A stretch of DNA of 64,000 nucleotides from Schmidtea polychroa (taxonomy: Eukaryota), in NCBI GenBank assembly GCA_044892525.1, contig CM097885.1:235786001-235850000 (forward strand), given 5' to 3'. The position numbers and the translations under genes are program-made. This document shows, piece by piece, positions 1 through 64,000 of the stretch. Each line of letters begins with the position of its first letter. Within the stretch, counting starts at the first letter, position 1. The notes beneath the pieces were generated by a model that had not been told where the DNA came from, did not search any database, and was given only the letters and a program-made list of their open reading frames with translations.

Positions 1-545
1 GACAAATTTATTAAAAATCCTAAGGATCCATGTTTGAGAAAATCTGGGTGTGGTGTTGTTGAGGTGTGTGAGTCTGATGAGTTAAATAAATTAAATAGTG
101 TGAGCAAGGATGATGAGCCTAAATTTGTGTTAGTATTGCCGTACTCAGAAGGTTTGAAGGATTATAAAGTGAAGATAAGAAAGCAGTTTGGGAATTTAAA
201 CTATAGGATAGTGTCAACTTCATGGAAATTACGCAATATGTTTATTAATAAGTCAAAAACTCCGGTCGAATTGTGTTCCGATCTCGTTTATCAGTTTACA
301 TGTAATGGGTGTAATGCCACATACATTGGAGAGACTTCCAGTCATCTCTGTATTCGAGCTCGAGAACATTGTAGACCGAAGGCCCATATCGGTGAGCACA
401 ATAAGGGCTGCAAGATTAAAATAGGTATGTCTGATTTTAAAATTTTATTAAAAAATTTCGATAATTATTGGGAACGTGTATTTGTGAGGCGTTGTTGATA
501 AAATCATTGAATCCGAAAATTAATGTGCAGAATGCAGTAAATAAG
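1..545 (+). mobile_element. Penelope-like retroelement, 3' end of RT/GIY-YIG endonuclease ORF (frameshifted near the end)
   Basis: ORF 34-498 contains LVYQFTCNGCNATYIGETSSHLCIRAREH...HIGEH, the PLE GIY-YIG signature. The next frame continues EALLIKSLNPKINVQ. Confidence 0.85.
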
Positions 546-780
546 TTTTTAAATAGGTTTTTTTATATTGTATGTATTGATTGTTGTATTAAATTAAATA
601 ATTAATAAAAATTTTTTAAATTATTAAATTAAAATTTAAATGCTAAAATTCAAAAAAATAATATATTAATTTAAGTATAATTTTTTAAAAATAATTAAAT
701 GTTTTTATAAAATAAAAAATTTTTTTATATATAATTAATAAATTTGTTTAAAATCCTTAATTTAATTAGTTATTATATCC

Positions 781-819
781 CACCTGATGATGACAGGAAA
801 ACTGTTGAAATATGTCGTG
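781..819 (+). ncRNA. Minimal type I hammerhead ribozyme (Penelope pLTR-associated), slightly decayed
   Basis: CAC(781-783) CTGATGA(784-790) T GACAG-gaaaa-CTGTT(792-806) GAAA(807-810) TAT-GTC(cleavage after 816) GTG(817-819). It lies about 250 nt downstream of the PLE ORF. Confidence 0.6.
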
Positions 820-1297
820 AAAAGAATGTTTTATTGACGTTATCTTATAGTTCTTATATTTATTCCCCACTTTCCCTGCGTTTAATTTATATTGAATCTG
901 TTATAGGACCTGATAAATCGTGGGGAGGGAGTCCATCAGAATTGAAAATATAACCTTATATGCTTGTAAATATTGTCTTCTACGAGTCATTAGAGAAATC
1001 TGATTTTGGTATTTTTACTCGTAATTTAAATGATAAAAAACAAGAAATATGTTTAATAAAGATGAGAGTACAATTCATATATTTGTTAAGTTTGAAAATA
1101 ATAAAAATAAATCAAACCAATTCTCTATAGTACGATTTGAAGAATCTTACTATAAAGATAAACAATTAAGAAATTAGAAAATTAAAATTGACAAACGAAG
1201 ACAATACTAGCAATGAAATGATACATTTCAATGAATCCAGATTGCCTACATAAGTTGGTCATATATTTCACATTCTGATTTTGACAATATCATACAG

Positions 1298-1649
1298 CAG
1301 GGTTTTTCAATTAGCGACCCGTGAACCTATGCCAAAATTTTAAGGATTTTTTAAATATATGTTTTTGAATTATTAGAATTATAATTATATGAATTTATAT
1401 CTATAATATATATATTTTTTCATTTTTTCTTATTTGTCATATTGAATAAATTTTATAATTTACAATGTAAATTTTTAATTCACTTTTAAAAGCTTACAAA
1501 ATACACCGTTGCACATGTATAATTTAAAAAAATTTATTAAATCTGCTCATCTGTCCACTTCCCCAAACCACTCCTCCGGGCATCTTACCCGCTAACATCT
1601 CCAGATTGCTCTAGGTTGGCTCTTGACTAAATCTAATTGAATAGCCCTG
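1298..1649. mobile_element. hAT MITE (352 bp)
   Basis: TIRs CAGGGTTTTTCAATT / CAGGGCTATTCAATT (reverse complement). Perfect 8-bp TSD TCATACAG at 1290-1297 and 1650-1657. Confidence 0.9.
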
Positions 1650-2643
1650 TCATACAGTGATTATAGTTTCATTTTTGTTATATTTTGTTGTATTTTATAT
1701 AAGACAAACACCCACATAAGAACATATAAAAGCATTTTACATACACAAACACCCCAATTGTCGCGATACATTTTTTAAAGAATATTTTGATTTTACCTCA
1801 AATCCTGACATCAATTAATTACAGTTCCAATAATCATGAAAAGAATCATTCATCTTCATAACATAACTAAGATCATATTATTTCATTGTTTACTTTTGCA
1901 TCAGTATTCAGATCTTCATAAAGAAATTAGTGAACAATGTCCCATCGTTCCTAAAGATACATTCACATACACCCGACGGGAATTGCATGAATGTTTAATG
2001 AAAGCGATTCTTAAAGGAGTTCATTTGAAGAAAGTGCACAAGGAAAAATCCATTCATACTGAAAATAACAGCATAAAGGTTTACTTTTAAGTTTATATAT
2101 ACATATATTTTGAAAGGTTTACAGATACTTTTAGGGAATTATAATGTTGAAATGACTAAAATTAATTTTATACAGAATAAGAGATAATCTTTGTTTGCTT
2201 CATTCTTAAAATAATTATTAAACTAATTATAAGGGAAAATATCAACTCCTCACCTTACCGATCTAATTGTTGTGGAGATTGCACAATATTAATAAATAAA
2301 TAAATAATTAAATCAAAATATTTCAAGTAATGGCAATAAACTGATGCTACTGTTAAAACAAATGTAATAAATAATTTTCAATTGAAGAGGATCTTTTAAA
2401 TGTTAAAACACAAAAGATCAAATTATTAATTCATTAAAAATTGTTTACGTCATTAATCGTCGCGATTTGAAAAACCAAATTCATCATTTGACAAGAAAGA
2501 AATCAGTGAGAATTACTAGGCGCTATTTTATATATTAATCGTAAAGTTTTACATTTTTGACGGTATATGTACTCAAAGGTTTTGTCATGTGGGCGCTATT
2601 TGTGTTGTTTACAGTGACTTGACAATATCTTCTCAGTCAAAAA

Positions 2644-3200
2644 ATGGAATTAGTTCGTAGGAATATTTGTTCAATCATTTACTACGACTTTCGATTTGGA
2701 TTATCTCAAAAACAGTGCATAGATCAACTCACTTCAACTTTTGGCAATGAAGCACCATCAAAAATCACTAAATATTATTGGGTTATTGACTACAGTGGTG
2801 GACGTCGTTCCTTCAAGGACGAATATAAAGAAGGTCGATCAAAATCGGCTGCTGTGTCAGAAAACGTTGATGCTTTGCGCGAATTGATCATGCAAGATTG
2901 TCATGTAACATACCATGAAATCGAACCATCCTTGGACATTAATATGACAAGAATATACTACAAGAATATTTGTTCATGTTGCATTCTGCATGATTTCAAA
3001 ATTGCTCAAAATTGATTTGTATCGATTAGTGCAGAAATTCTTAAAAAATAAAATCGTAGTGCGTCAAATGCTGTGTATAGTATCTACACATTTGATGATT
3101 CTAAGATCTATGCGTATGAATTCGAGAGTAAGCAGCAGTTGACTGTATGAGTCAAGATGAGTCAAGCCCAACAAAATATATATCTATCACCTCAAAATAA
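2644..3200 (+). mobile_element. mariner transposase remnant (HTH region plus decayed first-D region)
   Basis: MELVRRNICSIIYYDFRFGLSQKQCIDQLTSTFGNEAPS...KEGRSKSA...ALRELIMQDCHVTYHEI, followed by a decayed DSKIYAYEFESKQQ (compare GDESWIYAYEPETKQQS). Confidence 0.85.
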
Positions 3201-3204
3201 CTTC

Positions 3205-3207
<3 letters not shown>

Positions 3208-3280
<73 letters not shown>
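3208..3280. repeat. (TA)n microsatellite
   Basis: Pure TA run joining the mariner and gypsy fragments. Confidence 0.99.
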
Positions 3281-3282
<2 letters not shown>

Positions 3283-4020
3283 ATCATACACTGTACACAT
3301 GTTGCGCATGTTTTCCTGGATAGCATATCCGCGTTTGTATGGCTTGTCCCTTTCCTGTATTCCATTTTAATATCCAGACTGCTTAAATAGTTGACCCATG
3401 TCTGAAATTGGGCAGTTATTGGTTTCTTCGTTGTTACCATAAACGTAATAGCTAGTATAGTCCGTTCTCAGTGAGAATCTTTTACCATATAAGTAATTGT
3501 TGAAATTTTTACAAAAATAGTATATTGCCAATAATTCTTTCTTGGCAATGCAGTATCCTTTTTCGTGGCTGCTCATCGCATGTGAACCATATGCAATGAC
3601 AAGTTCATGTCCTTTTTCGTCCTTTTGCGAAAGAGCTACTCCAATAGTATCGAAGCTTGCGTCTAATATAAATTCTTTTCTGAAGTCTGGAAATACAAAT
3701 ACTGGGGCGGTTACCAATGTTTCTTTCATTTCCCCGAAAGCCTTTTCACACATCTCTGTCCATCTTATTTTCTCATTGTTTTTTCCGTATGTGCTTTCTA
3801 GAGCTCTTGCCTTCTTTGTATAATCTTTTATGAACCGTCGATAATAGTTACAGATACCCAAAAAGCTCCTCAGATTCTTTACACATTTTGGCTTTTGAAA
3901 TGATTGTATTGTTGGTTACTTAGGGGTGTGTCATTTTAAATTTTAGATACGTTAGGGGTAAACATATATTTTCGCTCGACTCTTTCCTAAGCACCTCCAT
4001 GACTATTGTACTTTAACCAT

Positions 4021-4160
4021 TTGTGTACCCATGGCGACGACCATGTTGGTACTGTATACAAAGGCGAAAAAAACAATGAGCAGGTGAGCTCTATTGCTAA
4101 AACTACTCCCCATTGTATTTTCTCTTCGGGTTCTAGACGGCCGATAGAAGGTCTTACGCC
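4021..4160 (-). other. Conserved structured motif of long LTRs, copy 1
   Basis: Alignable to 51343-51480, with compensatory stem changes (CATGG/CCATG vs CGTGG/CCACG). Confidence 0.6.
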
Positions 4161-5010
4161 ATTAGTCATTTTCTATTTCTACTTTCCACTTTTCTATTTT
4201 ATTCAGCTATGGTCCTCATTTCAATATGTTTCCTATTGTTCTTTTTTCAAAATTTTGTGCAGGGAAGCGCCCTTATTTTTCTGTAATTATAATTATGTGT
4301 TTTCTATAATACTTGTCGACAATTTATTTTCTAACCGATAAATGTCGTTCCATATTCTCGGCGGTTCTTGTGAAAAATGTAACCCAGTTCTTTCAAAAAT
4401 TTGAGTAGGCGTCTGCCTGTATTTCTAACCCTACACTATCGGATATCTTAACTATTCGTGGTTTCTATAAAATTACCTAAACCTACTTCATCTACCGACA
4501 ACTGGTCCTAACTATCCTAGTATTTCTCCTAACTCAGTGATATCTCTGAAATTAAAAGTGACGGAGCCATCCTATACTATCTAAACCTAAACAAGGCCAT
4601 AAACTGTCTTAAAATGACTTTACGCTCTCCATTCGTTCTTATCACTATCTATATCCTCTAATCCGATGGACCAAACTGACGAAACATCGGCTGACCAACG
4701 ACATGAATGTCATCAGTTCGCAAGTATTCCGCTGAATCTAGAGCATCGACACATAAATTTCATAAAAAACCAACCTACATTATAATATTATCCAAAAAAG
4801 ACAAAAATAGCATAAACAAAACACAAGAATTAATTAAAAACAAATCCAATGAAAAATTTTATTCAATCCTACAAATTACGTTTTACATCATATAAATAAA
4901 ATGAACAGACACAAAATTAGCCAAACAAATTCAATTACTAAATCCTAAAAATTACATATTATTTCATATAAATTTATCATTAATATAAAATTAACAAAAA
5001 TCAAATTTAC

Positions 5011-5131
5011 CTCACTACGCATGCATAAACTGACAATCGAGAGCTACGGGATTTGAATTGTCTACTGTAGCGATTTTCAGTTAACCAGCTGAGCGTGACC
5101 AAAAAAATGAAATTTCACTCAGTATTTATAC
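5011..5131 (-). promoter_or_regulatory. Putative LTR promoter: TATA box, short first exon and splice donor
   Basis: Minus strand TATAAATA at 5130-5123; donor GAG|GTAAAT at 5011/5010. Same layout as 55277-55217. Confidence 0.45.
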
Positions 5132-8100
5132 TGATTGAATTATACGCCTACGCATTCTCTGCTACTATATCCAATAAATGCGAGGCAATTCTGATTAATT
5201 TTTGCATGCATGCATGAATGTGTGCAATTGTTTATTTTTTAATTTAATTAATCAAAATTCTAATTTGTATAAATTCTATAATTTAAATAGTTTTTGCTAA
5301 TTTTAATTTAGTTTTACAAGTTTTATAATTTAAATAAGTTTAGTTATTTTTATTTTAGTTTCATTGATTTAAACAATTTGGTTTTATAAATTTTTATAAT
5401 TTATCTAATTTTATCACTTTTATTCTACTTTTTATCATTTTACCAGTTTACTAGATAATTTATTTTAAATTTTAAATTTATTTATTTAGAAATTTTTCAT
5501 ATTAATAATTAATTTATTACCCATTATTTTATTTATTATTATTTTATTTTTTAGTTGTTAGCTATTCCGAATGCGATGTTTCTCCTAATTGTGTTAGTGA
5601 TCGTGACTTTTTTTTGCGTCCTTTATTTTATTACCCGGGTCTTATTTATCATCAATGTGTTATGTACTTTAACTTGTATTGATTGGTGTTTTAATTTAAC
5701 TTGGTGCGATTTTTATGTTATATATTTTTGATTCAAGCTCTCGATTCTCGGTTCTAGCCCAACAGTATTGCTTCTATCTTAGTATGATCTGTTTGTATGC
5801 CGTCTTTATTTATTGTGTCCCAGAAAATTCACTTCTTTCCTATATATTTGACATTTTTCGGGGTTCTATCTTAGTCCTGCTGTTGAGATCTTCCTTAGAA
5901 CTCTTCCAAATATGTTATAGTGTTCTTCTTTTGGCTTTGTGAATATTAGTATGTCGTCTAAATATACCATCACTCCATCTTTCCAGAAAAACATTGATGT
6001 TTATTTTACCCATAGTTTCCTATCTACTGTTGTTTGCACATCTTAGCTATTCACTTGTTTCTATTATCTCGATATTTTCTAATCGATCAATTACTGATTT
6101 AGCCATCACATTAATTCTTGCACCTGTATCCAATAAACAATCTATTTCCCGCCATTAGATATTCAGTGTTGTACTGGGTCTACCTTGCATTATATTATAT
6201 ATTATTACTGGTCTTTTTTGTTCTTCTACTGACAAAATATTCTGCTCTCTAGTATCTTCTATAATTTCATTAATACATACGTCTCCATTTTCCTTGAGAA
6301 ATTTGTAAATTTTCTCTATAATTCTTCCATCATGTTTTACTAATTCATCTACTTTACATTCTTTTATTTTTTTCAGAATTTCCTTCTCATTCGTCTTTTT
6401 GGTTTTTACACTACAACTATTATTAATAATATTATTATCATATATATTTGGTTTATTTATTTTACCACTATTATTTATATCACGTTCACAAACACTACAG
6501 TATTTATCAATCATATAATCATCATACATACATAAAATACACATACCCTTATCATTCATTCTTTGGTTGAAATCAAAATTACTTAGTAGATTGTTCCGAT
6601 CAATGTCCTGTTTGACGGATCGTGCGCGTTTGGGTCATCCTATTTGTTATACTTGTCTGGCTGGCTTGGATGTTTTGCATTTATCATCTCATCATCAGAC
6701 TCGATAGCTACAATATCTCTTCTGTTATATTGTTGGTTTCCCATTGTCTTTGATGTACGCTCCTTGGTTGATACATATCTTTTCTTTGTTGATAAGTATT
6801 TCTTTGAATTCTTCCACCTGGCATCTTCCTTTGGTCTCGATCTCTTCCTTAATTTCGTCTTTCAATATTTATGTAGCACTCTCTTTCTTTGTGTCCTCGT
6901 GCATTACATCTATGACATTTGACTGTTGGACATTCTCTTCGTATGTGACCTTCAACACCACATGCATAACATTGAAATCTCCTTTTCATATTACATTCTC
7001 TGCTACTGTGTCCCGGTTTTTGACACGTCCAGCATTCTATAATTTTATCCATTGTCTCTGGTTTAAATTCGTTGATTTTTCTCTTCGTGGCTCCTACTTG
7101 TACCACATCTCTATAAGTTCTTTCCCCAGTATTAGGTAGTATTGATCTCAGTGTTTACTTGTTCAATGACCTTGTTAACTTTTTCTATCTTTACAGTTTC
7201 TTTAATCTGTTCCGCCGTCATGAGATCTTTCATTTCAATTTCTTTTCTGATTTCTTTATCTTTTATGCAATGTGTCAGTAAACATTTCTGAATTTCCTTC
7301 TCATTACAAGTGTGTGAGGCCAATTTTTTCGTCATTTTTAATATTTTCCTATAAATAATTCCACTGATTCGTTACCTTGATCGTAGTTCAAGGCTGCTCT
7401 TAAGTCATCAATCAATGACGTTAGTAGAAGAAAAGCTGTTCTTAATTTCTGTTCCACAGTTTTACCTTCTGCGGCTTAATATTCTTCGATCAAAGTCCTG
7501 TTAAGAAGTGTAATGATTAGTACCATTTGAGTATTTACTGGTGTCTTCGTTATTTCGAACCTCTGACATTTTTTGATAAATAATTCGGGATCATCTCCTT
7601 TGTGGAATTTTTCTGGAAGTAATCTTCCAATAAGCAGATCCGTTGGCGTGGTCGCCATGTTAGAATCTATAACATTCAATTCTTCTGTCATCAAATAAAT
7701 TACTAAGACTAAATATTTCATTAAATCTGCTTATATAAACAAATATTCTTGGGACATTTTCTTTTTATAAATTTTAATTTCAACCAAATATCAACATACC
7801 GCATTCATACTTGAATTGCAATTTTATTAAAAATTATTTTATTTCAAAATTAAAATTAAAATATTCATTTTAATTCTAATATATTTCAAATAATTTAAGT
7901 GTCACTTTTAATTTTACAGAATTTAATCATGAAATAAATTTAATTTAACATTTTAATTTTAACTCCTCACAATGTAAGTAGTGAATTGTATCATGTAGTT
8001 ATAAGCGTGAAATATATTTAATTGTTGATAGAAAATATCCAATTTATATAAGGGAAAATAAAAAACGGATCAATATTCATAATTTTGAAGAATTTCAAAA

Positions 8101-8201
8101 GAAAATATATAATTAATAATAATGGTTATTATAAATTTAAATAATATTAAGAATATAGATAATTATATAATATTAACAGTAAATGTCAATAATATATAAT
8201 C

Positions 8202-8386
8202 AAAGAGATTTTGAAGACTATAAATTAGTAATATATCGATCTTTGTTGATACTCACGAATTTTCGGCACTGCCTTTTTCAAGTGAATTCAAGAGAAAATT
8301 CACTTGAAAAAGGCAGTGCCTGAAATTCGTGAGTATCAACAAACATCGATATATTACTGATTTATAGTCTTCTTCAAACTCTCTTT
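8202..8386. repeat. Long near-perfect hairpin (palindromic dispersed repeat)
   Basis: Arms 8213-8288 and 8297-8372 match at 72/76 positions around an 8-nt loop. Relatives at 37012-37132 and ~39820-39860. Confidence 0.9.
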
Positions 8387-8837
8387 TTAATAAATTCAAT
8401 GGAAAAAATAATCAGTGGTGAAATTGGAAGAAATAAAAGTTCTTATAATAATAAAGAAATTAATTTTTTATATCCATTTAAAATTCAGTCAGTTCGTCCA
8501 AATTTCTTATCTAAAAGAAGTAGATTTTTCATGTTAATCTCAAAGAGACTTTAATCTTTCAACAGACACAAACGTTGATCACCAATTTTTACATTCAAAC
8601 ATAGCGAGCACAAGAACTATAACAAAATAACTATAACACAAGAATAATAACATAACAAGCACTTGTTTAGAAGTATTTACGAAAAACGATTTAAGCATCA
8701 TTGAAATTGCAGTTTTCATTTGGTAAATATTTTTATTCAATAAATCTTTATTATGGTTATATTATGCTTATATTATGGAAATATACAGACTTATCTGCGT
8801 GTTTATTGTTATTATTACACGAAATAATATAATTTTA

Positions 8838-9153
8838 CCTTTTCGCGCCGAAGACCGTATATTGCCGTAAACAAATCGTGACAAATAGTCGAAGACCGTA
8901 TTTATCCGATTTCTTTATATTTAAGCGAATAATGCTGGACGCTTCCGTTTTATGTGTTAGATATGTTTATTTGTGTTTATATGCAAGTTTAAACTTGTCT
9001 GTTATTTTATTTGTCATGTATGAATCTGGCAGTAGTAGTTCTTATTTCCTAGTGGACACACTAACGTTTGCATACTTGATAACTATCGAAGTTTATAGAA
9101 AAATGTCCATTTCATAGACATAGTTGATATGAAAATAGCAAGTCGTGAACAGG
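8838..9153. mobile_element. Possible degenerate piggyBac-type MITE
   Basis: Ends CCTTTTCGCGCC / CCTGTTCACGAC (reverse complement), flanks TTTA/TTAA, internal repeat GAAGACCGTAT twice. Confidence 0.35.
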
Positions 9154-9849
9154 TTAATATAGATATTAAGAAAGTGGTCGAAAAAATAAATTTTACACAA
9201 CACAATAAAAAATGCATATATACTTTCGGTATATATAACCGTTGTATGGAATAATCTAATTTTAATTTAATATATTTTAAAATATAAGGCAGATAAATAA
9301 TTAAAATTTAATGCCGAAAATTCTTATTAAAATATAAAGAACATAAAAATATAAAATGATAAAAACCAATTTCATTTTAGAAAGTTATTATAAATATCAA
9401 AAAGTTCATTTAACTCTATAATTTACAAATTTGAAGACATAAATTTAAAACTCCTAACTATAAAACTAGTAATGTTTATGTTTATTTTCTTTTGTTTTCT
9501 ACCAGACACAAACTAAACTAGATAGCAACACATGTTTTTGATTCTAACTTTATAAAAGTTATATTAATATGCCACACTTGCAGAGCAGATTAGCGCGTTT
9601 TTTATTTAGTATAGATATATATCTTAACTTTAAGCGATAGCTAAATTTAGGACTTACAATTTAAAGTGAAAAACGAACCACTTAACAGCAACATATAAAT
9701 ATATAGGATATGTAATATTTTTCTTAGTTAAAACTACTAACTTAGTAGGCAAATAATAAAAAATTAAATTTTCCATTATTTTTGTTATTTATGAAACATT
9801 AATTTTTTAAATATCATAATTCCCAAATTTTTTCCACTTTAAATATTTC

Positions 9850-10575
9850 TTTAAATATCTCTTAGAGGAATACATAGCTCATTAATATAGCCAGAGAAAA
9901 TATCTGCATTGACAGTGGAATGAGAGATTGTTTTACAATATAACATCCCACTAAAGGACATGGTCGCAATTTGCAAAATTGAACGTCCCCGAATAGTTGC
10001 GATTTGTACATTGCTGCGAGTTCCTTGTTTAGATCTTGAGTAATATCTTTTAAGATGCAAATTAAATGAAGAATCATCAATGAATATGGCATTGGACATT
10101 TCATTATTGAAATAGTTATTGAACCAGAGAGCATATTCTTTTCGTGCCAAGATTTTTCTGGCATATTGACTCTATCCAATTCTCGATGAGACAATTTCGT
10201 AGTTATTTTTAAATTTTTTAAGGCTCTATTGATTGTCGGAATTGAAATGGAAAAACCATTGCCCTCCTGTTCAAGGATTGCTTTAATCTCTTTTAATGTA
10301 TATTGAGGATTGATGGAGACGATGTTATCAATTTTTACTTGTATTCTTTCCGTAAAAACTGTTTTCTTACTTCCACCCATTTTAGTATGAACGATCACTG
10401 AAGGTGCGGAACTATGGTTAATTTGCAACAGTTCTGGTGCTTCTTTTGTTGTTTTTCCTTGTCTATGAACCATATATATGAAATTCTTCCAGGTTTCGTT
10501 TGAAAGTTTAGTATATTTAACTCTTGGTCTTGAACTATTTGCTGAATTGCTATTGGCTTCGGATATATCCATGGA
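9850..10575 (-). mobile_element. IS630/Tc1-type transposase remnant (frameshifted)
   Basis: HTH-like ...YTLKEIKAILEQEGNGFSISIPTINRALKNLKIT; shifted frame gives AIFIDDSSFNLHLKRYYSRSKQGTR (first-D motif). Confidence 0.8.
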
Positions 10576-11570
10576 TCCAAAGTGGAGAAGTTGAAGCTTA
10601 CGCATTATCCCAAAAAGAATTATGTAGTTCATTGGAGACTTCTCCAGCTTTATCTAAATATTGGGGTAAAAGTCAATAAAATTCATCGCTCTATACAATT
10701 CGAACAATCATCAATATTTAAAAATTATATAGACACTAACACACAACTTAGGGCTTCATCAACAAACACACTAGATAAAAATTCTTTTAAATTATTAAAC
10801 AACAGTAAGTACGGTAAGACTATCGAAAACCTAAAGAAACGAATTAATTGAAGACTTTGTAATTCAGCCCAAAAAGTTTTAACATATTGTTCTAAACCTA
10901 ATTTCATTAAGGATTACTAAAAACGATGACGATTTAATATCTGTTCTATTAAGAAAAGATTTAATATGTTTAAACAGACCAAGGTATATTGGTCAATCAG
11001 TTTTAGATTTATCAAAACTTCGTATGTACCAACTTCAGTACATTGATTTAGAAAAATATCGTCTAGAATTTAATTGTAAAATTAATATAATTGCTGGGGA
11101 TATTGGTTCCTTTTTCTTGGAAATTTAAAATTGCAAATTTAATGCTCTTTTACCAGCAATGATAAGGAATAATTTATTAGATACCTCTAATTATACGTCA
11201 ACGCATTCATTATATTAAAAAGACCTTGACTCTGTAATAGGGAAATTTAAAGATGAGAGCAACGGTCTTGGATATGACGAATGAATATTTTTAAGACCTA
11301 GATGTTCCCCAATTTAGAATAACGAGTAAAACCATCAACTTTTTACTATTAAAAATAATAAGACGGCTCTGACTAATGCTGACGATAAGCGCAATTGGGT
11401 ACTTAAAAATAAAAGTTATGCGCATGGTCATTATAGAAGGGGTGGTATGGTTCTGGCTGGTGATTCTGACGAAAAAATGTTACTACCCATAGACGATGAA
11501 GATTTGTTATATCGTCCTCATTTTCCGAATGATGTTGATGATCGTTATCAATTAATAAATTTTATGATAT
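10575..11570 (+). mobile_element. Polinton/Maverick protein-primed DNA polymerase B fragment (pseudogene)
   Basis: KNYVVHWRLLQLYL...FKLLNNSKYGKTIENLKKR; downstream YIGQSVLDLSKLRMY, a decayed DTDS region, IGKFKDE and DDKR motifs, with stops and frameshifts. Confidence 0.85.
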
Positions 11571-12229
11571 AAAAGATTTTGTCTTTTCAAAAATAAGTTA
11601 GTTTAAAAATTTATTAAAATTTTAATGAGAAATTTGTGCATAATAATCATCACTTAACGTTTGGAATTTAAACATAATATTTCATAAAATTCATCACATT
11701 TCCTTTGCAATGGTTAAAAATTTATTATTTTAAATTTTTGGATTTCATTATCATATTTTATAAACAATAAAATTAGTTCATTCAGAAAGCAATTGATGAT
11801 ATTATTAATGCAAGATTAATTCGTGAAGTTAATGACGACGATAAAGACGATCAAGGTTCTTTCGAGAGTTGGGATTCAGCAGATTAATCAGATAGAATAA
11901 TAATACATTTAGTACAATTGCATTCAATGAATTTTTATATTTAAAATATTAAGTATTACAAATATCGTGGTATTATTAGTTAAAAAATATTTTTATTCAT
12001 CTGGAGCAAGTCACAGAATTAGTTGGATCCATGTCATATTCTGAATGCATTCCAATTGCCTTTACCATTATTTAAAGTATTACACGTGAAAGGCTGTAGT
12101 GTGGAAAGATGTTGACATGTAACTTAAATTTAAAAATGAAGACTTATTCGTGAAATATAAAAATCATAACAGCAAGAATAAATTCTTTGAAACCATTAAA
12201 TGATCTCGATAAATTTGAAAAACGTCATT

Positions 12230-13050
12230 TCGTTACGGATCACAAAACTTTATAAATACGATTTATGAATTTATAGCCTATAGCTTCGTGTTCTATTCTT
12301 CTTATTTTAAGCATTTTGTTGTGATTTTGATATGAAATTTTCATTTGAAATTCAAACACCAGTCTCTAAAAGACATTAACGACAACGGAGCATGAGTCAA
12401 AAGTGAATTTCCTAAGATTTAGTATTCTAAATGTAACTTTAAAAATTCATCATATTCATCTAGATATTTCAAGCACGTTAAATAATTGCCTTTTCTACTA
12501 GAAGATTCGCTTTCGTCGTGTCCTCTAAATCCTAAACATAGACTTCCAATTAATTTTTTGTCGATACTACCCTTCGGAAGACATCCCTCCAATAATTCTC
12601 TTCTTTGAGTTTCTGCTTCACTAATTTTGCACTAATTTTTCAATGTAATGCTGAAGAACGTCTGTATAATTTGTACATGGAAGTTATATGTTCCTTTGAA
12701 GCTTCATTTCCAGATAAAGCTTCTGTAAGATATCGCCAATTCTGATAACATTCGATTTACTTAGAGGTCGAATTAGAACACATTTTACAGGGTTAGCAGT
12801 ATAAGCACTTAGATATCTCAGAAAAAAACAAGCCAATTTCTGATTTCCTTTTTTGATTCAGCAATTTGTTGGTAAAAATGTCTCTCATGTAAACATCTTT
12901 AATACGTTTAAGTGCCATCAGTATAGAGATGTTTCAAATCTTCCAATTTATCAACGTTATTTGGTTTATTAAAACCTTTGGTCAGAGTGCAATATTTTCC
13001 ATAAAATCTAACCGACCTGCCCCCGATTTATACGACGTCATATTTCTACA
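12230..13050 (-). mobile_element. hAT (Tip100/ZMYM1-like) transposase remnant
   Basis: Minus strand LGFRGHDESESSSRKGNYLTCLKYLDEYDEFLKLHL (~12425-12545), preceded by a TTF-zinc-finger-like decayed region. Confidence 0.7.
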
Positions 13051-13151
13051 TTAAAGCATAATTTGATTTTTAAAGTGTAAATAAAATGCTTCAATGATTT
13101 ATTGTATATAAAGATAAAAATTGATTATTAACTATATTAGTAAAATACGTC

Positions 13152-13259
13152 AGTTAAATCCAACTTTATATCCATCTTTAAATCTGACATAAATTTATTA
13201 AATAACATTTTTCGCAAAAACCGCCAAATTAAATTATTAAAACAAAAAGATATTTAAAT
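13152..13259 (-). repeat. 3' LTR (108 bp)
   Basis: AGTTAAATCCAACTTTA...AAAAGATATTTAAAT, homologous to 17679-17795. Confidence 0.85.
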
Positions 13260-14395
13260 CTCCCCTTCTTAAGACTTTTTCCACTTCTTCAGCCACTCGA
13301 TTCTTCTTTCTTTCGTTCCTTCTTGTGAATGTAGGTCGACTCGATGAGGTGATAGAAATCTGGCGATTTTATATGGACCATCGTATTGCATACCATCCTT
13401 GTGCGTGTTCTGCAGCTCTTTACGTACAAGTACCTCCTCCCCCACCTCGAAAACACAAGTGCCCCTCTTTGTCTTATCCATAGCTCTCATAGTGTCTGCG
13501 GCTTTACTTGAGTTAAATCTCGCGCCTTCGATTCTTTCGCTTCTTGATATCTCGGCTTGTTTCAGATTAGAGTGTAAACCTGTAGCACTTTGTCGACTGC
13601 TATTTATAGTGAGCTCTATTCTGGGTAGAAGTTCGTGCCAGTTTCTCACTTCACATCCACCTGCCCATGTTGCTGTAATAAGATCTCTTATCGTTCGTAT
13701 GGCTCGTTTGGCTAAACCATTTGATTGGTGCTGGTAAGGTGAGCTGAATTCCTGTTTGATTCCAAGTTTCTGTAGCTTCTGTCTTAGGAAATTCCCTTCG
13801 AAATTTCTGCCTCTATCTGTTAAAATGCTCTTTGGTTTTCAAAATCATTAGATTAAGTATTGTTTTGAAAATTGTCCCTTCGTCTTGCTTCGTGATTGCA
13901 GTTAAAGAAATCAGTTTGCTAAAAAAGTCCACAATTACTACCATATATTTTTTATGGCGTTTATTTCCATGTAAGCGACATCTATAACAATCTGTTCTAG
14001 GAATAAATGTTTCCTTGGTTCTTGTCTGATCGATCTTTCTCTTAGCGCAGATCTCGCAACATTGTAAACAGAGCTAGATTGTCTCTTGCATTTTCGGCCA
14101 ATAAAATATCTTTTCCATATAATGAAATAATTTCTTAACTCCAATGTGACATAGTTCTTCATGTAGCGTTGTTGTTATCAGGCCTGCAAATGTTTCTGGG
14201 ACTAACATTAAGATATTCATGTTCTTTTCTACTGTTATTAATCCTCCATCAATTCGTGTATTTTTACGTTAAAAGGAAAACAATTCTTTTTCTCCCGTGT
14301 ACAACCATTTTTCAATATCTCTCGCAGCTCTCGAAACCGAATGTCCATAGCTTCTGTTCTTTGAATAGTACACTTCGAACACGCTTCGAGCCGGG

Positions 14396-14397
<2 letters not shown>

Positions 14398-14467
<70 letters not shown>
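14398..14467. repeat. (TA)n microsatellite at an internal deletion of the gypsy RT
   Basis: TA run directly follows DLYQAY and precedes RH-region sequence. Confidence 0.99.
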
Positions 14468-14468
<1 letters not shown>

Positions 14469-14852
14469 GCCTGATATAAGTCGATTGACGAGTATATTAT
14501 TGCATTTGCGAGACAGTCTAGTAAGAATTTGGTATTAGGCATCAGAAATGACTCCTTTTCTGTTATAGAATTCAATTCACGATAATCTACACACATCCTG
14601 ATCAATCCATCTTTCTTCACTACAATCATTAACTGGGCATTCTAAGGACTTTTGCAACACCGAATAACATTTGCTTTCATTAACTCTTTTGACAGCTCTT
14701 CAAGAAATTCTGGTTTGCCTATTTTCTCCCACAAATTCTTGCTCATGACTGTTACTGATGCTCCAGAGTCCCATAACACCTCTGTTTCGGCATTATTCAC
14801 CATTATTTTACTCCAATTTCTTCCATCTTCCGTCTGGTACATCTCTTCTTTT

Positions 14853-16345
14853 TAAATAAATTTTATTTCAATAAAAACCTGCTCCGGAGAAACAGGTTGG
14901 TCCTTTTTACGGGACGAGCTTCAGCCAGCGGCCAAAACTAAGCCATCCTAGTTGTATTTTTCCCATCATCACAGCCCTGTACTGATTTAGGGATCAAGGC
15001 TAATTTCATCGAATAAATCTTTTTTGTTGATAGTAGTAGATGAATTTATAGTTGTAGAAATCACAGTCGGTATATTATCATTTTGTTTTGGTATGGATCT
15101 TGGAGAATATTTGTCTTTGATAGTAGTCGGTGCATTTTGGGATAAATCAGATTTTAGATCAGAGTTTAAATTGTTCTTTTCATTATTATTTCATTATTGT
15201 TGTTGTGATAAGTCAATAAGTCAAGACAAAACAAAAGAGTAAAAACAAGAACAAAAATAAAAAAGATAAAAAGTAAAAAGCCATCACGATGCACATAAAA
15301 AGGCCATAACACGGCACACAAAAATCAAAACAAGCCATTACAAGGCCATAATAACATAAAAATTGTCATAAGAGAGCCATAACACGGCATACTAAGAATA
15401 GGTACTTCATAAAATCAGAATAAGCCATGACAAGGCCATCACAATGCAATTAAAGGTAATTCCCTGTTGTAAAATTTTCAAAAAGTGATTATTGAGCCAT
15501 TGCACAGTATATACGAGCATGAATATTCGATAGTCAAATGAAAAAGACATTGTAGCTCGCTATGATCGCGGTTTTTATGCATTTCTTTGCTAATATTTTA
15601 ATCTCGTTGTCAGTTAATCCTATATCTCTTAAGGGTTTATCATTGTTGATATCCCAGGTGCCTAAGGTTCCTACAACATTAAAGTGTTTGGAGGTTAGAT
15701 ATTTATGCGTTATCTCTAGTACTCTATTGTGTTTGTTTCATCTTGCATTTTGTGTTTTCGTGCAATGGTTTAAATTATGTGCTTGTGTTTTCCAGTCTTT
15801 ATTGCATAATCTGCAGAGTATGTTTTGATTTTCTTTGTGTCTATGTATTGTATAATTAAGACTGAGCATGTTATTACGTGCTTTAATTAAAAAGTAATAT
15901 TGATTGTCGGTAGGTCATTTGATTTAATTGGGTATGCTGATAAGTTATTGTTACCTATTGTTGTTGAAATGTGTCCCTGGTGAATCATGTCATACCATTT
16001 TTCAGCATACCATTTGCTGGTAATAGTGTGTAGTGCTGAAGATGTGTCTTCTATGTTGCTTTTATCAATATAATTTATCTCGTTATATTTTATTTCTATG
16101 TTAAAAAAGCCTTTAATAACCATTATTCTACAGATAATATTGAATTTTTCACGAATTCTTTTACATGATTTCCTAAATTTTGAAAATATAGACGAAGATT
16201 TACCACTTATGTCTCCCTTATAGTCTGCGTTAAGCCAGTCAAGGGCTTTATCAATTTAAATTTCTTTATTTAATGATCTGATATTAACTACTTCAATTAA
16301 TTCGTCTAGTAAAATATTTCTCATCCTAATGTCGTCTGAATTAAA
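14853..16345 (-). mobile_element. 5'-truncated RLE-clade (R2/NeSL-like) non-LTR retrotransposon nested in the gypsy element
   Basis: Minus strand W...IHQG, CRLC...HNLNHC...AR*NKHNRV knuckle and VVGTLGTW...LRDIG...KCIKTAIIASYNV tail. About 650 nt of 3' UTR ends in AATAAA plus a short A run. Boundaries approximate. Confidence 0.75.
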
Positions 16346-17678
16346 AATTCTAATAAATTGTTCTTCTGCCTCGTATTTTCGTCGTTCATTTCTTCTTTCA
16401 CAATTTATTGTTTTGACTCCACCGACGAAATGAAACCCATGGTGTCGCTGATGTTTTCTCCGTCTTCTCTCAATATAGTATATTTCTCAGGGACATTGTA
16501 TCTATCTTCCATGTCGCTGTGAGCAGTTCTAAAATCCTGGCTGTTCTCGGTGTAATCTCTTCTTTCAGATTTTAAATGTTCTTCTTCTATGCACGCTATA
16601 CTTTGATATCGGTGTGGAACCTCTTTCCATAACGAAAATCAATCTCGGAACCCGTGTCCTTCCTTGCCACATATCAGACCTTTATTTCCAAGTGGACACT
16701 CATACCTTCTATGTCCCCTTTCGCCACAGCAAAAACCATCACCTACCGTTAATTTTGGGACCGATGCTTGTGGTAGTCCTCTACTTTCGTTGTACAGTAT
16801 CCTTGCTATATTCTTCATGGATATTGTTGGCAGCTTCCTTTTTGAGCTATTCGGGATTCTCGCATTTCTCGAGAATTGTTTTCTTGGATATTGTTCTCGA
16901 CGACCATGGTTATTTCCTTCGTATTGTATTGGTCCGCGTATAGGATGTTCGTCTCTTCTTGATCAGTGGTGACTAAATGACTCTTCTGATAGTCTTCTTT
17001 GTGATGATGTAGGCATGGGATCTTGGGTATTCTTTTGAATTTTCATCTGCCCTCCCTCAGTCACACTAGCGTATGTTCTTTGACCAAGTGCTTTAATAAA
17101 TTCTGTTTTATTGTTTCCATTTTTGTTTCTTTCAAAAATTTTCGACAATGATCTCGTTTCTTCAATTTTTGTTTCTGGTTTCGTCAATAGTATCTCCCGT
17201 AGTCTCGCATCGCGTGCTTTATTTGCGATAAGGTCTTGAACAATATCTTCTTCTGATCATCCTAAATTTACAACTTCAGCTAAAACTTTCCTTAGTCATA
17301 TCTCAAAAGCTGCAGACCTTTCATCATCTTCCTGTTCCATAGCTGCCAATTATCTGATTTTGTCAGTTAATGATTTTGTAATTGTGAACTTATGTAAGAA
17401 GCACGCTTTGGCTTTCACGTCTGTTGTTTTTTGTTTTTCTGACGTTTCCCCATAATGTCTTTGTTCTGCCACCAATAACACATCGAAAGTGCTTGTCAAT
17501 CGCTGTCCATTTGTCAGTAGCCATTCTTCTATATCTCTGATCCATTCTTCTGCTTCTTTTAAACCTCGTCCATCATTTCGTCTGATGTTCAGTGCATGTC
17601 TTGGCATGATTTCGGTTGGTATTAGCGATTTTGTTGATTTCGAAATGGCGTTGATGTTCTGATTTCGGCGTGGTAACC

Positions 17679-17795
17679 AGTTAAATCCAACTTTAAATCC
17701 ATATTTAAATCTGACATAAATTTATTAAATAACAAGCTTTTAATTTTTGGCAAAATCCGCCAATTCCAATTACTAAAACAAAAAGATATCTAACT
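17679..17795 (-). repeat. 5' LTR (117 bp)
   Basis: AGTTAAATCC...GATATCTAACT; AGTTA/TAACT termini. Confidence 0.85.
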
Positions 17796-17924
17796 ACGTC
17801 TTTTATTAAATTGTGATAAATGTAAACAAAAACAAAAATAACATAATTTAAACTGCGTATTTGTGATACATTTGTCTTATTTTATTTTCGTATATTATTC
17901 TGTGAAGGAAATATTTTTATATGG

Positions 17925-17963
17925 GCCTCGATGGGCCCCGGGCGGCAGCCCAGTCCGCCACCG
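17925..17963 (-). mobile_element. Probable hAT terminus belonging to the 12230-13050 transposase
   Basis: GC-rich GGGCCCCGGGCGGCAGCCCAGTCCGCCACCG resembles a CAGTGGCGG-type hAT end. Partner end not found. Confidence 0.4.
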
Positions 17964-18275
17964 ATTCCATTGCATGTAAAAAATTTCATTTAATTTTGTT
18001 GGATAATGTTGAATAACAGTTCGTTTTCCATTTATTGATATACAGATTTAAAGAATTTAATTCTTTCAAAACATCTTTCAAAACATAACCTGTCTACTCG
18101 CATATTTTAATATAAATTAAATAATAAATTTAAATATTACCAATGGTCATGTAAGTAAATTAAAAACGTATGTATTTTTTTCTTTTTCAGTGTAGTAAAG
18201 ATTTACTCATTTTAATTACTTTGTTTAAATATACGTGAATTCGTCGTGTAACTAGTGTATAATTTAAATTAGTAA

Positions 18276-18377
18276 ATGACTTTAAAATTAGAATCTAAAT
18301 GTAATGATCTTTCAGACAAACAGAAAGATTCTGTTTTCATATTAACTGCATTGGCGGATAACAAAATAATTCCTGGG
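18276..18377 (+). CDS. COG3: COG3 exon 1
   Basis: [34 protein letters not shown] (compare LTDRQTDSVLEL). The start codon is inferred. Confidence 0.75.
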
Positions 18378-21300
18378 GTATAAATTGAATCGTTATTACC
18401 CCTTTTAACATTCAAATTTAGAAATTTTTACAAAATCCAAATATCACATTGAAAAATAATTCTTCTGATAAATTTCAATTATCTGTTAAGGTTAATTATT
18501 GTTTAGATTCAAACTACTATTTTAATATTTCTAATCAAATATAACCATATTTCTTTTTAGTTTTTGAATTTGCTTGACAAAATAGTGAATGAAAATGAGA
18601 ATTGTACGACTGAAACTGAGAACGAGTAATATATATTTAATTATAATTAATAAATTAATAAGAAAAATTCATTAGGAAGGCAATGACAGATTTAAAAACT
18701 AATAAACAAATTTGTGACAATTTATACTCCGAAGTAGAGAAGTGCATTGATAAAACTCAATATCTGAAAAACCAATATATCACAACATCTAATAAAACCA
18801 ATGCATTATATGAAGCATGTGAGCATTTGTTAAGCGATCAGGTTAATTTTTTTTCAAACGATTTATTTTTAATTAATTTATTAATTTCTCCAAATGAAAA
18901 TTTACACAATAAATACTGAAAAATTTTAAAAATAGAACTCAAGTAATGGATAAAATTAATCTTTCATATATTATAAATAATATTTATTTAATATATTATA
19001 TAAATCTTCGATAATAATTTAATACCATTTTTGAAATAACCAATCATATTCGTTTTATAAATGTGCATCTTGTATACTTGATATGAAATTGGATATTAAA
19101 TGTTATAAATTTTGTCAACTGTGTCAATTCTGTAGCATGAAATATGGTAGTGTAACATGAAGAGATTTTTCAGCCAGACTTAGATTTAGGAGAGTCTACC
19201 GAGGTTTGCAAGGTCATCTTGCTCCATCCTTTGCTTCTTGGCTTCTGGCTTCTTGAAAAACCTTTCCAAGGTTGTCTATTTCTTCCTATTCTTTAACAAC
19301 TGTTGGAAGTAACGGGCAAGGGTGTCATTGTAGAGATCGTTGATCCTGTTGAGTTTGGATAGTGAGTGTTGGTAAACTCCTGAACCTCTTCCCATTTGAC
19401 CAGAATGTTCTTGATTGGATTGGTCCTTGTGCGACCTTGGAAGCCGAGTTAACTTTGTGATACACAGATGCGCTCGAGAGGTAAGATGAAACACGATGCA
19501 ATGGAATGGACAAACGGAAAGTTTGTTGTGCGCAGCGTTCGTTATGCGAGGCATCACTGTATTTGTATACCTTTGCAATAACAAGATGCATATCATATAT
19601 ACTTGACATTTTGGTAGGTTTAGAAAGAGATTGAAAATTTTAATTTAATCGATATAGGGGGTCACTCAAAAATAAACATTTCTTGCCTCCATCTCCTTAT
19701 CGCTTTTCAGGAGCCCACGAAGAACAATCTTGTGAAAACAGACACCCTTATTTTCAGAAGAAATTTCGAACATTTAATTTATAGGTTTGTAGATTTGTTT
19801 GTATTTAATATTGTTTAGGCTATAATTTAGTAAAAAATTGGTTGAATTTAAAGAGAACCATTTAGTTTTCAAAATAAACTTACCGTATATACTTGCGTAT
19901 AGGTCGAGTAATTTTGGTTTATTTTTTTTTCAAAGTTGATGGGTCAGCTCACACACAAACCTACTTTTAATTAAAATAATTATGGTTCAATATTAATTAA
20001 TTATAAATGTAATGTGTCAATTACTAATTGAATTGTTTGAATCAGTTTATTTTTTTGCTTATAACAAAAATTGTGCAGCAGCTCGTGAATTCGGTGTCGA
20101 TAGTTAAGAAATAGTTTAGAAGAAATGCCTAAAGCAAAAAAAAATCTTGCCATATAAACTGATGAAAAATTAAAAAACTCTTTACATTCATAGAAAACAT
20201 TTTGCGATTCTCTTCTGAAAACTAATTTTTGTCATGTTAAATTGTTATGGTTCTTAGTGAATTGCATAATTTGAAATAAATTAAATATTACCCATAATTA
20301 CATTTTTANNNNNNNNNNNNNNNNNNNNNNNNNNNNNNNNNNNNNNNNNNNNNNNNNNNNNNNNNNNNNNNNNNNNNNNNNNNNNNNNNNNNNNNNNNNN
20401 NNNNNNNNNNNNNNNNNNNNNNNNNNNNNNNNNNNNNNNNNNNNNNNNNNNNNNNNNNNNNNNNNNNNNNNNNNNTCTAAAAGTCAGTCGTACTTTCATG
20501 ATGATCTGAAAATATCAAAAAACAGCTGCAGCAACACCTTAGCTAATATTGAGACAGTAGCCCTTTAATAAAAGGAGTTCTGGATTGTAGGCCGCAACGT
20601 TGCTAAGAGAAATGAGCAGCAGTATTCAAAATAACATGGATATTTCGTATTACATGAATCTCCAACAAAAAATATTAAATTTTCTGTTTTATAGTTGAGA
20701 CTATAAAGGCTAAATATTTAGGATTTTCATAATTCGGAATTAGAGTTACAACTAAATTTTATTTTCACATTACCAGAAAAGTGTTTTACTGTTTCAAATA
20801 TAAATGAGTGTTGTAAAATTTCCGGACAATACAACTATTTTTTAAACATTTTATGGAAAAAAGTCTGATAAAAAAGAATACAGGAATATCTCGCATAGTA
20901 CGGTTTTGAAATTTTCAAAATATTTGTTTGCAATGATCGAAAAAGTTTCGGATCATATAATGGAAGTTGATTCTAATATAGAACGCCGCATTACAATTCG
21001 TCGAACAATAACCAACGCAATTCATTGCTACAAAGAATTGTATGAGGAGAAACGACCAAAAAAAGTTCAGACATCGTTATTGAAATTTTTAAACCATCAA
21101 AAATGAATCTAAACATTAGAATTTAAGTGAATTGCTTTTGTTGATCTTCTTTAAATTAAATTGTTGTGTTTATTTAATTTTATTTGTTTTTCATCAGCTA
21201 TTTTTAATATTTTTCAAATGAAATAAATTCTTTTTTTTGATTTAGTTGCAATGAATTGGTATTGCCGGCTTATAAATTTCAATAAATATATATTTAAATG

Positions 21301-24300
21301 TACAGCTGTGTTAAATATGCTTGTTTTGCTCTTGAATATCAGAAAAATAAAAATACATAACAAAATATTTTTTGTTTACTAGATTATAATCACGATTTTT
21401 AAATTTCTTTATAGGGGTACTAAGCCGTAAATTTATTAGCGCCAGAATGCCTCGATTAGTCCGGTTTCAAATAGTACGGCTAAATTCCAGAACCGATTAA
21501 CCGTACTGTTCGAGGTATTCTTGTAGTTACTAACTCTATTTTATATGATATTACTAGTAATAACCTGTTGAATTGTGAAATATTTTCCACCAAATATAAT
21601 TTTGTAAATAATTATTATTTGTAGAATAAACTAGTGGAAAGAGTTAAAGAAGTTGACGAGAATTTACGATATTACGTCGCTGTGGATAATTTAGCGATTG
21701 TTTGTATTTTGATTGGTTGTCAACAAAATATAATATTTCATAGAAAGTCGCATTCCCAAATATAAAAATTACCGTTGAAAATCTGGAACCAATTCTCAAT
21801 CAAATTGATGATTGTTTCAAATTTCTTTCTTCAAAGGTAATTAAATAATTTTATCATAAGGATAATTTTTAATAATAAATAATTGTAAATTGGAATAATT
21901 TGCGATTAATTTATATGAGGGTGGCAGCAAATTATTCCTTCCTCGGCTCTTCGGGTCATTTTAACTCAAAAATTATTTAATTGTCCCCATAACCTTTATT
22001 ATTTTGTGCTATTGATATATATGTCCTTTAATGAATTTTATTATTATTTGAAATTAAATAGTTTATAAAAGTATTTTTTGCAATTCTTTATGATTAAAAA
22101 AATGTAATTACATCTAGTATCCCCGGGTCAATTTAACCATATATAAAAATTAAATAGCGCAATAAAAAAACTATATAGATTGCCACTGAATTTCAAATAT
22201 TTCGATTTTTCACGTGCTAGGTTACATGTGTTTGTTAGATTATAAATTCATATAACTTTGCTGAAAAATTCTTCCAGAACAAAGTAATTTTTATTGGAAC
22301 TTTATGGTAAAATAAACTTCAACTTCCTACTGCTCTTGAAATCAAAAAAGAACAATAAACTCATGAATGTTTGCATTTAGAACCAATATTACACTAGTTT
22401 CATATTTAGTACTGATTATAATGATCTAAAAGATGCAGTTAACACAGTTGATAAGATAATAGTATCATACAGTTGTAAGATAATGACCAGAAGGTGGTCA
22501 CTCATTATTTTTTACAATATGGTATATCTATCATGATATCATCATATAGTGCAATTGTATTATATTGAGAAACATATTCTGATTGAAAACAAAATAAAAC
22601 AACCTGTCAAAGACAATTTTTGGAGGAAATAAGTACTGAAGAATAAGTATATAATGAAATAAGTATATAAGAACAAATAAAACGTCCTACATTTTTGCCA
22701 GCATGATAATAAATATTATAAATTGCGAAAAGCATCTTTTTATCAAAAAGGTTTGAAAAATAGTTAAGAAAAATAGTTTGAAAAAGAAATTAATGATACA
22801 TCGTTGAAACAAAGAAGCATAACTGCGTATATTTTAGTTCATTGTATCAAGAAGAAGAGAAATAAATAGAAACAAAGAGTGAAATTAAAATGCAAGATGG
22901 AAAGAAACTTGAAATACTAATAAATACCACGTGTTTGTTCCGTGTTTGTTATCATTTTCATTATTTATTCTTTTCAATTTCATTTATCTTTATTTCTTTT
23001 TTTGTTTTATATTTCACACGAATTTTTCACATGGGCATTTTCCATGTTTATATTTCAAAATAGATTTATGCCCATTTAAATGTGTTAGAGAAATTCTTTT
23101 TGGAAATATTTGAATTTCACTTAGCTTCATTCATTTCTTAATTTCTTCGGTTTTTGAATCAGAGGGCAAGTTTTAAATAAAGAAAAGTTGAGAGTTCTCA
23201 TTAATGAATATTAACATGTTGTTAGAACAATTAAATCCATAGGTAAAGATCCTCACTCATATTTGTTCATGAGCATTTGAAAATCCCATTTTTATTTCCT
23301 ACTACATTTTTAGGATTTCATATTGTCATTTAGCAGGAATAAAATATTCAAATAGATTGTTTTAGTGACATTTGGCACACTTATAAAATTTTCAAATTAT
23401 AAATTAAATATTTTTGTTTATAAAAACAATTTTGTTACTTACAAATTTAATAATTTATATTTAATCGATAAAATAATAATACAAAATATTATTAAACGCT
23501 GATCAATGCAAATTATTTTATAATGTTGTTAAGTTTTTGCAAATGCAAAGCACAATATATTTTACTCACTACTGATATTTAATGACTTCTAAGAGAAAAT
23601 AATAAAATATATAAAATTTGATGTTAAGCTCTACTGTTTTAATTTTTAGACATTCAATTTTATGTGTTTGGTATATAGAATGGTTTTCTTAACCTCTTTG
23701 AGCATCTAAACAATGTATTCCAACCCAATTTTAAATGCATTAATTTGGAAAATTAAAAGAATTTTGACTGGGATCTATTATTTTACTCGATTATCTTCTG
23801 TTTTGGATCTTTAGTAAATAGAAATAAGAAAGAAGTTTGAAGAAACTGGCAAGGTTTGTGATCTTGGAAAATCCATCAATTGATGATTAAAACAAATTGT
23901 TAAATTTATGAAAACAATTCTAAAAGATCGGTAAGAAATGTTGTTATAGAAGTTGGACGCCGTTTAAAAACATTGTACAATGTTTTAAAGAAAAAACTTA
24001 AACCATTACAAAATTTGAAAGCTCTATCTGCTTCATGATAGAAAATAACCAAAATTTTGTGAAAATGTCATGAATTCTTTTAATCATCATTAACATTATA
24101 TAAATTAACGTTAAAGGGCATTCTGTTGAAAACATAAATTTTAGTTAGTAAATGTTGCTATGTGAAAATTTTACAGTCTTATTTTGGATGTTTAAAAATA
24201 TTTTAGTTTGATTTCACAAATTTCTTAATTCCTAGAATTTAAAGATTCCTAATTGTTTTACTTTAGTCAGAATATTTGGAAAGCGAAAGTTACATGAACA

Positions 24301-27300
24301 AACTTTTGGACAGTTTATGGAAAGTTCTCAATAAAATTTCTTCCCATTTTACTCAAGAAATAGATAATACATTTTCTCAGTTATCTGACAAGGTATGTTT
24401 TTCAATCAAGTTTTAAAATTTTATTAAGTTTTTGTATTAATTCTTTAAACTTAAACCACATAAAGTTTTTTTTACATACCTGTATCTATATCTATTAGAA
24501 TAACTCTTCAATTTATTTATTTTTGTAAATTTATTCATTCAAAAAAATTCAATTCAAGACTAAAAAATTATAATTTAAATATTTACAATTTTTTACAGCA
24601 ATCAGGCCACGCGAAAGAACCAATGATGACAATCAAATATATATTAACATATACGATAATATTCAATATTATCTTTTCTTTTAAATGAAGTGAATTTTTG
24701 TTTTAATGAAGTAATTTTTTGTTTAATTAAGGTGGTATGCTTTTTTAAACTTTTGTTTATATGAATTGGATACCATCCGATTTCTGTGGCCAAAAAATAA
24801 ATTTTCATTGTATAATGAATAATTCATTAACTAATGAATTTATAAAATTTAGTCAAGCAAATCTGACTTGATTTCATTAATTTGGATAACTTCAAAATGA
24901 AAATATTAATCTGTGGTCTGAAAATATCAAAATCATGGAAATTAAGATTGAAAATTGATCAATAGTGAAAAAATAAAAAAATTAAAATTGCTTTAACTCA
25001 GAGGTCACCTTGCTCCGTATGTTTTAGAGATGTTCTAGGAAGTATTACGCTTGAATCCTCAAATTACTCAAATTGAAAAATATTTAAATTGTTTAAATAT
25101 GTGAAAATTGTGATAGTTAAAATTTTGAAATTACGTGGTTTATGTGCTCTGTAATAATTAAATCATACTTTCAATTCATCAGTTGAATTCGAACCTTACT
25201 CTGTACACAGTTCGTTTTCTAGTGTTACTGTTTTTACGAGACTTAATTTGATTTATCTTCCTCAAGTTTAAAGAAACTGGCAGTTTTTGTGATCTTAGAA
25301 AGTCTGGAAGGTCACAAATTGATGATTAATAAATTTGTGAAATTTACAGAAACTTTTATATATGAGCCGTTTATTTTGATTGTAGCCTAAGTTCATTTAT
25401 TAAAAAAATCCAGCTAGTTATTTAAATAATAATATTTTTACGTTACCTTTTCATGTTTAAGTAAATTATAAATAATATATTTAAAATCACTAAGATTTTG
25501 TAAAAAAATTAATTGGTTAATGAAATGAAAAAAAATTTATTTTGAAAGTGGCTTAACATAAATGAACTTAGGTAACTTTCAAAATAAACGGCTCATATAT
25601 CATCCTAAAATGCCTCATACGAAGGAATCTGTTATTTCTTTTTGAAAACCTCTCGAAATTCTTTGCGATTTTAAATAATTTTAGTTTTGATTTTAAGATT
25701 TTAATTTGATTGTCAAGAATTTAATATTAATAAATCAATTACATGAAAAATACCTCCTCATGATGTATGATTTTCAGTGGTACTAACAAGATTGTCTAAA
25801 TTATTACCTACTATTATAAATTACATCGAATATAATAACACTTTATTTTATCGTGATGTTTTGCATAAGTTTTATAACAAGATCCAAATTTTTAAACTTT
25901 CAATTATTACAATCTTATATGCCTTTGATGAAATTGCTGGATTTGTCGGTAAATTGGGGTGGATCCAAGCGTTCTATAATAACAAAATTCCTATAATGTA
26001 TTAAAATTTATTGATTAGCATAATTACAATTGAATTTTCCGCTACACAAATAACAGTTGAGTTTTTGAAAATTTTGAAAAAGCACTATTTTGAAAACGTT
26101 ATTTTTAATCACTGAACCAGTTTGCTTTTTCTATTTTGTCTTTTAATCTTAACAATAAAATCAATTTTCTTTAGTTCTCAATTCAAACTTTATTGATATT
26201 TAAATCATTTCAGAATATCAATTTCATCAATAAATTTTTAGATCAATACAATTTTTGCCAAAAGAACTCTTTAATTTCTAATAATCTCCTCAATCTAATG
26301 ACCGCCTTTTGTCCACTAACTATTTGTATCTTTAAGGAAGTAATTCTCGATGTTTTTTGGCTTGACCTGGAAAGACTTAACAAATTTGATGGTATAAAAA
26401 TTGTGTGTAATGCAATTTTTATTCATTTTTTATAACTTTCACGAAAAAAGGAAAAAAACTTATTAACCTAGAATTTTTAAATGATATCAAACAAAATTTT
26501 TGTTTAAAAGTCTTTTAGTCTTTTTAATGTAATTTAAATTTTCCTTAAAAACCGTAGCAATTTTAAACATTTTCTAAACTTCTCGCTACACACATATTGA
26601 GAAATACTGCAATAAGAACTAATTTAACCCTTTCCTGGCTGAATTAAGAGTTGATGAAAAAATAATCAAAAACGTGGGTTTTTTTAAGTTCATATGGGGT
26701 ACCAAAAATGGTTTTTATGATTGTTTTTGCCATACAAAAAATTTCAAAGTTGGGGGATTCTCACGTACTGCAGTGATAATTCCTTTTTCAAAATGGTTCA
26801 TATCTTTTTCGTCATCCAAAAATTCTATTTCAGAAAGTAAAAGGCGGGATTAAATGATTTTACATTAAAAGTATAGATCTTCCTTATCGATCATAAATAA
26901 AAATATTATACTTACCAGCCCATAGATGTCTATACCTGTATGAAATATATCATGATTCCATATGGCATCATTAGCCATGAAAGGGTTAACTTAGAAAATG
27001 ATTGTTCTATTCATAAAAGGCGCAAATTTAATCTTGAAATTATTTAATTTATATTTGAAACCATGTAATTTGTAATTTGTGTAATATTAGTGTGTAATGT
27101 GCTGTGAGCTCCTTATTTTGAATTATTTTAGACGGAAATCAGTTCAGATAGATCATTTACTATTCTTTATGGTAAGTTTCGATCTCAGGGAATAAAAGTC
27201 AGACCATTCTTAGAATTGATATCTTCAAGAAAACACATCTGTGATTCGTAAGTAATTATATGCTTTATTTAAACGTTAAAAGTTTTTTAAATTTAAATAT

Positions 27301-27529
27301 TTTTCAAAAATATTTTAAATTCCTAAGTTATTTGTGAATGTTTTTTGTATTTTGTGAAAAATTTTGTTCTTAAATTAAAATTTTTCAATTAATGCAATAA
27401 TGGTCTTTTTATTTGTTGATGTTCAATTTATCAAAAACAAAGTTGTATGCAAACTAACCTTTTAAAATTAGTCATTTATAAGATTTATTTATAATTTCTT
27501 TCTTTGTAGTTTACATCATCTTAAATTCA

Positions 27530-27624
<95 letters not shown>

Positions 27625-30201
27625 TACCAGTCACTTAATCCCCGTCACCTAATCCCCGTCAATTAATCCCCGAGTCACTTAATCCCCGAGTCACTTAATC
27701 CCCGAGTCACTTAATCCCCGAGTCACTTAACTGCTTGATTATTTTACCGCTGTCTGTCACTAATGTTACCGGACACTTTAGCGATTGATGCTTGGTACAT
27801 CTCCAATTCATGTTTCCGTTTAGCGCCTTCTTCTTGAGCCAGAATTCATATCCCTCATGAACTAGCATAGATCTTCCTTTACTCGGGGATTAAGTGACTC
27901 GGGGATTAAGTGACTCGGGGATTAATTGACGGGGATTAAGTGACGGGGATTAAGTGACTGGGGATTAAGTGACCTGTCACCATATATATATAGTTTATAG
28001 TTTATATATAGTTTAATGATTATTCAGTCGCCAATGTTTATTTAATTTTCGAAAAATACAAATTTCCTTTTCCCACGTTTCATATAATTTCATTTAGATA
28101 TGCCCAAGTATTTGAAGACTGTGAAAAATATTTTATTTACAAAAGAAAGCAGTTACTTGATCGCGTTATTGTGTGTTCCATCGATGATTTAATGGCAAAG
28201 TTTCCCAAGGATCATTGTACATTTATTAGAAGTGGTGGGACATTGATGGTACGAATGTGTGATGATGAAACTAATCTCTATCAGCAATTTTTTGTTAACT
28301 CAGATCATCAATTGTTGAAGTAAATATGTTTACAGTTATATGATTTTTAACAAAATATCTAAAATAAATAAAATTTGAAACTTATGCTCAGTGGTATCCT
28401 ACCTGTTTACTTCACCAACTTTTATAAGTGATCTCTATTTTCTATTGAGTTTATTAAACATGTTTTGAATTTATTTAATGTTGAAAATATTCTTTCTTTT
28501 GCCAATGATACTAATGGAAACGTTACAGATATATAATGAAATGCATTTTCAAATATATTTTACATACTTGCACAACTGTACCAAAAGGGTTTATCATTGA
28601 CCCATGCTAGGTGGACGCTCAAAATGGAACTTTTGACATTCACATATAAATTACTATTTTTACTTAGGTAATTTGTATTTCCATATGGCTAAATAATTGT
28701 GAGAATTATGAAATATATCATTAAAAAATATGATTAAACTTATGAAGTACGCTAGAAACTCATTTTACAATGTTTCACTTTGCGTCTTTTTATAATGAAA
28801 CGCAAAAAAATTGAAAAACATTTTTCTGAAGGAAAATACCAGTTACAGTGTTTATTAATTTATTTATGATTCATATTTTAATTAAAATTATTTTATTTTT
28901 AATCCTTTAATTTTTTTATAATATCCTATAAATGAAATGAACCAAAATATTTATAGGCAAATTTTTAATTTTTGACTTAATTTTTGGACAAATTAACCTA
29001 CTTTCCGTGATTGCATTCAGCTGAAATTTGGTAAGTAGATTCGTTGTCAAGAACACTGCATGCTATCAAAATTTCAGATCGATCCGATCACGGAAAGTGG
29101 GTTAATTTTAAAAATTTTGATATGTCAAATCTAGTGTTAATTCCTTATTTCAATATAAATTATTATCTGTTCATTAACTTCGGATTAAAGAGATAACGTA
29201 GTTATATCTAAAACATGTTATATAAGTTATGATTATCATCATAAAATTATTATAATCACATAATTTAGGGTTTCATTTACTCACGCAATAATAAATATTT
29301 CATATCATTGAGAACGCATATTGAAATTTTAGTTTTGAGTGAAATATAGAGAGTTTCAAAAACCATGTTTTCTATCGTTGATTTTTATTTTCTCAATCAA
29401 AAATTATAAAATAAGTACTCATCCAACTAGCTCTTATGTATTTTTTGATAATTAAATGTGTTTTTAAAATTTTTTTTAGCTAAATTTATATTTTTATTCT
29501 GCTTATTTAGTAGTCAAGTGAGGCGCGGATTAAAGAGATAACGTAGTTATATCTAAAACATGTTATATAAGTTATGATTATCATCATAAAATTATTATAA
29601 TCACATAATTTAGGGTTTCATTTACTCACGCAATAATAAATATTTCATATCATTGAGAACGCATATTGAAATTTTAGTTTTGAGTGAAATATAGAGAGTT
29701 TCAAAAACCATGTTTTCTATCGTTGATTTTTATTTTCTCAATCAAAAATTATAAAATAAGTACTCATCCAACTAGCTCTTATGTATTTTTTGATAATTAA
29801 ATGTGTTTTTAAAATTTTTTTTAGCTAAATTTATATTTTTATTCTGCTTATTTAGTAGTCAAGTGAGGCGCGAAATTTTTTCCATTTTTCGAAATTCTAA
29901 TATAAAACAAGATTTCTCCCCTTATAAATTTCATTAAAAAACAAGAGTCGTCTTATATTCAGACCTTTCGATTGTCAGCCATGATTAGACACAGATTAAA
30001 AGGTCATAAACAAATGTATTTTTAAAAAAATATTTTTGTGGAAAAAATATGATTTGTCTTAAATTCAGGCTTATACTGTTAAAAGCAACTTAAGTGATCT
30101 TATTCTTGAACAAAATTACAATTCAAACAAACTAATTTCCATAATTTTGAATATTTCCCTTAAGTTTTTGATGTGCTCACTATTTACAACTTTATCAGTT
30201 A

Positions 30202-30261
<60 letters not shown>

Positions 30262-33200
30262 GTTAAAATATTCTCCATGGTTCACTGAGATGATTAATTT
30301 ATGATTGAAGAATAAATAACAATTTCAACAAGTATTACTGTTACAGAGTTATAATAGATCTAAAACTTTTGTTAATTTTTATTTTAATATGAAAATATTT
30401 AAAAATTTATTTTCGTCTTTTAAATAATGCATAATTTCTCCAATTTCGACAAGCATTTCTTTTAACCCAGATAAACCTACTGTCCTTTTAAAAGGACAGT
30501 AGGTAATCTGTTACAAATTAAAATATATTATCATGAGAACATTATTTTTAATACAATTTTTGATTATGGCGACACTAGATAGTATGGCAATGACAATGCA
30601 TATTTTTTTATAACAAAACTTCCATTATTTGTTATTTGATTTTATTGCTAATTGATATGAAATTTTTTGATGTAATGTTATTATGAGATATATAAACTTC
30701 TTCGGACATAATTAACTAGATTTACTGAAATTAGAAGACAATTTGACGGGTGTCCGTAAAAATAGATATATACAACACATTTCCCCTAAGCGAAAATGGC
30801 GACAAAGAAAAGGATAGTGATATATTCGCGTATCATTGTGTCATTAATAATCAACATAAAAAAATTCGAAAAAATAATATTTCTTTTGTATATTTAATTT
30901 TAAAAATTGAATCCGTCAAATTGACGGGTTCCGTAAATCTAGTGATATAGTTTTATCTTTGTATTTAAGTTGATTTCTTTTATAAAGGACAATAGCACAA
31001 TGAGCTACTTAGAGATTGTGCGCTACACAGTTATTATATTGATATATTGTTATATTTTTAGCATTCGAAAAGGAACCCCTCACAAATTATATATGTTATT
31101 AGAAGAATTGGAGACATATGATCAGTTTGAGGTTCCTAATGAAATTTTCATATTACTGCAAGAGAATGCCAATGACTGTGTTACCGATGAAAATTCTGTG
31201 GAAGAAGATAACGTTATTTTTGATTATTTACATGACAATCAACTTTTAGTTGATGCAGATGTTTTGATGGAAGATTCAGAAAGTGATGATGACTTACCTC
31301 TGAGTAAAATATGTGAAAGATTTCGTCATTCCACTCCAACACTTTCGCATACGTTAAGAAATACCATAATGAGTAAAAGGCGCCAATATAAATGGTCAAT
31401 GAAAGATATTAGTATATCATCACAGCAGTGGAAAGAAATGCAATATTTTTTGAAAAGATATTTGATGATGAAATTTTTGAACTTTTTGTGAAATATTCCA
31501 ATTTATATGCATCACAAAAAATATGACTGGTGATATCTCTATGAACGAAATGAAGTGTTTCATTGGAATATTATTAGTTAGTGGATATGTTGGAGTGCCG
31601 AGACGTAAAATGTATTGGGAGAATACTACAGATGTAGTCATGAAAATTGTTTACAATGCTATGTCAAGAGACAGATTTACGTTTATTATGAAGCATTTAC
31701 ACTGCAACGATAATGCCAATCTAACCAAGAGTCACAACTATTCAAAAGTGAAACCGCTCCTGGACTGTCTGAATGGGAAGTTTTTGAAATACGCGCCTGT
31801 AGAAGAGACTCACAGTGTTGATGAAGCTATGGTTCGATATTATGGATGCCATAGTGGAAAGCAGTTTATTCGGGGGAAACCAATTCGATGGGGGTATAAG
31901 TTTTGGGTTGGAACCACGCACTTGGGATACGTCAATTGGTTTGAACCTTATGAAGGTGCGTCTACAATTCTCTCAGACAAATATAAGGAATTAGGTGCCA
32001 GTGTAATTTTAGTATATTCAGATGTGTTATTGAAACATTTTGGATGTGATTATACATTTCATTTCTATTTTGATAACTTTTTTACTTCAATTCCTCTAAT
32101 GCATGAACTTAAAAATAGAGGCATAAACGCAACTGGTACAATTAGAGAGAATTCTGGATGCTCATTACTAGCCTCTAAACAACTACAAGAAGAGGTAAGA
32201 GGCACCTTTGTTTATAACTCTACCTATGAAGATATCTTGCTATGCAAATGAAATGATAATAATGTCGTGGCTATCAGCTCGAATGCAAATTCCATAAATC
32301 CTATTCGGAAAGTGCAAAGATTTTCCAAGCAACAAAAATGTAGATTAAACATCGATCAACCATATCTCATACAAAAATATAATGAGAATATGGGTTGAGT
32401 TGATAGGTGTGATCAAAAAATAAGTTTATATAGAACTTCGATCCGAGGAAAAAAATGGTACTTTCCACTGATCACACACTGTGTAGACATGGTAAAACAA
32501 AATGCATGGCAGTTACACAGAAAAGCTGCTGGGAAAATGAACCATTTATCTTTCAGACGAAATATTACTCAAGGCCTACTCGAAAGTTACAAAAAACTCC
32601 AAACGAGGACATATAAAGACATCAATTAATTTACATAACCATTCCAGATATGACAATATAGGCATTTTGTTGTCTATAAGAATATACAAGCAAGATGTAA
32701 AGTATGCCACAAAAAGGTAAATTTTGAGTGTAGGAAATGTGAAGTCGCTATGCACTCTAAAAACTGTTTTGAAAATTATCGCACAATAATGTAGTTTTTT
32801 TATTATTTTATTTGTATAAGTGAATGGGAAAAGTTTGTTAAAAATGAAAAATGCTGTAAAAAAATATCATTTTTTGGTAGTTGTCCATTCGTCCTTTTAC
32901 CGTCCTTTTAAAAGAACACCCATTTTCTCGGAAAATATGATAGACACTTTATTTTTATTATTTTTCTCACATTCCTATTCATATATAACCTAAGAATTTG
33001 TAAAAATATTATTGAATATAAGAAAAAAAAAGTTTCAGGAATAACAGGGTTAAAACTGTTACACTATGTTAAAAATTAAAACTTATTTTTAATTAATTAA
33101 ACTTTTTAATTGACATATTTGCATAATAATCATACGTCATTAATTTAAAAAAATCATAATTTATTTAACAAAAACGATTTTTTGACTGTAAAAACAGACT

Positions 33201-36200
33201 CATTCTGAAATCTTATATTGAAAAAGGATATCAATAGGATAATTAATGGAATTACTATTGAATCAAATTGTAACTTAAATGTTAAAATTAAGATAAAAAA
33301 CATCAGAATTTCAACTTTAATCACTACTTGATAAAGGAAGTGCCGAAAATTTGTGTTACTTGGTGAAGAAATTATCTACAGTCGTGATGAAAATAAATGA
33401 AATATTAAAAGGCGAAGGGTTTTACTATTAATTATAAAAAAATCACTGGACTTCATTTGCGAAGAGGCGGGTGGGTATTCTGTATCTTTACTAAAACTAG
33501 CAAATCATAGTTATTTTGTATAACAATAACCGTTAAAATAGTTTCACCTGGATGAATTTTTGTGAATTTTCATATTAGATATAAAATAAATAATAAATTT
33601 ATAAGAACATAATTTTAGATATTGTATTAAACTGATGAATCTATTTTCAGAAATATGTTAACACAACTTTGTGGCATTCTTTATGAGGCATTCAGACCTT
33701 CTATTATTCATATAAACCATTTAGAGACATTAGCTGAAATTTGTAGTATTGTTAAAATAGAATTAGTCGAAGATTATTCCGTTAAATCAAGTAGATCTTA
33801 GTTGGTATCCTTATATATTAGTATAATGTTTGTCAGATTCAGATAATTCCCCAATTGATATTGTGTGCCAAATGATTTTAGCCGATGTCCAAGAGAGGCT
33901 CGTATTTAGAACACATATCTATATAAAGACTCAAATACTTGGATATACGCCTTGTGTAGGAGATCTCGCATATCCTGAAAAATTAGAAATGATGATCGTT
34001 AGTTTTGATTATATATCTATCTCTCTTCAACCTTAATTTAATAATAATATTAACGAACTCCTAATAATATATTAAAGTTAATACAATTAAAATTTAGTCT
34101 CCGATTTATTAATTAAAATTTTACAAGTTAAATCCCGCAACATCAATATCGATTTCCAATCAATAAATTTGTCAATATGATTTTTTATCAATTTATTTCT
34201 TCCGTTGCCGTAATATCGATTTCCAATCAATAAATTTGTCAATATGATTTCCAATCAATTTATTTCTTCCGTTGCCGTAATATCGATTTCCAATCAATAA
34301 ATTTGCCAATATGATTTCCAATCAATTTAGTTATTCCGTTGCCGTAATATCGATTTCCAATCAATAAATTTGCCAATATGATTTCCAATCAATAAATTTG
34401 CCAATATGATTTCCAATCAATTTAGTTATTCCGTTGCCATAATATCGATTTCCAATCAATAAATTTGTCAATATGATTTTTTATCAATTTAATTCTTCCG
34501 TTGCTGTAATATCGATTTCCAATCAATAAATTTGCCAATATGATTTCCAATCAATTTAATTCTTCCGTTGCCGTAATATCGATTTAATAAAATAACGTTA
34601 ATTTCAAAATTTATGCCAAAATAGTCGATTAAAACAATCATTTTAATTTTTTAGATATTTCGAATTTTATGTATCTGATTTGTTGACTCTAAATTTATTC
34701 ACAAGCTCTTGAACCGTTGTGTGTTTACCTGAATCAACTTACACATCCAAGTGGTCTTGTATCAGTCGTCAAAGGTCGTCTATGTCACTTTATCTCCAAA
34801 AGGCTTTTGATGCCGACTTAAAACTGCACATTCTATAGTGGTTTCCATGCACCCGCTGCCTTGACACATATTTAAATCGCACAAAAACTGCCTGAATTGA
34901 TTTCTTTTAATCGTTAGTTCAATGTTTTAAATAAAACACAAATTAATTGATACGATTATTGAGATAACATATAAAGCGAAATATGAACTCTAAAATTGCA
35001 TATAACATAAACATGGGAAAAAAACTTAACTTGAAAACAAATCGTTAAATTTTGAATAGCATTACACCGCAAGAACTTTCTGGATAACGTTTTATAACTT
35101 TTCATTTAATATTTTACGTAAAATTACATCTTTAGGCTATTGCCGAAAGTATGAAAGGAAATTGGGTGGATCATGTAAATGGAACTAATACACCAAATGA
35201 AAGTCCTAATCCAGATGTAAAATTAGCAAATACTGCTAATCTTCGTAGAGACATTTTTGTAAATCCAGGACCAAACATGTCTCTTTCTCCAGCCGACTTG
35301 CATGGTATGTGGTATCCAACAGTTCGGCGAACATTGGTTTCCTTATCAAAATTGCACCGATGTCTTGATGTATGTTTTTGTATAGAACCAATTCGGAATT
35401 TTTTTTTATTATAACCATATGATTTTTAAAAATTATTTATTGTTTTAGCTTGTTACATTCCAAGGATTAGCACAAGATTGTGTTGCACAGTGTGTCCAAT
35501 CTCTTGTAAATGCTTCTGATACCATCAGTAAACAGAAATCGGTTATGGATGGTCAATTGTTTCTCATTAAACATTTATTAATTCTTCGAGAGCAAGTCGC
35601 CCCATTTAATGTCGAATTTACAGTGAAAGAAACATCTCTGGGATTCAATAATATTAAAAGTATTTAATTTTTTTATTAAACCTTTGAATCCCGAGTTCCT
35701 GAACAATCTAGCTTCATTACCCAATACTTTCCAGACCTGGATTTAACTTCCGCCTTTGGCTCTGAGATAGCTCTTAAATATTGTTTTTATTCCTTATTAT
35801 CATTTTTGGGTGCGCAATATTTTTTATATTTTATCAAAACCTTTTTATTAACCTCTTAATTTTTCTCATTTATAATTTTTATTAAATTAATTTATTTTAA
35901 ATTAATCAATTTATCGGAAATTGAAAATATAATTTAGTTTTTTTAATTTTAAATCAATTTTCAATTATAAATATCTAAAAGTTATTGATTATTCACAAAA
36001 TTATTTGAAAGTTAAAGCTAGTGAAACAATATTTAATCAATCAGAAAACAAATGAGAAGAAACTTGAATTATTTCATTATACAGGTTTGGCTCAAATGTT
36101 TCTGCCGGTGAATAAATCTATCCAGAATGAAATGTATGAATTTGTGGTTAATTAAATTGTTACCTTGGATTCTGCAATAGTTCTATTATTAATATATATT

Positions 36201-39200
36201 AGAATTTTCAAAATTTCTAAACATAGTTAATTATAAAATATTTAATTTGTATGAAATTAGAAATTGTTTAAATCCCTCATTAATGTTTCTCGAGTTTCTC
36301 GCCAGTATTCGTACTGAAAATGGAGTTTTCTCGATAGGATATTCGAAAAATCAATTATTACAACTGGAAGAGAGGACTATCAAAAAACAGAATTCGTAAA
36401 GAAATCAAATGCACCCTCAGTGAAGGTCAGGTTTGCCTCAGAACATGTTCCGATTGGATAGCAAAATTCAATAGTGGAAACTTTGTCGCTGAAAATAAGC
36501 CACGCTTTGGACGGCCGTCATACTATCCCGAGGAGATACAAGCTCTTTTTAATGAAGATCAACAGGCCACAACAAGATAAATTTCCAGGGGAATTGGTAG
36601 TGACAAAACGACCGCGAGAAAACGATTGATTAAAACACTCATCTGAAGCTAGATAAACAAATAGGCTTTTTAAAAATATGTATAAAATGAGGGAAACTGA
36701 ACCAGATTTGGATCAATTCTTAACCATTGGAAGCTTTAGTTGGAAAACCCAGTTCCCTGATGAATTTTTCAGAACTTTATTTTTATCGAGTACATGTGGA
36801 AGTATGGAAAATGAAAGCCTGATTTCGTTATGTATTCATATAAATATACTTCAAAAAATAAAGTAAATAAGAAATACACTTAAAACAAATGAAATTTACT
36901 AATATGCTAAATTACTTATTTTTCACAATTGATTTATTATTAATTTACCAAAATTAAAATAATTCGGAAATTTTTAAATATAATAAATCAATTATCACCT
37001 TCATTATTATGTTTATTAAAAAGCTTGAAGACTATGAATCATTAAATATATCGATGTTTTTGATATTAAATTTTTGAATATCAAAAAAATCGATATATTT
37101 ACTGATTCATAGTCTTCAAACCCTTTAATAAATATAATGGAAAAGAAATCAGTGGTGAAATTGGAAAAGTTCCTATAATTCATTATTATAATAATTAATG
37201 AAATAAACATGGCGATGATTTAATTATTGCAAATCACTATTTAAACATGCATTTTGCGATATATTTCGATAGTCTCACTGATGAGAATGAAAATTCCGAA
37301 ATATAGCGTAAAACGTATGTTTGATTGGCTCTTGCAAATAATTTCATTATTATATATTAATATTGGCTGCAATACCAGCTGGTCAGATAATGAGATTAGA
37401 TGATTTACCCGCTATCTTTCGGGCATATATGTCCATCCAATTGGTCGGTTTTCGGGGCTGTGGGTTTCAAATCTTTAATTTTCGCAATCTCAATTTTGCA
37501 TTTAGACGCAGCCGTAGGATTATTGTCTTCACGTTCACAAATACTCGCTTTGAATAGAAGCAATTCATTATTGAGATTTTTATTGGAAACCCCGGATGTG
37601 ATTGAAACTGTTGTGGATTCAAGGCATCAATTAGATGGGCAATTGAAGTTAACATGTGATAGTTTCATCAACTACTGCATTGAAAACCTAGTTGGACCTA
37701 TAAATGAATTCTTAAAAAAGGTTCTTTTTCTTTATCATATAAATATTAATTAAAATCATTAAAATCTTTACCTCGCTTCCTCTAGTAATATTATCAATTT
37801 CCATTATTTTTATTTCAGAATATAAATCAATAGTTCTATTAATTTAACACCAATTTTTGGCACAGTCTCATTTTGAAGAGTTTTCAATAAAAATACTGAT
37901 CTATAATCTGAATGGATGACAATGGAAATTAATAATAATAATTCTTTGTGAAAACTAGCAAATAAAACCGACAGAAATAAAATCATAGCAGGATATCATT
38001 ATTTATAGGTTTTTATTTAATTCATAGTGTAATAGGTCTCCATTTATTTTAATGTAGAATAAACGTTCACATAAGGATGTATAAATTTACTGTATTCATC
38101 TAGTATCTATATTTGCTCATAATGTTATAAATAAAATTAATAAACAGTTCAATCCAATGTCAGATTCATCACTAGCAAAAAGTTCATTAATTTCATCAGG
38201 TGTTATTTTCACTATATCTGTAAAGGAATCTTCAATGTATTCTTCCAGGTTCTGTTCATTCCTCATCTTCAGTTCCATCTAGAACATTACTAATGCCATA
38301 TTTTCAAGTGGCATAGAATTTCATACATCTTTTAACCAACGACAAACAAGACAGCTGGTGGACCCTGTCTTTAATGGGTTTGTTAAGACAGGCGTTAATG
38401 CACCAAGTATAACGCATGTCACAGTGCTCATATGGAACATCAGTTTTGATAGTTTCTTTCAGATGCACACTTAATATATTCTAAATTAAAGTTAATTCAT
38501 CATAGTACCTGGTCGACGGTTCCGCACATTTTCAACCAATAAAAAACATCATCCTAATCTAGCTCCATCAGTATTGCTGTCAAAGACAGCAGTAAAATGC
38601 GTTTTCTCGTTACAGGCTGTCTACTTTGGTTTCGAAATCCTTTGGTAGCTTCTGCGAAAGATTTGTGTGTTGTCTCAGCATTAATCCACGTCCCCATGTT
38701 TCTCTTTTTTTCAACTTCTAGATGCTATAAAGGTTCAGATTTTTTTTATTCTTAGAACTGATGTATGTGATCCTGCATATTCGTTGTTTCTATGGTTCAT
38801 AACTCAATCGAATAAGACTGACTCCAGTTGGGGAAAATGAAGCCAAAATTCTGAAATACAACTGATTCGATTTATAATCTTGAAGGAGACCTGAAATTTC
38901 GAATATAATAGAAAATAGTGGAAATATATCAGTATTAATAACCGAAACAACCGGCCTCATAAAATATCTGCTTTTTAAGCAAGCCAGTGATGATATTATT
39001 TGTTATTTGAGAAAAACTGCAAACTACATTGAGCAATAAATATTTATTATTTATTTATTCTCCTCCAATCACACGCACATATGCGGACTTTCTCTTTCTC
39101 CCGACTTTTATTTTTAAGGTTTATTTCTAAATTTAAAATAAGTAGAAATTGTTTCCAAAAATGAGTGTTCATTAGAGTTTTTTTTTAGTTTAAATGAATT

Positions 39201-39771
39201 TAAAATTTATTAAAAACTCACAATAATTATGTTAATTTCAAAAGAAGACAATAAAAAAGAAGGATTATTGTCCAATGAAATGAAACATAAATAGGTAAAC
39301 GGTGAAATTAAAGTATAGATCTGAAGAAATAAATTTTATTTTATAAAGATCCAAAGTTTTATATTTTACAAAAATATTAATGATTTTAAATTCTAGGTAA
39401 ATACCATTGAAACTATGTCTGTTGAAAAAAATAGTCATATAAATGTTGCTAATCAGCCTTTTGCAGAAATATCGAAAATTCAAGAATTATTATCTGGATG
39501 TTATCGCGAGCTTTCACAAAATGGGAAATACATGCAAATTAAACGGAGCCTTCATTTGTATTTATCTAATCCCGATACTGAATTAATTCTTTTAAAACCC
39601 ATAAAAGGAGGAATAATTAAAGCATATCGTTATTTTCAATTCTTTCTTACAAAATATTTCTCCGAAGAAGATTGTCAAATAATTGTCTGTCCGTCAGAAA
39701 AACAAGTAGTTTTCGTTATAATTATATTTTCATCATTTTCTATTCTTTGTGATAATTTAAAACGTTCATAA
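18276..39771 (+). CDS. COG3: Conserved oligomeric Golgi complex subunit 3 (15 exons traced; C-terminal end uncertain)
   Basis: Exons 18276-18377, 18422-18490, 18561-18625, 18676-18841, 21625-21699, 21744-21836, 24267-24392, 27132-27247, 28098-28319, 33651-33790, 33837-33997, 35136-35369, 35449-35659, 37506-37720, 39397-39705 (or read-through to stop 39771). All GT-AG and phase-compatible. Hallmark motifs [40 protein letters not shown] and [16 protein letters not shown]. Confidence 0.95.
18422..18490 (+). CDS. COG3: COG3 exon 2 (poorly conserved)
   Basis: Open phase 0-0 exon [23 protein letters not shown] between 44- and 70-nt introns. Confidence 0.55.
18561..18625 (+). CDS. COG3: COG3 exon 3
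   Basis: [22 protein letters not shown]; phases 0-2. Confidence 0.75.
18676..18841 (+). CDS. COG3: COG3 exon 4
   Basis: ...[23 protein letters not shown]. Confidence 0.92.
19190..19690 (-). mobile_element. Tigger/pogo transposase C-terminal remnant
   Basis: Across frameshifts: [21 protein letters not shown]...[32 protein letters not shown], typical of the Tigger C-terminus. Confidence 0.7.
19883..20308 (+). mobile_element. pogo-family element 5' end running into an assembly gap
   Basis: TA|CCGTATATACTTGCGTATAGGTCGA terminus and a decayed [12 protein letters not shown] fragment. Confidence 0.5.
20880..21525 (+). mobile_element. pogo/Tigger 3' remnant
   Basis: [41 protein letters not shown], followed by a Tigger-like terminal segment. 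Confidence 0.6.
21625..21699 (+). CDS. COG3: COG3 exon 5
   Basis: [25 protein letters not shown] (75 nt). Confidence 0.85.
21744..21836 (+). CDS. COG3: COG3 exon 6
   Basis: [31 protein letters not shown]. Confidence 0.9.
23700..25350 (+). mobile_element. Two Tc1-like N-terminal remnants (~23700-24100 and ~25150-25350)
   Basis: Homologous AAGTTT(G/A)AAGAAACTGGCA...GTGATCTT segments encoding [11 protein letters not shown] and [16 protein letters not shown]. Confidence 0.4.
24267..24392 (+). CDS. COG3: COG3 exon 7
   Basis: [42 protein letters not shown] (42 codons). Confidence 0.85.
25358..25600. mobile_element. MITE with ~45-bp TIRs
   Basis: ATATATGAGCCGTTTATTTTGA...CCTAAGTTCATTTAT mirrored at the right end; TA context. 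Confidence 0.75.
26628..26985. mobile_element. piggyBac MITE (358 bp)
   Basis: TTAA TSD on both sides; TIR CCCTTTCCTGGCTGA / CCCTTTCATGGCTAA. Confidence 0.87.
27132..27247 (+). CDS. COG3: COG3 exon 8
   Basis: [39 protein letters not shown]. Confidence 0.92.
27532..27621. repeat. (TA)n microsatellite
   Basis: Pure TA run flanking the foldback MITE. Confidence 0.99.
27622..27981 (-). mobile_element. Foldback (Phantom-like MULE) MITE retaining a FLYWCH-coding fragment
   Basis: TIRs built of tandem GTCACTTAATCCCC(GA) units. The 150-nt core translates (minus) [53 protein letters not shown]. Confidence 0.8.
28098..28319 (+). CDS. COG3: COG3 exon 9
   Basis: [11 protein letters not shown]...[29 protein letters not shown]; ends in phase 2. 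Confidence 0.93.
28991..29107. repeat. Short inverted-repeat element (21-bp arms)
   Basis: AATTAACCTACTTTCCGTGAT vs AATTAACCCACTTTCCGTGAT (reverse complement), 20/21. Confidence 0.6.
29181..29870. repeat. 345-bp tandem duplication
   Basis: 29181-29525 and 29526-29870 look identical by eye. Confidence 0.95.
30202..30260. repeat. (TTA)n microsatellite
   Basis: Pure trinucleotide run. Confidence 0.99.
30715..30943. mobile_element. Small MITE nested in the piggyBac 5' region
   Basis: TIR ACTAGATTTAC(T/G)GAA; internal CCGTCAAATTGACGG palindrome. Confidence 0.6.
31062..32794 (+). pseudogene. PGBD3-like piggyBac transposase, disrupted
   Basis: [48 protein letters not shown] and a Cys-rich tail CKVC...CRKC...H..C. 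Frameshift near 31450-31520, stops at 32249 and ~32396, another frameshift near 32630. Confidence 0.92.
33651..33790 (+). CDS. COG3: COG3 exon 10
   Basis: [34 protein letters not shown]. Confidence 0.95.
33837..33997 (+). CDS. COG3: COG3 exon 11
   Basis: [40 protein letters not shown]. Confidence 0.96.
34145..34585. repeat. 67-bp minisatellite, ~6.5 units
   Basis: Units start AATATCGATTT at 34145, 34212, 34279, 34346, 34441, 34508 and 34575. One unit carries an extra 28-bp subunit. Confidence 0.95.
35136..35369 (+). CDS. COG3: COG3 exon 12
   Basis: ...[30 protein letters not shown]. Confidence 0.96.
35449..35659 (+). CDS. COG3: COG3 exon 13
   Basis: [16 protein letters not shown]...[32 protein letters not shown]. 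Confidence 0.96.
36310..36650 (+). mobile_element. mariner N-terminal remnant
   Basis: [14 protein letters not shown]...[29 protein letters not shown]. Confidence 0.65.
37012..37132. repeat. Hairpin repeat, centre-deleted relative of 8202-8386
   Basis: 43-bp arms TTGAAGACTATGAATCA...TGATATT with 2 mismatches, followed by the same AATGGAAAA..ATCAGTGGTGAAATTGGAA tail. Confidence 0.88.
37506..37720 (+). CDS. COG3: COG3 exon 14
   Basis: [40 protein letters not shown]. Confidence 0.95.
38150..38960 (-). mobile_element. pogo (POGK-like) DDE transposase remnant
   Basis: Decayed [40 protein letters not shown] motifs on the minus strand. Confidence 0.65.
39397..39705 (+). CDS. COG3: COG3 exon 15 (splices at 39705 or reads on to stop 39771)
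   Basis: QPFAEISKI...[21 protein letters not shown]...[16 protein letters not shown]. Confidence 0.93.
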
Positions 39772-42700
39772 TCAAAAATTTTATATATATATATATATAT
39801 AGAATTTAATATATTTATTTAATAAAAAGCTTGAAGACTATGAATCATTAAATATATCGATACATCGATGGATATTGATATATAGATGGATAAATAGATT
39901 TTCAATATTCCACAATCAATCAATACAACATAGCTATAATTAATTTATTTTATTATAAGAACTTTTGTTTCCAATATAACTACTAATTTTTTCCCCATTC
40001 AATTTATTAAAAATTATTCTTTATAAATTTATGTTTCATTAATTGTGTAATAATAAATAGATTTTATAAAATTTATTCTATAAATATTCACTTTTATATT
40101 TCATATGTTATCTTCCAATGAAGAAAAGGTACTTATTTTCACTGATGCCACAAGCTCTACAAAACGTTTCTTGGATCTTGAAACATTCTGTTAATCTTAA
40201 AACAGGATTTGATTCGAATTTAATTTTTGTATTTTTCTATTTTAATACGAAAAATTGAATAACACAGAGATATTGGACTCATTGGCATTTTTTTATTACT
40301 AACACAATTTGGTAGAAATAGGCAACTATATACAAAAATGAAATAAATTAACGCATGTAATTTACTCCCTATCTAAATATAAAAAACTTTAAAATAACTT
40401 GTCGGTCATGGAATTATTTATAAATGCATATTTCAAATAAATATGCAATCATAGTATCAGTGTTTATTAATTGAAAGTTTTTCGACCTCCAGTAGGTTTT
40501 ATTCACTCCAATACGAAAAGTATTTTAATTTGTTTAAATTATATTTTTTGGAATCATATCATCGAACACAATAAGAAAAGTAGAATAAAGATTCAATTAG
40601 AGAGGACAGAGATAAATGTCAATTAATTTTCGTGTTATATAAATACTTAAAAAATAATTTATTTATTATAATTGTTATTTTCTTATTATTGTTTAGAACA
40701 TCTACCTTTGGAATATTTAAGCTTTTGAGCAAATAAACTTTTATCGACTTAACATATTGCTTCTAAAAACTCATTACAATAATAAATTTTCACTTAAACC
40801 GAAAAGTGTTCTTGTGGTCGGAATATGGGATTAAATTGACCAATAAAAAATAAAAACATTTGAATTCAATTTTAATTATTATAAAAAAATTATCTTTATA
40901 TTAAGTGCAAAGCGAATACATTCACTTCTATACTTATTTATTTTTAATTTTAGAATGCTTAATCAATTTCATGTTTATGGGACGATATTATATATATAAA
41001 AATTTCCCTATCCGCAATTCATTACCTAAATAATCAAATATTCAATAACTTATAACTTTTATTGATAGCATGATATTTTAATTCAAATGGTATTATCGAA
41101 TGATCTATAATTTATTCAATTTAATCAAACATTTCATTTAAAACTATTATACTATGCTAAATATTAAAAATTAATGTATCATATTTATCTTTTGGTTTCG
41201 CCTTTGATCTTTTTTAAATTTAATACTTTTCTTATTAATACGTGTAAGACAATTTATATTAATATTTATTTATATTTCCGATTTATAGTCTTATAAATAT
41301 TAATATGGAAATTATTGAATTAAAAATTAATGTAATTAAATAAACTATTAAATAGCAATGGAAATTTTTATATAAATAAAAGAATACCATTTTCATAAGT
41401 ATATTTCGAAAACTTTGCCGTTAATATCAGGTACTAAACAACTTCAATAAAAACGATTATGTTTATAAGCTTATTAGTAATTATACAATTATATTATATA
41501 AAATTAATTAAACACTAAGTACAGCTTAGAACAGGAAAAACTATGAAAACACCTCATTTCAACTTGAATGCCTTATTATACTAAATAATTTTACTGTTTC
41601 CACTTAATTGGACATACCTCCAAACTTATGTACAGAAATTATGGGAAATGATTGTGGTATTACACCTATTACAAATAGGGATGTACCGGTTTTCCACTCC
41701 AGCTCCGGGAAATTTTTGCCGGTTTCGCCGGGTTTTTTTTAGAAAATTGAAATACAAAAATGATTTCTGCAAGTATTTTGTATTCCTGATATTGTATCCC
41801 ACACAATTTTGCATAACCACATTTCCAGCATTTTGTACAACACTATAATGACCAAATAACATTTTACTGTCTAAGTATCCGATTCTTTGTTTGAAGAAAT
41901 TGATGCTAGTAATGAGAATAATTGTGCAGAATAATTGTAATCACAACTTCCAGACTGATACCACTTATCAATTCAATCCAAGACGCAAACCTGGATCTTG
42001 TACTCCTGAAATAAGAGACAATAAGTCCGTCCAAATCTAATATTTAATTTCGGAGTGAAAGAGTTAACTCTTGCAAAATTGTTCTTTAATTATGTAAATT
42101 TTCTTCGCTACAAAATAGTTATAACAGCAGTAATTTTTTATACCATGATATTTGATTGCCTTGTTTCGGTTGAAGTCGCGTTTTTCTGGATCCATTTAAC
42201 ATCGTTTATCGCGGTGTGATTGTAATTAACTATTTTTGAGTCAGGTTTGGTTTGTGAATCACATTTGGTATCCATTATAAATTCGCAAAAGTCGCTATTT
42301 TGTTATTGCTGAACTCTGGAAAATCTTAGAAATTTGTTTTAATGTATTAATTATTGTTTGACGCCTTTCAGGTATCATTGCAATTGGAAATTAATTTTGA
42401 AGGGTTCTGATTTCACGCGATATTCGTTCGAAGTTTATATTGAATTATAATTTTCTTTTGTTTTGAAATAAAATATTGTTTGGAAATTTCTTGTTATATT
42501 ATTTCTTGTTATATTAAGTTTTATGTGAAAAATCATATGAAAAATTATTAAGATTTTTATAACATGTTAGATGTTAAAGGTTTATTATGGTGGTGTCAGC
42601 CAAATAGTAATATTTTCTAAAATGCAATCCTTTAATATGATATGTTCATTTGCTCCATTAACCCATTTGTTACATAGTTAAATACCCAAATGGGATTAGT

Positions 42701-45361
42701 ATATTTTACAGTTCGTATTTTGAATGTTGGCATCACTGGACACTTGCAGTTGGTAGATACTAGCAACATAACATAACTTATCAGTTTCCAGTCACAGTTG
42801 CAATTTTGTTTTGTTAAAATTGCACATACTATATTTTGGAATAAATATTAATTTTGAAAATCTATGAGGCAATGGATTAAGGCCATGTTACTAATATTAT
42901 CAATATAGAAGCTGTTGTATTCTAGATAAACTTAAAAAATTTTTAAATACTGCACTTTTGAGGATCAACACATTTGTAGTTAATTAAATTGCTTTAGCAA
43001 TAAAAGTACAACCAGTGAATTCGTTTGATATTATTCATCACTAGCTGCCACCATCTACTGCCTTAGCTACTGTGTTCTATATGATAAACTATTTAAAAGT
43101 TTGAAGAGATCATGGGAAAGGTTTTCTCGGGTTAAGAATGGTTTCCAATAGTCGAATATGAATAATAAAGTTGAGTTTTTTAATTATAAATCCTCAATAA
43201 ATGATTGACATAGCGTGACGTATCTTAATTACTGCAACGTGCTGCAGAATGACTTCTTTAATTTATTATTTCCCATATTTGAGAGAAATATTACCTGTTC
43301 ATTTTTTAAAAATCCATAGTTTCAACGGCAAACCTTGAATAAAATTGAAAATTGATAAATTAATGTTTAGATTGTTGATAAATTACTAACTTTTAATTCT
43401 TATAAATTCTAATATTACATTGACTGTATTTTTTTCACAATATATTTGTAATTTTGAGTTGCTTAAAAGTAACCATGAGAAGTAATGAGTTAAATAGATA
43501 GTGGGTATTAAAGTTCAAATAAGTCATTTATTTATTTTGTAAGCAATAAAGGATTTGGAATTTGTTTGATAAACTTGAAAAAGTCATACACCAATCTGGA
43601 ACCCTGATGTCATGCGACTTAATGTGTTAATTAGGCGATCCAAATTTACAGAGTTAATTTAATACTAAAAAAAGATATCGCTTATTGAAATATTGCTTGT
43701 CACTTTATAATGTGTTGGGTTATTGAGTTGGTGATAAATTTAAATGTTACTCTGACTCCAAGCATGTCTTTGACCGATTCACAAATAACACTTGACAACA
43801 GAAATCTTCCTTAATAATCACAAATAAACTTTCTCTACACTGACAATCAATTCAACACTCTGCTTTGTGACTATACAATGCTTATTACAACACTCGGTGA
43901 GGAATAGCACTTGCGTATAACACATGATTAAAAGATCACAAATTACTGATTGGTTTATCAACTGGGACTTTGAGCTGGTTGTTTTCTTTGACCTTCTTCA
44001 CAAATTTATTCAAATACTCAAGTAACTTCTTTTCATTTAATTTTCAACTAATTCTTTTCTCAAATCTTCTCCAATAATTATTCTTCACAATTATTTTCTT
44101 TACAATTCTTTTTCACAAATCGTTTCTCCAATAATTTTTTGTCCAACGTTGTCTAATTTTTCCAATAATTTTCTCCCAAGTTTGTCTCCCAAATTATCTC
44201 TCAAATTGTCTCTCAAATCGTCTGAATTTGTGTCCACCAGTTTCCCTTTATATAGTTATTTTATTTGTGGCACTGGCTACAGATTCTCTTTTCACATTTT
44301 CTTCTGTGTTCCAAGCTATGTCAGCCTTATCTTTCTGACAGATGTCGAGATATTTTTTCCTTTTCCTTTTTTTGTTAAGTCGCCTTCTCTTGGCAATTCC
44401 GCTATCTTTGATAAGCTGTCAAGATACAGCTTTTTCCCATATTTTGTTTTTCTGGAATTTAAAATTCCACCTTCATTTGTACTTCTTAATTAACAATGAC
44501 CTTTATTTTAATTTCTTGTTTGTTTTCTTTGATTTATCTTTCTTATTTTTAATTTCTTTTTACTTCCGTTTTCTTTTCTGATTTCCCATAGATCGTCCCG
44601 TTTGTCATGGCGATCTTCCCCAGGTAATTTATTTATTTATTATGTTATTTTTCATTTAGGTATCTACAAAAAATGTAAAGCCAATTTCACCTTTTCCGCA
44701 AACATTCTAAATCTTACAATACTTGCACCAAATCCTCGAAAGACATCGTCTAATGTTGATTTGATTGATTCAAAGATATTTGCAGTGGCAATATTAGCAT
44801 GAATAACATCAAATTCAAACATTTCTTCATTCATTAAAGATATTTTTCTTTGGCTGTTTTCAAATTCATTTGCCAAAGATTCTGGTTTAATTTTAAGCAA
44901 AAATTCGAACCAAACCATACGTTACACTTTAACTTAAACTTGATTCACTAACATTACTCAAATATCGTCAAATTTGTTAATAATTAATAAAATTAAGATT
45001 TAATTTAATGATTTAAGCATTAGGAACTGTTTTAAAAATGACCAAATGAATTTTCATTTACTTTCTTTTTTGAATTTTATCTTATGTATTGATTATATTA
45101 ATTTATGTTTTTAAATTATAAACGAAAACGATTTTTAGACACCTTCAGTTAGTTAGATTATTGACATTTAACAATACGGTTGACATGTAGAGCCATTTAT
45201 ACAAATACGGAATCTAAACTCGCTCATACAACCTCTGTATTAATACAATAATACAAAATTGTGTCAGTCGTTTTCGAAATTGAAATAAAAATTATAAAAA
45301 TTGCAAAATATTATTATTAATCAAATTCCCTTTTCCTAAATGTATTATTGAAAATATTATC

Positions 45362-45363
<2 letters not shown>

Positions 45364-45422
<59 letters not shown>
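45364..45422. repeat. (TA)n microsatellite
   Basis: Pure TA run. Confidence 0.99.
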
Positions 45423-45425
<3 letters not shown>

Positions 45426-48400
45426 TACATAACTCCCATTCTACTATGCCATGTAGCAATACTTTAGCTAAATATAGTGTGCATTTTATTATTTTTTTTA
45501 TTATTGCATATATACATTATGCCATATACATTATCTAGTTAAGTTTATGCTTTAACTGTAACACATACATTGTTATCAGGAACATGTTTTGATAATGATA
45601 TTTTTAATTTTTATATACAGCTTTCCTAACATATGAGTATTATTTCAAGGGCTTCACGACGTTTAAAACGTTAAAAAACGTTAATATTGATATACGAGTT
45701 AAATTGTATTTGATGTAGTCATTGTAAGGAATAAGTTACACGAGGCTTAACTTAATTAATTAACTAATTTAAATATTTTATATTAATTAATTTAGAATTT
45801 AATAAGTATGGAATGTAAATTATGAGGAAGTTGAAAGATTCTTAAAGTTTTAATTAGAAATTTTGTTAAATTTAAAAAATATTTTTATTGAAAAATATTT
45901 TAAAAGAAAGATTGAAATTTGTTAAAATAACAAACAAAAGGAAAGACAAGTTTTGATTTTATAATTTATTAAATAAAATATATGGAATTATCTAGTGATT
46001 TGCAAACAGATATTAATGTTTTAACGGATGAGAATCGTAATATAAATAATAATTATAAAGATTATATTAATAATTTAAATGTAAGTATAATTATAATATA
46101 AATATATAATTTAAATTAAGAGAATGATTCTAGAATGATATTTGTTTGCTCAAGATATTGTCGGCATCAAATAATAAATTTTTGGATATCGAATTTTTAC
46201 TGAATTTAAATGGATACAATTAATACTTGGTCCACACAGTCTATCAGTCATAAAAATTGAAAACATTTAAATATACTGTATAAACAGATCGATAGATAAA
46301 CAAAGTGATGCACATTTTATTGATTTGTTTTTGCGAATATATTTTCAGTGGGGTGACCTGAAGTTCAACATATTTGATTTATTAAGGATATGCTAATATA
46401 ATATTGACTTATATATAAACTCGTGATAAGATCTCAATTACTGATCCAATGATCCGATGAGTATATTACATGTATAATCTCACAACCACAATTATTAAGA
46501 CTAATTAAATGACTGTATTTATTAGTAATTAAATTAATTTAAGAATTGCGATTGTGCTAAATTAATCAAATTTGAATGATGATTAATTATATTGCACATT
46601 ATTATTGTAAAATATTTTTTCTTTTATTTTTATCACTGAAGACTCGTAATCTCTGGCTGGTTCGGTTTCCTAATAAAACCGATTTTCTTCTGATAGGAAA
46701 TTGAATTTAAAAAAAAATTTAACCTTGATAAACCTGGCAAAATACAATGCAAACTAAAACAAAAAATTATTATATATATATTTTTGATTAACAATTTGTA
46801 ATATTAACATTTATACATATCTACTAATTTTACCGGGTATTACAAGCGAGGAGATTCTAAAAATTCTTAGTTGTGTCTAACTGAATCGGTACTCTCTCTG
46901 ACTCCTCGCTTCTTTATTTGATTATTGAAATAAGACCCAACACAGAATACTTTATTAAACGTCAAATAATTTTGGGAGACCGCCTTTTATTAGATTTTGA
47001 ATATGATTTTATTTATTACAAAATAGGTTTGACAAGAGCTTAGGTGCTTTACTCTTTGATCTCTTTTGTTCAATGTTTCACTAATTTTTGTATTCTCCTT
47101 CAATCAAACTTAACTACCAATGTCGTTTCTTTTTATATTGGTTTTCCTCATGTAATTTTTGCAAATAAAAGATTAATTTAGCCATCGACCAAAATTCGTT
47201 CAAAACAAGTATGCAGATGATCTCTCGCCTTTCCTTAAAATCTCGATTCACTAATTCAAAACTAATCATTTTTATTGATTTTGGAGGTAGGCCTAATTTC
47301 CTTACTAACTTGTTTACCGCTCGGGTTTCCTACATGCTTCGAGTTTTTTGAAAGGTTCGGGTTCTCCATGTCTCAGTTTTCCTATATAGATAATAAATTA
47401 TTTATTTTTAATTAATTTCTATATTTTGAATATCTTTTTATGGGAATCCCCCATTGATTTTATATTATTATATCTGCATTCATCGCAAAATATTTACTAT
47501 TTCGCAATACCAATTTCCCCCGGTATACGTTGATTAAAAATTTTTCAAATTTTTAATTAGTTTTTTATTTTTTATAAGTTTTGACATTTTATCTATTTGG
47601 CCTTGTCATATCTTTGCACATCCAAATATCTTTTGTACTACTTTAGACGATAATTTATTTTCTTCCTATGACTTCAGTTACCCTTGACCTTAAGATACTA
47701 CATGACTTTTCTTTCTTTCTTTAGCTGCATGAAAACTGCTATTGACAACCATGTTAAGATTATATAACATGGTTGAGAATAAATTGTCAGGAGAGCTTCG
47801 TTATCAAAACTATCCCTCCTTACTCTAACTCGCGGGCTCTTGACTATTGATAGAATTTTTAACGTCTTTAAGTAGTAAAATTCTTGCTGTGCTATAATTG
47901 GTATTGTTGCTGGTAATGGAAGAGTCTTCTCCCAAATCACAGACTTTTTCAAAAACATGTCAGTGTGAGTTGATTTTTGTGTGACTATATTTTACAAAAA
48001 ATGATTAATAACAAAACTAATAATAATAACAATTTTTGATTAACAAAATATTTTATTACAATGAAAATAAATAAAATAAAATAACAAGGATAAGTTTTTT
48101 CTGTTGCAGTAATTTCATAAACATTCATTATTCATTATTATTCAGTGGAGATTTCTGATTTTTTATTTAATCTTTTTAATTTTGATCTCTATTATATGTT
48201 GTTAATTACTTACTATAACGTTTTGAACACACAAGTTTGATTATAAACTGTATTTTATTTTGAAAAATTATATCAAAAGGGGGTTTGGAATAAAAATGAT
48301 AACGTTACAATGTCACAATTTCTTTGTAAATGCTTGCAACCTGCAGCGTTTGTTAATTTTATTTAAATATGTTTTACTACTTCTTAAAAAATGTCTCACT

Positions 48401-48595
48401 TTACTTTGTTTTAATTAACATGTTATGATGAATTTTAAAACAACTTAGTACTGTTTTATGTATATGTTTTTCGATTCATTAAAACAATTTAAAAAAAATA
48501 TAATTCGTGTTGAAGAAATGAAAATGTTGATCTTAAATCAGGAAAGAAATAAAAATAAAAGTAATTAAAAGTAAAAATAGATAAATGATGTAGAG

Positions 48596-49005
48596 CAGTG
48601 CTCTTCAACCTTTCGCAGTCGTCGGAACCCTTCCAAAAACTTTCGCAGTCGTCGGAACCCTTCCAATAAAAATTTCCCCATGTATATGTGGGCATGTATA
48701 TATGTATTCAATTGGGGTTGTCGATGTGGTAAAAAAATCGAATTATTCTCAAATATTTTTGATAATTTATACTTTTCTTACATTTTTAGTAAATAAAAAA
48801 AATTTCAATGTCATTGTAGCATTTCATAAATTTTCAAGGCGTAAAATTTTACAACAGAAAATTTTCAATGTATAAAATATAAATTATTATATGTTTATTT
48901 ATATTGAAAACTTTTTTTATAAGAAATCATAAAATTTGTTCGCGGAACCCATAATTTTTAATACGGAACCCAAGGGTTCCGCGGAACCCAGGTTGAAGAA
49001 CACTG
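48596..49005. mobile_element. hAT (Charlie-type) MITE (410 bp)
   Basis: TIR CAGTG(C/T)TCTTCAACCT, 8-bp TSD ATGTAGAG (48588-48595, 49006-49013), subterminal GGAACCC repeats. Confidence 0.93.
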
Positions 49006-49759
49006 ATGTAGAGAATAGAGAATTTTAACAACATTAATTTTTAGTTTTTTTCCAAAAAAGTATTGATATACTCTCATCTAATAATACATTAAAACACTTA
49101 AATGGCCAATTTTTACATCGAATTATCAAAATGAATTAATTTTGTATATCATTTGTATGATTACATTCGAAAAATAAGTTTATTTTGTTTTCTAAAAATA
49201 GTTTAGCAGCGTATCCCTTATGAAAATCGGTTAATTAAGTGTTATTAATTTTGTAATTAGTTAAATAAATGAATTCATTTTACTTTAAAATTATTACCTC
49301 ATCTGTGAGTAATGTTCCATTAGTGGAACAAGTTCTACGGAAATCCTAATTTAAGAGAAATAATTATCCTTGGGCGCTCCAACATAGTGAAAAAAACATG
49401 CGGCGTGCATGAGGCCAAAATAGTTTAGGCGCCTACAATTTCAGGGATGAGGAAACATTTGGAAAAGATTATTATTCGTTAAGTTATTAGTATTAAAATA
49501 AATTACATTTTTTAAAATTTTTTACAGATTTATGACAAAAAGGTGTAAAGGATTTTGTTTTTGTTCCCTTCTTGAATTTTTATTGTTTTTGTAAGTTGTT
49601 TTGTAATTTCTGGTTTTTGTTGAATAAACTTATAATTAATATATTTCATTTATAATTACTGGTACGTTTCTAAAAAGTGATGTTTTATTATGAAGAGTAG
49701 ACACATCAAGTGATGTTCTATACATAGGAACCGGACACTATTGATGTGGCCCTTAAATT

Positions 49760-50427
49760 ATTTTACATATAACTTCGAATATAAGCCGCACTAAGGTTTT
49801 AACACTTTATAATTGGAAAAAAAATGAACCTCAAATTTAAGTCACGGGAGTATTTATGATAAGTATTTTAAATAGGATAAAGTAAAAATAAAAATGCTTT
49901 AATAAAAAGGTGTTTTAAAAAACGAACTTAATTTTTATAATAATATTTACATAATCTTTTCATTTAACCTTATATAATGTTCTTCAGACGCATCATCACT
50001 TTCGTCACCTTTACTTTCTGAGCTAGAATCCTCATCTTCACTGTCGCACTAGAGCACATCATCTTCGGTACCGTTTAAATCATTAGTTTTGCAACATTTT
50101 AAAAATGATTTTTTTAATTACTTCTTCCGGGACATCTTTCCACGACTGCAAAACCAGTGAGCTATAGTTGATGGCGATACTCGATATATTTTCACAGTTT
50201 GTGTTAAAGGGTGGTCTTCTCGAATTAACCAGGTTTCATAATAGATTCTCATTCTGTCTTTGAATGTTTTTTTTATTTCTAGCGGAAATTTAACCCTCTT
50301 TAACCCTCCGAAGAAAATAAGGAAACGGGTATATATTGTTTTTATCTCTTGAATTCGACTTTTTATAAATTACTTATTACTTCGAATATAAACCGCACCC
50401 TAATTTTGCATATTCGAATTAATACGG
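49760..50427 (-). mobile_element. pogo-family deletion derivative
   Basis: End ...ATTCGAATTAATACGG|TA; repeated CTTCGAATATAA(G/A)CCGCAC; minus-strand SWKDVPEEVIKKSFLKCCKTNDLNGTEDD. Confidence 0.6.
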
Positions 50428-51181
50428 TATATTTAATATATATTATTATTGACCTAGATGTTTTAATTTTGAAATAAATATCTGCATCATTTAAAAGTTT
50501 TGCTATTGTTATATTCGTGTATCATAATTTGCATTTTCTACTAAGTGATCTTGATATTATTTTTTAATGCATAATAATTGGCAATGGAAACTATTGAAGA
50601 AGTTCTCAAAATTAATTAATTTTAAAACTTTTTATGATATTTTAAATTTTTACATCTCCACACTTAACAAAAGACACTTTTCATCTCACTCAAGATTTTC
50701 ACTATATCCTAAATAACATTTTATTTGCCCTTCATTTTCAACCTTTCGCAACCTTCACACTCATCAGATTCTCATTATTTTGACTTCAATGAGTTACAAA
50801 AGAATTGGAAGATATTGGAAGATTTCTTGCGACAGATAGACAGGCACGTGTATTTTCTGTTTTATAATATGGATTACTAAATAATTTTTAATATTTAGTT
50901 TTTAGTACGTTTGCATTTACTCAAAATAAGAATTTTAAAATTATAATGAAAGTAAAATAGTTATTTGATAATTTTACTATCAGTAAAACATCTTGACCCC
51001 AGGTCAAATTTTCTATTTCTAGGTTCATTTATTTTATTCTACTACTTGATTTAAAATTATTTCATCCATTTTTGATAATTTTAATATGAGCCATTTATCT
51101 TGAAAATGGGGCAAGTTCATTTTGGTATAGCAAACCTGATTAATAAATATTATAGGATAACGATTTTTCGGAGCAGCCTTT

Positions 51182-51182
<1 letters not shown>

Positions 51183-51215
<33 letters not shown>
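51183..51215. repeat. (AAT)n microsatellite abutting the long LTR
   Basis: Pure run ending directly at TGTTGG. Confidence 0.98.
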
Positions 51216-51217
<2 letters not shown>

Positions 51218-51342
51218 TTGGCATATGTGGGGAAAAAGAAATTTGTTGCATACCTCATCATCTCACATCTCACATACCCTGCATCATTACTCCGCTCAGA
51301 TACTCCCCATACATACACCAAATGATCATGTACATATTCCCA

Positions 51343-51480
51343 CGCATGAGCCCGTGGTGATGTTCCACGTTGGTGCTGCTCACACGGGTTGGAAAAGGTT
51401 AGCAGGTGAGCCTCTGCCTTAAGACTACTCCTAACCCTTTCTCGATACGGGTTCTACGGTGCCTTAGAAGGTCTTACCCC
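51343..51480 (-). other. Conserved structured motif of long LTRs, copy 2
   Basis: Alignable to 4021-4160; stems TAAGAC/GTCTTA, TTCTA/TAGAA and CGTGG/CCACG. Confidence 0.6.
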
Positions 51481-51746
51481 GTCCCACATACACAATTCGG
51501 TCCGACCCTGGTCCAAGGGGACGACCTTGTATTATCACCTACATTCGACATCATCTTTCCACTCGTATCAACTTCGATATCTCACCTGTTAAAATCAATC
51601 ATCAGAAACAATAAAAGATGTATTAACTTATAACAAATCATTACACGCAGAGAAATCAAGAACTGTTTTACATGTAAACATACAGCATTTATAAACACGC
51701 AAGTTCACTTCGGGACCATGCATAGAACAAGGCACCTTTGAATTGA

Positions 51747-52508
51747 TCAATCGAAGGGTTCTCCATCCGCAAGCATTGCGTCGATATCGACCGGCAGTCG
51801 TGGGTTAGAAATGTACTTGATGCCTTCTGCCGGTATTACACGAAAGATTTCCTTTGATGGAATGGAATGGCTGGAGGATATTTCTCTTATGGTAGATTGA
51901 GCTACAGATAGTGACGCCTCGAGAGCAGCCATCGCATCTCGGCGTTTCTGATTTTTCTCGGCTCGGGTCGGCCGTTTCCGTTTGCGAGACGACGGGGGAT
52001 TGTCAGTGTGCGGGGTGACGACGGTTGTCCCCAAGATTGGAGCCAAGATGGGCTCGGTAGGTCTACCTACCAAAGGTTGAGAACCCGATAAGATTGGAGC
52101 TGGAATGGGCGGTAGGCACGATCCATGCCCTTGGCAGCTCGTAGCAGTCGGTTCGGATACTTGATGATGGAGAGGGAAAACGTTCAGTTTCTCTATGACG
52201 GGAAATTCCCGTACCCGCTTGGCGAGTTCTGCCTCCGTATAAACCTTGTGGAGGGCTTCTGATTGGGCTTTGATTGTAAGCCGTTGGCATCGGCTTTCCT
52301 CCAGCAAGCTATCTCTACAATGTTCTAGCCGGAGGATTTTCTTTCGTTCCTCCTTCATTTGTGGCGGGGAGAACCACGTGCCTTCGTAAAGGTCGATTCT
52401 TTTCTTTAAAGCCCCGATGTATAGATGGAGCTGCGCGATATCTGCATTTTTATCCGCGCAGGAGAAACATGGGCGAAGAGTTTTCTCAGCAGTTGTAGGA
52501 GTAGTCAT
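51747..52508 (-). CDS. LTR-encoded hypothetical protein (253 aa): CxxC + predicted coiled coils, Pro-rich linker, basic NLS-like patch
   Basis: Intact, visibly GC-rich ORF in AT-rich DNA. The ATG follows directly after a TTCTCATTCTTTAG acceptor. No family recognised. Confidence 0.65.
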   Translation of the reverse strand: MTTPTTAEKTLRPCFSCADKNADIAQLHLYIGALKKRIDLYEGTWFSPPQMKEERKKILRLEHCRDSLLEESRCQRLTIKAQSEALHKVYTEAELAKRVREFPVIEKLNVFPLHHQVSEPTATSCQGHGSCLPPIPAPILSGSQPLVGRPTEPILAPILGTTVVTPHTDNPPSSRKRKRPTRAEKNQKRRDAMAALEASLSVAQSTIREISSSHSIPSKEIFRVIPAEGIKYISNPRLPVDIDAMLADGEPFD

Positions 52509-53143
52509 CTAAAGAATGAGAAGTCCTTTATTTACATCATTAAAATCCTTTCTACTATTTATTTTCTCTTTATCGTGAGCTTTATCCTACCACATATGCA
52601 TACAATCAGGATTGTCCCCCCACATCCATACCTTTGACATCACTTAACTCATCCAAACCGTAAACCTTCAAATCGACTCATCACATCGTTCGTAATGAAG
52701 AGAAAATGAGAACCATCACACGTTATTTCTCTACTCATATTGATATTGTACCTAGGTTCCTGGGTCGACAGTTATCATCTAATCGCAATAAGTTACTCCT
52801 TACTACTAATATATTTTTTCACTTTTATTTATTATGACCTATTGAAGGTGGGTCTACTCCCTGGTTTTTATGGCTTATTGAGTTATGCCTGCTTTAATTT
52901 AAAAGAAGTAGTTCCATGCTGTTGATACATTTTTGCGCTGTGTTAGGTTAAAACGAATTCGTTAAAATTTATTACAAGTATTTATTTTCCCTCATAAATT
53001 ACAATTTAATTATTTAAATTTTCGCATTTTATGTTGTCATAACGACGCATATTGGTATGTAGTTGTGTACTGGTTTCAGACTCTACCTGATGTGCGCTAA
53101 TGTGTATTATCTCGTTTTACTCAATTATCGCTGTCCTCTCTTA

Positions 53144-54030
53144 CACCAAACACCACTGAGATACATTCTCTATAGTGGTGGTTGGCGTGTAAAGCAATTC
53201 ACTCACTGTATTTACCGATTGGCTATATTTACCAATTAATCATCATCAATTTGAATATGAATTTGATGTTTTTTGGAAATTTATTTTAGCCATTTTAGAA
53301 ATGGCTTTCAGGTAAGATATTTAATTTTAAGTAAAGTTTAAGTCTTGAATTTTGATCCATATAGATATGAGATCATTATTCAAGTTCTTAAATATTACTT
53401 TTAATCAACAATATAATTATAAATTATTTTTAATTAATTTTCAGGCTTTTTAGGAATTTTATGTCTTTTACTAAAGTATTTTGGAATTATTTCGAAAAAA
53501 TGTGAGTCCAATATATTTTTAATTATAATTAATTAAATAAATAAATCAATCAATGTATTTTTTTAAAACATTTTGGGAAAAATCGCTGATTAGAATAATT
53601 TTTTTAATTTTTGTAATTTTTTTTCTGAGCTCAATATGAGGGGATTCTTAAAGGAAATCAAATCTGGAGTAAAAAGATTTTGAACCAAATTCATCTGCTC
53701 TTGATATTTTCATTAAAAATATAATTTAAAAAATTTTCAACGATCTTTTTTTTCTAAAAATTGTCTAAAATAGAATTATTATAGAAATGTATCTCATCGT
53801 TACAATTTTACGAATCAAAAGTTTGTATGTATTTTTTATTATGTGTTGTGCTTGTGTGCATTTTTTAATTTTCCTTCCACTTTTCAGATTTCTATAATAT
53901 AAGATGTATCTCATTGAGCTATAAATGAGAACATCAACGTGAAATCAAAGTAAGTATGTATGTTTCTATAATGTAAGATTATTGATTTTTTTGTTATATT
54001 ATAGGAAATGCATCTCAGTGGTGTTTGGTG
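53144..54030. mobile_element. DNA transposon MITE (887 bp) nested in the long LTR
   Basis: TIR CACCAAACACCACTGAGAT(A/G)CATT, flanked by TA on both sides. Confidence 0.8.
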
Positions 54031-55217
54031 TAACAAATTCTAGACATTGTGTCTGTTAGTGTACTTTGATCTCGTCGCTTATTTATGCATGCCTACTAAC
54101 ACATTCTACTATGACGCAATGATGATGTCGACTCACTCACGTCCCATGTATTAGTGGATTTATCTGTGTGTGGGTTTGGGTCTGCTTATCTCAGTTATAG
54201 CATTATTAGCAGATGGGCTAGACGAACGGAATATAAGGAGTCAGACCTATAGAAATAACGATTGTTATGATTTCAAGATTGCCCAAATCTGTTACCGGGT
54301 AAAAATGGATTTAACTCCTATCTCTCTCGTGAATGTTGACTATTCTCAAAAACCTAATCGTCTCATCTATTTGGCGCATGTCGTTCCACAATCGAACCGC
54401 TGGAATATTTTATCTACGCTACTTGCTTCTCTACAATAGTCGTTTCTCGATCAGATGGAAAATTTATCGATAATTTGTTCGAAATGGTCGATGATAATTT
54501 CCTTTAGGACTGTAGTAAGTACCTATGATTAATTAGAACTTTGCTGTTTACTTTCCTGTCAGGACGAATCCTTCTCGATGACAGTAGTTAATCGAAGGTT
54601 GATAACTAAGTCTCCTACTCGTCAAATGACATATCACCGCGATGGGTTTACTCGCTAACGTTCTCTTAATTTATCAATTCTTAGGAATGTAGAATATTCT
54701 AGATTTTTATCATTCATCAAGAAACGAAAATGGACGTTAGAATTATCAGTGAAGTTCGAGAATTTCATTACCCTCAAGGATAGTCGATATTCACATCCTG
54801 ACGAAAAGAAGTAACCTAGCTCTGAATTGAATATGGCCGAACTCAAACTCGGATTAAATATCGAAAAATGTCGTCGATCTCCTAGAATTTTCAGTCAGCA
54901 CGTTGTCGGCATCGAAAACAGTATCGTTCAGAAGTTTCCTCAATAGAAAGCTTTCGACGGCTAATTTTATAGATAGCACTCGATGAAAAGATCATTGACT
55001 CGATTCGTTTTCTCTCACAGGGTTTCCTCACCCCTCGCAACCCACCCAAGGACAGTACGCATTTCTGCCTACTGCCCTTGGACCGTCGTGAAGGACAACT
55101 CGACCCGACTTATCTCAAATCCTTCTCCAATAATGTGCAATTAATAAATTCATATTACTGTCAAACAAATATGGGAATAATGAAATTAAAAGAAAAATCA
55201 AATAAATAAATGTTTAC

Positions 55218-55277
55218 CTGGCGGCCACGCCATCTGGATTCCGGGTATGATGACTCTTACTAACGTGGGTTTTTATA
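55218..55277 (-). promoter_or_regulatory. Putative LTR promoter: TATA, Inr-like start and splice donor
   Basis: Minus TATAAAAA at 55277-55270, TCAT Inr-like ~55251-55248, donor CAG|GTAAAC at 55218/55217. Confidence 0.5.
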
Positions 55278-58138
55278 CTCCTTTGGTAATCATTGTAATA
55301 CTAATATCCATGCAGACACTTGGCTGGTTCTGTCAATACAATTTCTGGGTATTCACATTCATAAGCTCTCTCTGAAATGCATACGTAATTTAGCCGCATC
55401 ATACCCGAACTCCAAAAGGCGTCGTCGCCAGCATCATAGAGAGAAAGCAACGTCTTTTGTTTTTAAATATAAATTTTATTGAAACATAAAACGTCTGTTG
55501 ATATTAAATTCATAGTAAACATTAAAATTATCATACTAAAATTCAAAACATAATTTACCAAAATTCTCCGAAGGTGTTGGGATTGAAATCAAAGTTTTGT
55601 CAAATTTTTCCTTAGTTAGACTGGTTCTTCTCAACTGGATTCGATCTCGACTATTATTTGCCTCTAAGTACTATCTGTTATGTCCAAGTATGAATATCGT
55701 TCGTAAGTCTGTGCTCGTGAGTGGTTCCTAGCTTCGTCCTGTAGAGTTTCGGGTTAGAATGATGATGATTTTAAATAAATTTTACCTGTAGAGTTTCGGG
55801 TTAGAATGATACTCTACAGAGTTTTGTTGCTCTTTATATATTATTTTCCGTCCAATCAGGACACACCTTGCTTGTAATTTTGTTATTTATTATTATTTTA
55901 TGTTTTTCTTATCGTAGTATATTATATTTTAATGACCCTACCTATTTCTATTATTGTTTTATTTATTTTCCTATTTTTTATTATTTTTCTCCTATTTTTC
56001 TGTGGTTTTATTGCTATTTTATTGTAACTTCATTTTTTGTTTTAATTAACCTTATGGATGATTTTATTTTTATTTTGTTTTTCCTTTAGTTTTCGTTTGT
56101 TTTTCTTAAATTTTGTGCCATTTTATTTCTCTTTTACTGTTGTGCTCATTGGGTGCCTTCCCTTTTGTCTTATTTCCCCTTTACAGGTTTTGTTATTTTA
56201 TTTAGTTATTCTTGTTTCTTTATGGATGTTTAATTTGTTTCTCCTATGTTTCCCGTAATTTTTATATGTTTTTATTTTATTTACTCTATCTCTTCCTGGG
56301 TTCGTTTTTCCAACACCNNNNNNNNNNNNNNNNNNNNNNNNNNNNNNNNNNNNNNNNNNNNNNNNNNNNNNNNNNNNNNNNNNNNNNNNNNNNNNNNNNN
56401 NNNNNNNNNNNNNNNNNNNNNNNNNNNNNNNNNNNNNNNNNNNNNNNNNNNNNNNNNNNCAACCAGATAAGAAAGGGGTAATTCAACTCGATTATGCCAA
56501 TTATTGCCCAATGTACGTATCACCTGTTAAACGAAATTCTTTTTTTTATAAAATATTATTTGGAACCACCAAAGTTTTACTTTTTTCCTGAATGAATCAT
56601 CTCCAAAAGGCATCAAAGATAAATGGATAAACTCAGAAATGGCCTTTCGAAGTCAACAAATTTTTTTAAAATTTAATATTTACTAGTTAATAAAAACCAA
56701 TTTTTATACTTGAATTAATTAATTATTTTAATATTAGTAGTTAATTAAACCGATTAATTAATTAATTTACAAAATATTATTTTATTATTATATATTATCT
56801 CATTATTGATCAATTACTTTATGCATTTACTTTCCTGGTCAAAATTATTCAATTAATTATTTCATTGATTTTGTGTCGATTTTTATATATAGAAATAATT
56901 AAAATTGATTGATTTATTTATTAATTAATTGTATCAATCTGATATGTAAGAAATATTCAATGGTAAAATAAAATTCGTTAGGAAATTTATTTGAATAAAA
57001 AATATCTACGGAAAGCAGAGAAAATTATTAAAATTATTTCGCAACCGGAATTCGATAACTGATTAATTAAAAATGATAAATATTTCTTCCGTGTTAAATA
57101 CATAACTAAAAATGCATTGATTTGAAAAAAAATAAAAGAAGATCAACGAAAATATTCATATACGACTCCAGTAAAACAAAAGTGACACTAATATTATTAA
57201 TTAAATAGAAAAGGTGCTGTGTCACAGTATCGAATTAACGTTCCAAGCTAGCCTGGAGCGAGATTTCACCACCAGTCACTAGCAAATTCAATTTAGTTCA
57301 AATCAGACAAATTCTCTGATATCTGAAACAATTAGCAGACCCCTTTTGATTAAAAGAACGAACTGAACGACCTCGACGGTCTACTCTAGTTTCCTATTGG
57401 AATGTAGTCGGCTTCTATAGACGCAAAGCAGATTCGCCTCGGGCGATAATCGTCAATTGACTAGGATGACGGAAATTATTATTTTTTTCATTATACTACT
57501 CACATAATTGATTTAACCTTTGAATAATGGATAATTATTATGTTAACCGAGGATGGGAAAAATTTCAGATTTTGTTGTATTTTATAGCCATTCCCATTGA
57601 TATTTACCTCTCTCCAGTGAGATCAAATATTTTTTATCAAAAATTTCAAGTGAAAAAACAGTGCTGAAAATTTGTGTTACATTGGAAAAAATTATCTATA
57701 TATTTGTAATAAAAATAAATGAAATGTTAAAAGAATAAAAAAGGATTTTATTGAATTTTAAAATTTAAATTATTAAATTTTTTTTCGTTGATTTTGTTTT
57801 AGTGTAAAATGTTAGTATTAAGTTTTAAGTTCTCGTGAATAATAAAAAAAGAACATCCGGGCTGTATAAAATTGTGTAGGTTTTGCTAAAATAAGTAGTA
57901 CATGTTATGCATTGAGTACATGAGTGGATAAAGAATTTTTTTCTGGGACAGGCAGCTTAATAAATTATAGAGAAACAAGTAAATATATTTTACATTTCCC
58001 TCCTTTTTTTCACTAATCTAATTAAGTTCTCATGAAATTAATATTTTATTTTTATTCAAAATAATTGAATTGAAGATTCTCCTTGCGTAATTATATTATT
58101 AGTCATAAGTATAGAACACTGCAAATACTTTTCATTAA

Positions 58139-58468
58139 CAGGGCCGCCCCAAGCAGGGGTACGAGGGGTACACTGGAGGAAGGCGACATGTCTTGAGAGG
58201 AGGGTTGCAGGCGATAAATATTTTTGTGAAGAAATACTTATTGTCCAATCTTATTACGTACGTTGTGTGGTTTAAACATACTACTTATTAATTAAATAGG
58301 TATAACCAGTATATTTATGTATGTAAATAAATACTACAAAAAATACGTCATTCATAACATTTTTAGTGTTAAGATATTATTTAGCCAACGTTGTCCTTAC
58401 AGATATAAAACTATTATTTATATTATTATATGTTAAATATTAAATGTAAGTACCTTGGTGTGGCCATG
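58139..58468. mobile_element. hAT MITE (330 bp)
   Basis: 8-bp TSD TTCATTAA (58131-58138, 58469-58476); imperfect TIR CAGGGCCGCCCC / CATGGCCACACC. Confidence 0.8.
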
Positions 58469-58689
58469 TTCATTAATTATTCAAATTTATCTTTAAAACA
58501 ATGCAACGAACATTAATAACAAGCCACGTTATTAAGATATTTGTACATGAATGACTGTTTATTATTACTTTTCAAAATAAAAAATTTACAGTTATTACAT
58601 GGCACTTAAATGTGAGTGACAGCTTTATGCAATAAAAGCTGCCAAAACTGCATTACCATTATATAAACATTTGAAAAAATCTTATGGAA

Positions 58690-59030
58690 AAATCATTATG
58701 GGAAATCAAATTATATGGCATCATTTTTGCATGGATCCATTTGTATTTCATCGTTTAGCAGATAACTTGTACAGTCCAATTTCTTTGTGATTTCAAATGG
58801 TCCGTACAATCTATCTTCACCTTTAATCAACGCTTTATTACAACTATTTATGAATTGTAATATTATTTTGATATCTTTGATATCTATTATAACTTGTTGT
58901 CTATTGTAATTTCTCGTTATCTCCTTTGCCCATTCTCTGGTTATTTTAATTTTAGAATCTTCCCAATAGTTTTCTGTAATGTAACTTTCATCGTAACTTC
59001 TATTTCTATCAATGTCTCGCCTTAATTCCT
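58690..59030 (-). mobile_element. Possible gypsy integrase C-terminal remnant
   Basis: Open stretch with RLYGPFEITKKLDCTSYLL resembling the GPY/F motif. Weak. Confidence 0.3.
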
Positions 59031-60679
59031 AAATCGAATAATTATTTGATCATTTTGAATTTAAATGTCTTTCTAAATACTAACAATATTTTTCTAGGAT
59101 TACACAATCTTAAAATCCTAATAAAGATTTATCTGCCAAATTCTGNNNNNNNNNNNNNNNNNNNNNNNNNNNNNNNNNNNNNNNNNNNNNNNNNNNNNNN
59201 NNNNNNNNNNNNNNNNNNNNNNNNNNNNNNNNNNNNNNNNNNNNNNNNNNNNNNNNNNNNNNNNNNNNNNNNNNNNNNNNNNNNNNNNNNNNNNNNNNNN
59301 NNNNNNNNNNNNTTGACAAGAACTATCTTATAGTCGAAAATCTTTTCATTAAATACATTATTTGCCGCAAAAGGCTTAAANNNNNNNNNNNNNNNNNNNN
59401 NNNNNNNNNNNNNNNNNNNNNNNNNNNNNNNNNNNNNNNNNNNNNNNNNNNNNNNNNNNNNNNNNNNNNNNNNNNNNNNNNNNNNNNNNNNNNNNNNNNN
59501 NNNNNNNNNNNNNNNNNNNNNNNNNNNNNNNNNNNNNNNNNNNNNNNNNNNNNNNNNNNNNNNNNNNNNNNAATATTTAAAGATATAAATATTTACCAAT
59601 TCCTTCAAAGTATTGTTCGATTTATTTAATAGTTTATATGTTTGTCATCTAAAAAATGAGTTTTAAACCAAAAAAAATCTTTCGATTGGCTCTGAAAATG
59701 ATTTTCGGATATTTAACTCTCAAATAAAGCATTTAATTTTCTTGGGTCCTTCGGAGATCTGCAAATATTATTTAAAATCTTCCTATTGTTTCTGGATTCA
59801 TCAAAAAAAGCTGAAAATATTCTAATAAATTAAAACTTATCAAGAGTAAATTAAGATCAGAAATTTACATGTAATGTTGGAAAGCACGTCTTCTAGCTTC
59901 CTGTGAAGTAGATAAAACTATTTGATTGAACTTTAAAACTTAACAGATTCTCAACTATGGACAAGAAACGCATTATCCTAATGTATATTTCTAACTTGCT
60001 TGCTGTGAGTAACATCATTCATGCTACCATTGCAATAAGCTCACATACTTCTTTATATAATCATACAATAAATCTGTTTTAAAGTATTTCATTGTGAGAG
60101 AGTAAAAATCACGGTGATATAAAGTCCAATAAAAATTTAAAACTTAGTCAGCAGTAATTGTAGCATGATGTGACTTCTCCCCTACGCTACTTTGTATAAA
60201 TACCTGTTTAATAATAGAAACCTTTAAGTTACATTTCAGATCACATGTTTCCGAAATTTTGTTACCATGACTATTAGATAGAAATTCAAATCAGTGAATT
60301 AAATTGATTTAAACTCATTTTTAAAGTAATAAATTTGTACATAGAATTTGGAAAAGATATCATGTTATTGATTAAATTTAAAATTTGAAAAATTGTGTAA
60401 AAATTTAATTAATTATATAACAATTATGTAATAAGACTGTCATATGTTTAAATAATTTATAATAAATTATTCTATGTTTGTTTGAATGATTAGATGCCGA
60501 AATCCTACTTATTCATTATTTATTATTTTAGAAAAACTCAAAAAAATTATCCATTTGTTTAAATATTATTGTTCTTCAATAAAAATCATTATTAGAATTA
60601 AAATGATTTTATGGATTCTATAAATATTAAAAGCCCTGTGACTAGGACTGAGTTAAAACGCTTAGTTGCTCTAAAGTTA

Positions 60680-62797
60680 AGTGGTAATGCTAAGTGGTCT
60701 ATATTTGGGATGTAATTGGTTACTTTTAAAGCAACACAAGTCTCGGAATTGTCACTAGCCATTCTGTTTCTGCCAGAAACTTTCTGGTTTTGGTTAAAAT
60801 TACATTCATTTGAGAAAATAAGAATTCGCAAAAGTAAGTTGAAGGAAATACTGTTAATACAGCTATTGCTAGCTTTTTTAATGATGAAAACTGATTTGGA
60901 AGACTTTGCCACAACTTTAGAACTTCATCGTCCATGTTAAATGTTATATCATTTTCTCTTAATTGACTTTCGACCATTATTCTAAAATCTACAAATTTTT
61001 CACGCCAAATCAAACTGGCTTGGAATTCTAGCAGTTCACTATCGAAATCGTCAAAGTCTAGCATTCTAAATTCACCGAAATTATTGTCCGGAATAAACTT
61101 GTCAGGATATCGGATAAACTTAATTAAATGTTCGATTCTTTTAATATGTTGGAATCGATTTTCAAATGATTCTTGTGTACTTTATATAATTTTACGAAAT
61201 TCAACAAAAATATCTTGTAGGTTTTTTTCTCCTATGTCAGTATTTTTGAAAAAAAATTTAAATTTGGAAAATATTTCAATTCTTCATAATTTGTTTCTAA
61301 TTTTTTTAAGTCATTTTCAATTAATTTTAGTTTCATTTCAAAAGTATTAATGTGTCCAAATAAAATATCCAATGATTTTCCATAACCTTGCAGTTTCTTG
61401 TTTAATTCATTCAAATTTATAGTAAAATCAGTTAAGAACATTAACTTTAGTAACCATCTAGTATCGGTAAGCTCTGTAATTATTTTTTTTGTCATGTAAA
61501 AAAAGACGAATTTCATCCAAGCATAAAACAAATCTTTCCAAAGATAATGCGCGACTAAGCCATCGAACGTGATACAATGAAAACCCAAAACAGGGTGACC
61601 GATTTCATTTTGTAGTAATACTTGGAATCCTGAATCTTTACCTACCATACTGGGGCACCCATCAGTAGAAATTGAGCATATTTTTTTAATATCAATGTTC
61701 GAATCAATTAATGAATTTTTTACAATTTCAAAAATGTCAACGACCCTTGTTCGCTCTGGCCAAGTTTCCAACTTTAATAATTCTTCACGCATTTTTCCTT
61801 CTGTAGTATATCGTACAGTTATTGCTAGCCTTGTATCTAAGTTGATATCCGTACTTTCATCAACGCCGATAGCGAATAACTCAGATGAGCAAATATCTGA
61901 TTTTAACTGGGAAAAATTATTTTCCCGTAATTTTGATATTCTATCTTTAACCGTATTTGGGCTCAGTTGAACGTTTTTAATGCGCATGATTATTTTATCT
62001 TTATTATCGAAGTCTTCAAAAAGTTTTTCAGCACAATTCAAAAGAGTATTTTTCAAAAAATCACCATCAGTAAATGGTTTTCTGTGTTTAGCAATTTCGT
62101 TTGCTATATTAAAACTAGCGGCAGTTATATTACTTGTCGATTTTACAAATTTGTTCATATTACTTGATTGGCAGTGAAGATTCTCAATTTTTTTCGAAAA
62201 ACATTGTTTTCTTTCTTCCAAATTTAATTTTGCAATCGATGAATGGCTGGATTCAAAATGACGTTTAACTGATGATGTACGAAAAACTACAGATATGATA
62301 CATAAAACACAATGTGCTTTGCCATTCTTTTCAATCATCCCATAAAGAAATTTCCAAGAATCTTGAAATGAATATTTACGATTATCTGTTGAAGTTTTAT
62401 TCATTTTGAACGGCTAATAATAAAAACCAAACTAAAATAAAAACTTAACAAAAACAAAAAAAACTTATTAAATGTAATTCAGTGAAATATTCTTAAAGTT
62501 TTCTGAGCGAATTTTTTCAAACGTTTTCGTTTTCTTTATTATTATAATATTCAAAATATCAAAAAAAGATTATATTTTTAAACAAAAAACTAGGACTAGG
62601 TAAAGCACAAATATTTCTAACAAACAAAAAAAATCAGTAAATAATAATACAACTCACTGAAATATCAAAAAATTATCTTAATGATTGAAAGTAAAAAAAA
62701 TAAATAATAAAATCTATATTTGCGACAAAATTTATTTTTTCATATTTTTATCATGCGTGCCAATCTTGGCACGCGTGCCACGTAATTGCGAACACTG
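60680..62797 (-). mobile_element. hAT transposon (Charlie/Buster/SPIN group, GTF2IRD2-like transposase), internally deleted and frameshifted
   Basis: BED-like CVLC...KRHFESSH, AIGVDESTD, ISTDGCPSM, FHCI, LNELNKKLQG and FPSTYFCEFLFS. 5' terminus CAGTGTTCGCAA ends at 62797; the other terminus was not found. Confidence 0.9.
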
Positions 62798-63369
62798 CTC
62801 TAAACACTAATTTTGGTGGCCGTTTACACTTGCAATTCAAAATATTTAAACAAATATAAACCATAAAATAAAATTTTATTTCTCAAAAATTCGAAATGTA
62901 AGCAAAACTTACAGTAAGAGCTAAAATAATATTTATTTTTTACGTTTCCATTTTATTTATGCCTTAATAATTTTCTCCTACGTCTTTTCCTTGCAAAGTT
63001 TTTGATCAAACTTTCATAATCAATCTTACCGTAAAGTGACTAGATATTTTTTGTTGGAATAATGAGGGACATTTTTAAATTAAAACCGCATAATCCGGGT
63101 AGTCTGGTCATTTTAAACTAAATCTATGTACGAATACACACTAAAAACGTCTACATTGAGGAATAATATGACAAGAAAACTATTTTTATTTCTTCGCTAG
63201 AAGAATGTGTATATTTCATATTTAAATTGTATAAAGACTGTATACTGATTATTTAATCCAGCTGATTATATTGTAAACAACTTACAATGTACAATATTCT
63301 ATTATATAACTATACATTTTATGGGGAAAAAATACAAATAAAGTAAAAAAGATTAAATCTTTTATTTAC

Positions 63370-63930
63370 ATTTCCTGTTCCACTGAACTTATGGCACACA
63401 CATAAAAAGACTGCTGAAGTTCAGAAGAGAAGTTGCTGTTAAAGTTCTCTAGGTAAGCATCAATCAGTTTTTTCAGCACTGAGAATACCTTTCTTTGTTA
63501 GTAGATGATAAGGTGACATTATATGGATCATCGAAAATTGTTCTGCTATTTCTTTGTATGTCTCTTCTCTTCTTTTCATCTCGGTTGCAAGTTTGTCAAG
63601 AATTGTGCAAAAGATGACGATATGAAATTTATCTGTCATTCAGATATACTGGTATGTTTCCATCATTGGTTAGCTTCTTTATGGTACGTAGCATTGCCAA
63701 GCAGCATTCTCATTAAACTGATCCCTGCACTTTGAAAAATTTAGCCTACAAGCTTCACGTAAGTACTGCAACAGTTGGTTTGCCATTTTCTCGCCAGTGT
63801 GGCTTTCTTTTTTCCAGAAAGGCTAAAAAGTGTTCAATAGGCTGTCCATCTTTTAAATACTTAAGTACAACACTTAACTGATCTATATGTATCAAACTAT
63901 CGGACTGGTGAATATCGGGTTCGCGGACCA
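63370..63930 (-). mobile_element. hAT (Tip100/ZMYM1-like) transposase remnant
   Basis: HIDQLSVVLKYLKDGQPIEHFLAFL..SHTGEKMA...CRDQFNENAA (compare CRGQSYDNAA). Confidence 0.7.
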
Positions 63931-64000
63931 CAGTTAGAAGGTAATTGTTCGTCTTTATTTCAGGTTTCTAAGTCAATTTTTTAACTTTTATAAAGGCTAA

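Follow-up and report, generated by a model that had tools for sequence, protein, structure and literature searches.

A long terminal repeat (LTR) of a Burro-type gypsy element almost certainly holds a complete protein-coding gene, which is present in both LTRs and runs in the same sense as gag-pol. In the window, the whole stretch of 64,000 nucleotides that we analyzed, this LTR spans 51216..56317 and its open reading frame (ORF) of 253 aa spans 51747..52508; these and all other features given here lie on the minus strand unless stated otherwise. LTRs are usually seen as regulatory DNA that codes for nothing, and a solo LTR as unable to encode a protein; here, the LTR accommodates a whole gene, with its promoter, predicted intron and poly(A)-like signal.

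We aligned the segment 51216-56317 to sibling elements. It matched both of their ends and is one LTR of a ~31-kb Burro-type gypsy element, confirming the first-pass annotation, which had treated 51216-56315 as a single LTR and not as ends of different elements. The 3' end lies at 51216. The TGTTGG at 56315, taken earlier as the other terminus, proved to be an internal repeat: siblings start about 18 nt further 5' of 56317, in a run of N here, where the 5' target duplication also falls and is unreadable. No primer site follows the window LTR, and its flanks and the next 10 kb have no match to the element interior, suggesting that this copy is probably solo.

The siblings are bounded by paired LTRs with target duplications of 4 bp and contain a primer site for tRNA-Pro as well as gag-env-pol. 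Five LTR pairs are 99.5-99.98% identical direct repeats with TG...CA ends and target-site duplications, and the 18-nt primer-binding site, 6 nt past the 5' LTRs, matches the genomic tRNA-Pro(TGG). The 31 sibling LTRs whose two ends were located are 4.0-4.4 kb long. A Pfam scan gave the order protease-RT-RNase H-integrase, as in gypsy, in a sibling of 30.6 kb with 4,624 codons counted from the first ATG and a fusion glycoprotein ahead of protease. The siblings thus have the dimensions of Burro / GYPSM1 (about 30 kb or more, a 4,600-5,100-aa polyprotein, env between gag and pol). Ankyrin and MATH cargo domains were present in sibling frames, BIR and BCL2 were absent at E 0.001 from the seven sibling frames scanned with Pfam, and accessory ORFs encode RING and RING-MATH proteins. 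The sections of PMC6431247 on Burro / GYPSM1 describe a similar element of ~31 kb, with multi-kb LTRs, RING and MATH cargo and one 4,600-aa frame comprising gag, a zinc knuckle, protease, RT, RNase H, integrase and ankyrin repeats, with a fusion glycoprotein placed after gag and before pol. In contrast, the review section there describes no ORF or intron in the LTR, and here MATH lies in a separate downstream ORF.

The ORF was located in both LTRs of the siblings, and its signature occurs 1,419 times in the genome. As reported earlier, it is intact, from the ATG at 52508 to its end at 51747, and GC-rich (51% versus 29% for the 64-kb window). That it stays open amid broken transposon ORFs is also true, but this partly reflects youth, as the nearest siblings of the window copy are 96-99% identical. 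Its conservation across copies, proposed as a check, came out clearly: dN/dS between subfamilies was 0.04-0.21 (15 representatives), not near 1. Judged from these comparisons, the ORF is under strong purifying selection.

Next, we consider how the gene would be expressed. A reverse CCAAT box (ATTGG, 55852..55856), with equal spacing to the TATA box in both protein groups, precedes a conserved TATA box (55833..55840) that served as an anchor in 71 of 101 LTR stretches, two of these 71 being false anchors. A predicted exon 1 of 25 nt (55786..55810) begins 30 nt after the TATA start and ends in CAG before GTAAAA; from these conserved signals, transcription would start at 55810. The GT donor occurs at this fixed place past the TATA box in 56 of the 69 true anchors, and 23 of 27 distinct exon-1 sequences contain the branch-point-like motif YTRAY. 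The whole layout (CCAAT-TATA-Inr, exon, donor) is common to LTRs whose proteins are only 35-38% identical.

This promoter, with its TATA box at 55840 and donor at 55785, lies 560 nt upstream of the TATA box on which the first-pass annotation had built its gene model. The latter sequence, TATAAAAA, is indeed present at 55270..55277, but it is subfamily-specific, being intact in one of 17 aligned representatives (the window's own subfamily), and it sits in the loop of an RNA stem (stem 1, below). The proposed ~33-nt exon ending CAG/GTAAAC at 55218 is likewise there as sequence, but it forms the 3' arm of that covarying stem. It retains the GT in 14 of the 17 aligned subfamily representatives; as a coding first exon it was rejected, its ATG occurring in only 9 of the 17 and being out of frame with the ORF in the window. 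A junction 55218-52508 driven from that promoter is not supported, the conserved promoter and donor being those at 55840 and 55785.

The acceptor stood as described: CTTCTCATTCTTTAG ends at 52509, directly before the ATG at 52508. In 55 of 56 copies, this 3' splice site (52509..52523) has a YAG no more than 12 nt from the ATG, and YAG with a pyrimidine tract was found in 51/56 copies compared with 188/2,512 control ATGs. The zero spacing between AG and ATG holds in 27 of the 56 copies; it is 1-10 nt in 28, and one copy has no YAG. Conserved signals delimit a predicted large intron (52509..55785). Of the 2.7 kb given earlier for the intron, 887 bp is an insertion (53144..54030, no strand assigned) that has terminal inverted repeats, is accompanied by a TA duplication and is absent from the siblings compared, and siblings without it have a predicted intron of ~2.4 kb. 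No reading frame within the intron is shared among relatives, and a second gene there was rejected on this ground. We also rejected a CAG/GTGAG after the ORF as a splice donor, as it is not conserved in relatives. These signals together make it likely that the ORF mRNA is spliced from exon 1. A second short ORF, in the leader, starts 2 nt past a TTTAG acceptor.

Two poly(A)-like signals are conserved. The first, AATAAA at 55475..55480, at the inferred R/U5 border, occurs in 32/34 LTRs (shuffle mean 6.6, maximum 15), with its reverse motif also in 25/34; the second, AATACA at 51619..51624, ~120 nt past the stop and AATATA or AATAAA in relatives, occurs in 23/25 LTRs (shuffle mean 2.3, maximum 8), both windows having been picked after the data were seen and in families that are related. 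AATATA is a proposed flatworm poly(A) signal, according to the portion of PMC4558846 that treats it. The two signals would place the ORF in U5 with its own 3' end. Joining exon 1 to the acceptor at 52509 would remove the first poly(A) signal together with two RNA stems, and the spliced mRNA would end near 51600. The gene would thus sit in U5, whole within a solo LTR. Because 34 of the 50 LTRs with both ends found are solo, expression from solo LTRs is plausible, and an element family of great abundance could receive a regulator from them in trans.

This position differs from that of known LTR-associated genes. In MMTV sag and HIV nef, coding sequence lies in or overlaps U3, upstream of the promoter, and foamy virus accessory genes are found upstream of U3 or overlapping it. 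The analogy drawn earlier with sag and nef is right in that coding sequence lies in the LTR, but it is inexact: from the predicted start site, this is not a U3 ORF, as it lies in the inferred U5, downstream of the conserved TATA box and the first AATAAA, and a 3' signal of its own follows it. Orphan extra ORFs also precede gag in other elements whose LTRs exceed 3 kb, as in Ogre and, as ORF0, in rice Retrosat2/RIRE3. For the latter, PMC3485330 lists the LTR, ORF0 and ORF1 as distinct components and has ORF0 evolving faster than the polyprotein. None of the titles and abstracts surveyed describes a gene wholly in U5, a Burro LTR ORF or a duplicated first exon. The LTR ORF may already be drawn in the original Burro description (Grohme 2018) or in Repbase, which may bear on novelty.

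Exon 1 is duplicated 44-54 nt downstream in each family. In the window, a predicted mini-intron of 47 nt (55739..55785) consists of the donor, a spacer and then exon 1 once more, repeated exactly (55763-55739). The second copy is identical to its own exon 1 in 44/56 LTRs and has at most one mismatch in 53/56, and the 27 exon-1 variants share a mean ungapped identity of 54%. The repeat begins at +29 to +31 in 47/55, i.e. at the predicted start site; the base preceding the copy takes all four letters among 10 close siblings. In eight of 56 LTRs, seven of them in group B, a GT comes after the second copy too. Precise loss of the mini-intron was found in nine LTRs, with 88 intact. The concerted duplicate thus marks both the start site and the donor in the sequence.

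Our model suggests that the same donor may instead use the acceptor 47 nt away, which would remove or weaken the donor and yield genomic RNA. Reverse transcription would then use exon 1 at the capped 5' end as the template for rewriting the copy downstream, and an unspliced 3' LTR would restore the donor. We consider it rather likely, on this pattern of repeats, that the mini-intron is spliced from genomic RNA and re-templated in each replication, which suggests how a donor could be preserved although the RNA genome has, for the most part, to remain unspliced. Collapsed LTRs were set aside as proof of splicing, since one element lacks the mini-intron in its 5' LTR only.

In group-A LTRs, a U3 arm (55811..55819) should, by prediction, base-pair with the final 9 nt of exon 1, but in the 3'-LTR context only. 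With this arm, the unpaired probability fell from 0.71 to 0.07 in 16 group-A LTRs, with no effect in 10 group-B LTRs, and the accessibility of the donor itself barely shifted (0.49 to 0.42); we rejected a universal donor-masking hairpin, the effect being confined to group A. The predicted hairpin is comparable to the foamy virus LTR, where, according to the abstract of PMC3694450, the LTR carries the major splice donor ahead of the poly(A) signal and a structure specific to the 3' LTR blocks it. Neither a mini-intron nor a duplicated first exon nor a U5 gene is described in that abstract.

Two covarying RNA stems fall within the predicted large intron and would be retained in unspliced RNA. 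Stem 1 (55218..55431; arms ~55431-55397 and 55255-55218) has a z of -4.3 and compensatory changes, and its sense strand is the more stable in 17/19. Stem 2 (55025..55098) is a hairpin with a z of -4.6 and both-sided changes in 12 of 24 pairs (17 sequences). Between the ORF and the stems, recombination is free (rho 0.02-0.12), while the stems follow U3 (0.60); therefore, the protein and its proposed target are not co-inherited, and we rejected co-inheritance of the two. This recombination also means that a correlation at the exon copy does not map the strand-transfer point, and a breakpoint there was dropped.

The protein carries a CxxC (residues 14 and 17), helices at 17-42 and 50-101, an HH...CxxH/C motif, a Pro-rich linker, a basic helix (175-213) and an acidic-hydrophobic tail. 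The CxxC, helices and linker agree with the earlier description, but the 'compact C-terminus' does not, as residues 217-246 and 249-253 have a pLDDT under 50. Residues 10-130 were modelled as a parallel homodimer (score 0.61, best control 0.01), with contacts agreeing in at least 90% and a pLDDT of 79-80; the score mark was reached by 21/30 solved pairs and 0/23 single chains (17/29 and 0/30 in eukaryotes), and coiled coils may pass this test generically. The model places the basic helix ~70 disordered residues away from the coiled coil. The predicted protein is a coiled-coil dimer capped by the CxxC, to which a basic helix and an acidic tail are added. The last 22 residues contain five to nine acidic residues around a hydrophobic-D-hydrophobic-D/E pattern in 19/19 proteins compared, conserved across groups whose adjoining sequence is not.

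The protein belongs to no named family. It had no Pfam match, and its relatives gave only weak coiled-coil matches; the PDB sequence search returned one match at E 0.27, Foldseek nothing at E 0.001, and word-based protein searches no match, with Atlas scores of at most 0.83. A match to P0013 was discarded as repeat-driven. We found no host homologue: the 11 credible relatives all consist of this module, by itself or joined to proteins of other kinds. Neither the window protein nor its N-domain matched Rev or Rex by Pfam, PDB sequence or fold. Distant homologues have an Arg-rich run, and one matched Pfam REV weakly (E 0.0013, short of the cut-off), probably through its composition. Inspection by eye against the usual consensus showed no nuclear export signal conserved across groups.

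We tentatively favor this gene model with a Rev- or CERV-like role, in which the protein would help the element's intron-containing RNA to escape splicing or leave the nucleus; its least certain step is that the protein would bind the stems retained in unspliced RNA. A Rev-like rather than another role is preferred, with reserve, because covarying stems lie in the removed intron, and because of the basic helix, the Arg-rich run in homologues and the predicted dimer. According to PMC10309623, Rev binds a structured region of unspliced RNA, and CERV of Cer1, a gypsy element of C. elegans, comes from a spliced mRNA and has a dimerization motif, a basic nuclear signal and cysteines, features that are present or predicted in the protein described here; Cer1 likewise has a tRNA-Pro primer site. 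The role of the present protein is a prediction. As a whole, a switch like that of complex retroviruses run entirely from the LTR, with a U5 gene expressed from hundreds of solo LTRs, a Rev-like regulator, once-spliced genomic RNA and a 47-nt intron whose exon-1 copy is rewritten each cycle, is doubtful.

Under the same gene model, the protein may instead be a transcriptional transactivator (Tas- or Tat-like) that would boost LTR promoters in trans as a coiled-coil dimer whose basic helix binds DNA or RNA, a close rival of the Rev/CERV-like role. The acidic tail, conserved across groups in 19/19 proteins, may be akin to viral activation domains and would also fit such a domain; the predicted parallel dimer agrees with this reading, and so does the conservation of U3, which among group-A families exceeds that of every other LTR part (mean 0.81). 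Yet the ~70 disordered residues between basic helix and coiled coil are unlike bZIP, Pfam, PDB and fold searches returned no DNA-binding family, and the RNA stems of the retained intron are left unaccounted for.

The Rev/CERV-like role also has to be weighed against action on the host or in the particle, as an anti-silencing factor, cell-fate modulator or RNA chaperone comparable to the RING and TRAF cargo of these elements, with the place in the LTR only raising the dose. Sibling accessory ORFs encode RING and RING-MATH proteins; Burro cargo is linked to apoptosis and ubiquitination in the relevant section of PMC6431247, and Burro RNA rises on PIWI knock-down in that of PMC8532177. The lack of a host homologue counts against this reading, which we consider unlikely.

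RNA data bear on whether the acceptor is served by exon 1 at all. We compared contigs from three presumed-RNA runs and one run of unknown kind with a sibling LTR plus leader and found no junction at either donor among the joints listed; one 180-nt contig spans U3, donor and mini-intron unspliced, and may be DNA or a 3' LTR end. Intron-less genomic copies were absent for either donor, while a control pattern gave 630 matches. These results would suit an acceptor served by spliced-leader trans-splicing, an inner promoter or read-through, with the exon-1 duplicate kept alike by slippage and selection. Flatworms do trans-splice, according to part of PMC4558846, decayed extra exon-like units downstream in some families (L139, L171) show that expansions happen, and the mini-intron can collapse in one LTR of an element alone. 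However, the GT donor keeps its fixed place after the TATA box, the repeat borders coincide with the predicted start site and donor, triplicated exon-1 forms number 0/89, and the inner TATA box is subfamily-specific, which leaves this alternative improbable beside splicing from exon 1. Finally, a chance or neutrally carried reading frame can be dismissed: more than half of position-sampled copies are broken (~23/60 whole), but residues 13-112 have a dN/dS of 0.024 at a dS of about 1.6, and frame and length are maintained down to 35% protein identity.

We searched the species' own genome (781 Mb) with the ORF region (window 51747-52508, minus strand), obtained 1,331 candidates and scored 40 of them. 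These include several matches in pairs or a triple spaced 24-27 kb apart, and in four complete elements and one further pair both ends align with window 51216-56317 (minus strand). The first-pass annotation's reading of this TGTTGG...CCAACA stretch as an LTR is thereby supported. The stretch is a single LTR, as claimed, but its proposed 5' end does not hold, since the TGTTGG start of the siblings lies 18 nt beyond the 5' limit visible in the window. Sibling LTRs start with TGTTGG, end with CCAACA, are 99.5-99.98% identical within pairs and have 4-bp target duplications, and an 18-nt site behind the 5' LTRs matches a genomic tRNA-Pro. Genes for tRNA-Pro(TGG) form a tandem array with 475-bp spacing at G000:C1, 130.90-130.95 Mb (L190-L192), and the array's 3' motif has 2,164 matches genome-wide.

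The element interior encodes, in a single frame, gag, zinc knuckle, fusion glycoprotein, protease, RT, RNase H, integrase and ankyrins, together with RING and MATH ORFs. An element of this kind agrees with Burro as described in a review (PMC6431247), and the element type itself is already known. Behind the window copy there is no primer site, and neither flank contains interior sequence; thus, it is probably a solo LTR. It carries an 887-bp insertion absent from its siblings. Both ends were located in 50 of 100 LTR stretches, 34 of these 50 being solo with a target duplication.

The ORF follows the strand of gag-pol and is present in each of the two LTRs. Among the best 150 protein matches from 7,166 candidates, a sample biased toward whole copies, 141 contain no internal stop. 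An 18-nt motif encoding the RPCFSC stretch was matched 1,419 times in the genome, compared with once for a control. When 60 of the first 72 listed motif places were sampled by position (12 were skipped as presumed duplicated or already in the set), 26 passed the length test and about 23 were whole on inspection. As its proposed status as a gene had implied, the ORF is conserved across copies: for 15 representatives chosen from the top matches, computable pairwise dN/dS was 0.04-0.21, well below 1, and 0.024 over residues 13-112 (dS about 1.6). A second protein group (group B versus group A), at 35-38% identity, retains length and layout. No reading frame common to the intron copies was found.

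The acceptor proposed directly before the ORF's ATG is conserved, with YAG at most 12 nt away in 55/56 copies and an acceptor plus pyrimidine tract in 51/56, versus 188/2,512 control ATGs. The originally proposed promoter fared differently: its TATA box (55277-55270) is subfamily-specific and lacks conservation, and its ~33-nt first exon, ending at 55218, instead base-pairs with sequence 144 nt upstream, forming an RNA stem of about 40 bp. Compensatory changes occur in this stem, and in 17/19 LTRs its stability is greater on the sense strand; a second hairpin follows, with both-side changes in 12/24 pairs. Both protein groups share, 560 nt upstream, a reverse CCAAT, a TATA box (55840) and an initiator at +30, followed by a predicted exon of roughly 25 nt that ends at a GT donor (55785). 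No splice junction was seen in the RNA contigs searched, and no intron-less copy was found in the genome.

AATAAA occurs 215-385 nt behind the donor in 32/34 LTRs versus 6.6 in shuffles, but its reverse motif is present in 25/34, so the excess is partly compositional. AATA[ACT]A lies 105-175 nt behind the ORF stop in 23/25 LTRs versus 2.3 in shuffles; both search intervals were selected post hoc, on data already seen. From this layout we infer a U3 of about 0.5 kb, an R of about 0.35 kb and a U5 of over 3 kb, so that the gene would lie in U5 together with its own 3' signal. The predicted position of the donor, ahead of the poly(A) signal within the LTR, resembles the arrangement in foamy viruses (PMC3694450). 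A gene wholly within U5 was not found reported in the literature covered, outside which lie the original Burro description with its supplements, Repbase and all figures.

Searches of protein families, structures and an atlas gave no match for the protein. AlphaFold2 places helices at residues 17-42, 50-101 and 182-213, leaves the linker and tail disordered, and models residues 10-130 as a parallel, in-register dimer whose predicted interface includes both cysteines (score 0.61 versus 0.01 for the best control; pLDDT 79-80; at least 90% of contacts agreeing between runs). The dimer mark was reached by 21/30 solved pairs and 0/23 single chains, and on eukaryotes by 17/29 and 0/30, a calibration that is rough given zinc. 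A profile search returned 12 related proteins, 11 of them credible; many carry an Arg-rich run behind the helical module, and one matches Pfam REV below threshold. Unnamed database proteins with the same module (P0002-P0012) are in 10/11 cases fused to unrelated proteins (transporter, furin-like, phosphatase, actin, hAT), and probably represent chimeric gene models that took in such LTRs in a related genome.

Because the mRNA is predicted to be spliced, the protein is predicted to be basic and dimerizing, and the removed intron holds structured RNA, we tentatively favor a putative Rev-like regulator. The gypsy element Cer1 uses CERV in Rev-type control (PMC10309623). Against this role here, the ORF and the RNA stems are not co-inherited. 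Close behind comes a transcriptional transactivator, a possible though less likely reading to which the acidic tail points; an acidic, hydrophobic tail is present in 19/19 proteins compared. A host- or particle-directed protein is unlikely, and that the ORF acceptor is served by another expression route is more improbable still.

The promoter anchor was found in 71/101 LTR stretches (2 of them false), with the donor present in 56. A second exon-1 copy lies 44-54 nt downstream, identical in 44/56 and with at most one mismatch in 53/56, while the 27 distinct exon-1 sequences have a mean ungapped identity of 54% and 23 of them contain YTRAY. The repeat starts at +29 to +31 from TATA in 47/55 and ends at the donor or a few bases beyond. 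Private variants are shared by both copies (sibling stretches L104; L108 versus L116; L092), and the base preceding the copy takes all four letters among 10 close siblings. The simplest account would be that genomic RNA is spliced across the mini-intron between exon 1 and its copy, that reverse transcription of this RNA continues as far as the cap, and that its product then pairs with, and overwrites, the downstream copy in an unspliced 3' end. Points against the model are that some copies are themselves followed by GT and that the predicted donor-masking hairpin is limited to group A. A correlation taken as marking a strand-transfer point at the exon copy is undercut by the comparison of ORF and stem inheritance. 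The unit is lost in 9 cases versus intact in 88, and triplicated in 0/89; loss needs no splicing, because it can be confined to a single LTR. In one element (L181, L182) the mini-intron is absent from the 5' LTR only, the remainder being 99.9% identical, and in L183 and L184 it is absent from both LTRs. A duplicated first exon was likewise not found reported in the literature covered, with the same sources lying outside it as for the U5 gene.

Sibling elements hold further ORFs. A 159-aa RING-finger ORF lies within the leader that follows the primer site (L044:7659-8138); its TTTAG acceptor, observed in the leader of a sibling, is 2 nt ahead of the ATG in a layout like that of the LTR gene. 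Behind the polyprotein, L046:2837-7099 holds a RING-MATH (TRAF-like) ORF and three further ORFs of 212-253 aa for which Pfam gave no match. In L032-L033 and three other elements, an acceptor-like site lies 580 nt ahead of the first gag ATG, followed in 3/4 elements by an 80-codon frame and then by 107 codons that are open in the gag frame but lack an ATG. Between L031-L034 and L039-L042 the interiors are 95% identical and most of the LTRs unalignable, so LTR parts have been swapped or evolve far faster.

Within the 887-bp insertion, a mir-753-like hairpin (window 53334-53394; Rfam 55.4 bits, gathering threshold 62, E 7e-11) hints that this microRNA family is of transposon origin. Elsewhere, window 27627-27961 contains 81-nt inverted arms, 99% complementary, 173 nt apart and built of 16-nt repeats, and broken transposase-like frames, by eye mariner-, piggyBac- and hAT-like, lie at window 2644-3015, 9862-10632, 31000-32251 and 60726-62404.
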